From positions 1,617,495-1,681,494 of the forward strand of contig OZ251487.1 in assembly GCA_965242685.1 (NCBI GenBank): a stretch of DNA of 64,000 nt, written 5' to 3'. The notes beneath the pieces are model-generated. The model made no database searches, was not told where the DNA came from, and saw only the letters and a list, made by a program, of their open reading frames with translations. Within the stretch, counting starts at the first letter, position 1. Every line of letters starts with the position of its first letter. Of the stretch, positions 1 through 64,000 are shown one piece after another. Source of the DNA: Gammaproteobacteria bacterium (GTDB lineage Bacteria; Pseudomonadota; Gammaproteobacteria; UBA4575). A program made the translations under genes and the position numbers.

Positions 1-930
1 AACGCAATCGTCCGTTTGCGTGCATATGGACGGGATCATTTGCGCAGTTTCATATTCAGTCTGGGTAAACTCTATCAACAGCCTTTTGCCGCCACACTTA
101 CGCTGTTGATGATCGCCATTGCCCTGGCGTTGCCGGCGTGTCTACACATTTTGATCGACAACCTTCAGGCGGTCACGCACAAATGGCATGATGCGGGGCA
201 GATTACCTTATTCCTGGAAGTTGACGCCGGTGAAAAGACCGTTAAGACATTGCGCAAGCGTTTTACAAACCACGCAAAGATCAAAAGCGTCGAATACGTA
301 TCTGCGGAAGCGGCCTTGAAAGATTTTCGGAGCCGTAGTGAAATCGGACACTTCCTGGAAAGATTGAAGGAAAACCCCCTGCCCCCCGTTTTCATACTTA
401 CCCCGTTTGCCGATACAAGGGACACGACCGGCCTCAATCACTTGCGTAGCGAGCTTCAGACACTTCCCGGTGTCGAACACGTACAACTCGACATGCAGTG
501 GCTGCAACGCCTGCAAGCCATTACCGGTACCGTGCGCCGCGTGGTAACCATCATCGGTTTTCTGTTGGCGATGTCCGTGTTACTCGTCGTTGGCAACAGC
601 ATACGGATGGACATTGAAAACCGACGTGAAGAAATAGAGGTCGCCAAACTTATCGGTGCTACAGACCGATTTATCCGTCGCCCTTTTTTATATGGCGGAA
701 TGTGGTACGGCCTGTTGGGCGGGGTGCTTACGCTGCTTCTGGTGCTGACGGTACTGTGGCTGGTGGCACAACCCGTTCAAACCCTGATCAAACTCTACAA
801 CAGCAATTTTCAGCTCCTGTTCCCCAGCTTTCTACAGAGCCTTGGGTTGGTGGGTTTGAGCGTCGGCCTGGGATTGCTTGGCTCCTGGCTGGCGGTCAGG
901 CGTCACATCTCCAGGATAGAGCCGAAATAA
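1..930 (+). CDS. ftsX: Cell division permease FtsX (frame open from base 1, so the true start may lie outside the window)
   Basis: Motifs ENPLPPV, LDMQWLQRL and NSIRMDIENRREEIEVAKLIGATDRFIRRPFLYGG; canonical position upstream of rpoH. Confidence 0.95.
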   Translation, partial: NAIVRLRAYGRDHLRSFIFSLGKLYQQPFAATLTLLMIAIALALPACLHILIDNLQAVTHKWHDAGQITLFLEVDAGEKTVKTLRKRFTNHAKIKSVEYVSAEAALKDFRSRSEIGHFLERLKENPLPPVFILTPFADTRDTTGLNHLRSELQTLPGVEHVQLDMQWLQRLQAITGTVRRVVTIIGFLLAMSVLLVVGNSIRMDIENRREEIEVAKLIGATDRFIRRPFLYGGMWYGLLGGVLTLLLVLTVLWLVAQPVQTLIKLYNSNFQLLFPSFLQSLGLVGLSVGLGLLGSWLAVRRHISRIEPK

Positions 931-981
931 AACGACGGAGCTAAGTTTAGGCAGAATAGGCCGCTGGTCTATCACTTTTTG

Positions 982-1008
982 TTGGCACTCTCCCCCATAG
1001 AGTGCTAA
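982..1008 (+). promoter_or_regulatory. CIRCE operator (HrcA binding site) upstream of rpoH
   Basis: TTGGCACTC-N9-GAGTGCTAA, one mismatch to consensus TTAGCACTC-N9-GAGTGCTAA with exact 9-bp spacer. Confidence 0.88.
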
Positions 1009-1070
1009 AATATATGGTAACTCCATATTATTATAGATATTTTACTTGTTTGAGGAGGTTTTTAGCGTTG

Positions 1071-1934
1071 ATGAAATCAAAGTCTGTCATGTCCTCACAG
1101 CTGCCCGTGGCGGTATCTGCCGGCACGCTGGACAGCTACATCGCCTTCGCATATCAGATACCGGTACTAAGTTCTGAAGAAGAGCACTCATTAGCCATTC
1201 GTCTGTATGAACGCAACGATCTGAGTGCGGCACGTACCCTGATCCTGCATCACCTTCGATTTGTTATCCAGGTCGCTCGTGGTTACAACGGCTATGGTCT
1301 GCCTCTGGCAGACTTGATACAGGAGGGCAACGTCGGGCTTATGAAGGCCGTCAAGCGTTTCGATCCACACAGGGGCGTGCGTCTGGTTTCCTTTGCCGTG
1401 CACTGGATTCGCGCTGAAATACACGAATTCGTGCTGCGCAACTGGCGCATTGTCAAGGTTGCCACCACCAAGGCACAGCGCAAGCTGTTCTTCAGTTTGC
1501 GTAACGCCAAGAAACGCCTGGCATGGTTAAATCAGGGCGAAGTCGAAAATATTGCCAGAGAACTCGGGGTAAAACCTGCGGAAGTGATGGAAATGGAAAA
1601 ACGTCTCAGCAGCAACGATCTGGGTTTTGACGTACCGGAAAACGGCGACGAAGAAGACGCCTTCACGCCGGCCAAGTACCTGAGCCATGATTCCGGCGAC
1701 CCCGAAACGTGCGTCGAAGAGCACGATTGGCAAAGCCACCAAAAGCGGCGGCTGCAAACGGCGTTCGCCACACTGGACCCGCGTAGCCGCGACATAATTA
1801 CGCGACGGTGGTTGGCGGAAAACAAGGCAACGCTCCAGGAACTGGCGGATAGGCATAAGGTATCGGCGGAGCGTATACGTCAGTTGGAGAATAACGCCAT
1901 CGGAAAGCTGAAAAGCAAAGTTATCGCGGCGTAA
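1071..1934 (+). CDS. rpoH: RNA polymerase heat-shock sigma factor sigma-32
   Basis: [19 protein letters not shown] and RpoH box [15 protein letters not shown]; start placed at the ATG after RBS GAGGAGG (1052-1058). Confidence 0.96.
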
Positions 1935-2001
1935 CCTTATCTTAGAAGCCACCTGTATCTTTATATCCCGGACGGACACGCGGTGAACTCACCCAACCTC
2001 T

Positions 2002-3024
2002 TCAATACGTGCGTGTACGATCCGACCTGGACAGATAGATCAGCGTAGTCACGCCCAGCAGCAATAGTGCCGCACCGCCGTTGTGCATCACCGCGATACC
2101 GATGGGCAGATGCAAGACGACGTTTGCAATGCCGAGAGCAACTTGACTGCACAATAAAATTAGTGTCACACCCGTTACACTGCGCAAGATACTTGCAGCA
2201 CCTTTCATCAATAAAATACGTAATAGCACGACCAACCAGTAAACTGCCACCAAGACGGCCAAGAGCCGATGGCTCAAGTGAATGGCGGTGCGTGCCGGAT
2301 TATCGAGCACGCCGAATTCATAATTGACACCAAGCCCGCGCCAGAAAACAAAGCCTTCCCCAAAGTCCATCTCCGGCCACCATTTGCCCTGACAAGTGGG
2401 AAAATCCGAGCACGCCAGGGCCGCGTAATTGGCGCTGGTCCAGCCACCCAGCATGATTTGTCCGAGCAACAGAAACAGACCGATTACAAAGGCAAAGCGC
2501 ATGGCATGCCCCACGTTTTGACGTCCGCCGGTTAGGGCCCCCGTTCGCAGTATCAGCCACCACAGCAGCGACAGTACGGCAAACCCACCCAGCAGATGCA
2601 GCATCACGATGATCGGCTTTAGCAATAGGGTCACCGTCCACATCCCCAGCAGGGCCTGAAAGGCAACCAGGCCGACAAGAAATATCGGCAAAACAACCGG
2701 TTGACCGGGAATGTTGCGGCCTTTCCACGCCACGACCGCAAGCAGCAAGATCAATAATCCGAGTATGCCTGCAAAGTAACGATGAAGGACCTCTTTCCAA
2801 GCCTTGTCAGTCTCTACGGCGCGTTGCGGATACGTGCGGTTTGCCTGCTCCACTTCGCCGGCGGATTCCGGTATACCGAACCAATGACCGTAGCACCCCG
2901 GCCAGTCCGGACAGCCCAGCCCCGCATGCGAGAGCCGCACGTAAGCACCGAGCACCACTACCACCAGGGCCAGCGCACAGGTAAACCATGCGATGACATG
3001 AAAGGCACTTTTATAGTCGGTCAA
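2002..3024 (-). CDS. ctaA: Heme A synthase, COX15/CtaA family
   Basis: LGAYVRLSHAGLGCPDWPGCYG, EVLHRY, ACSDFPTCQG, HLSHR; multiple TM helices. Confidence 0.9.
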   Translation of the reverse strand: MTDYKSAFHVIAWFTCALALVVVVLGAYVRLSHAGLGCPDWPGCYGHWFGIPESAGEVEQANRTYPQRAVETDKAWKEVLHRYFAGILGLLILLLAVVAWKGRNIPGQPVVLPIFLVGLVAFQALLGMWTVTLLLKPIIVMLHLLGGFAVLSLLWWLILRTGALTGGRQNVGHAMRFAFVIGLFLLLGQIMLGGWTSANYAALACSDFPTCQGKWWPEMDFGEGFVFWRGLGVNYEFGVLDNPARTAIHLSHRLLAVLVAVYWLVVLLRILLMKGAASILRSVTGVTLILLCSQVALGIANVVLHLPIGIAVMHNGGAALLLLGVTTLIYLSRSDRTRTY

Positions 3025-3133
3025 GCTCGAATACCTTTGTTGGCGGTTTAAATTCCTTGTCGAAGCCGCATTCTACAAGTGCAAGCACCGGCAAAGCGTT
3101 TGTGATGGTACGTCGGCTTTCATCGTATTAGTA

Positions 3134-4423
3134 CTACTCCCTCCCGATTGCGCGGTAACCGATATCCGAGCGGCAAAACATGCCCGGCCAGGAAATTTCG
3201 CGTACTTGCCGATACGCATTCTTCTGTGCCGCACCAATGTCGTCACCAAGCGCGGTAACGCACAATACTCGCCCGCCGTTTGTCAATGTCCGACCGTTTT
3301 GCAACCTGGTGCCCGCATGAAAGACCTTGCACGCAGCCTTTTCTTGCCGCGGCAAACCTTCAATAACCCGGCCTTTCTCATATTGCTCGGGATATCCTTG
3401 CGCGGCAAGCACTACGCCGAGTGCCGCACGCGAGTCCCATTGAATCTCGTGCCGATGCAACCGTTCGGCCAATGCCACCCTACACAACTCGGCCAAGTCC
3501 GATTGCATGCGCATGAGTATCGGTTGTGCTTCGGGGTCACCGAGACGACAGTTAAACTCCAGCACGTAGGGGTTACCCTGCGCGTCAATTATCAAACCGG
3601 CGTAAAGAAAACCGACGTATGGCGTACCTTGCTCCGCGAATCCGTTTACGACGGGATAAATGATTTCTTCCAGGATTTGTCGATGCATGGCGCCCGTCAC
3701 CGCGGGAGCAGGCGAATACGCGCCCATGCCACCCGTATTTGGGCCGTTGTCGCCCTCGTCGCGCGCCTTATGGTCTTGTGAACTCGCCATGGGCAACGCA
3801 CATCGACCGTCGACCATACATATAAAACTGGCCTCTTCCCCCTGAATGAACTCTTCTATGACGATTTGGCGACCGGCCTCGCCAAAGCTTGCGCCACTCA
3901 GCATTTTTTCGGCACAGTGGGTAGCCTCCGCATGGGTTTGCGCAATCGTCACGCCCTTGCCCGCCGCCAATCCGTCCGCCTTGATTACAATAGGAACCGG
4001 CCTGGATAAAATATAGGCCTTGGCCCGATCAATATCGGTAAACACGGCGTACTCGCCGGTAGGAATGCCGTGTTGCCGCATGAATTGTTTGGCGAAAGAT
4101 TTGGATCCCTCCAGTTGCGCCACTGCCGCGGTGGGGCCGAAAATTGGCAAGCCTTCTTGGCTAAACCGATCAACGATGCCGGCCACCAGCAAGGCTTCGG
4201 GACCGACTACAGTCAATTCAACGTGTTGCCGCTTTGCAAAGGCGATGAGGGCATCGATATCTTCTGCGCCAACATCAACGTTTTCCGTCTTCGGCTCAAA
4301 CGCCGTCCCCGCGTTGCCCGGCGCAACAAATACGCGAGTCACCTTTTCCGCTCGACCCAGCTTCCAGGCCAGGGCGTGTTCACGTCCGCCGCCGCCGATT
4401 ACCAGTATTTTCACGTTTTTCAA
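3134..4423 (-). CDS. purD: Phosphoribosylamine-glycine ligase
   Basis: GGGGREHALAW, KADGLAAGKGV, GPNTGGMGAYSP, EFNCRLGDPE. Confidence 0.98.
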   Translation of the reverse strand: MKNVKILVIGGGGREHALAWKLGRAEKVTRVFVAPGNAGTAFEPKTENVDVGAEDIDALIAFAKRQHVELTVVGPEALLVAGIVDRFSQEGLPIFGPTAAVAQLEGSKSFAKQFMRQHGIPTGEYAVFTDIDRAKAYILSRPVPIVIKADGLAAGKGVTIAQTHAEATHCAEKMLSGASFGEAGRQIVIEEFIQGEEASFICMVDGRCALPMASSQDHKARDEGDNGPNTGGMGAYSPAPAVTGAMHRQILEEIIYPVVNGFAEQGTPYVGFLYAGLIIDAQGNPYVLEFNCRLGDPEAQPILMRMQSDLAELCRVALAERLHRHEIQWDSRAALGVVLAAQGYPEQYEKGRVIEGLPRQEKAACKVFHAGTRLQNGRTLTNGGRVLCVTALGDDIGAAQKNAYRQVREISWPGMFCRSDIGYRAIGRE

Positions 4424-4432
4424 TACCGGGAG

Positions 4433-6007
4433 TTAATGGCGAAAGTGGCGCATGCCCGTAAATACCATCGATATGTTCATCTCATTCGCCGCCGCAATAA
4501 TTTCGTCGTCATTCTTGGAGCCCCCGGGTTGAATGACGGCGGTAACGCCGCACTCATGTGCCGCGTCCAGTGCGTCACGAAATGGAATGAAGGCATCGGA
4601 GGCCATTACCGCGCCGCCAAGTCCCAGCTTTTCATCCTGTGCTTTCATGGCGGCTATCTTGGCCGAGTACACGCGGCTCATCTGCCCGGCACCTACGCCC
4701 AAGGTTTGTTGGTTACGTGCATAGACGATGGCATTCGACTTTACGAATTTCACTACTTTCCAAGCAAAAAGTAAGTCTTCAATTTCGTCGTTTGACGGCG
4801 CGCGCGCCGTGACAATTTTTACATCGTCTTTTCCCGTAATGCCCGTGTCCCGGTCCTGTACCAGCAGGCCGCCCGCTACGCTTTTATAGTCAAATGATTC
4901 GTTCATTTCCCGCCGGATGCTGTATTCCAGCACGCGAAGGTTTTTTTTCAGCGCCAATACTTTACGCGCGGCATCGGCAACGTCCGGTGCAATGATGACC
5001 TCGATAAATTGCTTCGCAACCGCCTTTGCAGCGTCGGCGCCCAACTCCCGATTAACGGCAACAATACCGCCAAACGCCGAGGTGGGGTCGGCTTCCCGCG
5101 CACGTTCGTAGGCCTGCAAAATGGTCGCGCCCGTGGCAACGCCACAGGGATTGGCGTGTTTGACTATCACGCACGTCGGGGAGGAAAATTGTCTTACGCA
5201 TTCCAATGCGGCGTCGGCATCCGCAACATTGTTATAAGATAGCCGTCCGCCCTGAATGGTTTCGGTGGTTGCAATTCCCGACCCGGCGGGCGGGTTTTTC
5301 GCTATGTAAAACGCCCCGCGCTGATGCGGATTTTCACCATAACGCAATACTTTCGCGCGCTGAAACGAGAGTGTAAGTTCGCGGGGGAAACCGCCGCTAT
5401 CTTGCTGTTTCCGCCCCCCCAGGTAATCGGCGATTGTTCGATCATATTGCGCCGTGTGATCGAATGCCTTTACCGCCAATTCAAATCTCTTTTCCCGGCC
5501 CAACCGGCCGTTGCCTTCCTTTAATCCTGCAACTATTGAACCGTAGTCCGCGGGGTTCACGACCACGATGACGCGGGCATGGTTCTTTGCCGCCGCACGC
5601 AATAATGCAACGCCGCCAATATCAATATTTTCAACGGCATCCCGGAAAGAATTGTCGGGGTCGGCTACGATCTTGGCAAACGGGTAAAGATTGACGATGA
5701 TCAGGTCAATGGCGGCAATGCCGTGACGGTGCATGACCTCTTCGTCCCGATCGCACCGTCCGAGAATACCGCCATGAATCTTTGGGTGCAACGTTTTGAC
5801 GCGACCATCCATGATTTCCGGGAAGCCGGTATAGTCGGAAACTTGTGTAACGTCTATGTCGTGATCGCTCAAAAGTGCGGCAGTGCCGCCCGTAGACAAC
5901 ACTTCCATGCCCATCCCGCGTAATTGACGGGTAAATCCTACGATACCCGTTTTATCGGCAACGCTGATTAAAGCTCGACGACAGGAATACCGCTTAAAGT
6001 TGGCCAA
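4433..6007 (-). CDS. purH: Bifunctional AICAR transformylase/IMP cyclohydrolase
   Basis: [34 protein letters not shown]-terminal FTGMRHFRH. Confidence 0.98.
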
Positions 6008-6029
6008 TGAAGTAGATATGAAAAGGCCG

Positions 6030-6329
6030 TTAACTCAAGTCGTGTACCTTGAGCTTTTTACGCAGTGTACCGCGATTGAGACCTAAATATCTTGCCGCTT
6101 TTGTCTGATTGCCGTCGCAATACTGCATTACCGATTCCAGCAAAGGGCGTTCAATTTCCCTCATAAATATTTTGTAAAGATTTTTAGGCTCATGCCCGTT
6201 CAGCTGGTCCAAGTACAGGCATAGGGAATCTACAACTGTCTCTCGTAAAGGTTGCCCGTGACGTCGGCCGGCTGCCCGGTCAGTAGAAATCGCAGTACTC
6301 ACGGGGCTTGCTCCGGTTGAGGCCGGCAA
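6030..6329 (-). CDS. fis: DNA-binding protein Fis (start uncertain)
   Basis: EIERPLLESVMQYCDGNQTKAARYLGLNRGTLRKKLK helix-turn-helix; fis-purH-purD synteny. Confidence 0.92.
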   Translation of the reverse strand: MPASTGASPVSTAISTDRAAGRRHGQPLRETVVDSLCLYLDQLNGHEPKNLYKIFMREIERPLLESVMQYCDGNQTKAARYLGLNRGTLRKKLKVHDLS

Positions 6330-6698
6330 GCGCGAATAAGAAACGTACGGATGATTTCTTCATCAATGGGTCGTCTTTGGATACGCATGGTTCACAGGTT
6401 TTTATATTTTTAGTTATTAACCGATATATCTTCAAGCTACACCGTGTACCGGGGCGCAACTTCTCGTCAAACTCTTCCGATGAGGATAGGCCACATTTTC
6501 CAGGTAATCCGTTTGGTCAAAATCCGGAATTTACTCGCGCTGGCCCGTGCACCATGATCGCACTTTCTCGAATAAAGGCAAGCCTTTTTATCTCGAAATA
6601 AGTTCGCATTTCGCCCAGGCCGTTTTAATCAATTTTGAATGTGAGTTAGAGGGGAAGAAGGTAGAGAGTTTAAAAAGCGTCCTATTAATTCTCCTTTA

Positions 6699-7343
6699 TT
6701 ACTCTCCCTTATATTCCCTCAAATAACGGCGCAATGCGGGCAGGTGTTCGTCGTACAGCCGCTCGGCCTCGATATATTGAACAAGCTCGGTAACCGTGGC
6801 AACGGCGATGATCGGCATTGAAAAATGTTCCCGTAAACTATCAACGGCGGAGCGCACCCCCGTCGCTCCCCGCTCCTGTCGATCAAAGGCTATGACGGCA
6901 CCCGCCGCTCGCCCGCCCGTACCACGAATAGTTTTTACGGTCTCGTTGATTGCGGTGCCCGCAGTAATGACGTCGTCGACAATAAGCACTCTGCCGGCTA
7001 TAGGGGTGCCCACCGTTTGTCCGCCGTCGCCGTACTCTTTGGCTTCCTTGCGGTTAAAGGCATAGGGCACGTTAAGGGCGTGTTCACGGGCAAGGCTTAC
7101 AGCGGTGACGGCGGCAAGAGGAATGCCTTTATACGCCGGGCCGAACAGCATGTCGAACTCCACGTTTGCATCGACGATCGCCCGCGCATAAAAGGCACCC
7201 AACCTCTCAAGGGCGCGACCGTCATTAAATAAACCCGTATTGAGAAAATAGGGGCTTACGCGGCCCGATTTAAGTGTAAACTCACCAAACTGCAATACTC
7301 CTTGATCAACGGCAAACTGGATGAATTTTAGACTGTTTTTCAT
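6699..7343 (-). CDS. pyrE: Orotate phosphoribosyltransferase
   Basis: FTLKSGRVSPYF, FGPAYKGIP, NRKEAKE, PRPP motif IVDDVITAGTA. Confidence 0.97.
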   Translation of the reverse strand: MKNSLKFIQFAVDQGVLQFGEFTLKSGRVSPYFLNTGLFNDGRALERLGAFYARAIVDANVEFDMLFGPAYKGIPLAAVTAVSLAREHALNVPYAFNRKEAKEYGDGGQTVGTPIAGRVLIVDDVITAGTAINETVKTIRGTGGRAAGAVIAFDRQERGATGVRSAVDSLREHFSMPIIAVATVTELVQYIEAERLYDEHLPALRRYLREYKGE

Positions 7344-7426
7344 GTAGCGGGGTCAAGGGTCGTAGCTTTGTCGGTTATTTTATGCCAACAAGACGCCGGC
7401 TGTTAAAAAGTCTATTGTATTACACC

Positions 7427-8203
7427 ATGCGCATTATTACTCTCAATGTAAATGGTATACGCGCGGCGGCGCGCAAGGGGCTGTTTGCGTGGTTGAAAAA
7501 GCAACGCGCCGATGTGATTTGCTTACAGGAGACCAAAGCGCAAGTGTGGCAGCTGCAACAGGATACGGCTTTTTTCCCGAAGGGCTATCACTGTTATTAC
7601 GTTGACGCATTGAAAAAAGGATACAGCGGCGTCGCCGTTTACAGCAGGTACAAACCGAATAAAATTGTTCGCGGCTATGGGGAAGATGAATTTGACGGTG
7701 AAGGCCGTTATCTGGAACTACAGTTTGATCGCCTCGCCGTAGTCTCCCTGTACGCCCCTTCAGGTACTTCCAGTGAACTGCGCCAGCAGGCCAAATTTCG
7801 CTTCATGGACAGTTTCATGCAACACCTAAAAAATATAAAACGCCGACGCAAGGAGTATATTCTTTGCGGCGACTGGAACATCGCCCATAAGAAAATCGAC
7901 CTAAAAAACTGGCGCGGCAACCAAAAAAACTCAGGCTTCCTGCCCGAAGAGCGTGCCTGGTTGGATATGTTGTTCAACGGCGTCGGCTACTTAGACGTTT
8001 TCCGGGAGATCAACCAAGAGGAAGAAATGTATACATGGTGGTCAAACCGCGGTCAGGCCCGGGCAAAAAACGTCGGCTGGCGCATTGATTACCATGTTGC
8101 CACGCCCGGACTGAAAGGAACGCCGCAACACGCCGATATTTATAAGGAAGAACGCTTTTCAGACCACGCGCCGCTTACCGTTGATTATGACTTGACGTTT
8201 TGA
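7427..8203 (+). CDS. xth: Exodeoxyribonuclease III family protein (pyrE-linked, Crc-like locus)
   Basis: MRIITLNVNGIRAA, CLQETK, GDWNIAH, WRIDY, SDHAP; start placed at ATG 7427. Confidence 0.88.
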   Translation: MRIITLNVNGIRAAARKGLFAWLKKQRADVICLQETKAQVWQLQQDTAFFPKGYHCYYVDALKKGYSGVAVYSRYKPNKIVRGYGEDEFDGEGRYLELQFDRLAVVSLYAPSGTSSELRQQAKFRFMDSFMQHLKNIKRRRKEYILCGDWNIAHKKIDLKNWRGNQKNSGFLPEERAWLDMLFNGVGYLDVFREINQEEEMYTWWSNRGQARAKNVGWRIDYHVATPGLKGTPQHADIYKEERFSDHAPLTVDYDLTF

Positions 8204-9558
8204 TCCCGCACTCGGAAAAAGTTTCCTGGTCGCAGGCCTTGCACGTTTACCTGAAACCACGGGTACTCGCCATGTTGTTTCTCGGTTTTTCGGCGGGCCT
8301 GCCGCTACTGCTGGTATTCGGAACGCTGTCTTTCTGGCTACGGAAAGAGGGGATAGATCGCACTACGATAGGCTATATATCTTGGGTTGCCTTGCTTTAC
8401 GGGCTTAAATTCGCATGGGCACCGTTGGTGGACCGCCTGCCTTTACCCTTGCTGACAAAACATTTGGGTCAGCGACGCAGCTGGATATTATTGTCGCAGA
8501 TCGGCGTCATCCTCGGGCTGTGGATGATGGCAACCTGTGACCCGACAATTGATCTGACGAGGTTGACACTGTTCGCCCTGTGGGTTGCTTTTTCTTCGGC
8601 TACTCAGGATATTGGTATCGATGCCTGGCGGATTGAAGCCGCACCGGACGCGCAACAAGGCGCAATGGCGGGGACGTATCAAATGGGCTATCGCCTTGGC
8701 TTAATATTGTCTGGCGGAGGCGCGTTCCTGATCGCCGGCAGTTTCTCATGGAACACAGCGTATTTTGCTATGGGGCTGATTATGTCCGTCGGTGTCGTTA
8801 CAACTCTGCTTATCTTCGAACCCGACCGGAGAATTACAAAGGAGACGTGGCTACAGGAAGAGCGCGTGATAAAGTTTCTTCAAGGCCCTTCCCATCTGCC
8901 TCGGCGCATTCGTTACCTCATTGCCTGGGTGATTGGTGCAGTGGTATGTCCGTTTACCGATTTTTTCGCACGCAACGGCATTATGGTTGCGCTGGTAATT
9001 CTGGTTTTCGTCGGTCTGTTTCGAATCAGTGACATCACCATGGGCGTGATGGCAGGACCGTTTTATGCCGACATGGGATATACCGAGACGCAAATCGGTC
9101 TTGTCTCAAAGACCTTCGGGGTGTTCGTTACCATATTCGGTGCGTTGTTGGGCGGTATTCTTATCATGCGTTATGGTTATATGCGTATGTTGATCGTTGC
9201 GGCAGCACTGGTTGCATTCACCAACGTGGTCTTCGCCTGGCTTGCAACACAGGAGCCGAAAACTTTTTTATTGGTGCTTGTAATCACTGCGGATAACGTC
9301 AGCGCCGGCATTGCGGGCTCCACGTTTATCGCCTACCTGTCCAGTCTCACCAACCGCGCTTACACGGCAACGCAGTATGCCTTGTTCAGTTCGTTAATGC
9401 TGTTGCCGGCCAAGTTTATCGGCGGCTTCTCTGGACAGGTCGTGGACAACCATGGTTACGTATACTTTTTTATCTATGCAGGGCTGCTCGGCGTGCCGGC
9501 CGTGCTGCTTGCAATCTACATGCAGGCCAATCGCCGCGGAGGATACCAGGCCGAGTGA
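8200..9558 (+). CDS. ampG: AmpG family muropeptide MFS permease
   Basis: LGFSAGLPLLL, KFAWAPLVD, SATQDIGIDAWRIE, ATQYALFSS. Confidence 0.9.
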   Translation: MIPHSEKVSWSQALHVYLKPRVLAMLFLGFSAGLPLLLVFGTLSFWLRKEGIDRTTIGYISWVALLYGLKFAWAPLVDRLPLPLLTKHLGQRRSWILLSQIGVILGLWMMATCDPTIDLTRLTLFALWVAFSSATQDIGIDAWRIEAAPDAQQGAMAGTYQMGYRLGLILSGGGAFLIAGSFSWNTAYFAMGLIMSVGVVTTLLIFEPDRRITKETWLQEERVIKFLQGPSHLPRRIRYLIAWVIGAVVCPFTDFFARNGIMVALVILVFVGLFRISDITMGVMAGPFYADMGYTETQIGLVSKTFGVFVTIFGALLGGILIMRYGYMRMLIVAAALVAFTNVVFAWLATQEPKTFLLVLVITADNVSAGIAGSTFIAYLSSLTNRAYTATQYALFSSLMLLPAKFIGGFSGQVVDNHGYVYFFIYAGLLGVPAVLLAIYMQANRRGGYQAE

Positions 9559-9876
9559 AACCAGAAAAGTTTATACCTATTGAGCAAGCCAGCTATTTTC
9601 AGCAAAAATAGATAAGGCTGTATAACGGAATACTTTGACGGTTTTCAACTAAGGATTTAACTGCCTTTTCGCTATTTGTTTAAATTTGCTGTTCAGCCTA
9701 TCCCTAAAAGTTTTCCCTACTTCATCAAATATTCGCAATAGCTCTGAATAAAGTACCTTTGCCGCCTATGCAGAAACAATCTTTCACCTGAAACAGAGAT
9801 AGAAGTTATAGCGATTTATCTACAAGATAAAAGAAATTAAAAACATTTACCTGCAAAATCGAGATATTAGTCTACC

Positions 9877-9892
9877 TGTTTCACGTGAAACA
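9877..9892. promoter_or_regulatory. parS centromere site (ParB loading)
   Basis: Perfect palindrome TGTTTCACGTGAAACA; a two-mismatch copy TCTTTCACCTGAAACA lies at 9780-9795. Confidence 0.92.
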
Positions 9893-9895
9893 TAG

Positions 9896-10663
9896 TTAAT
9901 CGTGGAATTCTGCGACAACCGGGGCATGGTCAGAAGGGCGTTTGTTGCTTCGAGGAAGTTTGTCAACGCCACTGAAAAGGCACTTCGTCTGCAGTGTTTC
10001 ACTTGCCAGGATCAGATCAATTCTCAATCCCATATTGCGACGAAAGGCGGCGGCGCGATAGTCCCACCAGCTAAAACTGTCCTCTTCTTGTTCAAACAAC
10101 CGAAACGTATCGGCAAAACCTAGTTTTAGTATTGCTTGCAATGCTTCGCGCTCTTTGCTGCTACATAAAATTTTCTCTCTCCACACTTCCGGATCATGCA
10201 CGTCGCTATCTTTGGGTGCGATGTTAAAATCTCCCAACACAATGTATTTCGGGTACTTTTTAAGGTCTCTTTCAATAAAAGCCGTCACTTTCCTGAGCCA
10301 GTCAAGTTTGTACGCATATTTCTCAGAGCCCACCTCCGATCCGTTGACGACGTAGAGATTCAGTATTCGCACGCCAGATACGGTAACTGCAAGAATACGC
10401 CTCTGTGAGTCATCCAGCCCCCCAATGTCAGAAAGTGTCTCGCCGGCCCTTTGTTTTGATAAAACTGCAACTCCATTATAGGTTTTCTGACCAGAGAACT
10501 CGGCATGATAGCCGGCTTGGGTAATCTCGGCTACTGGGAATTCTTCATCGATCATCTTAGTCTCTTGCAGTGCAAGAACGTCTACAGGGTTATCATCAAG
10601 CCACGCGAGTACCTGTGGAAGACGAACGCGCAAAGAGTTTACATTCCAAGAGGCAAATTTCAT
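9896..10663 (-). CDS. xth: Exodeoxyribonuclease III (second paralogue)
   Basis: MKFASWNVNSLRVR, LQETK, GQKTYNGVA, GDFNIAP, GLRIDLIL, SDHAPV; start placed at ATG 10663. Confidence 0.92.
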   Translation of the reverse strand: MKFASWNVNSLRVRLPQVLAWLDDNPVDVLALQETKMIDEEFPVAEITQAGYHAEFSGQKTYNGVAVLSKQRAGETLSDIGGLDDSQRRILAVTVSGVRILNLYVVNGSEVGSEKYAYKLDWLRKVTAFIERDLKKYPKYIVLGDFNIAPKDSDVHDPEVWREKILCSSKEREALQAILKLGFADTFRLFEQEEDSFSWWDYRAAAFRRNMGLRIDLILASETLQTKCLFSGVDKLPRSNKRPSDHAPVVAEFHD

Positions 10664-10751
10664 ATTTTGGTTAAATCGATCAGCAACAGGGCTATCCACC
10701 GAGGATGATTATGACGTTGCCTCTCGTCAGCGTGGCACCTAACGGCTCACT

Positions 10752-13178
<2,427 letters not shown>

Positions 13179-13188
13179 CTAGCTTATC

Positions 13189-13204
13189 TGTTTCACGTGA
13201 AACA
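13189..13204. promoter_or_regulatory. parS centromere site between dnaN and gyrB
   Basis: Perfect palindrome TGTTTCACGTGAAACA. Confidence 0.92.
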
Positions 13205-13349
13205 CTTCACCTCTTCCTAGAGGAAGGAAGCCTTTTCAAGTTAATATTCACAGCCGTTAGTTCGAGATATCTTTCAAAGATATAAAGGTCGCGCTCTTTA
13301 AGAATCTATGTTTAGCTTATAAATGGGAATATCTACAGGTAAACGAGCA

Positions 13350-14489
13350 CTATAGTCGCATAGGCATTATTACATACTGGTTTCTTTCTTCAGATTCTGT
13401 TGACGAACTTTCCTCTGGTGACCTGGGAAGAAGCAAAACGCTGCTATTCGCATCCCGGATGAAAATTTCCACATCCTTGGATTCCAACACATCTAAGACA
13501 TCAAGCAGGTATGAAACATTAAACCCAACTTCAAGCTTCTCTCCCTTGTAGTCAACTTTCATGTATTCCTCTGCTTCTTCCTGCTCCAAATTGTGTGCTT
13601 GAACCTGTAGAGAATCATTGTCTAAGATAAGCCTGACCCCCCTATTACCAGCAGATAAAATTGACACTCTGGAAAGAACTTGTTTCAGAGGAGCTCTTCC
13701 CACAACTAAACAATTCCCCTCTTTATTCGGCAATACCCGTTGATAATCCGGGAATTCACCTGCTACCAAACTTGATGTAAGTTGGACATCAGAGAGCAAC
13801 ACCCGAAATTGATTTTTGCAAAAGGAGAGATTTACAGTTTGTTCATCATCGAAATCTAGTAGTTTTTTTACCTCATGTACTCCCTTTCGAGGAAGGATGA
13901 TTTTTTTTGTTTCTTTTATGTCTGATGTGTGGTTGATCTGCGATAAGGCGAGGCGATGACCATCTGTGGCGATTGTTCTGATTTGGTTTTCACCTATTTC
14001 TAACAGCAATCCATTCAAATGAGGTCGAAAGTCTTCCTTTGCCATGGCAAAGGAAGACTTTTCTATAAGTACCCGCAAGTCACTCCGAGGGATAGAAATA
14101 CTTTCCCCTGAGGTTTCAAAATTCTTAGCTATCGGAAATTCTTCAGCAGATAATGAAGCAAGTAAAAACCGGCTATTTTTCCCAGACTTGATTTCAATTT
14201 TATCATTGTCAGCAATGGTAAATTCTATCTCCGAATTTTCGGGTAATGAATGGCATATATCCAAAAGTTTTTGTGCAGGAAGAGTTATTTTCCCATCAAA
14301 AGTATTACTCGGTTTTTCGAGAGCTGCGATAATCTCGATTTCAAGGTCTGTAGAAGTTATGGAAACCTTCTCAGGGGAGCTTGTTATAAGAATGTGGTTT
14401 AACATGGGTGTAGTTTGCTTTCGCTCGACGGCACCGATGACTTTTTGAAGTGGTCTTAGGATTTGTTCACGAGAAAAATATAATTTCAT
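13350..14489 (-). CDS. dnaN: DNA polymerase III beta sliding clamp
   Basis: ATDGHRLA, ILPRKGV, GEFPDYQRVLP, GFNVSYLLD, C-terminal VIMPMRL. Confidence 0.97.
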   Translation of the reverse strand: MKLYFSREQILRPLQKVIGAVERKQTTPMLNHILITSSPEKVSITSTDLEIEIIAALEKPSNTFDGKITLPAQKLLDICHSLPENSEIEFTIADNDKIEIKSGKNSRFLLASLSAEEFPIAKNFETSGESISIPRSDLRVLIEKSSFAMAKEDFRPHLNGLLLEIGENQIRTIATDGHRLALSQINHTSDIKETKKIILPRKGVHEVKKLLDFDDEQTVNLSFCKNQFRVLLSDVQLTSSLVAGEFPDYQRVLPNKEGNCLVVGRAPLKQVLSRVSILSAGNRGVRLILDNDSLQVQAHNLEQEEAEEYMKVDYKGEKLEVGFNVSYLLDVLDVLESKDVEIFIRDANSSVLLLPRSPEESSSTESEERNQYVIMPMRL

Positions 14490-14628
14490 TTCTAGATATC
14501 TCTTTAAATTTTAAATGAGTTTCTTTGTGGAAAACTCATAATTTTTCTTTCTTTTTAAATGCTTTTACAAATTATCCTTTTTAATTTTTCTTTTACTTTT
14601 CTTTTATCAAACTCTTATTTACAAATTA
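14490..14628. other. Candidate oriC / DNA-unwinding element in the dnaA-dnaN gap
   Basis: Very AT-rich 139-bp gap; DnaA box TGTGGAAAA (reverse complement TTTTCCACA) at 14526-14534; strand composition appears by eye to flip here. Confidence 0.5.
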
Positions 14629-15957
14629 TTAACTGTTTAGCTCTTGGACCAATCTAGTGTAGTCATCTTTTATTTGTTGGTTTTTTTTACATAAATCTTT
14701 GATTTTTCTATTGGCATGTAAAACTGTCGTATGATCGCGTCCACCAAAGGCATCCCCAATTTCGGGTAGGCTGTGGTTCGTTAGCTCCTTTGCTAGTGCC
14801 ATACCTATTTGTCTTGGCCGAGTAATGGAACGGTTGCGTCGCGGGGATAAGAGGTCGGAAACTCGCAATTTATAATATGTGGCTACTTTCTTTTGAATAT
14901 TTTCTATAGAAAGGGATCGCTTCTGTAAAGCTAATAGATCATTTAAGGCATGTTTTGCAGATTCAATAGTAATATCGGAATGGTTGTATTGAGTGCTGGC
15001 TACTACCCGATGCAGTGCTCCCTCCAACTCTCGAATATTGGAGCGAATCCGCTTGCAGATGAAAAAGGCTACATCCGAGGGAATTTCGACGTTCATTTGT
15101 GAGGCCTTGCTTTTTATTATAGCAACTCGTGTCTCTAGGTCAGGGGGGTCTATTGTTTGTGTCAGACCCCAGCCGAAACGTGATTTTAATCTTTCCTCCA
15201 GCCCTTCTACCTCTTTGGGATAGCGGTCACAAGATAGAATAATTTGTTTTCTGTTTTCTACTAGGGTGTTGAAAGTGTGGAAGAATTCTTCTTGGGATCT
15301 TCTCTTTTCTGCAAGAAATTGAATGTCGTCAACCAGTAGTGCACTTGTGGAACGGTAGCGTTGCTTAAACTCGTTAATTGTATTGTGTTGTAAAGCCCTG
15401 ACCATTTCAGTGACGAAACGTTCTGAGTGTAGATAAATAATCTTCATTGAAGGGTTTTTCTCTCGCATTAGGTTACCAGTTGCGTGTAGTAGGTGTGTCT
15501 TACCAAGTCCGACGCCCCCGTAGATGAAAAGGGGGTTATAGGCTTCACCTGGATGGTTTGCTACTTGCATAGCAGTAGCCTTTGGGAGTTGATTTGATTT
15601 GCCTTCGATAAAGATGTCGAAGGTCAGTTTTGGATTAAGATTGTGAGAGATATTGTTTCCTTTCTCTGGTTGAAGCGCCTCGTTTGGTTTCTTTGTAACG
15701 TCATGCTCATTACTACCGATCCTCAGCGAGATGTGATCAGGTGTGATTTTTCCTGTTGCGAGGACGATTTCGTGAATGCGTGGTAGAAAGTGTTTTTTTA
15801 CTTGGTCTAGAACGAAATGGTTGGGTGCAAGTAATGTTAGTCTTCCATTACCTCCAATGGCGTGCAAAGGACGAATCCAAGTGTTAAGCTGCTGTTCGGG
15901 TATTTCCGTTTCGAGTTGATTTAAACATGTTTTCCAAAGGATAGAGGGAGTGGTCAC
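14629..15957 (-). CDS. dnaA: Chromosomal replication initiator DnaA
   Basis: YNPLFIYGGVGLGKTHL, LLVDDIQF, RLKSRFGWGL, SLPEIGDAFGGRDHTTVLHA. Confidence 0.98.
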   Translation of the reverse strand: MTTPSILWKTCLNQLETEIPEQQLNTWIRPLHAIGGNGRLTLLAPNHFVLDQVKKHFLPRIHEIVLATGKITPDHISLRIGSNEHDVTKKPNEALQPEKGNNISHNLNPKLTFDIFIEGKSNQLPKATAMQVANHPGEAYNPLFIYGGVGLGKTHLLHATGNLMREKNPSMKIIYLHSERFVTEMVRALQHNTINEFKQRYRSTSALLVDDIQFLAEKRRSQEEFFHTFNTLVENRKQIILSCDRYPKEVEGLEERLKSRFGWGLTQTIDPPDLETRVAIIKSKASQMNVEIPSDVAFFICKRIRSNIRELEGALHRVVASTQYNHSDITIESAKHALNDLLALQKRSLSIENIQKKVATYYKLRVSDLLSPRRNRSITRPRQIGMALAKELTNHSLPEIGDAFGGRDHTTVLHANRKIKDLCKKNQQIKDDYTRLVQELNS

Positions 15958-16084
15958 TTCATCGGACTCCCAGTTTTTTTATTGTAGGTAACGAATGAGG
16001 ACATGGGGGAGCTAGTTTATCTGGGAACAATTCGGTTATCCACCATTTAATCTTAATCGGCTCGTTTCTTGTAATGAATAAACG

Positions 16085-16113
16085 TTGACAAATGTAAGAA
16101 GCATAATTATTTT
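16085..16113 (+). promoter_or_regulatory. Putative sigma70 promoter for the rpmH operon
   Basis: TTGACA-N17-TATTTT about 50 bp upstream of the rpmH ATG. Confidence 0.55.
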
Positions 16114-16165
16114 GTGCATATTATCAGATTGTCACTCTAAATGCTTGAAGAGAGAGTAGACCCAC

Positions 16166-16300
16166 ATGAAACGGACGTATCAACCCAGTAACGTGAAGCG
16201 CGCACGTAAGTACGGCTTCAGGGCAAGAATGAGGACGAAGGGTGGTCGTGCGATAATCAACGCTCGGCGGGCGCGAGGTCGCGCTCGGATATGCCCGTAA
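16166..16300 (+). CDS. rpmH: 50S ribosomal protein L34 (too short for the ORF track)
   Basis: Manual translation [44 protein letters not shown], 44 aa, divergent from dnaA. Confidence 0.97.
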
Positions 16301-16304
16301 GTTA

Positions 16305-16679
16305 TTGTCTGCGGTAGACCGATCTTTCACCTCGAGAGAGAGGCTGCATACAGCAAGTCAAATTCAACGTGTTTTTGATCAACCTGAGAGACGAAGGAAC
16401 GGGTTTTTCACGGTGTTATCGAGGGAAAACTCGGTATTTTACCCCCGTATGGGAAGGATCGTCGCGAGAAAAAATGTAAAGCGGGCCGTTGACCGTAACG
16501 CAATAAAGCGCATCATTAGGGAGAGCTTTCGCTCACACAAAGCACTGCTTCCTGCCAAGGACTTTGTAGTAATCTTAAACCAACCCATTGTATTCATACA
16601 ACATGGCAAATTGCGGCAACAGATAACCAACCTCTGGAAATCGTTTACTACAGTATGCAGTCAATCATCGCCAAGCTGA
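16305..16679 (+). CDS. rnpA: Ribonuclease P protein component
   Basis: RNR motif KRAVDRNAIKRIIRESFR; located after rpmH. Confidence 0.93.
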   Translation: MSAVDRSFTSRERLHTASQIQRVFDQPERRRNGFFTVLSRENSVFYPRMGRIVARKNVKRAVDRNAIKRIIRESFRSHKALLPAKDFVVILNQPIVFIQHGKLRQQITNLWKSFTTVCSQSSPS

Positions 16680-16894
16680 TAATTACGACTATTAAAGTAT
16701 ATCGCCTTATTCTGAGTCCATGGTTGGGACACCATTGCCGATTCCATCCAACCTGTTCCATATATGCTATCGAAGCCATACAAAAACACGGCGTGTCTCG
16801 CGGTGGCTGGTTAGCAGTGAAACGCCTTTCTCGTTGTCATCCTTGGCACGAAGGCGGCATGGACCCCGTACCAGAAGAACCGAACCATGGTTAA
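16655..16894 (+). CDS. yidD: Membrane protein insertion efficiency factor YidD
   Basis: CRFHPTCSIYAIEAI and RCHPWHEGGMDPVP. Confidence 0.95.
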   Translation: MQSIIAKLIITTIKVYRLILSPWLGHHCRFHPTCSIYAIEAIQKHGVSRGGWLAVKRLSRCHPWHEGGMDPVPEEPNHG

Positions 16895-18563
16895 TCAGAG
16901 GATCTTTTTATATTTAGCATTGGCATTCGTGCTATACATGATCTGGTTGACTTGGCAAAGGGAACAAGTGCTGCAATCCGCACCGCCGCAGACGGTGGAA
17001 CAGCAAGAAGCCATTAAAGATGGCACACGGGCGAACGCACAGGACCTCCCGGACATTGCAGAATCCAGCACCAGGCAGCAGACGGAGGAGCAAGCGATTA
17101 ATGCCACATCGAAGAGCCGACGAATACATGTAAGCACGGACGTATTGGAAGTTATGATCGACACCCGTGGGGGTGACGTGCGGCAAGTGGACTTACCTAC
17201 CTACCCGATTTCCTTGGAGAGAAGAGATGAGCCTTTTCGACTGTTGAGAAGCGATAGCCTCACCTATATTGCCCAGTCCGGGCTGCGACATGATAAGGTT
17301 GATGGTAAGCAAGCCGATATCGCCATGGCACCGACGCACCATGACATATATATGGCGGAAAAAGACAGTTACACATTAGAAGAAGGACAAGACAGTGTGG
17401 AGGTTACGCTCACTTGGTTTGGTAACAACGGTATTCGGGTAGAGAAAGTCTTTACCTTCTATCGTGACTCGTTTGTGTTTGACGTAACGCACCGAGTGAT
17501 CAACCAGGGGGCGGAAACCTGGACGGGGCGTCAGTATCAGCAGTTGCGGCATAGTTCCATTTCGGAAAACCGAAGCTGGCTACGCCTACCAACGTATACC
17601 GGCACAGCCTATTACGACGGTGCTTACCACAAACACTCTTTCAACGATGTGGGAGAAGATCCGATCAGCCAGCGCGTAACGGGTGGCTGGGTTGCCATGC
17701 TACAGCATTACTTTGTCTCCGCCTGGATACCAGGTCCTAAAGAAGAAACCCGTTTCTACAGCAAGGAAGTCAAAGCGGCCGGGGAGCGGCAATATCTGAT
17801 CGGTACCCTGTCTTTGGCAAAGATGGTCCCGCCGGGTGGCAGCGTAGAATTTACCAGGCAATTGTATGTTGGGCCTAAGTTACAAAACAGGCTGAAAAAA
17901 ATAACGGAGGGTTTGGACCTCAGTGTTGACTACGGCATGTTTTCGATATTGTCAAAGCCGTTGTTTTGGTTGCTGGAATGGTTTTACAAGCTGGCGGGAA
18001 ACTGGGGGGTAGCGATTATCCTTATCACTGTGGTCGTTAAACTTGTGTTTTATAAGTTATCGGAAGCTAGTTACAAGTCAATGGCTCGCATGCGCAAGAT
18101 CCAACCCAGGTTTCAGGCGTTGCGCGAGCGCTATGCGGATGACAAGCAAAAAATGAATCAGGCAGTAATGCAAATGTACAAGAAGGAGAAAATAAATCCA
18201 CTTGGAGGGTGTTTACCGATTCTGGTGCAGATGCCCGTATTCTTGGCGTTGTATTGGGTGTTGGTAGAGAGCGTCGAGTTGCGACAGGCCCCGTTCATGC
18301 TTTGGATCAACGATCTTTCTATTCGCGACCCTGTTTTTGTGTTGCCGCTACTGATGGGCGCCAGCATGTATATCCAGTTCAAATTAAACCCTACCCCGCC
18401 GGACCCAATGCAAGCCAAGATATTTGCCATGATGCCCATAATGATGACGGTCTTCATGGCCTTTTTCCCGGCCGGGCTGGTATTGTACTGGTTGATGAAC
18501 AACATCTTGTCTATTGCGCAGCAATACGTAATCACAAGGCGTATAGAGAAGGCTGCATATTAA
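16887..18563 (+). CDS. yidC: Membrane protein insertase YidC
   Basis: GNWGVAII, KEKINPLGGCLPILVQMPVF, ELRQAPF, PAGLVLYW. Confidence 0.97.
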   Translation: MVNQRIFLYLALAFVLYMIWLTWQREQVLQSAPPQTVEQQEAIKDGTRANAQDLPDIAESSTRQQTEEQAINATSKSRRIHVSTDVLEVMIDTRGGDVRQVDLPTYPISLERRDEPFRLLRSDSLTYIAQSGLRHDKVDGKQADIAMAPTHHDIYMAEKDSYTLEEGQDSVEVTLTWFGNNGIRVEKVFTFYRDSFVFDVTHRVINQGAETWTGRQYQQLRHSSISENRSWLRLPTYTGTAYYDGAYHKHSFNDVGEDPISQRVTGGWVAMLQHYFVSAWIPGPKEETRFYSKEVKAAGERQYLIGTLSLAKMVPPGGSVEFTRQLYVGPKLQNRLKKITEGLDLSVDYGMFSILSKPLFWLLEWFYKLAGNWGVAIILITVVVKLVFYKLSEASYKSMARMRKIQPRFQALRERYADDKQKMNQAVMQMYKKEKINPLGGCLPILVQMPVFLALYWVLVESVELRQAPFMLWINDLSIRDPVFVLPLLMGASMYIQFKLNPTPPDPMQAKIFAMMPIMMTVFMAFFPAGLVLYWLMNNILSIAQQYVITRRIEKAAY

Positions 18564-18596
18564 CCCTGAGCAATTCTGCTTTGAAGGGCGCGTATC

Positions 18597-19925
18597 TTGG
18601 TGCAACAACAAGGTGAGCCCATATGTGCGCTGGCGACCCCGCCCGGCCGGGGTGCATTGTCGATAGTGCGATTATCCGGTGAAGGGGCTTTGGACGTCGC
18701 GGTTAAAATCACGCACAAAGCACTTCCTATACGCAAGGCAAGCCACACGAGATTTTACGATAGTCGGGGCGAAATCATTGATCAAGGCATCGCCATTTAT
18801 TTTCAAACCCCCGCCTCGTTTACAGGCGAAGATCTGGTTGAATTTCACTGCCATGGCAGTCCGGTCGTATCCGGCGTACTGCTTAAGACCCTTTGCGCAA
18901 GCGGTGCGCGTCTTGCCACACCCGGGGAATTTAGCTTACGCGCTTTTGTGAATAACAAAATCGACTTACTCCAAGCCGAGGCGATCGCCGATCTCATCAA
19001 CAGCACTACCGAACAAGGGGCACGAGCGGCGGCACGCTCCATGCAGGGCGCCTTCTCGGTGCGCGTGCAGGAAGTGCTGGTCAGATTGATTCAAATACGT
19101 ACCGAGCTAGAGGCTCGGCTTGACTTTCCCGATGAAGAGATAGACGAGCAATCACGCGGACGGATGGACATGGGACTCGCTGAACTCGAGCTTGTATTGG
19201 CAGAGTTGTTACGGCTTGCCGAACAGGGAGAACGCCTGCAAACCGGTGTCACCGTTGCTATAGGAGGCAGGCCTAATGTCGGCAAGTCAAGCTTGCTAAA
19301 TGCATTGGCACAAAGCGACGTTGCAATCGTCACCGAAATACCGGGCACCACTCGGGACACCCTTACCGCGGATATCGACGTCCGGGGGATGCCGGTACGG
19401 TTGGTCGATACTGCGGGTATGCGCAGCACGAAAAACACAGTTGAAAAGAAAGGTATTGAACGTGCCAGACGTGTCTTTTCGCAAGCGGATATTATCCTGT
19501 GGGTGCGCGACGTTTCACAGGAAGAACATGCCCCCCCAAATGAGGTGGACGTAACCAAGGTTATTTACGTGTGCAACAAAATTGACTTAGGTAATTATCC
19601 ACCCGTCACAGAAAAAAATCGGGTCTATCTATCTGCTAAAACGGGTGAGGGCATACAAAATTTGATGGCCATGCTTTCTGCACGGCTATTCAGCCAACAG
19701 TCCGGCGACACCCTTTTTCTCGCCCGTCGCCGGCATTTGATTGCGCTGCAACGGGTGCATGAAAACATAAAAGCGGCGCGCCAATGTGTGCGCCTGTCCG
19801 CGGGACTTGAATTGATTGCCGAAGAGTTGCGATGCGCGCAGCAATTTCTGGGAGAAATTAGTGGTGAGTTTACCGCCGATGACCTGCTCGGTAGAATCTT
19901 CAGTGAGTTTTGTATGGGTAAATAG
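18597..19925 (+). CDS. mnmE: tRNA modification GTPase MnmE
   Basis: ATPPGRGA, SFTGED, GRPNVGKSS, DTAG, NKID, C-terminal FCMGK. Confidence 0.96.
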   Translation: MVQQQGEPICALATPPGRGALSIVRLSGEGALDVAVKITHKALPIRKASHTRFYDSRGEIIDQGIAIYFQTPASFTGEDLVEFHCHGSPVVSGVLLKTLCASGARLATPGEFSLRAFVNNKIDLLQAEAIADLINSTTEQGARAAARSMQGAFSVRVQEVLVRLIQIRTELEARLDFPDEEIDEQSRGRMDMGLAELELVLAELLRLAEQGERLQTGVTVAIGGRPNVGKSSLLNALAQSDVAIVTEIPGTTRDTLTADIDVRGMPVRLVDTAGMRSTKNTVEKKGIERARRVFSQADIILWVRDVSQEEHAPPNEVDVTKVIYVCNKIDLGNYPPVTEKNRVYLSAKTGEGIQNLMAMLSARLFSQQSGDTLFLARRRHLIALQRVHENIKAARQCVRLSAGLELIAEELRCAQQFLGEISGEFTADDLLGRIFSEFCMGK

Positions 19926-19970
19926 TCGAATCGCAAGCCTTTCTTGGCTAAGATGTAATACCTAAAACCT

Positions 19971-21869
19971 ATGAATAAAAGCAATCAGTACTACACCGTG
20001 ATCGTAATTGGCGGCGGCCATGCCGGTACGGAGGCCGCCTTGGCGGCGGCGCGCATGGGCTGTAGTACGTTGTTAGTTACCCATAACGTTGAAACCATTG
20101 GACAAATGAGTTGCAATCCTGCCATCGGGGGTATCGGAAAAAGCCATTTGGTCAAGGAAATAGATGCCATGGGCGGTACGATGGCACGGGCGGCGGATCA
20201 CGCCGGAATACATTTTCGCGTCCTCAACTCTCGCAAGGGGCCTGCAGTGCGAGCCACGCGCGCACAAGCCGACCGAATGCTTTATAAGGTCGCTATTCGC
20301 TCGCGCGTAGAGCAACAGGAAAACTTACAGGTTTTTCAACAGGAGATAAACGACCTGATTGTTGAGGGCGATCGCGTTCGTGGCGTAGTTACGCAAAGCG
20401 GAATCAAGTTCTATGCTCAGGCGGTAGTGCTGACGGCGGGTACGTTTTTGGGGGGTAAAATCTATGTTGGCGACCGTTGCCACGCGGCCGGACGTGCCGG
20501 CGATCCCCCGGCCCAAGTGCTTGCGCAACGATTACGCGAAATGCCGTTCAGGGTGAAGCGATTAAAAACCGGTACGCCGCCACGTATAGATGGGCGCAGC
20601 ATTGATTACGCACAAACTACCGTTCAGCCCGGGGATACCCCGCCGCCGGTATTTTCGTTTATGGGGAGTGCCGAACTACACCCCGAACAAGTGGACTGCC
20701 ATATCGCTTATACCAATATGACCACCCACGAGATCATTCAACGCGACCTTCACCTTTCCCCCATGTTTAACGGTGACATCAAGAGCATTGGCCCGCGTTA
20801 TTGCCCCTCAATCGAAGATAAAGTTACCCGCTTTGCGGACCGGCGGCAGCATCAGATCTTTATAGAGCCCGAGGGATTACAGACCAGAGAAATCTACCCG
20901 AACGGCATCTCTACCAGTCTTCCGTACGAGACGCAGCGTGAATTCGTGCACTCTATAAAAGGCTTTGAAAAAGCCCATATTACGCGGCCGGGATACGCCA
21001 TTGAATACGATTTTTTTGATCCTCGGGATTTACGCCCGAGTTTGGAAACGAAGGCAATAGCAGGGCTTTATTTTGCCGGTCAGATTAACGGCACGACCGG
21101 CTACGAAGAGGCCGCCGCACAAGGTTTGGTTGCCGGCGTTAATGCAGCAAGACGGGTACAGGAAAAAGAAGCATGGGTGCCGCGGCGCAATGAAGCCTAT
21201 ATCGGTGTAATGATTGACGACTTGGTGACGCGCGGCACCATTGAACCGTACCGCATGTTTACCAGTCGCGCCGAGTTCAGGTTGACCCTGCGACAGGATA
21301 ATGCAGACCTTCGGCTTACGGAAACGGCGCGCGAACTGGGTTGTTTGTCTGAAGTCCAGTGGCGGATTTTTACCGAGAAGCGCGATGCGATTGATGAGCA
21401 GACCCGGCGGTTACAGGGGATCTGGATACAACCTTCCGACTTCGTTGCAGAGCGATGCAGGGAAGAATTAGGGATAACGGTCGAGCGCAAAAGCAACGTG
21501 TATGAATTACTACGCAAACCGGAAATTGACTGGGCGACGCTGCAAAAAATAACCGAGCAGACGCTTGGTCTTAGTAACGTTGCCCTCGAAGTAGGTGAGC
21601 AACTTGAAATACAGGCCAAATATGCCGGCTATATTGAACGCCAGAATGTACAGGCGGAACGACTGCAGCAGCAAGAAAAAGTGGCCTTGCCCGAAGATAT
21701 AGATTATGCCGGAGTGACGGGACTTTCCAATGAAGCAAAGCAGAGGCTACTGTCGATAAAGCCGCTGACCATCGGCCAGGCAGCGAGAATTCCGGGTATC
21801 ACGCCGGCGGCGATTTCATTGTTATTGGTACATCTTAAGGCAGGCCGTTCATCAAGAAAGAGCGCTTGA
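19971..21869 (+). CDS. mnmG: tRNA uridine-5-carboxymethylaminomethyl synthesis enzyme MnmG (GidA)
   Basis: [45 protein letters not shown]. Confidence 0.98.
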
Positions 21870-21958
21870 AACTGAAACCCGCGCTGTGTTTTGGCACGCT
21901 CCATGCGTAGTCTGGTCTCAACTAGAGTCTTTGCCTTTGTACGGAACCAACAAATATT

Positions 21959-22582
21959 ATGAACCATGCCGGATTGCTGCGGGCGGGAGCCGAACAACTA
22001 CATATTCACATGGCGGGCAGGCAGGTGGACGCACTCCTTCAATTTGTTACCTTGCTGCAGAAGTGGAACAAAATTTACAGTCTCAGTTCTATCCGGAGCA
22101 CGAAGGGAATTATTATCGGACATATTTTGGACAGCTTGTCGGCGACACCTTATCTTCATGGCCGTCGCGTCATAGATATTGGCAGCGGTGCCGGGCTGCC
22201 GGGGATTCCCCTTGCGTGCGCATCTCTGGATAAGGAATTTTTACTGCTGGATGCGAGTGTCAAAAAAACCTGTTTTATTCAACAGGCGATCATTGAACTC
22301 GGCTTAAAAAATGTTCGCGTGGTGCGACAGGATGTTGCCCGCTACCAGCCGTCACAGGAATTTGATACGGTAATAAGCCGCGCCTTTGCAAGGGGTGAAA
22401 AATTACTGAAAGCCGTTGACCACTTGCTGTACCGAGGGCGAGTGATAGTCATGCTCGGCAAGCAAACATGGTTTCAGGGGCTACCTGAAAACTATGCCTT
22501 GGCAGGGGTGTATACGGTGCAAGTTCCAATGTTGCGGGCAAGCCGTCATATCGCGGTAATCGAGAAGAGTTTCAATGGCTAA
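21959..22582 (+). CDS. rsmG: 16S rRNA m7G527 methyltransferase RsmG (GidB)
   Basis: HILDSL, DIGSGAGLPGIPLA, SRAFA. Confidence 0.95.
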   Translation: MNHAGLLRAGAEQLHIHMAGRQVDALLQFVTLLQKWNKIYSLSSIRSTKGIIIGHILDSLSATPYLHGRRVIDIGSGAGLPGIPLACASLDKEFLLLDASVKKTCFIQQAIIELGLKNVRVVRQDVARYQPSQEFDTVISRAFARGEKLLKAVDHLLYRGRVIVMLGKQTWFQGLPENYALAGVYTVQVPMLRASRHIAVIEKSFNG

Positions 22583-23339
22583 AATAATTTCCATCACTAA
22601 TCAAAAAGGGGGTGTGGGAAAAACCACCACCACTGTCAATTTAGCTGCCTCCATGTCCGCAACCAAGCGTAGAGTATTGCTGATCGACCTTGATCCACAG
22701 GGAAACGCTACCATGGGTTCCGGTGTGGACAAGCGACAGGTGGAAAATACCACCGCGCAAGTGTTACTTGATGAGTTCTCTGCCAAGGGATGTATCGTAG
22801 CCAGCAAAGGCGGCTATGACTTGCTGCCGGGAAATGAACAGTTGACGATTGCCGAAGTGAAGTTGTTGGGACTTGAACGGCGCGAATTCAGACTGCGCCA
22901 TGCAATACGAGAAATTGACGGGCGGTACGACTATATTTTTATTGATTGCCCGCCCGCCTTGAACATGCTTGCCGTAAACGGTCTGGTTGCTGCAAATAGC
23001 GTCATTATTCCGACACAATGCGAGTACTATGCGCTGGAGGGGTTGTCCGCGCTGATGCAAGCTGTTGAACGTATTCGCATGACGGCTAACCCGGAATTAA
23101 AAGTTGAAGGACTGTTGCGCACCATGTTTGACCCACGTAATAATCTGGCGAAAGATGTCTCTATACAGCTTGTTTCACACTTTGGGGCCCGTGTCTATCG
23201 CACCATCATCCCCCGCAACGTTACGTTGGCCGAAGCCCCCAGTCACGGGTTACCGGTGTTACTGTATGATAAACGTTCGCGTGGCGCCTTGGCATACTTG
23301 GCAATGGCGGGTGAGATGCTGCGACGTGAAGAGACATAA
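22575..23339 (+). CDS. parA: Chromosome partitioning ATPase ParA/Soj
   Basis: NQKGGVGKTTT, DLDPQGNAT, IDCPP, LAEAPSHG. Confidence 0.96.
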   Translation: MAKIISITNQKGGVGKTTTTVNLAASMSATKRRVLLIDLDPQGNATMGSGVDKRQVENTTAQVLLDEFSAKGCIVASKGGYDLLPGNEQLTIAEVKLLGLERREFRLRHAIREIDGRYDYIFIDCPPALNMLAVNGLVAANSVIIPTQCEYYALEGLSALMQAVERIRMTANPELKVEGLLRTMFDPRNNLAKDVSIQLVSHFGARVYRTIIPRNVTLAEAPSHGLPVLLYDKRSRGALAYLAMAGEMLRREET

Positions 23340-23361
23340 TTCAGGGGTTGAATAATCTGAG

Positions 23362-24240
23362 GTGGACATGACGAGCAAGAAACGAGGATTGGGGACGATG
23401 GGTGTTGATATGCTGCTGAGTGCGGTGGACACGCAAGCCGTCAAGAGTGATGCCAAGGAAGCTTTGTGGAATCTGCCGATAGATGTGATTAAACGAAATC
23501 CTTATCAACCCCGGCAAACAATGGAATCCGAAGCGCTTGAAGCGTTGACGAACTCAATACGACGACAAGGCGTTGTACAGCCAATCGTAGTGCGAGAAGT
23601 GGATGGCAATTATCAACTTATCGCTGGTGAACGGCGCTGGCACGCGGCACAACGGGCGGGTCTCGAGAAAATTCCGGCAATCATAAAAGATGTCAGTGAC
23701 CAGGAAGCCGCGGCGATTGCACTGATTGAAAATTTGCAACGAGAGGATTTAAACCCGCTTGAAGAGGCGCAGGCGTTTGCCAACCTGGTTGAAAAGTTTG
23801 ACTTAACTCATCAAGAGGTTGGCGACATAGTAAGCTGTTCCCGTACGGCAGTGAGCAACAGTTTACGTTTGTTGACGCTGTCGGTTCCAGTCAAAGAGCT
23901 GTTGCAACAAGGACAGCTTGAAATGGGCCATGCGCGTGCATTGCTGGCATTGCGGGAGGCGGAGCAAATAGACGGTGCCCGTCTCATCGTAAAACGACAG
24001 CTTTCGGTGCGTGCCGCAGAAGCACTGGTAAAGAAAATGCAGCAAAAGAATGAAAAGACGTGGCCACTTGGCCGGGAGGATGCCGACGTCGTTCGTTTAC
24101 GACAACAGCTTTCAGATCATTTGGGTGCTGACGTAGCCGTTCTGCATAAAAAAAACGGGGGTGGACGAGTACAAATTCGGTATACCAGTCTTGATGAGTT
24201 GGAGGGAATCATCGAGAAATTGCTACCCGAGACAAAATAA
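23362..24240 (+). CDS. parB: Chromosome partitioning protein ParB/Spo0J
   Basis: NPYQPR, IAGERRW, ENLQREDLNPLEEA, MGHARALL. Confidence 0.96.
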   Translation: MDMTSKKRGLGTMGVDMLLSAVDTQAVKSDAKEALWNLPIDVIKRNPYQPRQTMESEALEALTNSIRRQGVVQPIVVREVDGNYQLIAGERRWHAAQRAGLEKIPAIIKDVSDQEAAAIALIENLQREDLNPLEEAQAFANLVEKFDLTHQEVGDIVSCSRTAVSNSLRLLTLSVPVKELLQQGQLEMGHARALLALREAEQIDGARLIVKRQLSVRAAEALVKKMQQKNEKTWPLGREDADVVRLRQQLSDHLGADVAVLHKKNGGGRVQIRYTSLDELEGIIEKLLPETK

Positions 24241-24280
24241 TTTTGTCATTATTAGAATTGCGCCTTGCTCCGAAATGCTG

Positions 24281-24309
24281 TTGAGATTTTACGGTTCAGA
24301 TTTTATACT
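24281..24309 (+). promoter_or_regulatory. Putative sigma70 promoter of the atp operon
   Basis: TTGAGA-N17-TATACT upstream of atpI. Confidence 0.55.
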
Positions 24310-24331
24310 GCGCGCGGTTGAAAAACGAAGT

Positions 24332-24745
24332 ATGCAGCTTGCGGGCTCGGCTAGACCGATACACAAATTGACGACACCGTTACAAATAAAACATATACTT
24401 GTCGCACAGTGGCTTGTGACTCTTTGTATTGTCGCCGCCCTGTTTGTGATAAAGCGTGAACTGGCATTGTCGGCTGTATTGGGCGGCTTGGTTTGTACCT
24501 TGCCCAACATGTATTTTGCACGCCGGCTATTTGTCGGCCCCAGGACTGCTAATGCCTATGGATTGCTGCGGTCTGCCTATGTCGCGGAACTCACAAAAAT
24601 AGTGTTAACCAGCGTGTTATTTGTAGTGATTTTGGTAAACTATAAGGCGGTTCATCCACTGACACTGTTCATCACCTTTTTCTTGGTGCAGTCGTGCCTG
24701 TGGTTTGTACCGTTGGTTACTCCTACATCCGGCAACAGAAAATAA
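24332..24745 (+). CDS. atpI: ATP synthase protein I (start uncertain)
   Basis: Small hydrophobic protein with SAVLGGLVCTLPNMYFA and YVAELTK, immediately before atpB. Confidence 0.8.
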   Translation: MQLAGSARPIHKLTTPLQIKHILVAQWLVTLCIVAALFVIKRELALSAVLGGLVCTLPNMYFARRLFVGPRTANAYGLLRSAYVAELTKIVLTSVLFVVILVNYKAVHPLTLFITFFLVQSCLWFVPLVTPTSGNRK

Positions 24746-24762
24746 TTAAGCCTACTCTCTGA

Positions 24763-25632
<870 letters not shown>

Positions 25633-25663
25633 CAATCAGTTGATATTATTTCATGCAATGTAA

Positions 25664-25924
<261 letters not shown>

Positions 25925-25961
25925 AGGCATGCTTATATCAATGAACGGATAAGGCTCAAGC

Positions 25962-26432
25962 ATGAACATAAACATTACTTTGCTCGGTCAAACGCTTGCA
26001 TTCATTGTCTTTGTGGGTTTTTGCATGAAATTTGTGTGGCCGCCCATCATGGCTGCTTTGGATGAACGCAAAAAGAAAATCGCCGATGGACTTGCCGAGG
26101 CCGAACGTGGGTTTAAACAACAGGAACTGGCGCAGCAAAATGCCGAGAAAACATTGGCCGAGGCCAGGCAACAGGCGACCGACATATTAAATCAGGCACA
26201 AAAGCGAGCCGGTGAAATTATTGGAGACGCCAAAAAAACTGCCGTTGAAGAGGGCGACCGAATCAAGGAGGCAGCACATGCAGAGGTAGAAAAAGAAGTG
26301 TATCAGGCCAGGGAACAATTGCGTGCGCAGGTAGCATCCATTGCCGTTGTAGGAGCCGAACGTATCCTGAAGAAGGAAATTGACACAAGCACGCATCAAG
26401 ATATGTTGGATGAGTTGGCTGCGCAAATCTGA
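25962..26432 (+). CDS. atpF: ATP synthase F0 subunit b
   Basis: MNINITLLGQ, KFVWPP, coiled-coil body. Confidence 0.96.
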   Translation: MNINITLLGQTLAFIVFVGFCMKFVWPPIMAALDERKKKIADGLAEAERGFKQQELAQQNAEKTLAEARQQATDILNQAQKRAGEIIGDAKKTAVEEGDRIKEAAHAEVEKEVYQAREQLRAQVASIAVVGAERILKKEIDTSTHQDMLDELAAQI

Positions 26433-26441
26433 TCACATACT

Positions 26442-26978
26442 ATGTCCGAATTCACCACAGCAGCCAGGCCTTACGCACGTGCCGCGTTTGCCGTTGCGAG
26501 TACGAATAATGAGCAACAGGAATGGAGCACAATGCTAAGGTTTATGGTTGCCGTCATGCGCGACTCTTCTGTGTGCACGGTACTGGACAACCCCAGTCTT
26601 TCCCGACAAAAAGTGTCAGATATTTTGCTCTCGATTTGTGAGGGGCAGATTAATGAACACGGAGAAAGCTTTATAAAGCTGTTGGTCGCAAATGATCGTG
26701 TCTCTTTATTGCCAGAAATTACGTCACTGTATGAACGTTATAGTGCCGACGCGCAAGGGTGTGTAGATGCAGAAGTCACTGCTGCTAGCGAGATCAACGA
26801 GATGCAGTTGACAACCATTGCCGCGGCGCTGCGACGACGTTTGAGCAAAGAAGTAAGACTCAGCTCTCGTATTGACGAGACACTTGTAGGCGGTGCAACT
26901 ATACGTGCAGGTGACTTGGTTATTGATGGCTCCGTGCGCGGACGACTCGACAGGCTTGCCTTGGAACTGACAAATTAA
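26442..26978 (+). CDS. atpH: ATP synthase F1 subunit delta
   Basis: ARPYARAAF and [13 protein letters not shown]. Confidence 0.96.
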
Positions 26979-27015
26979 ATTATCAAGTGGCGAGCAAAAA
27001 CAAGAGGAGTTTAAT

Positions 27016-28557
27016 ATGCAACTTAACCCGACTGAAATCAGTGAATTAATTAAACAGCGCATTGAGGGTTTTGAGGTTGTTGCCCAGGCGCGCACGCAAG
27101 GCAGCGTGGTAGGCGTTACCGATGGCATCGTACGCATACACGGCTTAGCTGACGTTATGGCGGGTGAGATGCTCGAATTTCCACGTAACACCTTTGGTAT
27201 GGCGTTAAACCTTGAGCGTGATTCCGTCGGTGCGGTGGTGTTGGGTGATTACAAACATATCAATGAAGGTGACACAGTCTCTTGCACCGGAAGGATCCTG
27301 GAAGTACCCATCGGCCCCGAGTTGCTGGGGCGCGTCGTCGATTCGCTGGGTAATGCCGTAGACGGAAAGGGACCGGTAAATTGCAACCAGTCTTCGCCCA
27401 TCGAAAAGATTGCTCCCGGCGTGATCGAACGAGTATCCGTTAGCGAACCGGTACAAACAGGACTGAAATCTATTGACGCCATGGTGCCGATCGGGCGCGG
27501 GCAGCGCGAGCTTATTATCGGTGACCGTCAAACCGGCAAGACTGCCGTGGCTATTGATACGATAATTAACCAGAAAGGCACGGGGATTAAATGCATTTAC
27601 GTTGCCATCGGCCAAAAGAACTCATCCATTGCCAACGTGGTGCGTAAACTCGAAGAACACGATGCCATGCAACATACCACTGTCATTGCAGCCAGTGCCT
27701 CCGATTCGGCAGCGATGCAATATATTGCACCGTATTCTGGTTGCGCGATGGGTGAATACTTCCGGGATCGTGGTGAAGACGCGCTCATCATATACGATGA
27801 TCTGACGAAACAGGCTTGGGCATATCGTCAAGTATCTCTCCTGTTACGCCGCCCACCGGGGCGCGAGGCCTATCCGGGTGACGTGTTCTACCTTCATTCG
27901 CGCCTGCTGGAGCGCGCTTCGCGTGTTAATGAGGATTACGTGGAAAAGTTTACCGACGGTCGGGTGAAAGGACGAACCGGGTCGCTTACTGCTTTGCCGA
28001 TTATTGAAACGCAGGCAGGCGACGTATCAGCATTTGTGCCTACCAATGTAATCTCTATTACTGACGGGCAAATATTTTTAGAGAGCGATTTGTTCAATTC
28101 CGGATTTCGTCCGGCCATTAATGCCGGCTTGTCTGTGTCGCGGGTAGGGGGTGCCGCGCAAACAAAGATCATTAAAAAGCTTGGCGGGGGGGTACGCTTG
28201 GCACTGGCGCAATATCGGGAATTGGCGGCGTTTTCGCAATTTGCCTCTGACCTTGACGAACAAACCCGCAAGCAACTGGAACGTGGTGAGCGGGTAATGG
28301 AGTTGATGAAACAACCACAATATACCCCGTTGACCATAGCTGAAATGGCAGTATCTTTATTTGCGGTGGATCGGGGATACGTCGACGATGTGGAGGTTGG
28401 GAAAGTAGTGGCTTTTGAAAAAGCCATGCATGATTTTATGCGCTCCCAACACCAGGATTTACTGGAAAGAATCAACAGCGGCGGCGATTATGGTGACGAT
28501 ATCGAGGCGGAGTTACAAAAAGCAGTTGAAGAGTTCAAAGCCAAAGGAAGTTGGTAA
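27016..28557 (+). CDS. atpA: ATP synthase F1 subunit alpha
   Basis: GDRQTGKT and [23 protein letters not shown]. Confidence 0.99.
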
Positions 28558-28565
28558 TTACGGGA

Positions 28566-29429
28566 ATGGCTGGAGAAAAAGAGATACGTACACAGATCGC
28601 GAGTATTAAAAACACTCAGAAGATCACCAAGGCGATGGAAATGGTAGCCGCAAGCAAAATGCGCAAGGCGCAGGACCGCATGAATGCCACGCGCCCCTAT
28701 TCGCAGAAGATGCTTAACGTAATTGGTCATCTGGCAAATGCCCGCGCCGAGTATCGCCACCCGTTTTTAATTGAGCATGCAAACGTTAAGCGCGTCGGTT
28801 TTATTATAGTTTCTACCGACAGGGGGTTATGTGGCGGCTTGAATATCAACCTATTCAAGACGGCGTTACAGGCCATGCAGGAATGGCAGCAAAAAGACGT
28901 AGCCGTTGATCTTTGTCTGATAGGAGCAAAAGGCACCCAGTTTTTTAAGAAATTCTCCGCGAACGTCGTTTCTCAAATTTCGCACCTGGGAGACGTCATT
29001 CACATAGATGAATTAATTGGTACGGTAAAAACAATGTTGGACGCTTATGCGGAAAACAACATTGATCAGTTGTTCCTGGTAGAAAATGAATTTGTTAATA
29101 CCATGACGCAAAGGCCGAGAGTGATGACGTTGTTGCCGTTACAGCCGGAAGATACTCGGGAATTGAAGCACTATTGGGATTACATTTACGAGCCTGACGC
29201 AAAGACGGTTTTGGATAAGTTATTAACTCGCTATATTGAGTCTATCGTGTACCAAAGCGTGGTTGAAAACGTGGCATGTGAGATGGCTGCGAGAATGATT
29301 GCTATGAAAAGCGCCTCGGATAATGCCGGCGAGCTTATTTCCGAGTTACAGCTTGCCTATAACAAGGCACGTCAAGCAGCCATCACCCAGGAAATTTCTG
29401 AAATCGTTGGCGGTGCAGCGGCCGTTTAA
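28566..29429 (+). CDS. atpG: ATP synthase F1 subunit gamma
   Basis: [41 protein letters not shown]. Confidence 0.98.
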
Positions 29430-29439
29430 ATGGCGATGA

Positions 29440-30840
<1,401 letters not shown>

Positions 30841-30852
30841 GGTAAAAACTGT

Positions 30853-31275
30853 ATGGCGATGACGATGCAACTGGATGTGGTAAGTGCCGAAAAAGAGCTT
30901 TTCTCCGGTACCGTCTCTGCGGTTTTTGCCCCTGCTGTAATGGGAGACGTCGGCATCTACCCTCGACATGTACCGCTGGTTACCTCTTTGCGACCGGGAG
31001 AGTTGAAGATCGAAACCGAAGGGCAGGAAGACCAATACCTCTATGTATCGGGGGGTATTCTGGAAGTACAGCCGCAAATTGTCACCGTACTTTCTGATAC
31101 TGCCATTCGCGCCGAAGACCTTGATGAAGCCAAGGCGATGCAGGCCAAACGGCGTGCCGAAGATATGCTGAAAGATCAGCAGGGTGATTTTGATGCCGCC
31201 AAGGCAAAAGCGGAACTTGCTCGAGCTGCCGAGCAGCTACGCATGATCAAAAGGATGCGTAACTTGCACAAGTAG
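30853..31275 (+). CDS. atpC: ATP synthase F1 subunit epsilon
   Basis: GDVGIYPRH, VSGGILEVQP, DTAIRAEDLDE. Confidence 0.97.
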   Translation: MAMTMQLDVVSAEKELFSGTVSAVFAPAVMGDVGIYPRHVPLVTSLRPGELKIETEGQEDQYLYVSGGILEVQPQIVTVLSDTAIRAEDLDEAKAMQAKRRAEDMLKDQQGDFDAAKAKAELARAAEQLRMIKRMRNLHK

Positions 31276-31435
31276 ACGCTCACGGGTTCTACCATGTCTT
31301 GTCTGTATTCATTCACGCATTGGCTTGAGCGCATACAGGCGGATGATCGGCAGGCCAGTCCCGCAGAAAAACCGAGCATTTACAGATCGCGCCACGGGAA
31401 GGCTGGTTTGGTGCTCCGACGTTAGATCGACCCCC

Positions 31436-32803
31436 ATGGGTTTGCACGTTATCATTCTTGCCGCCGGACAGGGGCGGCGCATGCACAGTGATTGGCCCAA
31501 GGTTTTGCACGAAGTGGCCGGCAAACCGATGTTGGCACATGTCATCGCATGTGCAAGGCAACTGTCTCCCCAGGCAATCCACGTAGTAATAGGTTATAGG
31601 GGCGAGCACGTTAAGGCCGTCATAGCCGATACCACGATAAACTGGTGCCTTCAAGATCGGCAACTTGGCACCGGCCATGCGGTACGGCAGGCATTGACCC
31701 GTTTGCGGGGCGATGAGCGCGTCTTGGTTTTATACGGTGACGTGCCGCTGCTGACGCCGGCAACGTTGCAGCGGCTCATTGATCGGTTATCACGGCGTGA
31801 TCTAGTGCTGTTGTCCGCGGTGTTGGACGACCCGACAAGTTATGGGCGTATTGTCCGCGACGCGCACGGCAAGGTACGGTGTATTGTTGAACAACAAGAC
31901 GCAAACAATGAAGAGGCCGCCATTCGTGAAATCAACACAGGAATCCTGGCGACACGTGTAAACTTGCTGCACGAATGGCTTGAAAAGGTTGACAACGACA
32001 ACGCACAGCAAGAGTATTATCTGACCGATTGCATTGCCCTGGCAGTACGCGGGCAATATGATGTGGAGGCATTTATCTGTGATGACGGCCATGAAGTACT
32101 GGGAGTTAATGACAGGGCACAACTTGCGCGAGTAGAGAGAATTTACCAGGACCGCATAGCGGGAGAGCTAATGAATAGCGGTGCGACACTTATGGATCCG
32201 AAGCGTATCGACGTGCGCGGCGAACTGCACGTCGGCAAAGATGTGAAAATTGACGTAAACACGGTTTTTTTGGGCGTCAATTATCTGGGTGATCGAGTTA
32301 AAGTGGGGCCGAACACCGTTGTTATTGACAGCACTATCAAGGCGGGGACCTGTATTCATGCGAGTTGTCACGTTGAAACCGCCATGGTTGGTTATGATTG
32401 CGAAATCGGCCCGTTTGCACGCATACGCCCTGATACAAGGCTTGCTGAGAATGTCAGGATAGGCACTTTTGTCGAGATCAAAAAATCGAGCATTAAAACA
32501 GGAAGCAAAATCAATCACCTCAGCTACATCGGCGACAGCGAACTGGGTGAGCAGGTAAATGTTGGTGCCGGCACGATCACCTGCAACTATGACGGCGCAC
32601 ACAAACACAGTACCATTATTGGTGATAATGTGTTTATCGGTGCAAATACACAGTTTATAGCACCCGTCACCATTGGTGCCGGAGCCACTATCGGCGCCGG
32701 ATCGACAATCGTCAAAGATGCACCGAAAGGAAAGCTTACGCTTATGCGCGGAAAGCAGGTTACGGTAGAGCATTGGAGGCGTCCTGAAAAAATAGACAAA
32801 TAA
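31436..32803 (+). CDS. glmU: Bifunctional UDP-GlcNAc pyrophosphorylase / glucosamine-1-phosphate acetyltransferase
   Basis: ILAAGQGRRM, LGTGHAV, EYYLTD, hexapeptide repeats, CNYDG; start placed at ATG 31436. Confidence 0.97.
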   Translation: MGLHVIILAAGQGRRMHSDWPKVLHEVAGKPMLAHVIACARQLSPQAIHVVIGYRGEHVKAVIADTTINWCLQDRQLGTGHAVRQALTRLRGDERVLVLYGDVPLLTPATLQRLIDRLSRRDLVLLSAVLDDPTSYGRIVRDAHGKVRCIVEQQDANNEEAAIREINTGILATRVNLLHEWLEKVDNDNAQQEYYLTDCIALAVRGQYDVEAFICDDGHEVLGVNDRAQLARVERIYQDRIAGELMNSGATLMDPKRIDVRGELHVGKDVKIDVNTVFLGVNYLGDRVKVGPNTVVIDSTIKAGTCIHASCHVETAMVGYDCEIGPFARIRPDTRLAENVRIGTFVEIKKSSIKTGSKINHLSYIGDSELGEQVNVGAGTITCNYDGAHKHSTIIGDNVFIGANTQFIAPVTIGAGATIGAGSTIVKDAPKGKLTLMRGKQVTVEHWRRPEKIDK

Positions 32804-32809
32804 CCGCTT

Positions 32810-34645
32810 ATGTGTGGGATTATTGGTGCGGTTGCAAGCAGAGATGTAGCAAATATCTTGCTGGATGGCCTACATCGCCTGGAGTATCGCGGCTACGATT
32901 CGGCGGGCATGGTAGTGCTCTCGAACGGTGCATTTCGCCGTATTCGCAAGCCTGGCAAGGTAGGGGAATTAAGCAAGGTTTTGAACAAGGTGACATTGGC
33001 GGGAAAGCTCGGTATTGCTCACACCCGTTGGGCCACGCACGGCGTGCCGACAGAAAACAACGCGCACCCCCACATCAGTAATGATCGGGTTGCTGTAGTA
33101 CATAACGGCATTATCGAGAATTTTGAAGAACTCAAGGCGCAACAGATTGCGCGGGGGACGGCTTTCACCTCGGAAACTGACACCGAAATTATCGCTCATC
33201 AAATCGTCTTCTATCTGCAACAGGGCAATGATTTTTTGGCGGCTGTAGGTCGGGCGATGACGGACCTGGAGGGTGCTTATGCTCTGGGCATAATCGACAA
33301 GAGTGACCCACAGAAACTGGTGGCGGCGCGTAAAGGCAGCCCGCTGGTAATCGGTGTTGGAGAAAACGAAAACTTTATCACCTCCGACATGCATGCCCTG
33401 CTCAGGGAAACGCAGGATTTCATCTTTCTGGAGAACGGTGACATAGCGGAAATTACATGTGAAGCAGTCAACGTCTTCGATCAAACGGGCACGCGCGTGC
33501 CGCGCAAGAGAAAAACCAACAGATTATCCGCAAGCATGGTAGAAAAAGGCGGTTATCCGCACTACATGCTCAAAGAAATTTACGAGCAACCTCAGGCTAT
33601 TGCCGATACGCTTGAAGGAAGACTTGTCAACGGCCATATTGCCCGGCACATTCTCACGTCACCCGCCGAAGACGTTTGGCGTCAAACCCGGGCAATACAA
33701 ATCGTTGCTTGTGGCACGAGCTACCACGCCGGGCTTATTGCGAGGTTCTGGTTCGAGGAATTTGCGCACCTTCCTTGTTTTGTGGACGTAGCCAGTGAAT
33801 TTCGCTATCGCAAGCATATCGTTCAGCCGGGCACCTTGCTCATCATGATTTCACAATCCGGGGAAACCGCCGACGTACTGGCGGTGCTGCAACAAACCAG
33901 GCAGGAGGGTTACATTGCCTCGTTGGTCGTATGCAATACCGAGGGAAGTTCGTTGGTGCGTGAAACCGATCTGGCGATGATGACTCACGCCGGACCGGAG
34001 ATAGGCGTAGCCTCCACCAAGGCGTTCACCACGCAACTCGTGGCGTTACTGATGCTGGTAATTACCGCGGGGCGTCATCACGGCTTACATGATGAACTTG
34101 AAAAGATACTGGTTGAGCAGCTTGTCAACTTATCTACCCGAATTAATCAGGTGCTTGAACTCGGCCCGGAGATCAAGAAGATGGCCGAATACTATGGCGA
34201 CAGGCAGCATGCGCTGTTTTTGGGTCGCGGCATTCATTATCCGGTAGCGATGGAAGGTGCGTTGAAACTGAAAGAAGTCTCCTACATTCATGCCGAGGCG
34301 TATCCTGCCGGGGAATTGAAGCACGGTCCGATCGCCTTGGTGGACAGAAAAATTCCGGTAATTGCCGTTGCCCCGAACGATCTATTGCTGAAAAAACTCA
34401 AATCCAACATAGAGGAAGTACGCGCGCGGGGCGGAGTGCTGCACGTATTTGCGGATGTCAACACCGGTCTTTCCATGACCGAGAAAACGGGTGCCGCCGT
34501 TTTGGGAGTCAATGCGCCGGAAGATGCCGTCGCGCCGATCATCTTTAGTGTGCCGCTACAGTTGCTGGCTTATCACGTGGCGGTGCTCAAGGGGACGGAT
34601 GTGGACCAGCCCAGAAATTTGGCCAAGTCGGTTACGGTGGAATAG
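32810..34645 (+). CDS. glmS: Glutamine-fructose-6-phosphate aminotransferase
   Basis: MCGI, EYRGYDSAG, HTRWATHG, C-terminal PRNLAKSVTVE. Confidence 0.99.
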   Translation: MCGIIGAVASRDVANILLDGLHRLEYRGYDSAGMVVLSNGAFRRIRKPGKVGELSKVLNKVTLAGKLGIAHTRWATHGVPTENNAHPHISNDRVAVVHNGIIENFEELKAQQIARGTAFTSETDTEIIAHQIVFYLQQGNDFLAAVGRAMTDLEGAYALGIIDKSDPQKLVAARKGSPLVIGVGENENFITSDMHALLRETQDFIFLENGDIAEITCEAVNVFDQTGTRVPRKRKTNRLSASMVEKGGYPHYMLKEIYEQPQAIADTLEGRLVNGHIARHILTSPAEDVWRQTRAIQIVACGTSYHAGLIARFWFEEFAHLPCFVDVASEFRYRKHIVQPGTLLIMISQSGETADVLAVLQQTRQEGYIASLVVCNTEGSSLVRETDLAMMTHAGPEIGVASTKAFTTQLVALLMLVITAGRHHGLHDELEKILVEQLVNLSTRINQVLELGPEIKKMAEYYGDRQHALFLGRGIHYPVAMEGALKLKEVSYIHAEAYPAGELKHGPIALVDRKIPVIAVAPNDLLLKKLKSNIEEVRARGGVLHVFADVNTGLSMTEKTGAAVLGVNAPEDAVAPIIFSVPLQLLAYHVAVLKGTDVDQPRNLAKSVTVE

Positions 34646-34648
34646 TAA

Positions 34649-34978
34649 ATGAATGCGTACTTTACACTTTTTGCGGCAATTACGTTTGAAGTTATAGGGA
34701 CAATGTTATTACCAGTATCACAAGGTTTTTCAAAGATAATTCCAACCAGTATTTTACTTGTATCCTATGGTGTATCTTTTTATTTTTTATCGGTTGTTTC
34801 CCAAAAATTACCCTTGTCAGTCATATATGCATCGTGGGCGGGATTAGGTATTTTTTCAGTCGCATTATTGAGTTATATCTTTTACAAGCAAACGATTAAT
34901 TGGCAGACATCGGTTGGTCTTTTTTTAATTATTATTGGGGTAACCATCGTTAATTATTATAAAGATGCAACCGTATGA
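34649..34978 (+). CDS. SMR/DMT family small multidrug or quaternary-amine transporter (EmrE/QacE-like)
   Basis: 109 aa with four TM helices, conserved Glu14, and LPLSVIYASWAGLG motif. Confidence 0.9.
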   Translation: MNAYFTLFAAITFEVIGTMLLPVSQGFSKIIPTSILLVSYGVSFYFLSVVSQKLPLSVIYASWAGLGIFSVALLSYIFYKQTINWQTSVGLFLIIIGVTIVNYYKDATV

Positions 34979-35035
34979 TCCGAAGTGTAGGGTTGCGTCT
35001 AATTATAAATGTTAAATAAGGCACTAAAAGGAAAA

Positions 35036-35110
35036 AAATCGGGACAGAACGGGACGAATTGGGACAAAAAGGAAAATAATTATGGGAAATATCGGGAAAT
35101 ATCGGGAAAA
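35036..35110 (+). repeat. 10-bp-phased direct repeats upstream of zorA
   Basis: GGGAC at 35041, 35051, 35061; GGGAAA at 35084, 35094, 35104. Confidence 0.75.
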
Positions 35111-35191
35111 GATTTGAAGTTAGAAGTTACTTTACGTTTGTTTTGTAGTGGTGTTTTTGTCTCATAGAATAGGCTCAGTATCGAGGGAAAT

Positions 35192-36592
35192 ATGGAATTT
35201 TCTTTGAGTGTTTTGAGTGCTTTACCAATGCAGACTATTGCGCTTGTGTTTCTGGCATTGGTGTTTCTTGTGGCACTTCTAGGTATGGGGAAGGAGCAAG
35301 GATTTTTGGCGCGAATCGCGTCAATTGCTCCAAATACTCTTACTTCAATCGGTATATTTTTTACATTTTTTGGAATTTGGATTTCCCTACAAAGTTTCGA
35401 TGTCACTAATATAGAAGCATCGATTCCTAGATTGTTGGATGGATTGAAACTCGCGTTTCTATCCTCGGTAGCAGGACTCGGGTTGTCCGTCTTGTTCCGT
35501 GGAATCGAAGCAGGTAAACAAAAGGATGATATTGCGGGCGAGGTGACCGCAGGTGATCTATATAACCAACTCGAGGAATTGAACACGAATACATTAGCGG
35601 TCAAGGAAGCGTTGGTTGGTGACTCCGAGGCGAGTTTATCGACACAGTTCGGAAAGTTGAGAAACGACTTCCGTGATTTTGCAGACAGAATGAAAGAAGA
35701 CGGAACACAAGCACTGGTTAAAGCACTTGAGGAGGTGATTAAGGACTTCAATCAAAAAATATCTGAGCAGTTTGGTGAAAACTTCAAGCAACTTAACGAG
35801 GCAGTTGGTGCGCTGCTGAAGTGGCAAGAAGAGTATAAAAATCAGGTTGAAAAATTAACTGAAGCGTTCCAAAAAACACAAATTGGTATTGAGAGTATTG
35901 AGCAAAGTACTGCAAAGATTCCCGAGCATATGCAGAAGGTTGAGACTGCTTTTGATAAAACAGAGGAGCGGGTTGAGCAGTTGTATAAGGCTGTGGGAAA
36001 TCTCTCCGAGATGCGTGAAACAGCAAAGAATGCTGTTCCCGAGTTACAGCAATCGATTGAGAGTATGACTTCGGGCATGAAGGAATCGGTTGATAGTCAA
36101 TTGGAAGTTCTGAAAAACCAAATGCTATCAATGCAAGAGGCACAATCGAACACGTCAAATGAAATTAGGGGGCTTACTAGTGAGTTAGGTGAATTAGTTA
36201 AGACATCACTCGATCAGACTGAAAAGTCTTTTCGTCAGCAAATGGATAAATTTGAGGGCGTGCTTAATAGCTTAAACATGGGTGCCGACAACGTTTTGGA
36301 ATCGACCCAAAGTGTTGCTAAGCAGGTTAAGGAAATTATTGCGAACTTCTCTACAGAACAAGAAAAAATCTCTCGTGAAGTCAACTCCAAGATTGAGCAG
36401 TCGCTCGCAGAAAATGTTGATGCGATGAATAAATCAATGCAGGACCTTGATCAGGGTATGCAACAACATCTTCAGCGTGCGCTCGACAAAATGGGCAATA
36501 ACTTAGTGTCGATCACCGACGAGTTCGTAAAGACATACAAAGAGAGCGGCCGAGAGATTGCCGAATTAATCAATTCGATCAGTAGACGTTAA
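35192..36592 (+). CDS. zorA: Zorya ZorA-like protein (MotA/TolQ-like TM head plus long helical tail)
   Basis: APNTLTSIGIFFTFFGI and LLDGLKLAFLSSVAG TM segments followed by a long helical region; translationally coupled to a MotB-like gene. Confidence 0.82.
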   Translation: MEFSLSVLSALPMQTIALVFLALVFLVALLGMGKEQGFLARIASIAPNTLTSIGIFFTFFGIWISLQSFDVTNIEASIPRLLDGLKLAFLSSVAGLGLSVLFRGIEAGKQKDDIAGEVTAGDLYNQLEELNTNTLAVKEALVGDSEASLSTQFGKLRNDFRDFADRMKEDGTQALVKALEEVIKDFNQKISEQFGENFKQLNEAVGALLKWQEEYKNQVEKLTEAFQKTQIGIESIEQSTAKIPEHMQKVETAFDKTEERVEQLYKAVGNLSEMRETAKNAVPELQQSIESMTSGMKESVDSQLEVLKNQMLSMQEAQSNTSNEIRGLTSELGELVKTSLDQTEKSFRQQMDKFEGVLNSLNMGADNVLESTQSVAKQVKEIIANFSTEQEKISREVNSKIEQSLAENVDAMNKSMQDLDQGMQQHLQRALDKMGNNLVSITDEFVKTYKESGREIAELINSISRR

Positions 36593-37269
36593 TGTTCCAT
36601 AGAAAATCATCGCAGGAAGAACATTGGATATCTGTGTCAGACATGATGGCAGGATTGATGATGATCTTCTTATTCATCGCCGTCATTTATGTTCAAAACA
36701 TTAATAAGCGTTTTGGTGAGGTAAGTAATGTTCGTGATGATATTTGCTCTGATTTGAGTAAGGAATTTTCCTCATACTCAGGTCGTTGGGGAATGTCGAT
36801 TTGTGAAAACGGATTGCTCATATCATTTGAGAGTGACTCAAACTTTGAGATCAACAGTGCAAAATTAACGGATCGTTTCAAAGGCATATTGAGAGATTTT
36901 TTTCCGCGATTGATGGGCGTTATTCAGAAGTACCGTGATTCGATCAGTGAGTTGCGTATTGAAGGACACACTGATAGCTCGGTAAGGTCTGATGATACGG
37001 AGTTGAGCGGTTACATATATAACACGAAACTGTCTCAAGAAAGATCGAGAAATGTTATGGATTTCTCCCTGAGTCTTGATCCGATACTTTCTAACCCTAA
37101 GTATTTGGAGTGGTCTTACAATCATCTTACTGCTCACGGGCTATCCTCAAGTCATCGTATTTTCAATAGTCGTGGTTTGGAGAATTATTCTGCTTCAAGG
37201 CGTGTAGAGTTTCGATTACGAACAAAAGCAGAAGATCGGTTGATGGCTCTTGTTTCAGAGATAAAATGA
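36592..37269 (+). CDS. zorB: Zorya ZorB-like protein (MotB TM plus OmpA-like peptidoglycan-binding domain)
   Basis: WISVSDMMAGLMMIFL with the conserved Asp, IEGHTD, NTKLSQERS, SRRVEFR. Confidence 0.88.
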   Translation: MFHRKSSQEEHWISVSDMMAGLMMIFLFIAVIYVQNINKRFGEVSNVRDDICSDLSKEFSSYSGRWGMSICENGLLISFESDSNFEINSAKLTDRFKGILRDFFPRLMGVIQKYRDSISELRIEGHTDSSVRSDDTELSGYIYNTKLSQERSRNVMDFSLSLDPILSNPKYLEWSYNHLTAHGLSSSHRIFNSRGLENYSASRRVEFRLRTKAEDRLMALVSEIK

Positions 37270-38174
37270 AGTTAAATGATTCTTGCTTCGACAAGTTAGA
37301 GGAACAGCTATCAGAGATAGGCGGTAAAAAGGGGACGCATACTTTTGATAACCCTATGGAACCGCTACGTGAAATTAAGCGGAAGTTAGAAACGTCGGGG
37401 ATAGAGGTAGAACGTGACGATATTCAGAGCGTAGGTTCTTTCTTAACCTACAAGGGCGAAATTCTCGCAATCTTGTACATTCTGAATTCTCATAGTTCCT
37501 CGCAGACACTATTGAATAATGACCCGACCCAGTCTACACCAAAGTTCCATTTCACGTGGTGTAAAACGCTAGACGAGATGACGAGGAAGGGGCGTTTTGC
37601 TCGTTACGTACTGTCCAGGTCTAAATCAAATCGGTTTCGTGTTGAAGCACTCGAGCGTGAACCAGCGGATATTAAGATTCATGGCGAGAGGCACATGTTG
37701 GAAACCGTGCGGTTGTTTCCTTGCCAAAATTGTTTGAATGAACTCGGGTATCGCGGATTTCATTTCAAGCAAGCAAAGCAAGATCGACTGCGGCAGGTTG
37801 ATAAATTTTCGATCCAAGAGTATTTGGATGAAAATGACGGTCTGTTGACTGTCATGAAACACCTGCCAAAGACTATGGCGAAAGACGCGAAGAGTGGTGG
37901 GTATACTAAGGAGTTCTCTGAAATATCTCGTCGCTTGAGAGAACAGCACGGTTGGACCTGTACTAAATGTGGTGTTGATATGCGGCAAAAGAAAGCGGGT
38001 CTACATGTTCACCATATCAACGGCGTTAAAAGTGACAACAGATCGTCAAATCTACAAGTGCTTTGTGCACTTTGCCATAAAGGTATTGATGAGTTTCACA
38101 AAACGATGGATGTGAATCCTGATATTGAGCGATACATTAAGACCCACAGACCTCAAATGAACACTGCGGCGTGA
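37266..38174 (+). CDS. zorE: HNH endonuclease, ZorE-like effector
   Basis: CTKC...LHVHHINGVKSDNRSSNLQVLCALCH HNH motif; upstream KFHFTWC and CQNC; overlaps the zorB stop. Confidence 0.78.
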   Translation: MKLNDSCFDKLEEQLSEIGGKKGTHTFDNPMEPLREIKRKLETSGIEVERDDIQSVGSFLTYKGEILAILYILNSHSSSQTLLNNDPTQSTPKFHFTWCKTLDEMTRKGRFARYVLSRSKSNRFRVEALEREPADIKIHGERHMLETVRLFPCQNCLNELGYRGFHFKQAKQDRLRQVDKFSIQEYLDENDGLLTVMKHLPKTMAKDAKSGGYTKEFSEISRRLREQHGWTCTKCGVDMRQKKAGLHVHHINGVKSDNRSSNLQVLCALCHKGIDEFHKTMDVNPDIERYIKTHRPQMNTAA

Positions 38175-38226
38175 AATTAGTGACACGTAATCAAACAAAA
38201 CAAGTTCTTTTGTTAAGGACACGGAA

Positions 38227-38595
38227 ATGAAAAAGTTAATTTTACTGGCATTACCATTATTAATATGGGGCTGTGCTTCAATTACAAATGATGCGTACGT
38301 ACCGGTTTCGCTTTCCTTTAGCGATGGGAGTGAAGGGGAATGTCAATTAGAGAATAAGCGGTATGCTAAAACGGTACGTGTACCGGGGACTCCTATGGTG
38401 AGGAGATCTGATGATGTTCTTAAGTTTAGGTGTAAGACTGACGATGGCAAAGAGGCATTTGGTTCTATACCAAGCACGGTAGGTGGAAAGATAATAGCCA
38501 GTGCAGTGTTCCTTGATCTTGGAATAACGGATGCGATTACAGATAAACATAGGGAATACCCCGCCAGCTATGTTATTCCAGTAAAGTCAAAATAA
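38227..38595 (+). CDS. Uncharacterised lipoprotein
   Basis: Signal peptide MKKLILLALPLLIWG-C with lipobox; two further Cys; C-terminal glycine-rich hydrophobic segment. Confidence 0.75.
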   Translation: MKKLILLALPLLIWGCASITNDAYVPVSLSFSDGSEGECQLENKRYAKTVRVPGTPMVRRSDDVLKFRCKTDDGKEAFGSIPSTVGGKIIASAVFLDLGITDAITDKHREYPASYVIPVKSK

Positions 38596-38705
38596 GTAAA
38601 GTGGAATAATCGCCTTATAACCCGTCAACCAAGCTATATATCTTGGCCACCGCCGGTCTTTTCTGTTATAAATAAACCTTATCGTTTCGGTTGTAATGAT
38701 TAACT

Positions 38706-39611
38706 TTGAAGATGGCAAAGCTGCCCACCGTCAAGCAACTGCGCTATCTGGTCGCGCTGGACAAGCATCTCCATTTCGGCAGGGCGGCGGCCGCGTGTTT
38801 CGTCACGCAATCGGCCTTCAGCATCGCCATTAAGGAACTTGAAGCATCGCTCGGCGTTTCCCTGGCGGAGCGCACCAATCGCCGCGTGGTGATGACCTCT
38901 ACAGGCCGGCTGATCGCACACCGGGCGCGCCTGACGCTGTTTGATCTGGAAGGCATCGTCGATATTGCAAAAACCGTGCAAGAACCGTTAAGCGGCGTCT
39001 TGAGGGTGGGCGTGATTCCGACGGTCGCGCCGTTCCTGCTACCAAAAATTCTACCGCATATTCGCAGGCGTTTTCCCAAACTGGACATCTACCTGAAGGA
39101 AGAACAAACCGGCAATATTCACCGGCTGCTGCTGGCGGGGGAGCTGGACGTGTTACTGCTGGCGTTGCCGTATGAATTGACCGATACGGAGACGATCTCC
39201 ATGTTCAATGACCCGTTCAAGCTGGCGTACAAAAAGGGGACTTCGCTGTTTGGCCCGCATAGTTTCTCCCCGGACGGATTAAAAGAAGGGTCAATTTTGC
39301 TGCTTGAGGAAGGGCATTGCCTTCGCGGACACGTTTTGCGCGCGTGCAACGTCTGGCACGTGGATAAGCTAAACCGATTTTCCGCAGGCAGTTTGCACAG
39401 CCTGATACAGATGGTGGCCGCCGATCTCGGCGTTACTTTTGTTCCACAGATGGCGGTGGACGGCGGCCTGTTGAGAAATACCGACGTACAAGTCGGGGAT
39501 TTGAGAGACGGTTGTTATCGGGAGATTGGTCTGGCCTGGCGCAAGTCCAGCGTTAGGAAGCCGGAATTCAAGTTGCTGGCCGATACGATTTCGGCTTATG
39601 TGAAAGGGTAG
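38706..39611 (+). CDS. oxyR: LysR family H2O2-inducible regulator OxyR (probable start at ATG 38712)
   Basis: LysR HTH; GVIPTVAPFLLP; redox Cys pair in LLEEGHCLRGHVLRAC. Confidence 0.85.
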   Translation: MKMAKLPTVKQLRYLVALDKHLHFGRAAAACFVTQSAFSIAIKELEASLGVSLAERTNRRVVMTSTGRLIAHRARLTLFDLEGIVDIAKTVQEPLSGVLRVGVIPTVAPFLLPKILPHIRRRFPKLDIYLKEEQTGNIHRLLLAGELDVLLLALPYELTDTETISMFNDPFKLAYKKGTSLFGPHSFSPDGLKEGSILLLEEGHCLRGHVLRACNVWHVDKLNRFSAGSLHSLIQMVAADLGVTFVPQMAVDGGLLRNTDVQVGDLRDGCYREIGLAWRKSSVRKPEFKLLADTISAYVKG

Positions 39612-39675
39612 AAGGTTTTTAAGATTTGTCGCCAGGGTTTATAGTGACGATGACACGTTCATCGAGAGGAGGGTT

Positions 39676-40479
39676 ATGTTGGATTATCTGCATCACCATG
39701 AGGCCTTGATTCGTTTGATCTGCTTCGCGTTGGTGTTTGCCGTTTTTGCAACCTGGGAAGGGTTGAGGCCGCGTCGTGCCCGGCGTTACTCGAAAGGCGT
39801 GCGCTGGTTGAATAACCTCGGTATCGTGTTGCTGGATGTGCTTGTCGTGCGGCTGGCTGTTCCCCTGACGGTGGTTGCGGTAGCGGCGGTGGCACAACAG
39901 CAAAACCTGGGGCTTCTTCATGCCTTGCAGATGCCGGCGTGGCTGTCCATCGTGGTCGCCGTGTTGGTCATGGATGCCGCGCTTTATTTCCAGCACCTGG
40001 CTTTTCATCACGTCCCTTTTCTGTGGCGGCTGCATCGTATGCACCATGCCGATCTGGATTTTGACGTGACCACGGGGATACGCTTTCACCCGCTTGAGAT
40101 ACTGCTGTCACTGATCATAAAGATGGCGGTTGTGCTGATGCTTGGGGCACCGGTTGCGGCCGTTGTTATCTTTGAGGTGTTGTTGAATGCGACTTCCCTG
40201 TTCAACCACGCCAATATCCGTATTCCCGAGAGAGTGGACAGGGTACTGCGGCGCTTTTTGGTGACCCCGGACATGCACCGCGTGCATCATTCCATCGTGA
40301 TGTACGAAACTAACAGCAACTTCGGGTTTAATTTGCCGTGGTGGGATTATCTGTTCAGGACCTACCGTGCCCAGCCCGGCGCCGGTCATGCGGACATGAC
40401 GATAGGGATCGAGCTTTTTCGTACCGAACGCGATCTCTGGCTTGACTGCTTGTTGATACAGCCGTTCAGAAATAAGTAG
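39676..40479 (+). CDS. Sterol desaturase / fatty acid hydroxylase family protein
   Basis: His boxes HLAFH, HRMHH, FNHAN, HRVHH; NSNFGFNLPWWD. Confidence 0.88.
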   Translation: MLDYLHHHEALIRLICFALVFAVFATWEGLRPRRARRYSKGVRWLNNLGIVLLDVLVVRLAVPLTVVAVAAVAQQQNLGLLHALQMPAWLSIVVAVLVMDAALYFQHLAFHHVPFLWRLHRMHHADLDFDVTTGIRFHPLEILLSLIIKMAVVLMLGAPVAAVVIFEVLLNATSLFNHANIRIPERVDRVLRRFLVTPDMHRVHHSIVMYETNSNFGFNLPWWDYLFRTYRAQPGAGHADMTIGIELFRTERDLWLDCLLIQPFRNK

Positions 40480-40728
40480 TTGTTTCGGTCGTTGGTTGTA
40501 GTGCCGGGGCGGGGTGAAAGGATTTAGATTTGCCGTAGTAGAAATTCCAATATGGGTGAAAATGTCCCAAGAAACAGGTAGATTTTCGAGCGGCGGGCGG
40601 CGGTGCGGTACTTTCCGATCTGTTTGCCGAAGCCGATGCCTCAAACGCGCGCGGCTGTCGCGGGTAATTTTGGTTGGCAGGGGTGGTGAATTTGGTAGGG
40701 TGGCAGATTTTGGTAAGGTGGTAGATTT

Positions 40729-40804
<76 letters not shown>

Positions 40805-40851
40805 GCATAGCGGGATGACGGCGCGTTGTGAAAAGGGTTGTATGAATCGGC

Positions 40852-41277
40852 CTAGCGACGATGCACGCGAATGATTACGTCTACTTCATCAAGCTGGGTA
40901 TCGTCTGCCAATTTGGGCAACCTGCTAATCTCGACCTGCTCGGCGGCAATGTCTTCCAGCTCTCCACTGTCTGAATAATACAGGTGGTGGTGTTTTGCCA
41001 AGTTGGAGTCGTAAAAAACCCGCGACGGATCAACGATCACTTCACGCACCAGCCCGTGCTTCGCAAACAGCCCGAGGGTATTGTAGACAGTCGCCTTGGA
41101 GACCTCTTCCCTATCCTGACGCATGGCGGCTAAAACTTGCTCGGCCGACACGTGTTGAGGGCGCGAAAACAGCGTCTCCCCAATTTTTATCCGTTGGCAA
41201 GTCGGGGTAATGCCGGCTTCGTGCAGCATGGCCACCACGTCACTTCGTGACTTTGGGAATGAATGTAAACTTTCCAT
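40852..41277 (-). CDS. Fur family transcriptional regulator (Irr/PerR-like)
   Basis: HVSAEQV, VSKATVYNTL, YDSNLAKHHHLY; no C-terminal CxxC. Confidence 0.88.
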   Translation of the reverse strand: MESLHSFPKSRSDVVAMLHEAGITPTCQRIKIGETLFSRPQHVSAEQVLAAMRQDREEVSKATVYNTLGLFAKHGLVREVIVDPSRVFYDSNLAKHHHLYYSDSGELEDIAAEQVEISRLPKLADDTQLDEVDVIIRVHRR

Positions 41278-41334
41278 GTGCCTGATTATACCCGTAATTG
41301 AAATAAAAATCGTTCCGCTTTTTGACGGGGTTAT

Positions 41335-42447
41335 TTACGCCGCCTCATAGGCGTAAGGCGCCGCTTGGGCGGTATCGACCTTACCGGTAATCAGACCGGC
41401 GAGCAGGCCGGCGGATGCAAGACTCATCGCAATGCCGTTGCGGAAGTGGCCGCCGTTGAAATAAAGGCCCGAAATTTCCGGATGCTCGCAAATGTAGGGC
41501 GTTGCACGCGAGGTGCCGGGGCGCAATGCCGCCCATTGTCGCAATGGCTTGATGCCCTTTAGTCCGGGGCAGAGTTCATGTGCCTGTGCGTGAAGATGAT
41601 CGGCCGCCTGTCGGGTAATTTTGTTTTCAAAGCCGACGTGTTCCAGCGTGCTGCCACAGAGTACAAGGCCGTCCTTACGCGGGATCAGGTATGTTTCCTT
41701 TCTTACCAGAATATGCGAAAGCAGGCGATCTTGCGGTTTGTACAACAGCATCTGCCCTCGCACGGGCACGATATCCGTTGCCTTATCGGTATGCGTCCTC
41801 AATAGCGTTGCCGTCCAGGCACCGCAACAGATCACTACTTTGTCTGCAAGCAAGTTTGTGCGTGAGGTCACGACACCCCGCACTTGGTTTGATCGTAGCG
41901 ATAGCCTTTGCACGGCAAGCTGCTCCAGAATGGTAACGCCGCATTGGCGTAGGGATTTCTTAAGCGCCTGTACGAGGCATGGAGGCCGTACCTGCCCGAC
42001 CTCGGGCAAATACAATATCTCGTGAAAATCGCGCGCCAGCATCGGTTCAAGTTCGGCTGATCGCCGCAAGGTTGCAACCTCAAGCGGCTCATCGTTCTCT
42101 TTTGCCCATCGTATCGCCCGATCTTTCTCGTCGGCATCCAAAACGATCATTCCGGAGCGCATGACCTCCGAATCTATCCCCGTTTCCTGTTGCAGCTCTT
42201 TTGCGAAGGCGGGGAATCGTCGCCGGCTTGCCGCGATCAGTGCCTGTGCGGGGGGAGACGGCCGCCATGGATGCAGCGCCGCCAGAATCCCGCCCGCCGC
42301 CCAGGTTGCCTTTGCACCGAGGGCGTCTTTTTCCAGGATTGCGACCCGTAAGCCGGCAAGATACAACTCGCGAGCGGTGAGCATGCCCATAATACCGCCG
42401 CCGATCACCAGGGCGTCATAGCTTGCATGTGGAGCGACGGCATTCAC
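41335..42447 (-). CDS. thiO: Glycine oxidase ThiO (FAD-dependent)
   Basis: VIGGGIMG, TWAAGGIL, PVRGQM, LRPG, GHFRNGI; start moved to GTG 42447 because the longer ORF overlaps the tRNA. Confidence 0.85.
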   Translation of the reverse strand: MNAVAPHASYDALVIGGGIMGMLTARELYLAGLRVAILEKDALGAKATWAAGGILAALHPWRPSPPAQALIAASRRRFPAFAKELQQETGIDSEVMRSGMIVLDADEKDRAIRWAKENDEPLEVATLRRSAELEPMLARDFHEILYLPEVGQVRPPCLVQALKKSLRQCGVTILEQLAVQRLSLRSNQVRGVVTSRTNLLADKVVICCGAWTATLLRTHTDKATDIVPVRGQMLLYKPQDRLLSHILVRKETYLIPRKDGLVLCGSTLEHVGFENKITRQAADHLHAQAHELCPGLKGIKPLRQWAALRPGTSRATPYICEHPEISGLYFNGGHFRNGIAMSLASAGLLAGLITGKVDTAQAAPYAYEAA

Positions 42448-42500
42448 AGTGTTAATGCTGTTTTGCGAGCTTGGATGAAACTGTATATAACCCTCAACAC

Positions 42501-42574
42501 TGGAGCGGGTGATGGGAATCGAACCCACGTTCTCAGCTTGGGAAGCTGATGTTCTACCATTGAACTACACCCGC
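42501..42574 (-). tRNA. tRNA-Gly (CCC)
   Basis: GCGGGTGTAGTTCAATGGTAGAACATCAGCTTCCCAAGCTGAGAACGTGGGTTCGATTCCCATCACCCGCTCCA, 74 nt. Confidence 0.97.
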
Positions 42575-42677
42575 GGCAGACACCTATTTTAACGGCTGGA
42601 GCGGTGCTATGCCATTGTCTCTACCATAGAGTAATGTAAAATATCCGGCGAGCCATGCCCGAACGCTTGCGGCGAAC

Positions 42678-42878
42678 GTGAAAATAACGGTAAACGGAAA
42701 ACAAACCCAAGTGATGAACGGTCTCACCGCCGATATGCTGCTTGAGCAGCTTGGCCTGGCCGGACAAAGAATTGCATTGGAGATCAACCGGGAAGTCGTT
42801 CCGCGCAGCGCATTGTCTCAACGCGTGCTGCAAGCGTATGACCATGTAGAGATCATTCATGCGGTCGGTGGCGGGTAA
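42678..42878 (+). CDS. thiS: Sulfur carrier protein ThiS
   Basis: 66 aa, MKITVNG start, EINREVVPRS, C-terminal AVGGG. Confidence 0.95.
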   Translation: MKITVNGKQTQVMNGLTADMLLEQLGLAGQRIALEINREVVPRSALSQRVLQAYDHVEIIHAVGGG

Positions 42879-43023
42879 CCGAAGAACCGCATGACTTAAC
42901 CCTGAATCCATAGAAAAGCTTGGGTGACTGAAAGCCGTGCCATGCAGGAATACAGGCTGTATGCAATACTTCCATAAATCAACTCGGCCTTGTCGTTGAA
43001 CCGTGCAGCTTGTCAGGCACTAC

Positions 43024-45049
43024 ATGAAAAGCCGACTGATACCCGATATTGACCCCCCCCCCCCCCCCCCGCAGTTTCTCGCTAGGTAGTACGGGACGTT
43101 TCCCGGCCTCTCGCGGGGCCTGGGTGGTCGTCCTCACCCTCTTTTTGTTGGCGGCCCTTGCCGTATTCGACGATTATGGCGTGTTTTGGGATGGACCTAC
43201 ACACAGATTTCTCGCCGAAAAAAATCTCGATTACATACTGGGAAATTCAGACACCTTTCCTCCAACAAGACAGGATGCGTTTTACGGTGCCGCCTTTGAC
43301 TTATCGCTCTTGCTGGTGGAACGCCTCCTTGGACTGGAAGATACCCGTACCATCTATCTCAGCCGTCATCTCCTGACCCACCTGTTCTTCCTGTTGGGTG
43401 GGGTCTGCTGTTACCTGTTGGCCATGCGCCTGTTCAATAATCGCCTGCTGGCCCTGGCCGCCATGCTGCTGTTCCTGTTACACCCCCGACTCTATGCTCA
43501 TTCCTTCTTCAACAGCAAGGATATTCCTTTCTTTAGTATGTTTATGATTACCCTGTTGTTGATTCATCGCGCCTTTGCTCTCAACACCGTGCGGGCGTTT
43601 TTGTTATGCGGTGCGGCGGTGGCGGTGCTGATCAATCTTCGGGTCATGGGCGTCATGCTGTTGCTTGCGGTGATGGGGATGCGGGGCTTGGATGTTTGGT
43701 ATGCCGAAGGCAGGCAGGAACGCATACGGGTGCTCAAGACCCTCGGCGGCTTCATACTGAGCAGCGTACTGGTGTTGTATGCCATCTGGCCGTACTTGTG
43801 GGAAGACCCGCTCGGGCGGTTGGTGGAGGCCGTTACCACCGCTTCTCATATCCTTCACGAGCAACCCGAGCTGTTCAAGGGAACCTTTTTCAGGCCTGCT
43901 GACCCTTCATGGGACTACCTTCCCACCTGGTTTTTGATCACGACGCCGTGGGTTACGCTATTGCTTGGTCTGGCAGGCATGATTGCGGTGGGGTATCGGG
44001 GTCTCACCCAACCAAGCAGTATATTGCGCAACACGCCGTTGCGCTTTCAGTTGTTATTGTTGATCTGTTTCATGTTGCCCATATTGGCCGTCATCGTTCT
44101 CAGGCCTACACTTTACAGCGACTGGCGACACATGTACTTTCTGTATGCGCCGTTTTGTCTGTTGGCGGCATTCGGTTTACATTGGCTGGTATCTTTTTAT
44201 AGGAAAAAATACTGGCAGGTCGGCGTCTATGCCCTGACGGGGGTTGGCCTGATCATGGTGGTCATCGAAGTAGTGCAGATTCATCCTTATCAAAATCTAT
44301 ACTTCAATGCCCTGGTAGACCGTCACACGCCAGAGTATCTGTTCACGCAATACGAGGTGGACTATTGGGGTACCTCCCGTCGTCAAGGACTGGAATATCT
44401 GCTGGAACGCTATCCCGACTCGCCCGTCCATGTTTCCGGGCGAGTTAGTTGGATCACACGAAATAGAACAATTCTTTCCGCAGCAGAACGAAAACGGGTG
44501 AAGATTACAGCACAGGGTGATTTTTACCTCGACGATCACCGCCGAGATGTTTGGAAAGGAAAAAAACCGGTTATCTTCAATTCTATCTATACGATCAAGG
44601 TCTACAATAACACTGTTCTTGCTGTGCAGACTACGGATTTGGCGTTGTTGGATGAGTCCGATCAAGCCTTCTATAGGGGCATCTACCACAAGACAAAGAC
44701 CCGTGAGTCGTTGGTTCGTTCCTTCTTTGACGTATACAGATACGAGAACAGGCTAGTCTACCTCCGGGAATCCTGTAACCCGAACGACCTGCGGGCACCC
44801 TTTTTCTTACACGTCTTTCCGGTCAACGAAGCAGACCTCCCCGATCTTTACGAGCATCTTAAAGAACACAAAAGACCAAAGGGCTTTGAAAACCTGGATT
44901 TTCTTTTTCCCAAACAAGGGGTACGCTTTGACGGAAAATGTATGGCGGTCGTACCGTTGCCCGAATATGAAATCAACTCGATCCACACCGGACAGTTCAC
45001 TAGAAAAGGCAGGGTTTGGGAAAGGAAATTTTCTCTTAAACAAGACTGA
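43024..45049 (+). CDS. GT-C (ArnT/PMT-like) membrane glycosyltransferase, array copy 1; frameshifted at the poly-C tract relative to ATG 43024 (phase OFF or homopolymer error)
   Basis: Same 5' sequence as copy 2 but C18 instead of C20; the ATG frame stops at TAG 43087-43089; the body ORF 43049-45049 has many TM helices, DDYGVFWD, HPRLYAHSFFNSKDIPF, DYWG. Confidence 0.75.
43053..43070 (+). repeat. Poly-C homopolymer (C18) in the 5' coding region of copy 1
   Basis: GATATTGA-C18-GCAGTTTCTC. Confidence 0.9.
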
Positions 45050-45121
45050 AACCCCTATCATGTCTTCCCGCGGTATGTTCTGATAAACTATGACGTTATA
45101 ACGCCTACTCTCAGGCACCGC

Positions 45122-47143
45122 ATGAAAAGCCGACTGATACCCGATATTGACCCCCCCCCCCCCCCCCCCCGCAGTTTCTCGCTAGGTAGTACGGGACGTT
45201 TCCCGGTCTCTTGTGGGGCGTGGGTGGTCGTCATTTCACTCTTTCTGTTGGCCGGCATCGCCGTACTCGACGATTATGGCGTGGCATGGGATGACCCTCT
45301 ACAAAGGAGGCATACCGAAGAGAACTTGGATTACATCTTGGGAGACCGGGATGCAATCTCCGCAACAGAATACAAGTTTTACGGCGTCGCCTTTGAACTC
45401 CCCCTGCTGCTGGCCGAGCGGGGCTTGGGACTGGAAGACACTCGTAGCATCTATCTCAGCCGTCATCTCCTAACCTACCTGTTCTTCCTGTTGGGCGCGG
45501 CCTGCTGTTACCTGTTGGCCGTGCGCCTGTTCAACAACCGTCTGCTGGCCCTGGCCGCCATGCTGCTGTTCCTTCTACATCCCCGACTCTATGCCCATTC
45601 CTTCTTTAACAGCAAGGATATTCCTTTCTTTAGTATGTTTATGATTTCCTTGTTGCTGATTCATCGCGCCTTTGCTCTCAACACCGTGCGGGCGTTTTTG
45701 TTATGTGGTGCGGCGGTGGCGGTACTGATCAACCTTCGGGTGATGGGCGTCATGCTGTTGCTTGCGGTGGTGGGGATGCGGGGCTTGGACTTGTTGTATG
45801 CCACAAGCCGGGAAGAACAGAAACATATTCTGAAGACCGGCGGGGTTTTCATACTGAGCAGCGTCCTTACCTTGTATGCCATTTGGCCGTACTTGTGGGA
45901 AGACCCGCTCGGGCGGTTGGTGGAGGCCATTACCGCCGCTTCCCGCTTTCCTTACGGTCTTCCTATAGCATTTAAGGGAGAGTCTTTCGGTAATACCAAT
46001 CTTCCCTGGGACTATCTTCCCACCTGGTTTTTGATCACGACGCCGTGGGTGGCGTTGTTGTTGGGGTTGATCGGTATCGTCCTGGTATTGGGTCGCGGCA
46101 TCCTTCGGCCGGGAGATATAGTGCGCAATACACCACTGCGCTTTCAATGGTTATTGCTGGCCTGTTTTGTGTTGCCCATACTGGCCGTCATTGTTCTCAA
46201 TTCCGTACTTTACGATGGCTGGCGACATATGTACTTCATCTATGCGCCGTTCTGTCTGTTGGCGGCATTCGGTCTGAATCAACTGGTATCCCTTTCCAGG
46301 AAGACATACTGGGGAATCGGTATCTACGCCCTGACGGGAATTGGCCTGTTCGTGGTGGTCATAGAAATGGCGCAGATTCATCCTTATCAACAGTTATATT
46401 TCAATGCCCTGGTAGACCGTCACACACCGGAATACTTACGCACCCAATACGAGATGGACTATTTCGGAGTTTCATACAGCAAGGGGCTGGAATACCTGCT
46501 GGAACGCTATCCCGACTCGCCCGTCCATGTTTATGGAAAGATTGGCAAGATCAAACGAAATAGAGCCATCCTTCCCGCAACGGAGCGACAACGGGTGAAG
46601 ACAACACGGGGTGATTTCTACCTCCACGACTACCGCCAAGATATTTGGAAGGGAAAAAGCCCGGACATCTTCAACTCTATCTATACGATCAAGGTCTACA
46701 ACAACACTATTCTTGCTGTGCAGAGCATGGATTTGGCGTTGTTGGATGAGTCCGATCAAGTCTTCTATCGGGACACGTACCACAAGACAAAGACCCGTGA
46801 ACCGGTCACTCGTTCCGTCTTTGACGTGTACGTTGATCATGACAAGCTGGTTTATGTCAAGGAATTATGTGGCGGAGAAGACGTGTGGAAACCCTTTTTC
46901 GTACACGTCTTTCCGGTCAACAAAGCAGACCTTCCCGATTTTTACGAGTATCTCGCAGAACACAAAAGGCCAAAGGGCTTTGAAAACCTGGACTTTGGTT
47001 TTCCCAAACACGGGGTGCGCTTTGATGGAAAATGCGTGGCGGTCGTACCGTTGCCCGAATATGAAATCAACTCGATACGCACCGGACAATTCACGAACGA
47101 AGGCAAGGTTTGGGAAGGGAAGTTTTCTCTCAAACAAAACTGA
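45122..47143 (+). CDS. GT-C membrane glycosyltransferase, array copy 2 (in frame)
   Basis: 673 aa; DDYGVAWDDP, HSFFNSKDIPF, YDGWRHMYF; shared C-terminal Cys domain. Confidence 0.8.
   Translation: MKSRLIPDIDPPPPPPRSFSLGSTGRFPVSCGAWVVVISLFLLAGIAVLDDYGVAWDDPLQRRHTEENLDYILGDRDAISATEYKFYGVAFELPLLLAERGLGLEDTRSIYLSRHLLTYLFFLLGAACCYLLAVRLFNNRLLALAAMLLFLLHPRLYAHSFFNSKDIPFFSMFMISLLLIHRAFALNTVRAFLLCGAAVAVLINLRVMGVMLLLAVVGMRGLDLLYATSREEQKHILKTGGVFILSSVLTLYAIWPYLWEDPLGRLVEAITAASRFPYGLPIAFKGESFGNTNLPWDYLPTWFLITTPWVALLLGLIGIVLVLGRGILRPGDIVRNTPLRFQWLLLACFVLPILAVIVLNSVLYDGWRHMYFIYAPFCLLAAFGLNQLVSLSRKTYWGIGIYALTGIGLFVVVIEMAQIHPYQQLYFNALVDRHTPEYLRTQYEMDYFGVSYSKGLEYLLERYPDSPVHVYGKIGKIKRNRAILPATERQRVKTTRGDFYLHDYRQDIWKGKSPDIFNSIYTIKVYNNTILAVQSMDLALLDESDQVFYRDTYHKTKTREPVTRSVFDVYVDHDKLVYVKELCGGEDVWKPFFVHVFPVNKADLPDFYEYLAEHKRPKGFENLDFGFPKHGVRFDGKCVAVVPLPEYEINSIRTGQFTNEGKVWEGKFSLKQN
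45151..45170 (+). repeat. Poly-C homopolymer (C20) in the 5' coding region of copy 2
   Basis: GATATTGA-C20-GCAGTTTCTC, read as DPPPPPPR. Confidence 0.9.
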
Positions 47144-47276
47144 AGCATCAGACCAGCGTTTGCGGAAGCTATAACGTTTTCTCACGTTGTGTTCTGGTAA
47201 ACTGTGATGTTGCAATGCCTTTACTTTTGAGCCGTATAAAAGCGTCCAGCTACCAAACGATTGATACCTTTACCCT

Positions 47277-49298
47277 GTGGTTCTCATTCCCCCTGTGGCT
47301 TCTCATTTCCTCCGCAGTTCCTCGTTAAGTAATACAGGGCGTTTCCCGGTCTCTTGTGGGGCGTGGGTAGTCTTTTCCCTCTTTCTGTTGGCCGGCCTTG
47401 TCGTACTCGACGACTACGGTGCGTCGTGGGATGAATTCACACAACGGAGATACGCCGAAGAAAATCTGGACTACATCTTGGGAAACTCGGACACTTTTTT
47501 AACAAGACATGATGCGTTTTACGGCGCCACCTTTGACTTATCGCTCTTGCTGGCGGAACGTATTCTTGGACTGGAAGACACCCGTAGTATCTATCTCAGC
47601 CGTCATCTCCTGACCCACCTGTTCTTCCTGTTGGGCGGGGTCTGCTGTTACCTGTTGGCCCTACGCCTGTTCAACAACCGTCTGCTGGCCTTGCTCGCCA
47701 TGCTGCTGTTCCTTCTACATCCCCGACTCTATGCCCATTCCTTCTTCAACAGCAAGGATATTCCTTTCTTTAGTATGTTTATGATCGCCCTGTTTCTGAT
47801 TCATCGGGCTTTTGAACGCGACACCGTGCGGGCGTTTTTGTTATGTGGTGCGGCGGTGGCGGTGCTGATCAACCTGCGGGTGATGGGCGCCATGCTGTTG
47901 CTTGCGGTGGTGGGGATGCGAGGCTTGGACGTTTGGTATGCCGAAGGCAAGCAGGAACGCATACGGGTGCTCAAAACCCTCGGCGGTTTCATACTGAGCA
48001 GCGTATTTGTGCTATACGCCATTTGGCCGTACTTGTGGGAAGACCCGCTCGGGCGGTTGGTGGAGGCCATTACCATCGCCCCCCACCTTCCTTTCACAAG
48101 AATCCAATTGTTCAAGGGGACCTTTTTCAACCCTGCCGACTTACCATGGGACTACCTTCCCACCTGGTTTTTGATCACGACGCCGTGGGCGACGTTGTTG
48201 TTGGGTTTCATTGGTATCGTTGCGGTGGGGTATCGAGGCCTTACCCAACCACGAAAGATAGTGCGCAACACACCACTGCGCTTTCAATGGTTATTGCTGG
48301 CCTGTTTCATATTGCCCATACTGGCCGTTATTGTCTTCAAGCCTACACTCTACACCGGCTGGCGGCACATGCACTTTCTCTATGCACCGTTCTGTCTGTT
48401 GGCGGCATTCGGTTTGTATCAACTGGTATCTTTTTATAGGAAAAAATACTGGAGAGTTGGAGTTTATGCCTTGACGGGAATCGGCTTGGGGATCGTCGTC
48501 ATGGAGATGGCGCAGATTCATCCTTATCAACACTTATACTTCAATGCCCTGGTAGACCGTCACACGCCGGAGTATCTGCGCACCCAATACCAGATGGACT
48601 ATCATGGGACTTCCTATCGTGAAGGACTGGAATACCTGCTGGAACGCGATCCCGACTCGCCTATCCATGTTTCAGGGCGAATTGGCTGGATCAAACGAAA
48701 TAGAGAGATCCTTCCCGCAACGGAGCGACAACGGGTGAAGAAGACAGCACGTTCCGACTTCCACCTCGACGACTATCGTCGAGATGTTTGGGAAGGAAAA
48801 AAACCGAATCTCTTCAATTCTATTCATACGATCAAGGTCTACAACAATACTATTCTTGCTGTGCAGACTACGGATTTAGCGTTGTTGGATGAGTCCGGTC
48901 AAACCTTCTATCGGAACGTCTACCACAAGACAAAGGCCCGTGAGCCGGTCACTCGTTCCGTCTTTGACGTATACAGATACGAGGACAAGCTGATCTACCT
49001 CCGGGAATCCTGTAACCCGGACGACCTGCGGGCACCCTTTTTCTTACACGTCTTTCCGGTCAACGAAACGGACCTTCCCGATTTGTACGAGTATCTCGCA
49101 GAACGAAAAAGACCAAAGGGCTTTGAAAACCTGGACTTTGGTTTTCCCAAACACGGGGTGCGCTTTGACGGAAAATGCGTGGCGGTCGTACCGTTGCCCG
49201 AGTATGAAATCAACTCGATCCGCACCGGACAGTTCACTAGAGAAGGTAAACTTTGGAGTGTCGGCTTGAAAGGGAAATTTTCTCTCAAACAAGACTGA
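47277..49298 (+). CDS. GT-C membrane glycosyltransferase, array copy 3 (start uncertain)
   Basis: Paralogue of copies 1 and 2; DDYGASWDEF; no upstream in-frame ATG, only GTG. Confidence 0.75.
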   Translation: MVLIPPVASHFLRSSSLSNTGRFPVSCGAWVVFSLFLLAGLVVLDDYGASWDEFTQRRYAEENLDYILGNSDTFLTRHDAFYGATFDLSLLLAERILGLEDTRSIYLSRHLLTHLFFLLGGVCCYLLALRLFNNRLLALLAMLLFLLHPRLYAHSFFNSKDIPFFSMFMIALFLIHRAFERDTVRAFLLCGAAVAVLINLRVMGAMLLLAVVGMRGLDVWYAEGKQERIRVLKTLGGFILSSVFVLYAIWPYLWEDPLGRLVEAITIAPHLPFTRIQLFKGTFFNPADLPWDYLPTWFLITTPWATLLLGFIGIVAVGYRGLTQPRKIVRNTPLRFQWLLLACFILPILAVIVFKPTLYTGWRHMHFLYAPFCLLAAFGLYQLVSFYRKKYWRVGVYALTGIGLGIVVMEMAQIHPYQHLYFNALVDRHTPEYLRTQYQMDYHGTSYREGLEYLLERDPDSPIHVSGRIGWIKRNREILPATERQRVKKTARSDFHLDDYRRDVWEGKKPNLFNSIHTIKVYNNTILAVQTTDLALLDESGQTFYRNVYHKTKAREPVTRSVFDVYRYEDKLIYLRESCNPDDLRAPFFLHVFPVNETDLPDLYEYLAERKRPKGFENLDFGFPKHGVRFDGKCVAVVPLPEYEINSIRTGQFTREGKLWSVGLKGKFSLKQD

Positions 49299-49368
49299 AA
49301 CCCCGGGCAGGCGTTTGCGGAAGCTATCCCGTCTCCCCCCGCGTTGTGTTCTGATAAACTATGACGCT

Positions 49369-51849
49369 ATGACACCTGTCCCCCCCCTCCCCCGCAGCTC
49401 GCTAAGTAATATGGGACGTTCCCTAACCTCTCGCGGTGCCTGGGCGTTCGTCCTCGCACTCTTTCTGTTGGTCGGCATCGCCGTACTCGACGATTATGGC
49501 GTGGCATGGGATGACCCTACACAACGTAACATCGCCAAACTGAACGCCGACTACATCTCGGGAAAAGATGACAACCTACAGCTGAGACAAAAAGATAAGC
49601 ATTACGGCATTGCCTTCGAACTCCCCCTGCTGTGGATCGAGCGCGCCCTAGGCCTGGAAGATACCCGTAACATCTATCTTAGCCGTCATCTGCTGATTCA
49701 CCTGTTTTTCCTGTTGGGCGCGGCCTGCTGTTACCTGTTGGCCCTACGCCTGTTCAACAACCGAATCCTCGCCCTGGCCGCCATGCTGCTGTTCCTGTTG
49801 CATCCCCGACTCTATGCCCATTCCTTCCTCAACAGCAAGGATATTCCTTTCTTTAGTATGTTTATGATCACTCTGTTGCTGATTCATCGTGCCTTTGTGC
49901 GCGATACCGTGCGGGCGTTTTTGTTATGCGGTGCGGCGGTGGCGGTGCTGATCAACCTTCGGGTCATGGGCGTCATGCTGTGGATTGCGGTGATTATTAT
50001 GCGGGGCTTGGATGTCTGGTATGCCGAAGGCAGGCAGGAACGCATACGGGTGCTTAAGACCCTTGGCGGCTTCATACTGAGCAGTGTCCTTACCTTGTAT
50101 GCCGTTTGGCCGTACTTGTGGAAAGACCCATTCGGGCGGTTGGTGGAGGCCTTCACTATCGCTTCCCATTACCCTAACAAGGTTACCGAGCTGTTCAAGG
50201 GGGAATTTTTCAGCGGTTTTGATCTTCCCTGGGAGTATCTTCCCACCTGGTTTTTGATCACGACGCCGTGGGTGGCGTTGTTGTTGGGTTTGATCGGTAT
50301 CGTTGCGGTGGGGTATCGGGGTCTCGCCCGACCAAGCAATGTATTGCGCAACACGCCGCTGCGCTTTCAATGGCTACTATTGGCTTGTTTCATATTGCCT
50401 GTGTTGGCGGTTATGCTGTTGGGGTCAACACTCCACGATGGCTGGCGACACATGTACTTCATCTATGCGCCGTTCTGTTTGTTGGCGGCGTATGGTTTGC
50501 ATCAATTGGTATCCCCTTCCAGGAAAAAATACTGGCGGGTCGGCGTTTATGCTCTGACGGGAATCGGCCTGGTCGGAGTGGTCATCGAAATGGTGCAGAT
50601 TCATCCTTATCAAAATGTCTACTTTAACGCCTTGGTAGACCGTCACACACCAGAGTATCTGCGCACCCAATATGAGATGGACTATTGGGGGACTTCCTAT
50701 CGTGAAGGGCTGGAATACCTGCTGGAACACTATCCCGACTCGCCCGTCCGTGTTTATAGGAAGAGGTATAGCCATGCAGACATAAACAGTTTGATCCTTC
50801 CCGCAACGGAGCGCCGGCGGATTGTGTTTGATGATGATACACCGAGTGCCCCACACTTCGCCATGATATTCTTCCATAATGATACCGTCCGTGATGATGC
50901 GCTGAGTAGTCCATACTTCGCCATGTACCCCATGTATCCCACACCTTCCGATAAAGAAGAGCTGATCCACACCATCAAAATATATAACAACACCATCCTG
51001 GCGGTGTACGCCGTGAACCTGGACCTTCTGCCGGATGAGCAAGCCTTCTATCGGAATGTCTACCACAAGACAAAGACTCGTAAGCCGGTCATTCGTTCCT
51101 TCTTTGACGTGTATTGGTACAGAGGTGGTGGCGGGCTGCCCCATCATGATTCTGCTGTAGAGTTTCGGTACACAGACAGGCTGGTTTACATCAGGGAATC
51201 CTGCCATCCGGATGACCTAAAGCAACGCTTTTTTCTACACATCTTTCCAAAAAACAGAGACGACGACCTGCCCGATTCCCATCGGCCGCACGACTCTGAC
51301 AATTTAGACTTTGACTTTTTCCAATACGGCAGACGGGTGGACGGAAAATGTATGGTAGTCGTGCCGTTGCCCGAATATGACATGGATTATATCCGCACTG
51401 GACAGTACGGCCACGAAGGTGAACTCTGGAGCGGCGGCTTGAAACTGCAAACTGAAACAAGCCGGCTAACGAATACTACGGCATGGCTAGATAATACCCC
51501 ATGGCGGGAAATTATCTCCGGAAAACCGGCGATTGATTCCGCCTTCGACGTGTACCTGGACGAGAACCGGCTGATCTACTTCAAACAACCCTGCGCGGTG
51601 GCAGATACGCGGGCCGAGTTTTTTCTGAACATCTATTCAGAGGACACGAATAACCTCTCCGACCGAAAAGACGGCCTGATAAAAACGAAAATCCCTTTTT
51701 ATTTTCCTATGTATGGCAAACGTTTTGACGACCAATGCGTGGCCGTCGTACCGCTGCCCGAGGTTGACATCGTCCGTATCAGGACCGGTCAACGGCGACC
51801 CGGCCCCGATAGGAAAAAAGTATGGAAAGGGAAGTTTTCTCTCAAATAA
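49369..51849 (+). CDS. GT-C membrane glycosyltransferase, array copy 4, with two C-terminal domain repeats
   Basis: Paralogue; ATG 49369 followed by interrupted tract C8-T-C5; the FDVY...C...FFL...C.A/VVPLPE...IRTGQ...W module occurs twice. Confidence 0.8.
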   Translation: MTPVPPLPRSSLSNMGRSLTSRGAWAFVLALFLLVGIAVLDDYGVAWDDPTQRNIAKLNADYISGKDDNLQLRQKDKHYGIAFELPLLWIERALGLEDTRNIYLSRHLLIHLFFLLGAACCYLLALRLFNNRILALAAMLLFLLHPRLYAHSFLNSKDIPFFSMFMITLLLIHRAFVRDTVRAFLLCGAAVAVLINLRVMGVMLWIAVIIMRGLDVWYAEGRQERIRVLKTLGGFILSSVLTLYAVWPYLWKDPFGRLVEAFTIASHYPNKVTELFKGEFFSGFDLPWEYLPTWFLITTPWVALLLGLIGIVAVGYRGLARPSNVLRNTPLRFQWLLLACFILPVLAVMLLGSTLHDGWRHMYFIYAPFCLLAAYGLHQLVSPSRKKYWRVGVYALTGIGLVGVVIEMVQIHPYQNVYFNALVDRHTPEYLRTQYEMDYWGTSYREGLEYLLEHYPDSPVRVYRKRYSHADINSLILPATERRRIVFDDDTPSAPHFAMIFFHNDTVRDDALSSPYFAMYPMYPTPSDKEELIHTIKIYNNTILAVYAVNLDLLPDEQAFYRNVYHKTKTRKPVIRSFFDVYWYRGGGGLPHHDSAVEFRYTDRLVYIRESCHPDDLKQRFFLHIFPKNRDDDLPDSHRPHDSDNLDFDFFQYGRRVDGKCMVVVPLPEYDMDYIRTGQYGHEGELWSGGLKLQTETSRLTNTTAWLDNTPWREIISGKPAIDSAFDVYLDENRLIYFKQPCAVADTRAEFFLNIYSEDTNNLSDRKDGLIKTKIPFYFPMYGKRFDDQCVAVVPLPEVDIVRIRTGQRRPGPDRKKVWKGKFSLK

Positions 51850-51876
51850 ATAAGTGAAACTTCACGGAGACGACCT

Positions 51877-54014
51877 ATGAGCTATGAGGGAATGAAAAGG
51901 TCATCGGTGATTCGACAAATCCTACACCGCTGGCCGTACCTCATACTGCTGCTGACGCTGTCAACCGTCTTTATATCCGGCGGCGACCGAGGCTATTTTT
52001 ACCAGGGCTATGACTGGTCCTCATCTATGAATATAGCTATAGCCGCCAATCTTTCCCCCCGGCATGGCTTTCTCATGTTTCAGCACAAAACACGGGATGA
52101 AGATGGCAACCAAGTCTACGCCCCCTACAACCGCTTTCCAATCGGGGGGTACGCATTACTGAAACTGTCCATATTGCCCTTCGGAGACGACCTCTCCGCA
52201 CAAATCCGCGCCGCCAGGATACTGATGCTGCTGTTGTTTATCGCCAGCGCGGTATTGGCGTACCTGGCACTGTGTCGTCTCGTCGGCAATCGAGGCATCG
52301 CCCTGGCCGCAACGCTGCTGGCCTTCTCCTCCTATAACATCCTGTACTTCAACACGATGATCGGAGAAGTCATGGTCGGCCTGCTTGGAATGATGTTGGT
52401 CTTCCACGGCATGGTCGTCTTTGTCCAGGAAAACCGCTTCCGACAGTTGTTGATCAAGGTAGGTATTGGATTATTGTTGAACTGGCACGTCTTTGCATTG
52501 CTCCTCCCCTTTACTTTTCTTGGCCTGATGAAAGAATTATTTACAAGTCTGAGGGCACGGCCGCCCCCCTATATTTTGAAACGTCTGACGGTTTCTCTGT
52601 TGCGCAGCCGTTATTTGGTACTCGGTGTCTTTGCCCTGTTTTTCGGTACGGCGGTACTGACATTTAATCTCACGAATGAATACATTGCATTGGATGGCAA
52701 GACCCCCCTGACAGAATTGCCGACTTTCGGTTCTCTCAAGGCTCGTACCGGGCTAGATCCAGAGTTTAACGCCACTTTTGCCGACGATCTGACGTGGAAA
52801 ACCTACCTGAAACAACAGTCCGAGAAATTGTATCGAGCATTACTTCCCGCCGCCGTGATGCTGGACGTGGTGCTGGATGGTACCGATATAGACATAAATG
52901 AAGCCGTCCCTTACCGTATCCCGTGGTACCGGCCGACGCCGCATGATAGCCCCCCCAAAGTCGGCACAGTCGAAGTTATACTCACTTTTTGTATGATCGC
53001 GCCATGGTTTCTTCGCTTTTTTCATCGCCACAAAATCCTGCTGGTGTCCTTGGCGCTATCGGGGCCGGTGTGGGCACTGCTGATGCGTAGAACCGTTGCC
53101 TTTCATGAATTTGAAAGCGTTTATTACATCGGCATCCCGCTGGTTTTTTTCTCCTTGGTGCTATCGTACACACACCGGTTATCCAAAAGATGGGCCGCCC
53201 TTGTGGTCGGTGCGGCCGTCATGGTCTCGGCGGTAGGCTTTGCCTTTTCCAGCCTGCAAACGGGCGACATCGGCCACGATCCCGAAATGGCCGAATATCA
53301 GGCGTCGTTGGTCAACGAATTCAGTGCCATCCGCAAAATTACCCAAGGAAAAAATGTCTTTTTCCCAATATCTGATTATTACACAAACGAGATTCTATTT
53401 TCTGGCGCGCGGCACGGCCTGGACTACTATTTTTCCGGCAGCCACCTCTTTTTCAAAGGTCAAACTGGCAACGACTTGGACAGCTATTGCGTCACGCGTA
53501 AATCGGCAGATGGCTTTCCTTCTTTGACGCCCGACAATCAAAAAGTATTCCTGTATGCAGATGCCGCCACCTGCGACAAACTGGATGCGGCACAACGAAA
53601 GGAAGCCCGTAAAATGTATCGACAAGCCGTCCTTGGTCGGCAACCGGTCATTCGTCCTTCTTTGACGTGTATTGGTACAGAGGTGGTGGCGGGCTGCCCC
53701 ATCATGATTCTGCTGTAGAGTTTCGGCATCAAGACACCCTGGTTTACATCAGGGAGTCCTGTACCGAAAGCGATACCGAAGCGCGTTTTTTATTGCATTT
53801 TGAACCGTTCGATGTGGACGACTTACCCGAATCCCGTCGGTCGCACGGTTTTGACAATCGGGACTTTGTTTTTCCCAAACACGGCAAACGGATGGACGGA
53901 ACCTGTATGGCGGTCGTGCCATTGCCCGAATATGAAATCAGCTTGATCCGCACCGGGCAGTACACGAACGAAGGTGTGATCTGGGAAGGGAAGTTTTCTC
54001 TCAAGCAAGATTGA
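51877..54014 (+). pseudogene. Divergent multi-TM GT-C-like gene, array copy 5, with a 1-bp frameshift near 53655 that detaches the C-terminal domain
   Basis: ORFs 51877-53718 and 53667-54014 join if one T is restored (CGT-CCTTC here versus CGT-TCCTTC in copy 4); N-part has YNRFPIGGY and HEFE and differs from copies 1-4. Confidence 0.7.
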
Positions 54015-54071
54015 AACATCAGGCCGGCGTTTGCGGACGGCTACAATTTTTCCCCATGTTGTGTTCCGATT

Positions 54072-54103
54072 GGGGTTAGGTCGGGTGGGGTCGGGTCGGG
54101 CGG
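54072..54103 (+). repeat. G-run repeat, putative G-quadruplex
   Basis: GGGGTTAGGTCGGGTGGGGTCGGGTCGGGCGG; five runs of three or more G, the last four separated by 1-2 nt loops. Confidence 0.7.
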
Positions 54104-54164
54104 AATCTGCTGTTTTCTGGTTTAGTGCCAATCGCGGTTGTCCAGATGGCGACATGACAACGGG

Positions 54165-55067
54165 CTACGCCATCAATTTTTCCAACAGCGCCTTCTGTGC
54201 GTGAAGGCGATTTTCAGCCGCGTCCCACACAACACTGTGTACGCCGTTCAGTACGTCGTCGGTCACTTCTTCGTCGCGGTGGGCCGGCAAGCAGTGCATG
54301 AACAGGGCGTCTTTGTTGGCATGGGACATTAATGATGCGTTTACTTGATAGCCTCTAAAGGCTTGTTTTCTTTCATGTCGTTCCTGTTCCTGCCCCATAC
54401 TCGCCCAAGCGTCGGTGACCACCAAATCGGCATTTTGAACGGCGGCTTGCGGGTCGTGCAATATTGAAACCCTGTCTTTTGCTTGCGCGACGATGTCGGC
54501 GCGCGGGCTGTATTGTTGCGGACAGGCAACGTGCAGACGGAATTTAAACTGTCGGGCGGCGTTGATGTAGGAATGACACATGTTGTTGCCGTCTCCAATC
54601 CAAGCCACTGTAGCACCCTCGATTTCGCCTCGATGTTCGCGCCAGGTCTGCATATCTGCCAGCAGCTGGCAAGGGTGGTACAAGTCTGTCAATCCGTTGA
54701 TTACCGGAACACTGGAATGCGCGGCAAAAGTTTCTGCGTCCACATGTTTGAAGGTGCGTATCATTATGGCGTCTACCATTCGCGACAGCACACGTGCACT
54801 GTCTTTGACGGGTTCGCCACGTCCTTGTTGCGTATCGCGAGAAGACAGAAAAATTGCATGTCCGCCCAGTTGAATCATGCCGGCTTCAAAAGATACGCGC
54901 GTGCGCGTGGAGGATTTGTCAAAGATCATCGCCAATACCTTGTCTTGCAAAGGGGTGTAATGGTTTCCTCGTTGAAACTGCTTTTTCATCTCGATTGCGT
55001 GCGTCAACAACTCTTCAAGCTCAAGAGGCGTGAGATCAAGCAGGGTTAGAAAGTGACGGATGCTCAC
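54165..55067 (-). CDS. argF: Ornithine carbamoyltransferase
   Basis: [33 protein letters not shown]. Confidence 0.97.
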
Positions 55068-55086
55068 GGTATAAATGGGGGTTGGC

Positions 55087-56283
55087 TCAGTTGCGCTGCA
55101 AGGCCGTAAATTCGGATATGCCTTCTATAAGGGTGTTTACGATGATGTCCGCATGTTTCTTTTCTATTATCAACGGTGGCAAAAGTCGTATCACGGAGTC
55201 GGCGGTTACGTTGATCAATAGGTGGCGTTTCAGGCATAGATCCACGAGTTGATGGCACGCCGGTGTAAGTTCCACGCCAATCATCAAGCCTTTGCCCCGC
55301 ACTTCTCTGACGTATTTGCAATCGGCAAGCTCTGCCCGCAAGCTTTCCATTATGTACACGCCGAGGCGGGCGGCATTTTCGCATAGATTTTGCGTTTCTA
55401 TGGTTTCAAGTGTCGCCAGGGCGGTACGACAGGCAAGCGGATTGCCGCCAAAAGTAGAGCCGTGCGAGCCGGGCTTGAATAGTTCCGCCACGTGTCTTTT
55501 TGCCAGGCACGCGCCTATGGGCACGCCGTTTGCCAGACCTTTGGCAGTCACGACGACGTCGGGACGGGCGTCTTCGTGCTGGAAACAAAACCATTTTCCG
55601 GTGCGCCCGTTGCCGGTCTGCACTTCATCCAGCATTAGCAAGGCCCCGTGTTTGTCACATAGTGCGCGCAACTTTGATAAGTATCCCTGCGAAGGGACAT
55701 TGATTCCGGCTTCACCCTGAATGGGCTCGACCAGCACGGCGACGACGTTTGTGTCTTCCGCCAGCACTGATTCTACCGCGCTGACGTCGTTGTACGGTAC
55801 CCGCATGAAACCGGATACAAGCGGCTCAAATCCGTCGTGTGCCTTGTGGCTGCCGGTTGCGGTAAGCGTTGCCATGGTACGTCCGTGAAAGCTGTTTTCC
55901 ATCACGATAATTGTGGGTGTATCGATGTTTTTACGGTGCCCGTAAAGTCTCGCCAGTTTTATCGCCGCCTCGTTTGCTTCGGCACCGGAGTTGCAAAAGA
56001 AGGCGGCATTCATTCCCGATAATTGACAAAGCTTTGCGCCAAGCTGTTCCTGTAACGTTATTTGATACAGGTTGGAGGTGTGTATGAGTCTGGACGCCTG
56101 GTCGGTAACGGCACGGACTACGGCCGGATGGGCATGGCCCAGTCCACATACGGCGATGCCGGATAGGGCGTCGAAGTATGGTTCGTCCTCATCGGGGGTA
56201 TGTAGCCATACGCCTTCACCGCGAGCAAAGGCGATTCGCTTGCGTGCATAGGTGTCCATCAAGGGGTTTTTAGGGTGAACCAT
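55087..56283 (-). CDS. argD: Acetylornithine aminotransferase
   Basis: [39 protein letters not shown]; adjacent to argF. Confidence 0.93.
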
Positions 56284-56385
56284 TTTTCAGTTGCACGCAT
56301 GAAAGAGGCAGCACCACCTCACCAGGAACGGCGCCCGGATGCAGCAAAACCCGGGCGTTTGGTCAGAAGTTAAGGTTGCTGTCCC

Positions 56386-56964
56386 TCAGATAAACATGCC
56401 GTGTCCCGCCGCAACCATGCACGCCAGCATGGGAATAGACAGAAAGGTATTGGTACGCGAAGCCATGAAAGCGATCTTCTTGGCCTTGGCCTTTTCATCG
56501 TCACTCGCCTCTACCATGCCCAGTACCTTTTTCTGGTTGGGCCAGATCAATACCCAGACATTGAAGAGCATGATCGTGCCTAGCCACGCGCCGACGCCAA
56601 TGGCCGTTACACCATTCGTCGCAAAGAAATTTGTAGTGAAACCACCTACATATTCCAGCGCCCAGGCACCCGTCAGCCAGGTAACCACCGCACCCCAGCG
56701 AAACCAGACGAGTGCGCGAGGGGCGACGTATTTGCCGATTGCCGCAGGGCCGGGGCCATCACTGTCTGCCGCCGCCTCATTCATCGCCGGGACCTGTACG
56801 AAGTTGAAGTAGTACAGCAAACCGATCCAGACAATGCCGGCGAGGACGTGCAACCACACCGCAAGCGACCATATATTAAGGCCGCCCGAAAAACCAAGTG
56901 CAATTAAAATTGCAACAATCACGCCCGCAATGATTGTACCAAGAATGGAATTTAGTGGATTCAT
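56386..56964 (-). CDS. PuuD-like (urate oxidase N-terminal family) membrane protein without cytochrome c domain
   Basis: WLHVLAGIVWIGLLYYFNFVQ, WFRWGA, IMLFNVWVLIWPNQKK, SRTN. Confidence 0.75.
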   Translation of the reverse strand: MNPLNSILGTIIAGVIVAILIALGFSGGLNIWSLAVWLHVLAGIVWIGLLYYFNFVQVPAMNEAAADSDGPGPAAIGKYVAPRALVWFRWGAVVTWLTGAWALEYVGGFTTNFFATNGVTAIGVGAWLGTIMLFNVWVLIWPNQKKVLGMVEASDDEKAKAKKIAFMASRTNTFLSIPMLACMVAAGHGMFI

Positions 56965-57089
56965 AAGGGTCTCTCCGCCTGTAATAGTTGTTCTTTGAAG
57001 TTTATCATTTTAGCATATTTCTATGCCGCTAAAATTATAATGGATCATTGCAACCGACAACCCTATAAATCTGAAAATTATTACCCGTT

Positions 57090-58625
57090 GTGAACCCTGT
57101 TGAGCTAAGCATTTTTGCCCACAAGATAGACGCCATTTGCGAGGAGATGGGCGCACAATTGCGATTGGCGGCCTTTTCCCCGAATATCAGGGACCGTCTC
57201 GATTTTTCATGCGCCGTATTCGATGCACAGGGAGGCTTGTGCGCGCAAGCCGCCCACATCCCTGTGCATTTGGGAAGCATGGCGTTTGCAATGCGAAAGA
57301 TCGTTACGGAAATCGATTGGGAAGCCGAAGATTTTGTAGTGCTGAATGATCCTTATCTAGGCGGTACCCACCTGCCGGATGTAACGGTCATCGGCCCGGT
57401 GTTTGTAAAAGACGAATTGCTGGGATTCGTTGCAAATCGCGCACATCATGCCGATATCGGGGCGACGACCCCAGGCTCAATGCCGATCTCAAGCGACCTG
57501 TCTCAAGAAGGCATCATAATTTCACCTACGCACATCGGCAGCGGGACGGAAATCGATCAGGAAAAGATTAAAAATCTGTTCAAGGGCGCCAGGAATATGC
57601 GCGATACACTGGGCGACATGGCTGCTCAGTGCAGTGCCAACAGGCTGGGAATTCAACGCTTGCAGAGATTGATCGTATCGCTGGGCAAGGAGAATTTTAT
57701 TCAGTCTTTACAAGCCCTTAATCAATATGGGGAGCGCATCGCCCGCGCGACTATTGCAAGAATTCCGAATGGTGAGTACTCATTTACGGATTACATGGAA
57801 GACGATGGCCAAGGGAATTGCGACCTGCCGATCAGTGTTCTTCTGCAAGTGAACGATAAAACCGTTGTGGTTGACTTTGCGGGCACCGCTCATCAGGTTG
57901 CCGGTAACGTCAACTGCCCCATTTCCGTTACCGCCGCCGCCGTGTTTTACGTGTTTCGTTGTCTGATGCCCGAAGAAACACCAGCCTGCGCGGGCAGTTT
58001 TTTGCCGATTGAACTGGTCGTACCCAAGGCCTCGTTGTTGCATGCGGAACGTCCCGCGGCCGTGGCCGCGGGGAACGTGGAAACCAGTTCGCGTGTTGTC
58101 GATGCGGTATTGGGTGCTTTGAGCCGGGCGCTGCCGAATGAGATTCCCGCTTGCAGCCAAGGTACCATGAACAATCTTGCCCTGGGGAGTTCTTCCGGTG
58201 AGGTATGGGCATATTATGAAACGATAGCCGGTGGCACGGGTGCTTCAAAGTGTGCACAGGGATTATCCGCAGTACAGTCCCACATGACCAATACCCAAAA
58301 CACCCCTGCGGAAGTACTGGAAATGAATTGCCCGCTTCGAGTCAAGCGTTACACCGTTCGCAAGGGCTCCGGGGGGAAGGGCAAACATGATGGCGGCGAT
58401 GGTTTGATTCGAGAACTGGAGTTTTTGGACGATGCCACCTTTACGATTTTATCTGAACGCAGGCGGCGCCCCCCTTGGGGGCTGGCAGGGGGTAGCGATG
58501 GCAAAACCGGCGCAAATCTTCTCAACGGTGAATCGCTTGCCGCCAAGGTGCAACGCCGGGCCGTCAAGGGCGACCGTTTACGCATTGAAACCCCCGGAGG
58601 GGGGGGCTGGAGCCGCCCCGTCTAA
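57090..58625 (+). CDS. Hydantoinase B / 5-oxoprolinase B family protein
   Basis: SPNIRDRLDFSCA, HIPVHLG, NDPYLGGTHLPD, HHADIG, SQGTMNN, ETPGGGG. Confidence 0.9.
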   Translation: MNPVELSIFAHKIDAICEEMGAQLRLAAFSPNIRDRLDFSCAVFDAQGGLCAQAAHIPVHLGSMAFAMRKIVTEIDWEAEDFVVLNDPYLGGTHLPDVTVIGPVFVKDELLGFVANRAHHADIGATTPGSMPISSDLSQEGIIISPTHIGSGTEIDQEKIKNLFKGARNMRDTLGDMAAQCSANRLGIQRLQRLIVSLGKENFIQSLQALNQYGERIARATIARIPNGEYSFTDYMEDDGQGNCDLPISVLLQVNDKTVVVDFAGTAHQVAGNVNCPISVTAAAVFYVFRCLMPEETPACAGSFLPIELVVPKASLLHAERPAAVAAGNVETSSRVVDAVLGALSRALPNEIPACSQGTMNNLALGSSSGEVWAYYETIAGGTGASKCAQGLSAVQSHMTNTQNTPAEVLEMNCPLRVKRYTVRKGSGGKGKHDGGDGLIRELEFLDDATFTILSERRRRPPWGLAGGSDGKTGANLLNGESLAAKVQRRAVKGDRLRIETPGGGGWSRPV

Positions 58626-58630
58626 TTACA

Positions 58631-60418
58631 ATGTGCGGCATCTGTGGGGAGTTGCGACTTGACGGCAACCCGTCTCGTCTGAAGACCATTGAGCGAATGC
58701 TCGCTTTATTGCGGCGCCGTGGGCCCGATCATGAAGGTAGCTTTTTTCTCAATGCCGTCGGTCTGGGTCATCGACGCTTGTCAATCATCGACCTGTCGGC
58801 TCACGCCAACCAGCCCATGACAGACACTAGATTAAAGCTCAGTATTGTTTTCAACGGTACGATTTACAACTATCCACAGCTACGTGAAGAGTTGCGGCGG
58901 CACGGGCATACTTTTCGTTCTACCGGCGATACCGAGGTCATACTCAAAAGCTATGCCCAATGGGGGAAATCCAGTGTTGCAAAACTGCTGGGTATGTTTG
59001 CCTTTGCAATTTGGGATGAAAATAAACAGGAGTTGTTTCTGGCACGCGACCGTTTGGGCATCAAGCCCCTTTATTACGTGCAAACCGGACAGTTTTTTCG
59101 CTTTGCCTCCACTTCACAGGCACTGCTTGCCGCGGGCGAGGTGGACACGGATATCGATATCGTCGGCTTGCATCATCACCTTACGCTGCACGCCGTTGTC
59201 CCCGCACCTGCGACCATTCTCAAGGGACTCAGGAAACTACCACCCGCACATACCCTATCGATCAAGGCCGGTGGGCGGAATGTCGCACAGCGGTATTGGC
59301 GATTACGCGCCGACAAAACCGATACGATTAAAAGTGAACGGCAATGGCAGTATGAAATTCAAACCGCTTTGCACCGGGCAATAGAAAGAAGACGGCAAAT
59401 TGCAGACGTACCGGTTGGGGTATTGTTGTCGGGCGGATTGGATTCAAGCCTGCTGGTTGGCCTGCTTGCCAGAGCAGGAGTTAAAAGCATACCGACTTAT
59501 TCCATCGGTTTTGAAGACCAACCCGAAGAACGGGGCAATGAGTTTGAATATTCCGATGCGGTAGCCGAACGATTTGCTACCGATCATCATAAATTTTATA
59601 TCGACAATGACCAGGTGCTGACGCGCTTGCCGGAAGCTGTTGACTGGATGGCCGAGCCTATGGTGGGACAAGATGCCGTCGCTTTTTACCTGTTGGCCGA
59701 GCAGGTCGGTCGGCATATTTCCGTGGTGCAGTCGGGGCAAGGCGCCGACGAGGTATTCGGCGGCTACTTTTGGTATCCGCCGATGCAGGCGGAAAAGGCA
59801 TTTTGTGTGCAAAGTTTTGCAAAACACTATTTTGATCGCGGCCACGCCGAGATGGGTACCATGATAGATAAGGCTTTTATCGGTGACGATTTTACCTCGG
59901 ACAAAATTGCGCAACTGTTGTACGAATCGGGCACGAAAGAATTCATCGATGCGGTTTTACACCTGGATGTGACCACTTTGGTCGTTGATGATCCGGTAAA
60001 GCGAGTCGATAACATGACGATGGCGCATGGTCTGGAGGCGAGGGTGCCTTTTTTGGACCATGAATTGGTCGAGTTGGCGATGCGGATGCCGGTGAAATAT
60101 AAACTTGCGGACGGCGGCAAGTATATACTGAGAAAAATAGCGCGAGGTTTATTGCCGGATAAGGTTATTGATCGTGACAAAGGCTATTTCCCCGTACCCG
60201 CCCTGAAGTACGTTCGCGGTGAGTTTTTTGAGCTTATGCGGCGGGTCTTGCACTCGGATCGTTGTCGGCAACGTGGCTTGTTTCAGCGGCACTACATTGA
60301 CAAGTTATTGCAGCACCCCGGTCGCTACATGACACCTTTGCAGGGCAGTAAGCTGTGGCATTTGGCCTTGCTGGAGTTATGGTTGCAGCGCAATGTAGAC
60401 AAGTGTTTTACCGCATAG
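58631..60418 (+). CDS. Asparagine synthase-family amidotransferase (N-acetylglutaminylglutamine amidotransferase subfamily)
   Basis: MCGICGE Ntn start, LSGGLDSS, SGQGADE, DDPVKRVDNMTMA, KGYFPVPALKY. Confidence 0.85.
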   Translation: MCGICGELRLDGNPSRLKTIERMLALLRRRGPDHEGSFFLNAVGLGHRRLSIIDLSAHANQPMTDTRLKLSIVFNGTIYNYPQLREELRRHGHTFRSTGDTEVILKSYAQWGKSSVAKLLGMFAFAIWDENKQELFLARDRLGIKPLYYVQTGQFFRFASTSQALLAAGEVDTDIDIVGLHHHLTLHAVVPAPATILKGLRKLPPAHTLSIKAGGRNVAQRYWRLRADKTDTIKSERQWQYEIQTALHRAIERRRQIADVPVGVLLSGGLDSSLLVGLLARAGVKSIPTYSIGFEDQPEERGNEFEYSDAVAERFATDHHKFYIDNDQVLTRLPEAVDWMAEPMVGQDAVAFYLLAEQVGRHISVVQSGQGADEVFGGYFWYPPMQAEKAFCVQSFAKHYFDRGHAEMGTMIDKAFIGDDFTSDKIAQLLYESGTKEFIDAVLHLDVTTLVVDDPVKRVDNMTMAHGLEARVPFLDHELVELAMRMPVKYKLADGGKYILRKIARGLLPDKVIDRDKGYFPVPALKYVRGEFFELMRRVLHSDRCRQRGLFQRHYIDKLLQHPGRYMTPLQGSKLWHLALLELWLQRNVDKCFTA

Positions 60419-60474
60419 CCCGTGTGCAGTACAATGTCGGTTGAGTGTAGCAATATTTTTAGGAAACGTTTGCA

Positions 60475-60819
60475 ATGGATATATTAGATAGAATCAAAGA
60501 ACAGGTGGAGTCCAATCCGGTAATTCTTTATATGAAAGGTACCCCGCAGATGCCGCAGTGTGGTTTTTCCAGCCGTGCGGCGGAGGCACTTAAATCCTGT
60601 GGTCGTCAGTTTGCCTATGTGAATGTATTGATGGACCCGGAAGTTTTTGAGAACCTGCCTCGTTACGCCGATTGGCCTACTTTCCCTCAGCTGTACATCG
60701 GTGGTGAGCTTGTCGGTGGATGCGACATCACCCTGGAGCTACAGGAGAAAGGCGAATTGAAAAAGATGGTGACGGATGCAGCCGAAAGTGCGGAAAAAAA
60801 CCTCGAAGGAGAGGCTTAA
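60475..60819 (+). CDS. grxD: Monothiol glutaredoxin Grx4
   Basis: MKGTPQMPQCGFS, WPTFPQL, GGCDI. Confidence 0.96.
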   Translation: MDILDRIKEQVESNPVILYMKGTPQMPQCGFSSRAAEALKSCGRQFAYVNVLMDPEVFENLPRYADWPTFPQLYIGGELVGGCDITLELQEKGELKKMVTDAAESAEKNLEGEA

Positions 60820-60867
60820 TAGTCCGCAATACATATTTGACCTTGGTGCCGTTCGTTCAGCAAGCCG

Positions 60868-61518
60868 TCACGCCAAGTCATGCTTCAAGCCGTCGTTTTG
60901 CAGTTTTTCCCATTTGTTTAGTACGCTGCAAAATATTGCGGCGGTTTTTTCGGCATCGTAGATGGCGGAATGTGCGCTGCTGCTCTCCCATTCCAGGTTG
61001 GCGGTCTCGGCAATTTTTGACAATACCGTTTGGCCATAGGCGAGTGCACCCAGGGTAACCGTGTCAAAGCTGCTGAAGGAATGAAAGGGGTTGTCTCTTA
61101 TGCCGGTGCGCACTACCGCGGCATTGATAAAACTCAAGTCAAAGAAGGCGTTATGTCCGACCAAAATTGCCCGGCTGCATTTGTTCAGCTTTACGTATTG
61201 ACGTATCGGTGAAAATATTTTGTTCAAGGCATCTTTTTCAGGCAGGGCAAACCTCAACGGATGAAAGGGATCAATTCCGTTCACTTCCAGAGAAGTGGTC
61301 TCCAGGTTTGCGCCGGCAAAGGGTTCGACGTGGGTGGATAGGGTCTTGTGACAAATAAAGTCCCCTTCTCTGTTTATGCCAATCAACACCGCGGCGATCT
61401 CCAATAGCGCATCCGTGCTCGCATTAAAGCCGCCTGTCTCGACATCGATGACCACCGGGCAAAAGCCGCGAAACCGTTTGCCAATCGGGATTAAATCTTG
61501 TTGTTTTTTAGCTTCCAC
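60868..61518 (-). CDS. rnt: Ribonuclease T
   Basis: RFRGFCPVVIDVETGG, GHNAFFD, NPFH, AHSAIYD. Confidence 0.95.
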   Translation of the reverse strand: MEAKKQQDLIPIGKRFRGFCPVVIDVETGGFNASTDALLEIAAVLIGINREGDFICHKTLSTHVEPFAGANLETTSLEVNGIDPFHPLRFALPEKDALNKIFSPIRQYVKLNKCSRAILVGHNAFFDLSFINAAVVRTGIRDNPFHSFSSFDTVTLGALAYGQTVLSKIAETANLEWESSSAHSAIYDAEKTAAIFCSVLNKWEKLQNDGLKHDLA

Positions 61519-61589
61519 GTACTTGTCATCCTGGATCTGGTTTCAGGCTATAATCCATCAAAATTGAGCTTCAACTTTTTGTTTGTATC

Positions 61590-62783
61590 ATGACATCGGT
61601 TCAAAAAATTGTACTTGCCTATTCGGGCGGCTTGGATACCTCCGTTATTCTGAAATGGTTGCAGGAAACCTATCGCTGTGAAGTCGTTACCTTCACGGCA
61701 GATATTGGTCAGGGGGAAGAACTTGAGCCCGCGCGTGAAAAAGCAAAGGACTTGGGAGTAAACGAGATCTACATCGAGGATTTGAAAGAAGAGTTTGTGA
61801 GCGAATTTGTTTACCCCATGTTTCGTGCCAATGCGGTTTATGAAGGGGAATATCTGCTGGGTACTGCCATTGCGAGGCCATTGATCGCCAGGCGCCTGGT
61901 GCAAATTGCCGAGGAAACAAAAGCGGATGCGATCTCCCACGGCGCCACGGGAAAGGGTAACGATCAGGTACGCTTCGAGTTGGGGGTGTATGCCCATAAC
62001 CCCGATATTACAATCATTGCACCCTGGCGGGAATGGCAACTTAATTCCCGCCGGAAATTGTTGGACTATGCCGAGAAAAACAACATTGCGATAGAGCAGA
62101 CGCGCGACAATCGCCCGCCGTATTCGATGGATGCGAATTTGCTCCATGTTTCTTATGAGGGCGGTCGCCTGGAAGATCCGTGGGAGGCGCCTGCCGAGGA
62201 CATGTGGAAACTCACCTGCGCCCCCGAGCGCGCCCCTGAAGTAGCGGCGCATTTGGAGATTGATTTTGAACGAGGGGACGCCGTGTGTCTGAACGGTGCG
62301 TCCCAAAGCCCGGCGCAACTATTGAGAAACTTGAACACCCTTGCCGGTGAACACGGTATAGGCAGGCAGGATATCGTGGAAAATCGCTATGTCGGTATGA
62401 AGTCACGCGGCTGTTATGAAACACCGGGGGGCACGGTGCTGCTCAAGGCGCATCGCGCCATAGAATCCATTACGCTTGATCGGGAACTCGCCCACTTGAA
62501 AGACGAGCTTATGCCGCGCTATGCGCGATTGATTTACAATGGTTACTGGTGGAGCCCCGAGCGCCTGGCGATGCAAAGATTAATTGATGCCACCCAGGTA
62601 AATGTAACCGGTACGGTTCGTCTAAAATTATATAAGGGTAACGTCGGCGTTATCGGGCGCAAATCGGAAAACAGCTTGTATAGCTCAAGTATGGCAACCT
62701 TTGAAGACGATGCGGGTATCTATAACCAACGGGATGCGGAAGGCTTTATAAAATTGAATGCCTTACGTATGCGAATGCGTTAG
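61590..62783 (+). CDS. argG: Argininosuccinate synthase
   Basis: [34 protein letters not shown]. Confidence 0.98.
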
Positions 62784-62821
62784 GATCGCCTCAGTCAAAA
62801 GGTTGAATAAGGATAAGGTAC

Positions 62822-63583
62822 ATGCGCGGATTTCTCACGATACGAAAGCACCCCGTTCCTCGATATGTCTTTTTTCTGGTGCTGGTAAGCAGTGTGGTGG
62901 CCAGTGGTTGTACAAGCACTCAACAACTGTCAGATAGCCCCAGGGATCCATGGGAAGGGTTCAACCGAGGCATCTACGGATTTAACGATACCTTGGACCA
63001 AGCCTTTCTCACCCCTGCCGCTACGGGGTATCGCGCCGTGGCGCCTGAATTTGTCGAAACGGGCATAAGTAATTTCTTTGCAAACCTTGATGACGTGAAC
63101 GTTGCATTCAATAACGCCTTACAACTCAAGTTCCCTAACGCGGCCTCTGACGTAGGGCGAGTTATCGTTAATTCCACGGCGGGAGTGTTGGGATTCTTTG
63201 ACGTGGCCAGTCACATGGGACTGCAAAAACATGATGAAGATTTTGGCCAGACGCTCGGTTATTGGGGGGTAGGCAGCGGTCCCTACTTAATGTTGCCGTT
63301 TTTTGGTCCCAGTAGTTTGCGCGATGCCCCCGCTAAAGGCGTGGATATGTTACTGTCGCCAGAGCGGACGGATATTAAAACCGCGGAGCGTAACGCCTTG
63401 TTCGCGCTACAAACCATCAGCAAACGTGCCGAATTGATGCAGCTCGAGGAAAAAGCCGAGGAGATCATTCATGACCGTTATATATTTATTCGGGACATAT
63501 ATATGGATCGTCGTGAATTTTTAGTCAAAGATGGCGAAGATATAATGGATGATGACTTCTATAAGGAATCCGAAAGTGAATAA
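62822..63583 (+). CDS. mlaA: MlaA/VacJ family lipoprotein
   Basis: Lipobox ASGC, DPWEGFNR, EDFGQTLGYWG, GPYLMLPFFGPS. Confidence 0.93.
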   Translation: MRGFLTIRKHPVPRYVFFLVLVSSVVASGCTSTQQLSDSPRDPWEGFNRGIYGFNDTLDQAFLTPAATGYRAVAPEFVETGISNFFANLDDVNVAFNNALQLKFPNAASDVGRVIVNSTAGVLGFFDVASHMGLQKHDEDFGQTLGYWGVGSGPYLMLPFFGPSSLRDAPAKGVDMLLSPERTDIKTAERNALFALQTISKRAELMQLEEKAEEIIHDRYIFIRDIYMDRREFLVKDGEDIMDDDFYKESESE

Positions 63584-63633
63584 GCCATCGGATTTTATAA
63601 AGGGCAAGAGACACATAACGCACTACCAAGCTT

Positions 63634-64000
63634 GTGGGCAGATGTATCGTCTGCAATAAATTTGCAGGTCCGTTCTATTCTTTACACAAAACCTGTTACC
63701 AAACGTATCAGGGCACGCGTGAAAATATACGCCGGCTATTTTCCGAATCAATCGAAGCCGCCACGGAAGCCGGAGAATTCGTCAACGCGCTAAAAAGTTG
63801 TCGTCCGGCAACCTCATTTTCACTTTCCCAGTTTGAGAGTTTGATAACCCGCACATGGCAGGAGCAGGCTGTCAGCGTGGCAAAAAGCAAGTCGCTTGAT
63901 GACAGGAAAGCGAATTACTTGCTTGAAGTTGTCCCGGCTTTAGGGATCAAAGATAAAGATATAGAACCCTATTTGCTTCAAAGGCTCGCCAATATCCGGC
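63634..64000 (+). CDS. Hypothetical protein with N-terminal CxxC...HxxC (partial, runs off the window; not in the ORF track)
   Basis: Manual translation from GTG 63634, MGRCIVCNKFAGPFYSLHKTCYQ..., open to the window end. Confidence 0.65.
   Translation, partial: MGRCIVCNKFAGPFYSLHKTCYQTYQGTRENIRRLFSESIEAATEAGEFVNALKSCRPATSFSLSQFESLITRTWQEQAVSVAKSKSLDDRKANYLLEVVPALGIKDKDIEPYLLQRLANIR

Follow-up and report, generated by a model that had tools for sequence, protein, structure and literature searches.

Long poly-C tracts in tandem GT-C glycosyltransferase genes of an uncultured gammaproteobacterium as candidate slipped-strand switches

Introduction

Repeat-driven phase variation is textbook knowledge for vertebrate pathogens and commensals. 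At the lic1 locus of Haemophilus influenzae a tetranucleotide repeat acts as the switch, and two reading frames have a start codon; in Salmonella and Shigella the phase-variable gtrABC operons for O-antigen glucosylation encode GtrC-type polytopic periplasmic-face enzymes, with several families per strain and with switching that is epigenetic (Dam/OxyR). Phase variation of glycosyltransferase genes through G/C homopolymers is described for Neisseria, for example for gonococcal pgtA (PMC2193922). In Campylobacter jejuni, a species without functional mismatch repair, poly-G contingency genes with tracts mainly of G9-G10 undergo stochastic ON/OFF switching through insertions and deletions (PMC8355987).

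Here we analyse a window (the whole 64,000-nt stretch of DNA under study) from an uncultured gammaproteobacterium, in which two tandem paralogous GT-C glycosyltransferase genes carry long poly-C tracts close to their 5' ends. The best reading of these tracts, to which we give a probability of about 0.7, is slipped-strand ON/OFF switching via the reading frame. Searches of open PMC full text and bioRxiv found no paper on repeat-driven phase variation in symbionts of sponges or other invertebrates, and none on this GT-C family.

Results

Pattern search and direct reading of the sequence placed C18 at 43053-43070 in copy 1 and C20 at 45151-45170 in copy 2 (coordinates are window positions, and the genes, codons and tracts given with them lie on the + strand). 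A pattern of 12 Cs gave 16 overlapping matches in the window, all within these two tracts, and none in 100 dinucleotide-preserving shuffles. As originally predicted, the tracts are by far the longest homopolymers of the window, the next longest of any base measuring 8 nt, and coordinates and flank comparison likewise confirmed that the two lengths differ between identical flanks, with 30 nt upstream and 36 nt downstream (66 nt) shared by both copies. The copies then diverge: identity is 93% in the initial 60-nt stretch behind the tract and 78% in the following 60 nt. The gene bodies have diverged to a dS of 0.50, yet the tract flanks are identical and n differs.

Copy 1 opens with an ATG (43024..43026), the first codon of the leader MKSRLIPDID, and copy 2 and two further paralogs share this 29-nt leader. 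The tracts are found ten codons after the ATG, at codons 10-16 of the genes. Translation from ATG 43024 at C18 yields MKSRLIPDIDPPPPPPQFLAR (21 codons) followed by a TAG at 43087-43089, and in copy 2 the frame from ATG 45122 is open at C20 for 673 aa (45122..47143, from the ORF list and profile search), including six consecutive prolines. The ATG frame of the leader is open at n = 17, 20 or 23. Translation agreed with the original prediction on the stop, the 673-aa product and the permissive lengths. Whenever n is a multiple of 3, a TTG in the +1 frame (43049..43051, from the ORF list), 4 nt before C18, reads into the long ORF; from it copy 1 reads as a 666-aa GT-C/PMT_2 glycosyltransferase (43049..45049, from the ORF list and profile search), with five prolines at C18. 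This ORF had been overlooked in the original prediction. An in-frame GTG 19 codons past the tract of copy 1 (43124..43126, from the sequence and a database call) is a possible tract-independent start, and it is the one chosen in the source database for P0015 (641 aa). The N-terminal peptides predicted from ATG, TTG and downstream GTG are MKSRLIPDIDPPPPPPR, MTPPPPPR and MVVL…, respectively.

Direct reading found only a weak AGG upstream of the ATG and no Shine-Dalgarno match for the TTG. A promoter/terminator scan of 42400-47400 returned 4 and 8 sites versus 3.7 and 5.7 expected, none above chance, and an Rfam search of 42000-48000 returned only a tRNA. Two further paralogs lie downstream: copy 3 (47277..49298) is tractless, with a C/T-rich stretch and an in-frame GTG at the tract site (…VASHFLRSSSLSNTGRFP…), and copy 4 (49369..51849), which has two C-terminal modules, carries an interrupted tract that reads C8-T-C5 (49381-49394) and is in frame with ATG 49369.

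All four copies exceed the PF13231 (PMT_2) gathering cut-off of 26.1 bits, scoring 28.9, 29.2, 35.0 and 31.3 bits for copies 1 to 4. The AF2 model of copy 2 (pLDDT 80.7, pTM 0.81) has a multi-helix membrane GT-C fold, and Foldseek with this model gave 29 PDB matches at E <= 0.001 with TM-scores of ~0.36-0.43, including STT3, AglB, PglB, Pmt4, ArnT (5f15) and ALG9; a PDB sequence search with the enzyme gave no chain at E <= 1. The copies are GT-C fold glycosyltransferases of the Pfam PMT_2 family and ArnT/PMT-like, and an NCBIfam search for ArnT proper (the lipid A L-Ara4N transferase) matched no model. An acidic DDYG motif, with invariant D51 and Y52 and with at least 90% conservation of D50 and G53 among 38 sequences, is predicted to follow TM1 (residues 27-47) in the first periplasmic loop, and this periplasm-facing motif may be catalytic. 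No gtrA/gtrB partners adjoin the genes, and one GtrA-domain ORF is located elsewhere in the genome. The substrate of the enzymes and the biological role given here to the tract genes are putative.

The genome encodes 28 such paralogs. Fifteen carry C15-C28 at the same codon position, where the C-rich sequence of the other 13 is short or interrupted. Past the tract, stop codons close both remaining frames after 4-5 codons in 13 of the 15 tract genes. The conserved TAxxTAx behind the tract, through which both off frames terminate, might look like an evolved feature, but it was rejected as evidence, as tractless paralogs carry it too. Only three tract genes have an upstream ATG or GTG in frame; for five the sole in-frame start is a TTG, and the remaining seven lack any. 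This split fits random phase but would also fit assembly miscounts. The tracts could be static, with out-of-frame lengths reflecting sequencing or assembly miscounts and all copies always expressed with an N-terminal proline linker. Homopolymers of 15-29 nt are indeed error-prone on every sequencing platform, but miscounting would have to affect 12 of the 15 tracts, lengths range from 15 to 28 among genes with near-identical flanks, thirteen paralogs lack any tract, and the gene classes involved are those of known phase-variable genomes. We regard static tracts as very unlikely.

We also compared contigs from four sequencing runs (X7, X8, X10 and X1) over the sequence outside 43045-43080 and 45143-45180, and none of the pieces listed bridged a tract. 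A 508-nt contig (X7, X8) and a 144-nt contig stop at the base before each tract; contigs end at the tracts because paralogs with the same leader have 31-mers in common. Scans of metagenome contigs with the exact left flank plus C8, or with a degenerate right-flank pattern, gave 0 matches each. Of ten runs listed, five are labelled sponge metagenome and one metagenome, all six with small shares (0.07-0.11), and in X1, the one of these six whose contigs were compared, 27 of 155 pieces matched at >= 99% identity, on short contigs. These matches hint at a sponge association of the host bacterium.

Among 26 of the 28 paralogs, the 18 codons that follow the tract show differences per site of 0.286 at the third codon position versus 0.172 and 0.181 at the other two, and the synonymous share is 0.53 versus 0.23 and 0.31 in the other frames; this preponderance of third-position variation and the high synonymous share in its frame argue that the post-tract N-terminal tail is translated. 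In most of the genes no start codon intervenes before TM1 once the tract is passed. The tract separates the only upstream start codons from a conserved arginine-rich N-terminal tail. Homologs elsewhere begin just before this tail (e.g. MSHFLASRGAW and MRSLASRAPYPVW). An ATG or GTG ~30 nt upstream is kept in the tract genes, and several tractless paralogs have ATA at this position.

Alternatively, initiation could lie beyond the tract, at the GTG 19 codons on in copies 1 and 2 or at an ATG 8 codons on in some paralogs. The poly-C would then belong to a 5' untranslated leader, where it is inert or tunes transcription or mRNA structure instead of the reading frame. In its favour, copies 1 and 2 both have the in-frame GTG, the one chosen by the database for copy 1, and for the two tract genes at G000 769850 and 1228110 the ATG 8 codons past the tract is in frame and no upstream start is. 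However, only 4 of the 15 tract genes possess the GTG, initiation there would drop the conserved arginine-rich tail and shorten TM1, that tail bears a coding signature and occurs in homologs of other organisms, and the upstream ATG or GTG has been retained in tract genes. A downstream start appears unlikely. Annotated starts inside TM1 characterise the out-of-frame copies P0008, P0012, P0015 and P0019, and such truncation by gene callers hides the real structure of the glycosyltransferase family.

The original prediction of a slipped-strand translational switch is strongly supported by the sequence context, whereas its assignment of C18 as OFF and C20 as ON is not safe. C18 is in frame with the TTG, and a tractless paralog (L110) is intact only when read from the TTG; the GTG past the tract provides copy 1 with the start used in the source database; and the assembly may have miscounted the tract lengths. 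To ask whether the TTG-locked gene is functional, pairwise dN/dS was computed within the set of 28 paralogs; it was 0.32 for this gene, 0.31 for a known pseudogene and 0.32 for all pairs, values that are indistinguishable in a test without power.

The 1.83-Mb genome contains 38 C/G runs of 11-29 nt, set apart by a gap in the length distribution from runs of up to 8 nt and one G9. They include tracts of 15 glycosyltransferases, five in or beside autotransporter-family genes, two in large surface proteins and six of DNA methylases, with He_PIG and Calx-beta proteins among the carriers, and this repertoire of tract-bearing genes is that of known contingency loci. MutS and MutL genes are present, so no repair defect accounts for the tracts. 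The genome also has tRNA-Pro(GGG) and an efp gene (EFP domain at G000 1022266-1022427); with six or five consecutive prolines encoded, above the three that define such a stretch, EF-P dependence of the polyproline run is plausible from the sequence.

Long tracts are also seen in other genomes. In a sister genome (G001), tracts of C20-C26 occupy the 5' end of genes from a different membrane family, a tractless paralog of which reads GTPPPHKGLD. In a Dehalococcoidia MAG, a homolog carries C27 in frame, after a GTG start and ahead of the enzyme. With one methylase as query (L017), the search for an orthologous tract in relatives gave no clear ortholog; one of the six loci returned (L109, in G001) has C22 ~250 nt upstream of the methylase match.

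Discussion

Several features of slipped-strand phase variation are found here: a repeat of presumably hypermutable length in the coding region, a frameshift with early termination upon change of length, and many such loci, concentrated in surface and restriction-modification genes. We propose that C18 and C20 are hypermutable simple-sequence repeats in two tandem paralogous GT-C genes, in which replication slippage would alter n and bring the 650-aa body into or out of frame with an upstream start. The leader would be ON from the ATG at n = 2 mod 3, in frame only with the TTG, and probably weakly expressed, at n = 0 mod 3, and fully OFF at n = 1 mod 3, out-of-frame ribosomes terminating after 4-5 codons. 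The mutability of the tracts, the switching of expression and the use of the TTG are all predicted from sequence.

Tract length could also matter in another way. RNA polymerase slippage is provoked by long homopolymers, mostly as shown for A/T runs, and slippage on runs of 18-29 nt might yield mixed frames at every DNA length and a low, length-dependent expression, as in a rheostat, rather than a strict ON or OFF. In length the present tracts greatly exceed the G9-G10 usual in C. jejuni (PMC8355987). Transcriptional slippage would add to switching at the DNA level rather than replace it, and as an explanation of the tracts it is highly improbable.

Under slipped-strand switching, 15 switchable paralogs would allow many combinations of glycan-modifying enzymes, varying the surface towards host cells or phages, and the genome-wide tracts probably let an uncultured, likely sponge-associated bacterium switch surface features at random. 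More speculatively, and with considerable doubt, this reduced-genome, probably sponge-associated host may possess a full contingency-gene system. In it ~3% of the DNA would be given to 28 GT-C paralogs, 15 of them with exchangeable 5' cassettes of start codons and long poly-C acting as three-state switches (ATG strong, TTG weak, third off), alongside phase-variable methyltransferases and adhesins, with the family shared by numerous bacterial phyla in communities of this kind. Should the tracts indeed switch, the 1.83-Mb genome would contain fifteen switchable enzymes together with six candidate phase-variable methyltransferases. It would then be a natural example, outside pathogens, of combinatorial variation in surface glycans, with a bearing on the ways in which symbionts evade phages or phagocytosis by the host.

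By analogy to gtrABC, the enzymes would be polytopic glycosyltransferases, several per genome, that modify glycans at the periplasmic face; in contrast to the epigenetic gtr switch, repeat slippage is proposed here, and gtrA and gtrB are not adjoining. As at lic1, a repeat preceded by starts in two different frames would allow three states of expression, but the repeat is a homopolymer here and a tetranucleotide there, and TTG use is suggested by the locked paralog only. As in Neisseria, a G/C homopolymer would lie within the ORF of a surface-glycan glycosyltransferase and its length would switch the enzyme; unlike the soluble or peripheral enzymes of Neisseria, which are encoded by single genes, the present enzymes are polytopic GT-C proteins with 28 paralogs, 15 of which have tracts of 15-28 nt. 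In C. jejuni too (PMC8355987), a small genome holds numerous G/C tracts, which fall in genes for surface structures and restriction-modification; the present genome differs in that its tracts measure 11-29 nt, MutS and MutL are present, and the host is uncultured and no vertebrate pathogen. The mechanism is a known one; its unusual aspects here are the host, the enzyme family (GT-C), the length of the tracts and the copy number.

Poly-C tracts of unequal length open two tandem glycosyltransferase genes

The first two genes of a four-paralog tandem glycosyltransferase array carry a run of 18 cytosines (C18, 43053-43070, copy 1) and one of 20 (C20, 45151-45170, copy 2), as read directly from the sequence, and share 30 nt before and 36 nt after the tract without a difference; beyond this flank, identity between them is 93% and then 78% in successive 60-nt blocks. 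A 12-mer C pattern gave 16 overlapping matches in the window, all within these two tracts, and matched in none of 100 dinucleotide-preserving shuffles, and the remaining homopolymers in the window are all 8 nt or shorter. In copy 1 the frame of ATG 43024 reads MKSRLIPDIDPPPPPPQFLAR and ends at a stop codon at 43087-43089, whereas in copy 2 the frame of ATG 45122 yields 673 aa. The original prediction of these tract lengths, identical flanks and frame outcomes, at the longest homopolymers of the window, is real and well read.

All four copies (copy 1, 43049-45049; copy 2, 45122-47143; copy 3, 47277-49298; copy 4, about 49369-51849) match Pfam PMT_2 above cut-off, and neither the NCBIfam models nor a PDB sequence search gave a match to the glycosyltransferase. 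Copy 2 was modelled with AlphaFold2 from a 38-sequence alignment (pLDDT 80.7, pTM 0.81); TM1 lies at residues 27-47 and residues 1-28 are disordered. Foldseek matched the model to STT3, AglB, PglB, Pmt4, ArnT, ALG9, Emb and Aft with TM-scores of about 0.36-0.43, and on this model copy 2 is placed in the GT-C superfamily. GT-C enzymes carry an acidic catalytic motif directly after TM1, and a DDYG motif immediately past TM1 is invariant or nearly so in the 38-sequence alignment. The genes around the array are housekeeping genes (GlmU-like, GlmS-like, LysR, DAO, OTCase), amid which a tRNA-Gly(CCC) (42501-42574, minus strand) lies directly upstream of the array and may be its insertion site. On the 3' side, a 613-aa ORF without Pfam match (51877-54008) ends within a C-terminal module of the glycosyltransferase family. 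The rest of that module lies in another frame (tblastn, about 53727-54008), so that the gene is frameshifted or else the region is misassembled.

The tracts belong to a genome-wide set

The pair is more interesting as part of a genome-wide system than alone. In the host genome (G000; one contig, C1, of 1.83 Mb, G+C 51%), C/G homopolymers either stay within 8 nt, a single G9 apart, or reach 11-29 nt, as 38 tracts do; A/T homopolymers never exceed 10 nt. Among its 28 full-length glycosyltransferase paralogs (69-77% identity to copy 2), 15 have C15-C28 at exactly the same site and 13 have C-rich sequence there that is short or interrupted; the site reads as a C/T-rich stretch containing an in-frame GTG in copy 3 and as C8-T-C5, in frame with ATG 49369, in copy 4. 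One tract-bearing paralog (C1:1236236-1238137, C27) has two internal stops (one TAG, one TAA) and is likely a pseudogene.

The other tracts lie within or at the 5' end of ORFs for autotransporters, He_PIG and Calx-beta surface proteins, six DNA methyltransferases and an OpuAC protein, an assignment that leaves out eight tracts of at least 11 nt and the G9. For two of the autotransporter genes, both the tract and the Pfam identity were confirmed. The classic contingency-locus repertoire consists of surface glycosyltransferases, adhesins and methyltransferases, and the G000 tracts match it. The six methyltransferase genes (N6_Mtase or N6_N4_Mtase; C1:1783, 81322, 362085, 1029877, 1181642 and 1188472), two of them fused to T5orf172/MUG113 domains, have G/C tracts of 11-20 nt at the 5' end or inside the ORF and are candidate phase-variable methylases (phasevarions).

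Translation probably runs through the tract, from a start that may differ

Four features of the sequence indicate that translation most likely begins upstream of the tract and decodes it as prolines. First, homologs in other organisms begin just 5' of the post-tract tail (e.g. MSHFLASRGAW, MRSLASRAPYPVW). Second, the 18 post-tract codons, compared in 26 of the 28 paralogs (two with a one-codon indel left out; pairs not independent), differ chiefly at third positions, by 0.286 per site versus 0.172 and 0.181, with a synonymous share of 0.53 in the coding frame versus 0.23 and 0.31 in the two off-frames. Third, most tract genes offer no start codon between tract and TM1, bar a TTG within TM1. 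Fourth, tract genes retain an upstream ATG or GTG at a distance of about 30 nt; several tractless paralogs have ATA there. After the tract, the off-frames meet a stop in 4-5 codons in 13 of 15 tract genes, and G000 encodes EF-P and tRNA-Pro(GGG).

Only three of the 15 tract genes (copy 2 and those at 624444 and 1333285 in G000) are in frame with the upstream ATG or GTG; five, copy 1 included, are in frame solely with a TTG that precedes the tract by 3-6 nt; seven have no upstream start in frame, two of these with an ATG 8 codons past the tract. An in-frame start is present in 12 of 13 tractless paralogs. A paralog that shares the leader (the start-codon segment before the tract) and has an interrupted tract, CCCCCTCTCCCC, has an intact 657-aa ORF from the TTG alone (MTPSPRSFSLGNT…), its ATG frame meeting a stop after 19 codons; the corresponding TTG of copy 1 gives MTPPPPPRSFSLGST… at C18. 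Because of this, the 'OFF' copy 1 may be ON from a weaker start. The prediction that C18 is OFF and C20 ON holds for the ATG frame, closed at C18 and open at C20, but not for the TTG frame, which C18 keeps open; if TTG were the main start, the assignment would flip. A GTG 19 codons past the tract occurs in copies 1 and 2 (4/15 tract genes overall), and the source-database call for copy 1 (P0015) begins there.

Tract lengths vary and 5' blocks appear to be exchanged

Indirect evidence suggests that the tracts may be mutable. Copies 1 and 2 differ in tract length despite identical flanks, and their bodies have diverged to dS 0.50 and dN 0.17. The leader common to both carries 28 and 27 cytosines in two other paralogs, and over the 15 tract genes lengths of 15-28 are distributed over all three frames. 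The 5' block of leader, tract and first 36 nt, identical between 43024-43106 and 45122-45206 save for run length, is out of step with gene-body relationships among paralogs, the closest body to copy 1 belonging to a different leader class. Since leader classes do not track gene-body similarity, the sequences suggest that 5' cassettes were swapped by recombination to give mosaic genes. MutS and MutL are encoded in G000. None of the contigs listed for four sequencing runs crosses either tract of the pair, and metagenome contig scans with the left flank plus C8 and with a degenerate right flank gave no matches.

The enzyme family is found across phyla

Tracts of at least 14 C occur in five of 31 related genomes (G000, its congener G001, G004, G012 and G030), a count from which fragmented assemblies would be missed. 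G001 has no full glycosyltransferase, sharing only the C-terminal module of roughly 110 aa; its 450-aa membrane family with this module (L003, L009, L011) carries C21, C20 and G26 at the 5' end, and a tractless paralog of that family reads GTPPPHKGLD at the tract site. ORFs of 1761 and 1980 aa in G004 contain many repeats of the module.

Of 585 candidate stretches in genome_contigs, 554 encode relatives of the glycosyltransferase. The best 79 loci (L025-L103) come from MAGs of Binatia, Dehalococcoidia, Spirochaetia, Latescibacteria, Nitrospirales, Gemmatimonadota, Pseudomonadales and other groups. Several copies in a single genome are frequent, and the enzymes carry one or several C-terminal modules of ~110 aa. 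Just one of the 79, from a Dehalococcoidia MAG, has a long 5' tract (C27), in frame between GTG and enzyme. As the family is present in MAGs of many phyla but missing in 28 of G000's 30 closest relatives, its distribution suggests horizontal spread in a shared habitat. A Pseudomonadales MAG has, 3' of a family member, a small ORF (MKMDPVADNHN followed by prolines) with C16 (L025:4230-4420), and a Dehalococcoidia MAG has a C18 tract in the middle of a paralog (L089:558-575).

Comparison with known systems

The host is uncultured and of Gram-negative type (autotransporter and OmpA domains), with hints of a sponge habitat. A search of open PMC full text and bioRxiv found no paper on such a system. 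The probable mechanism matches known ones: Neisseria glycosyltransferases undergo homopolymer phase variation (PMC2193922), and Campylobacter jejuni has poly-G contingency genes with tracts mainly of G9-G10 and lacks mismatch repair (PMC8355987). G000 differs from both in its enzyme class (a polytopic GT-C), in copy number, in tracts that are 15-29 nt long within a repair-proficient genome, in a possible second start and in the host.
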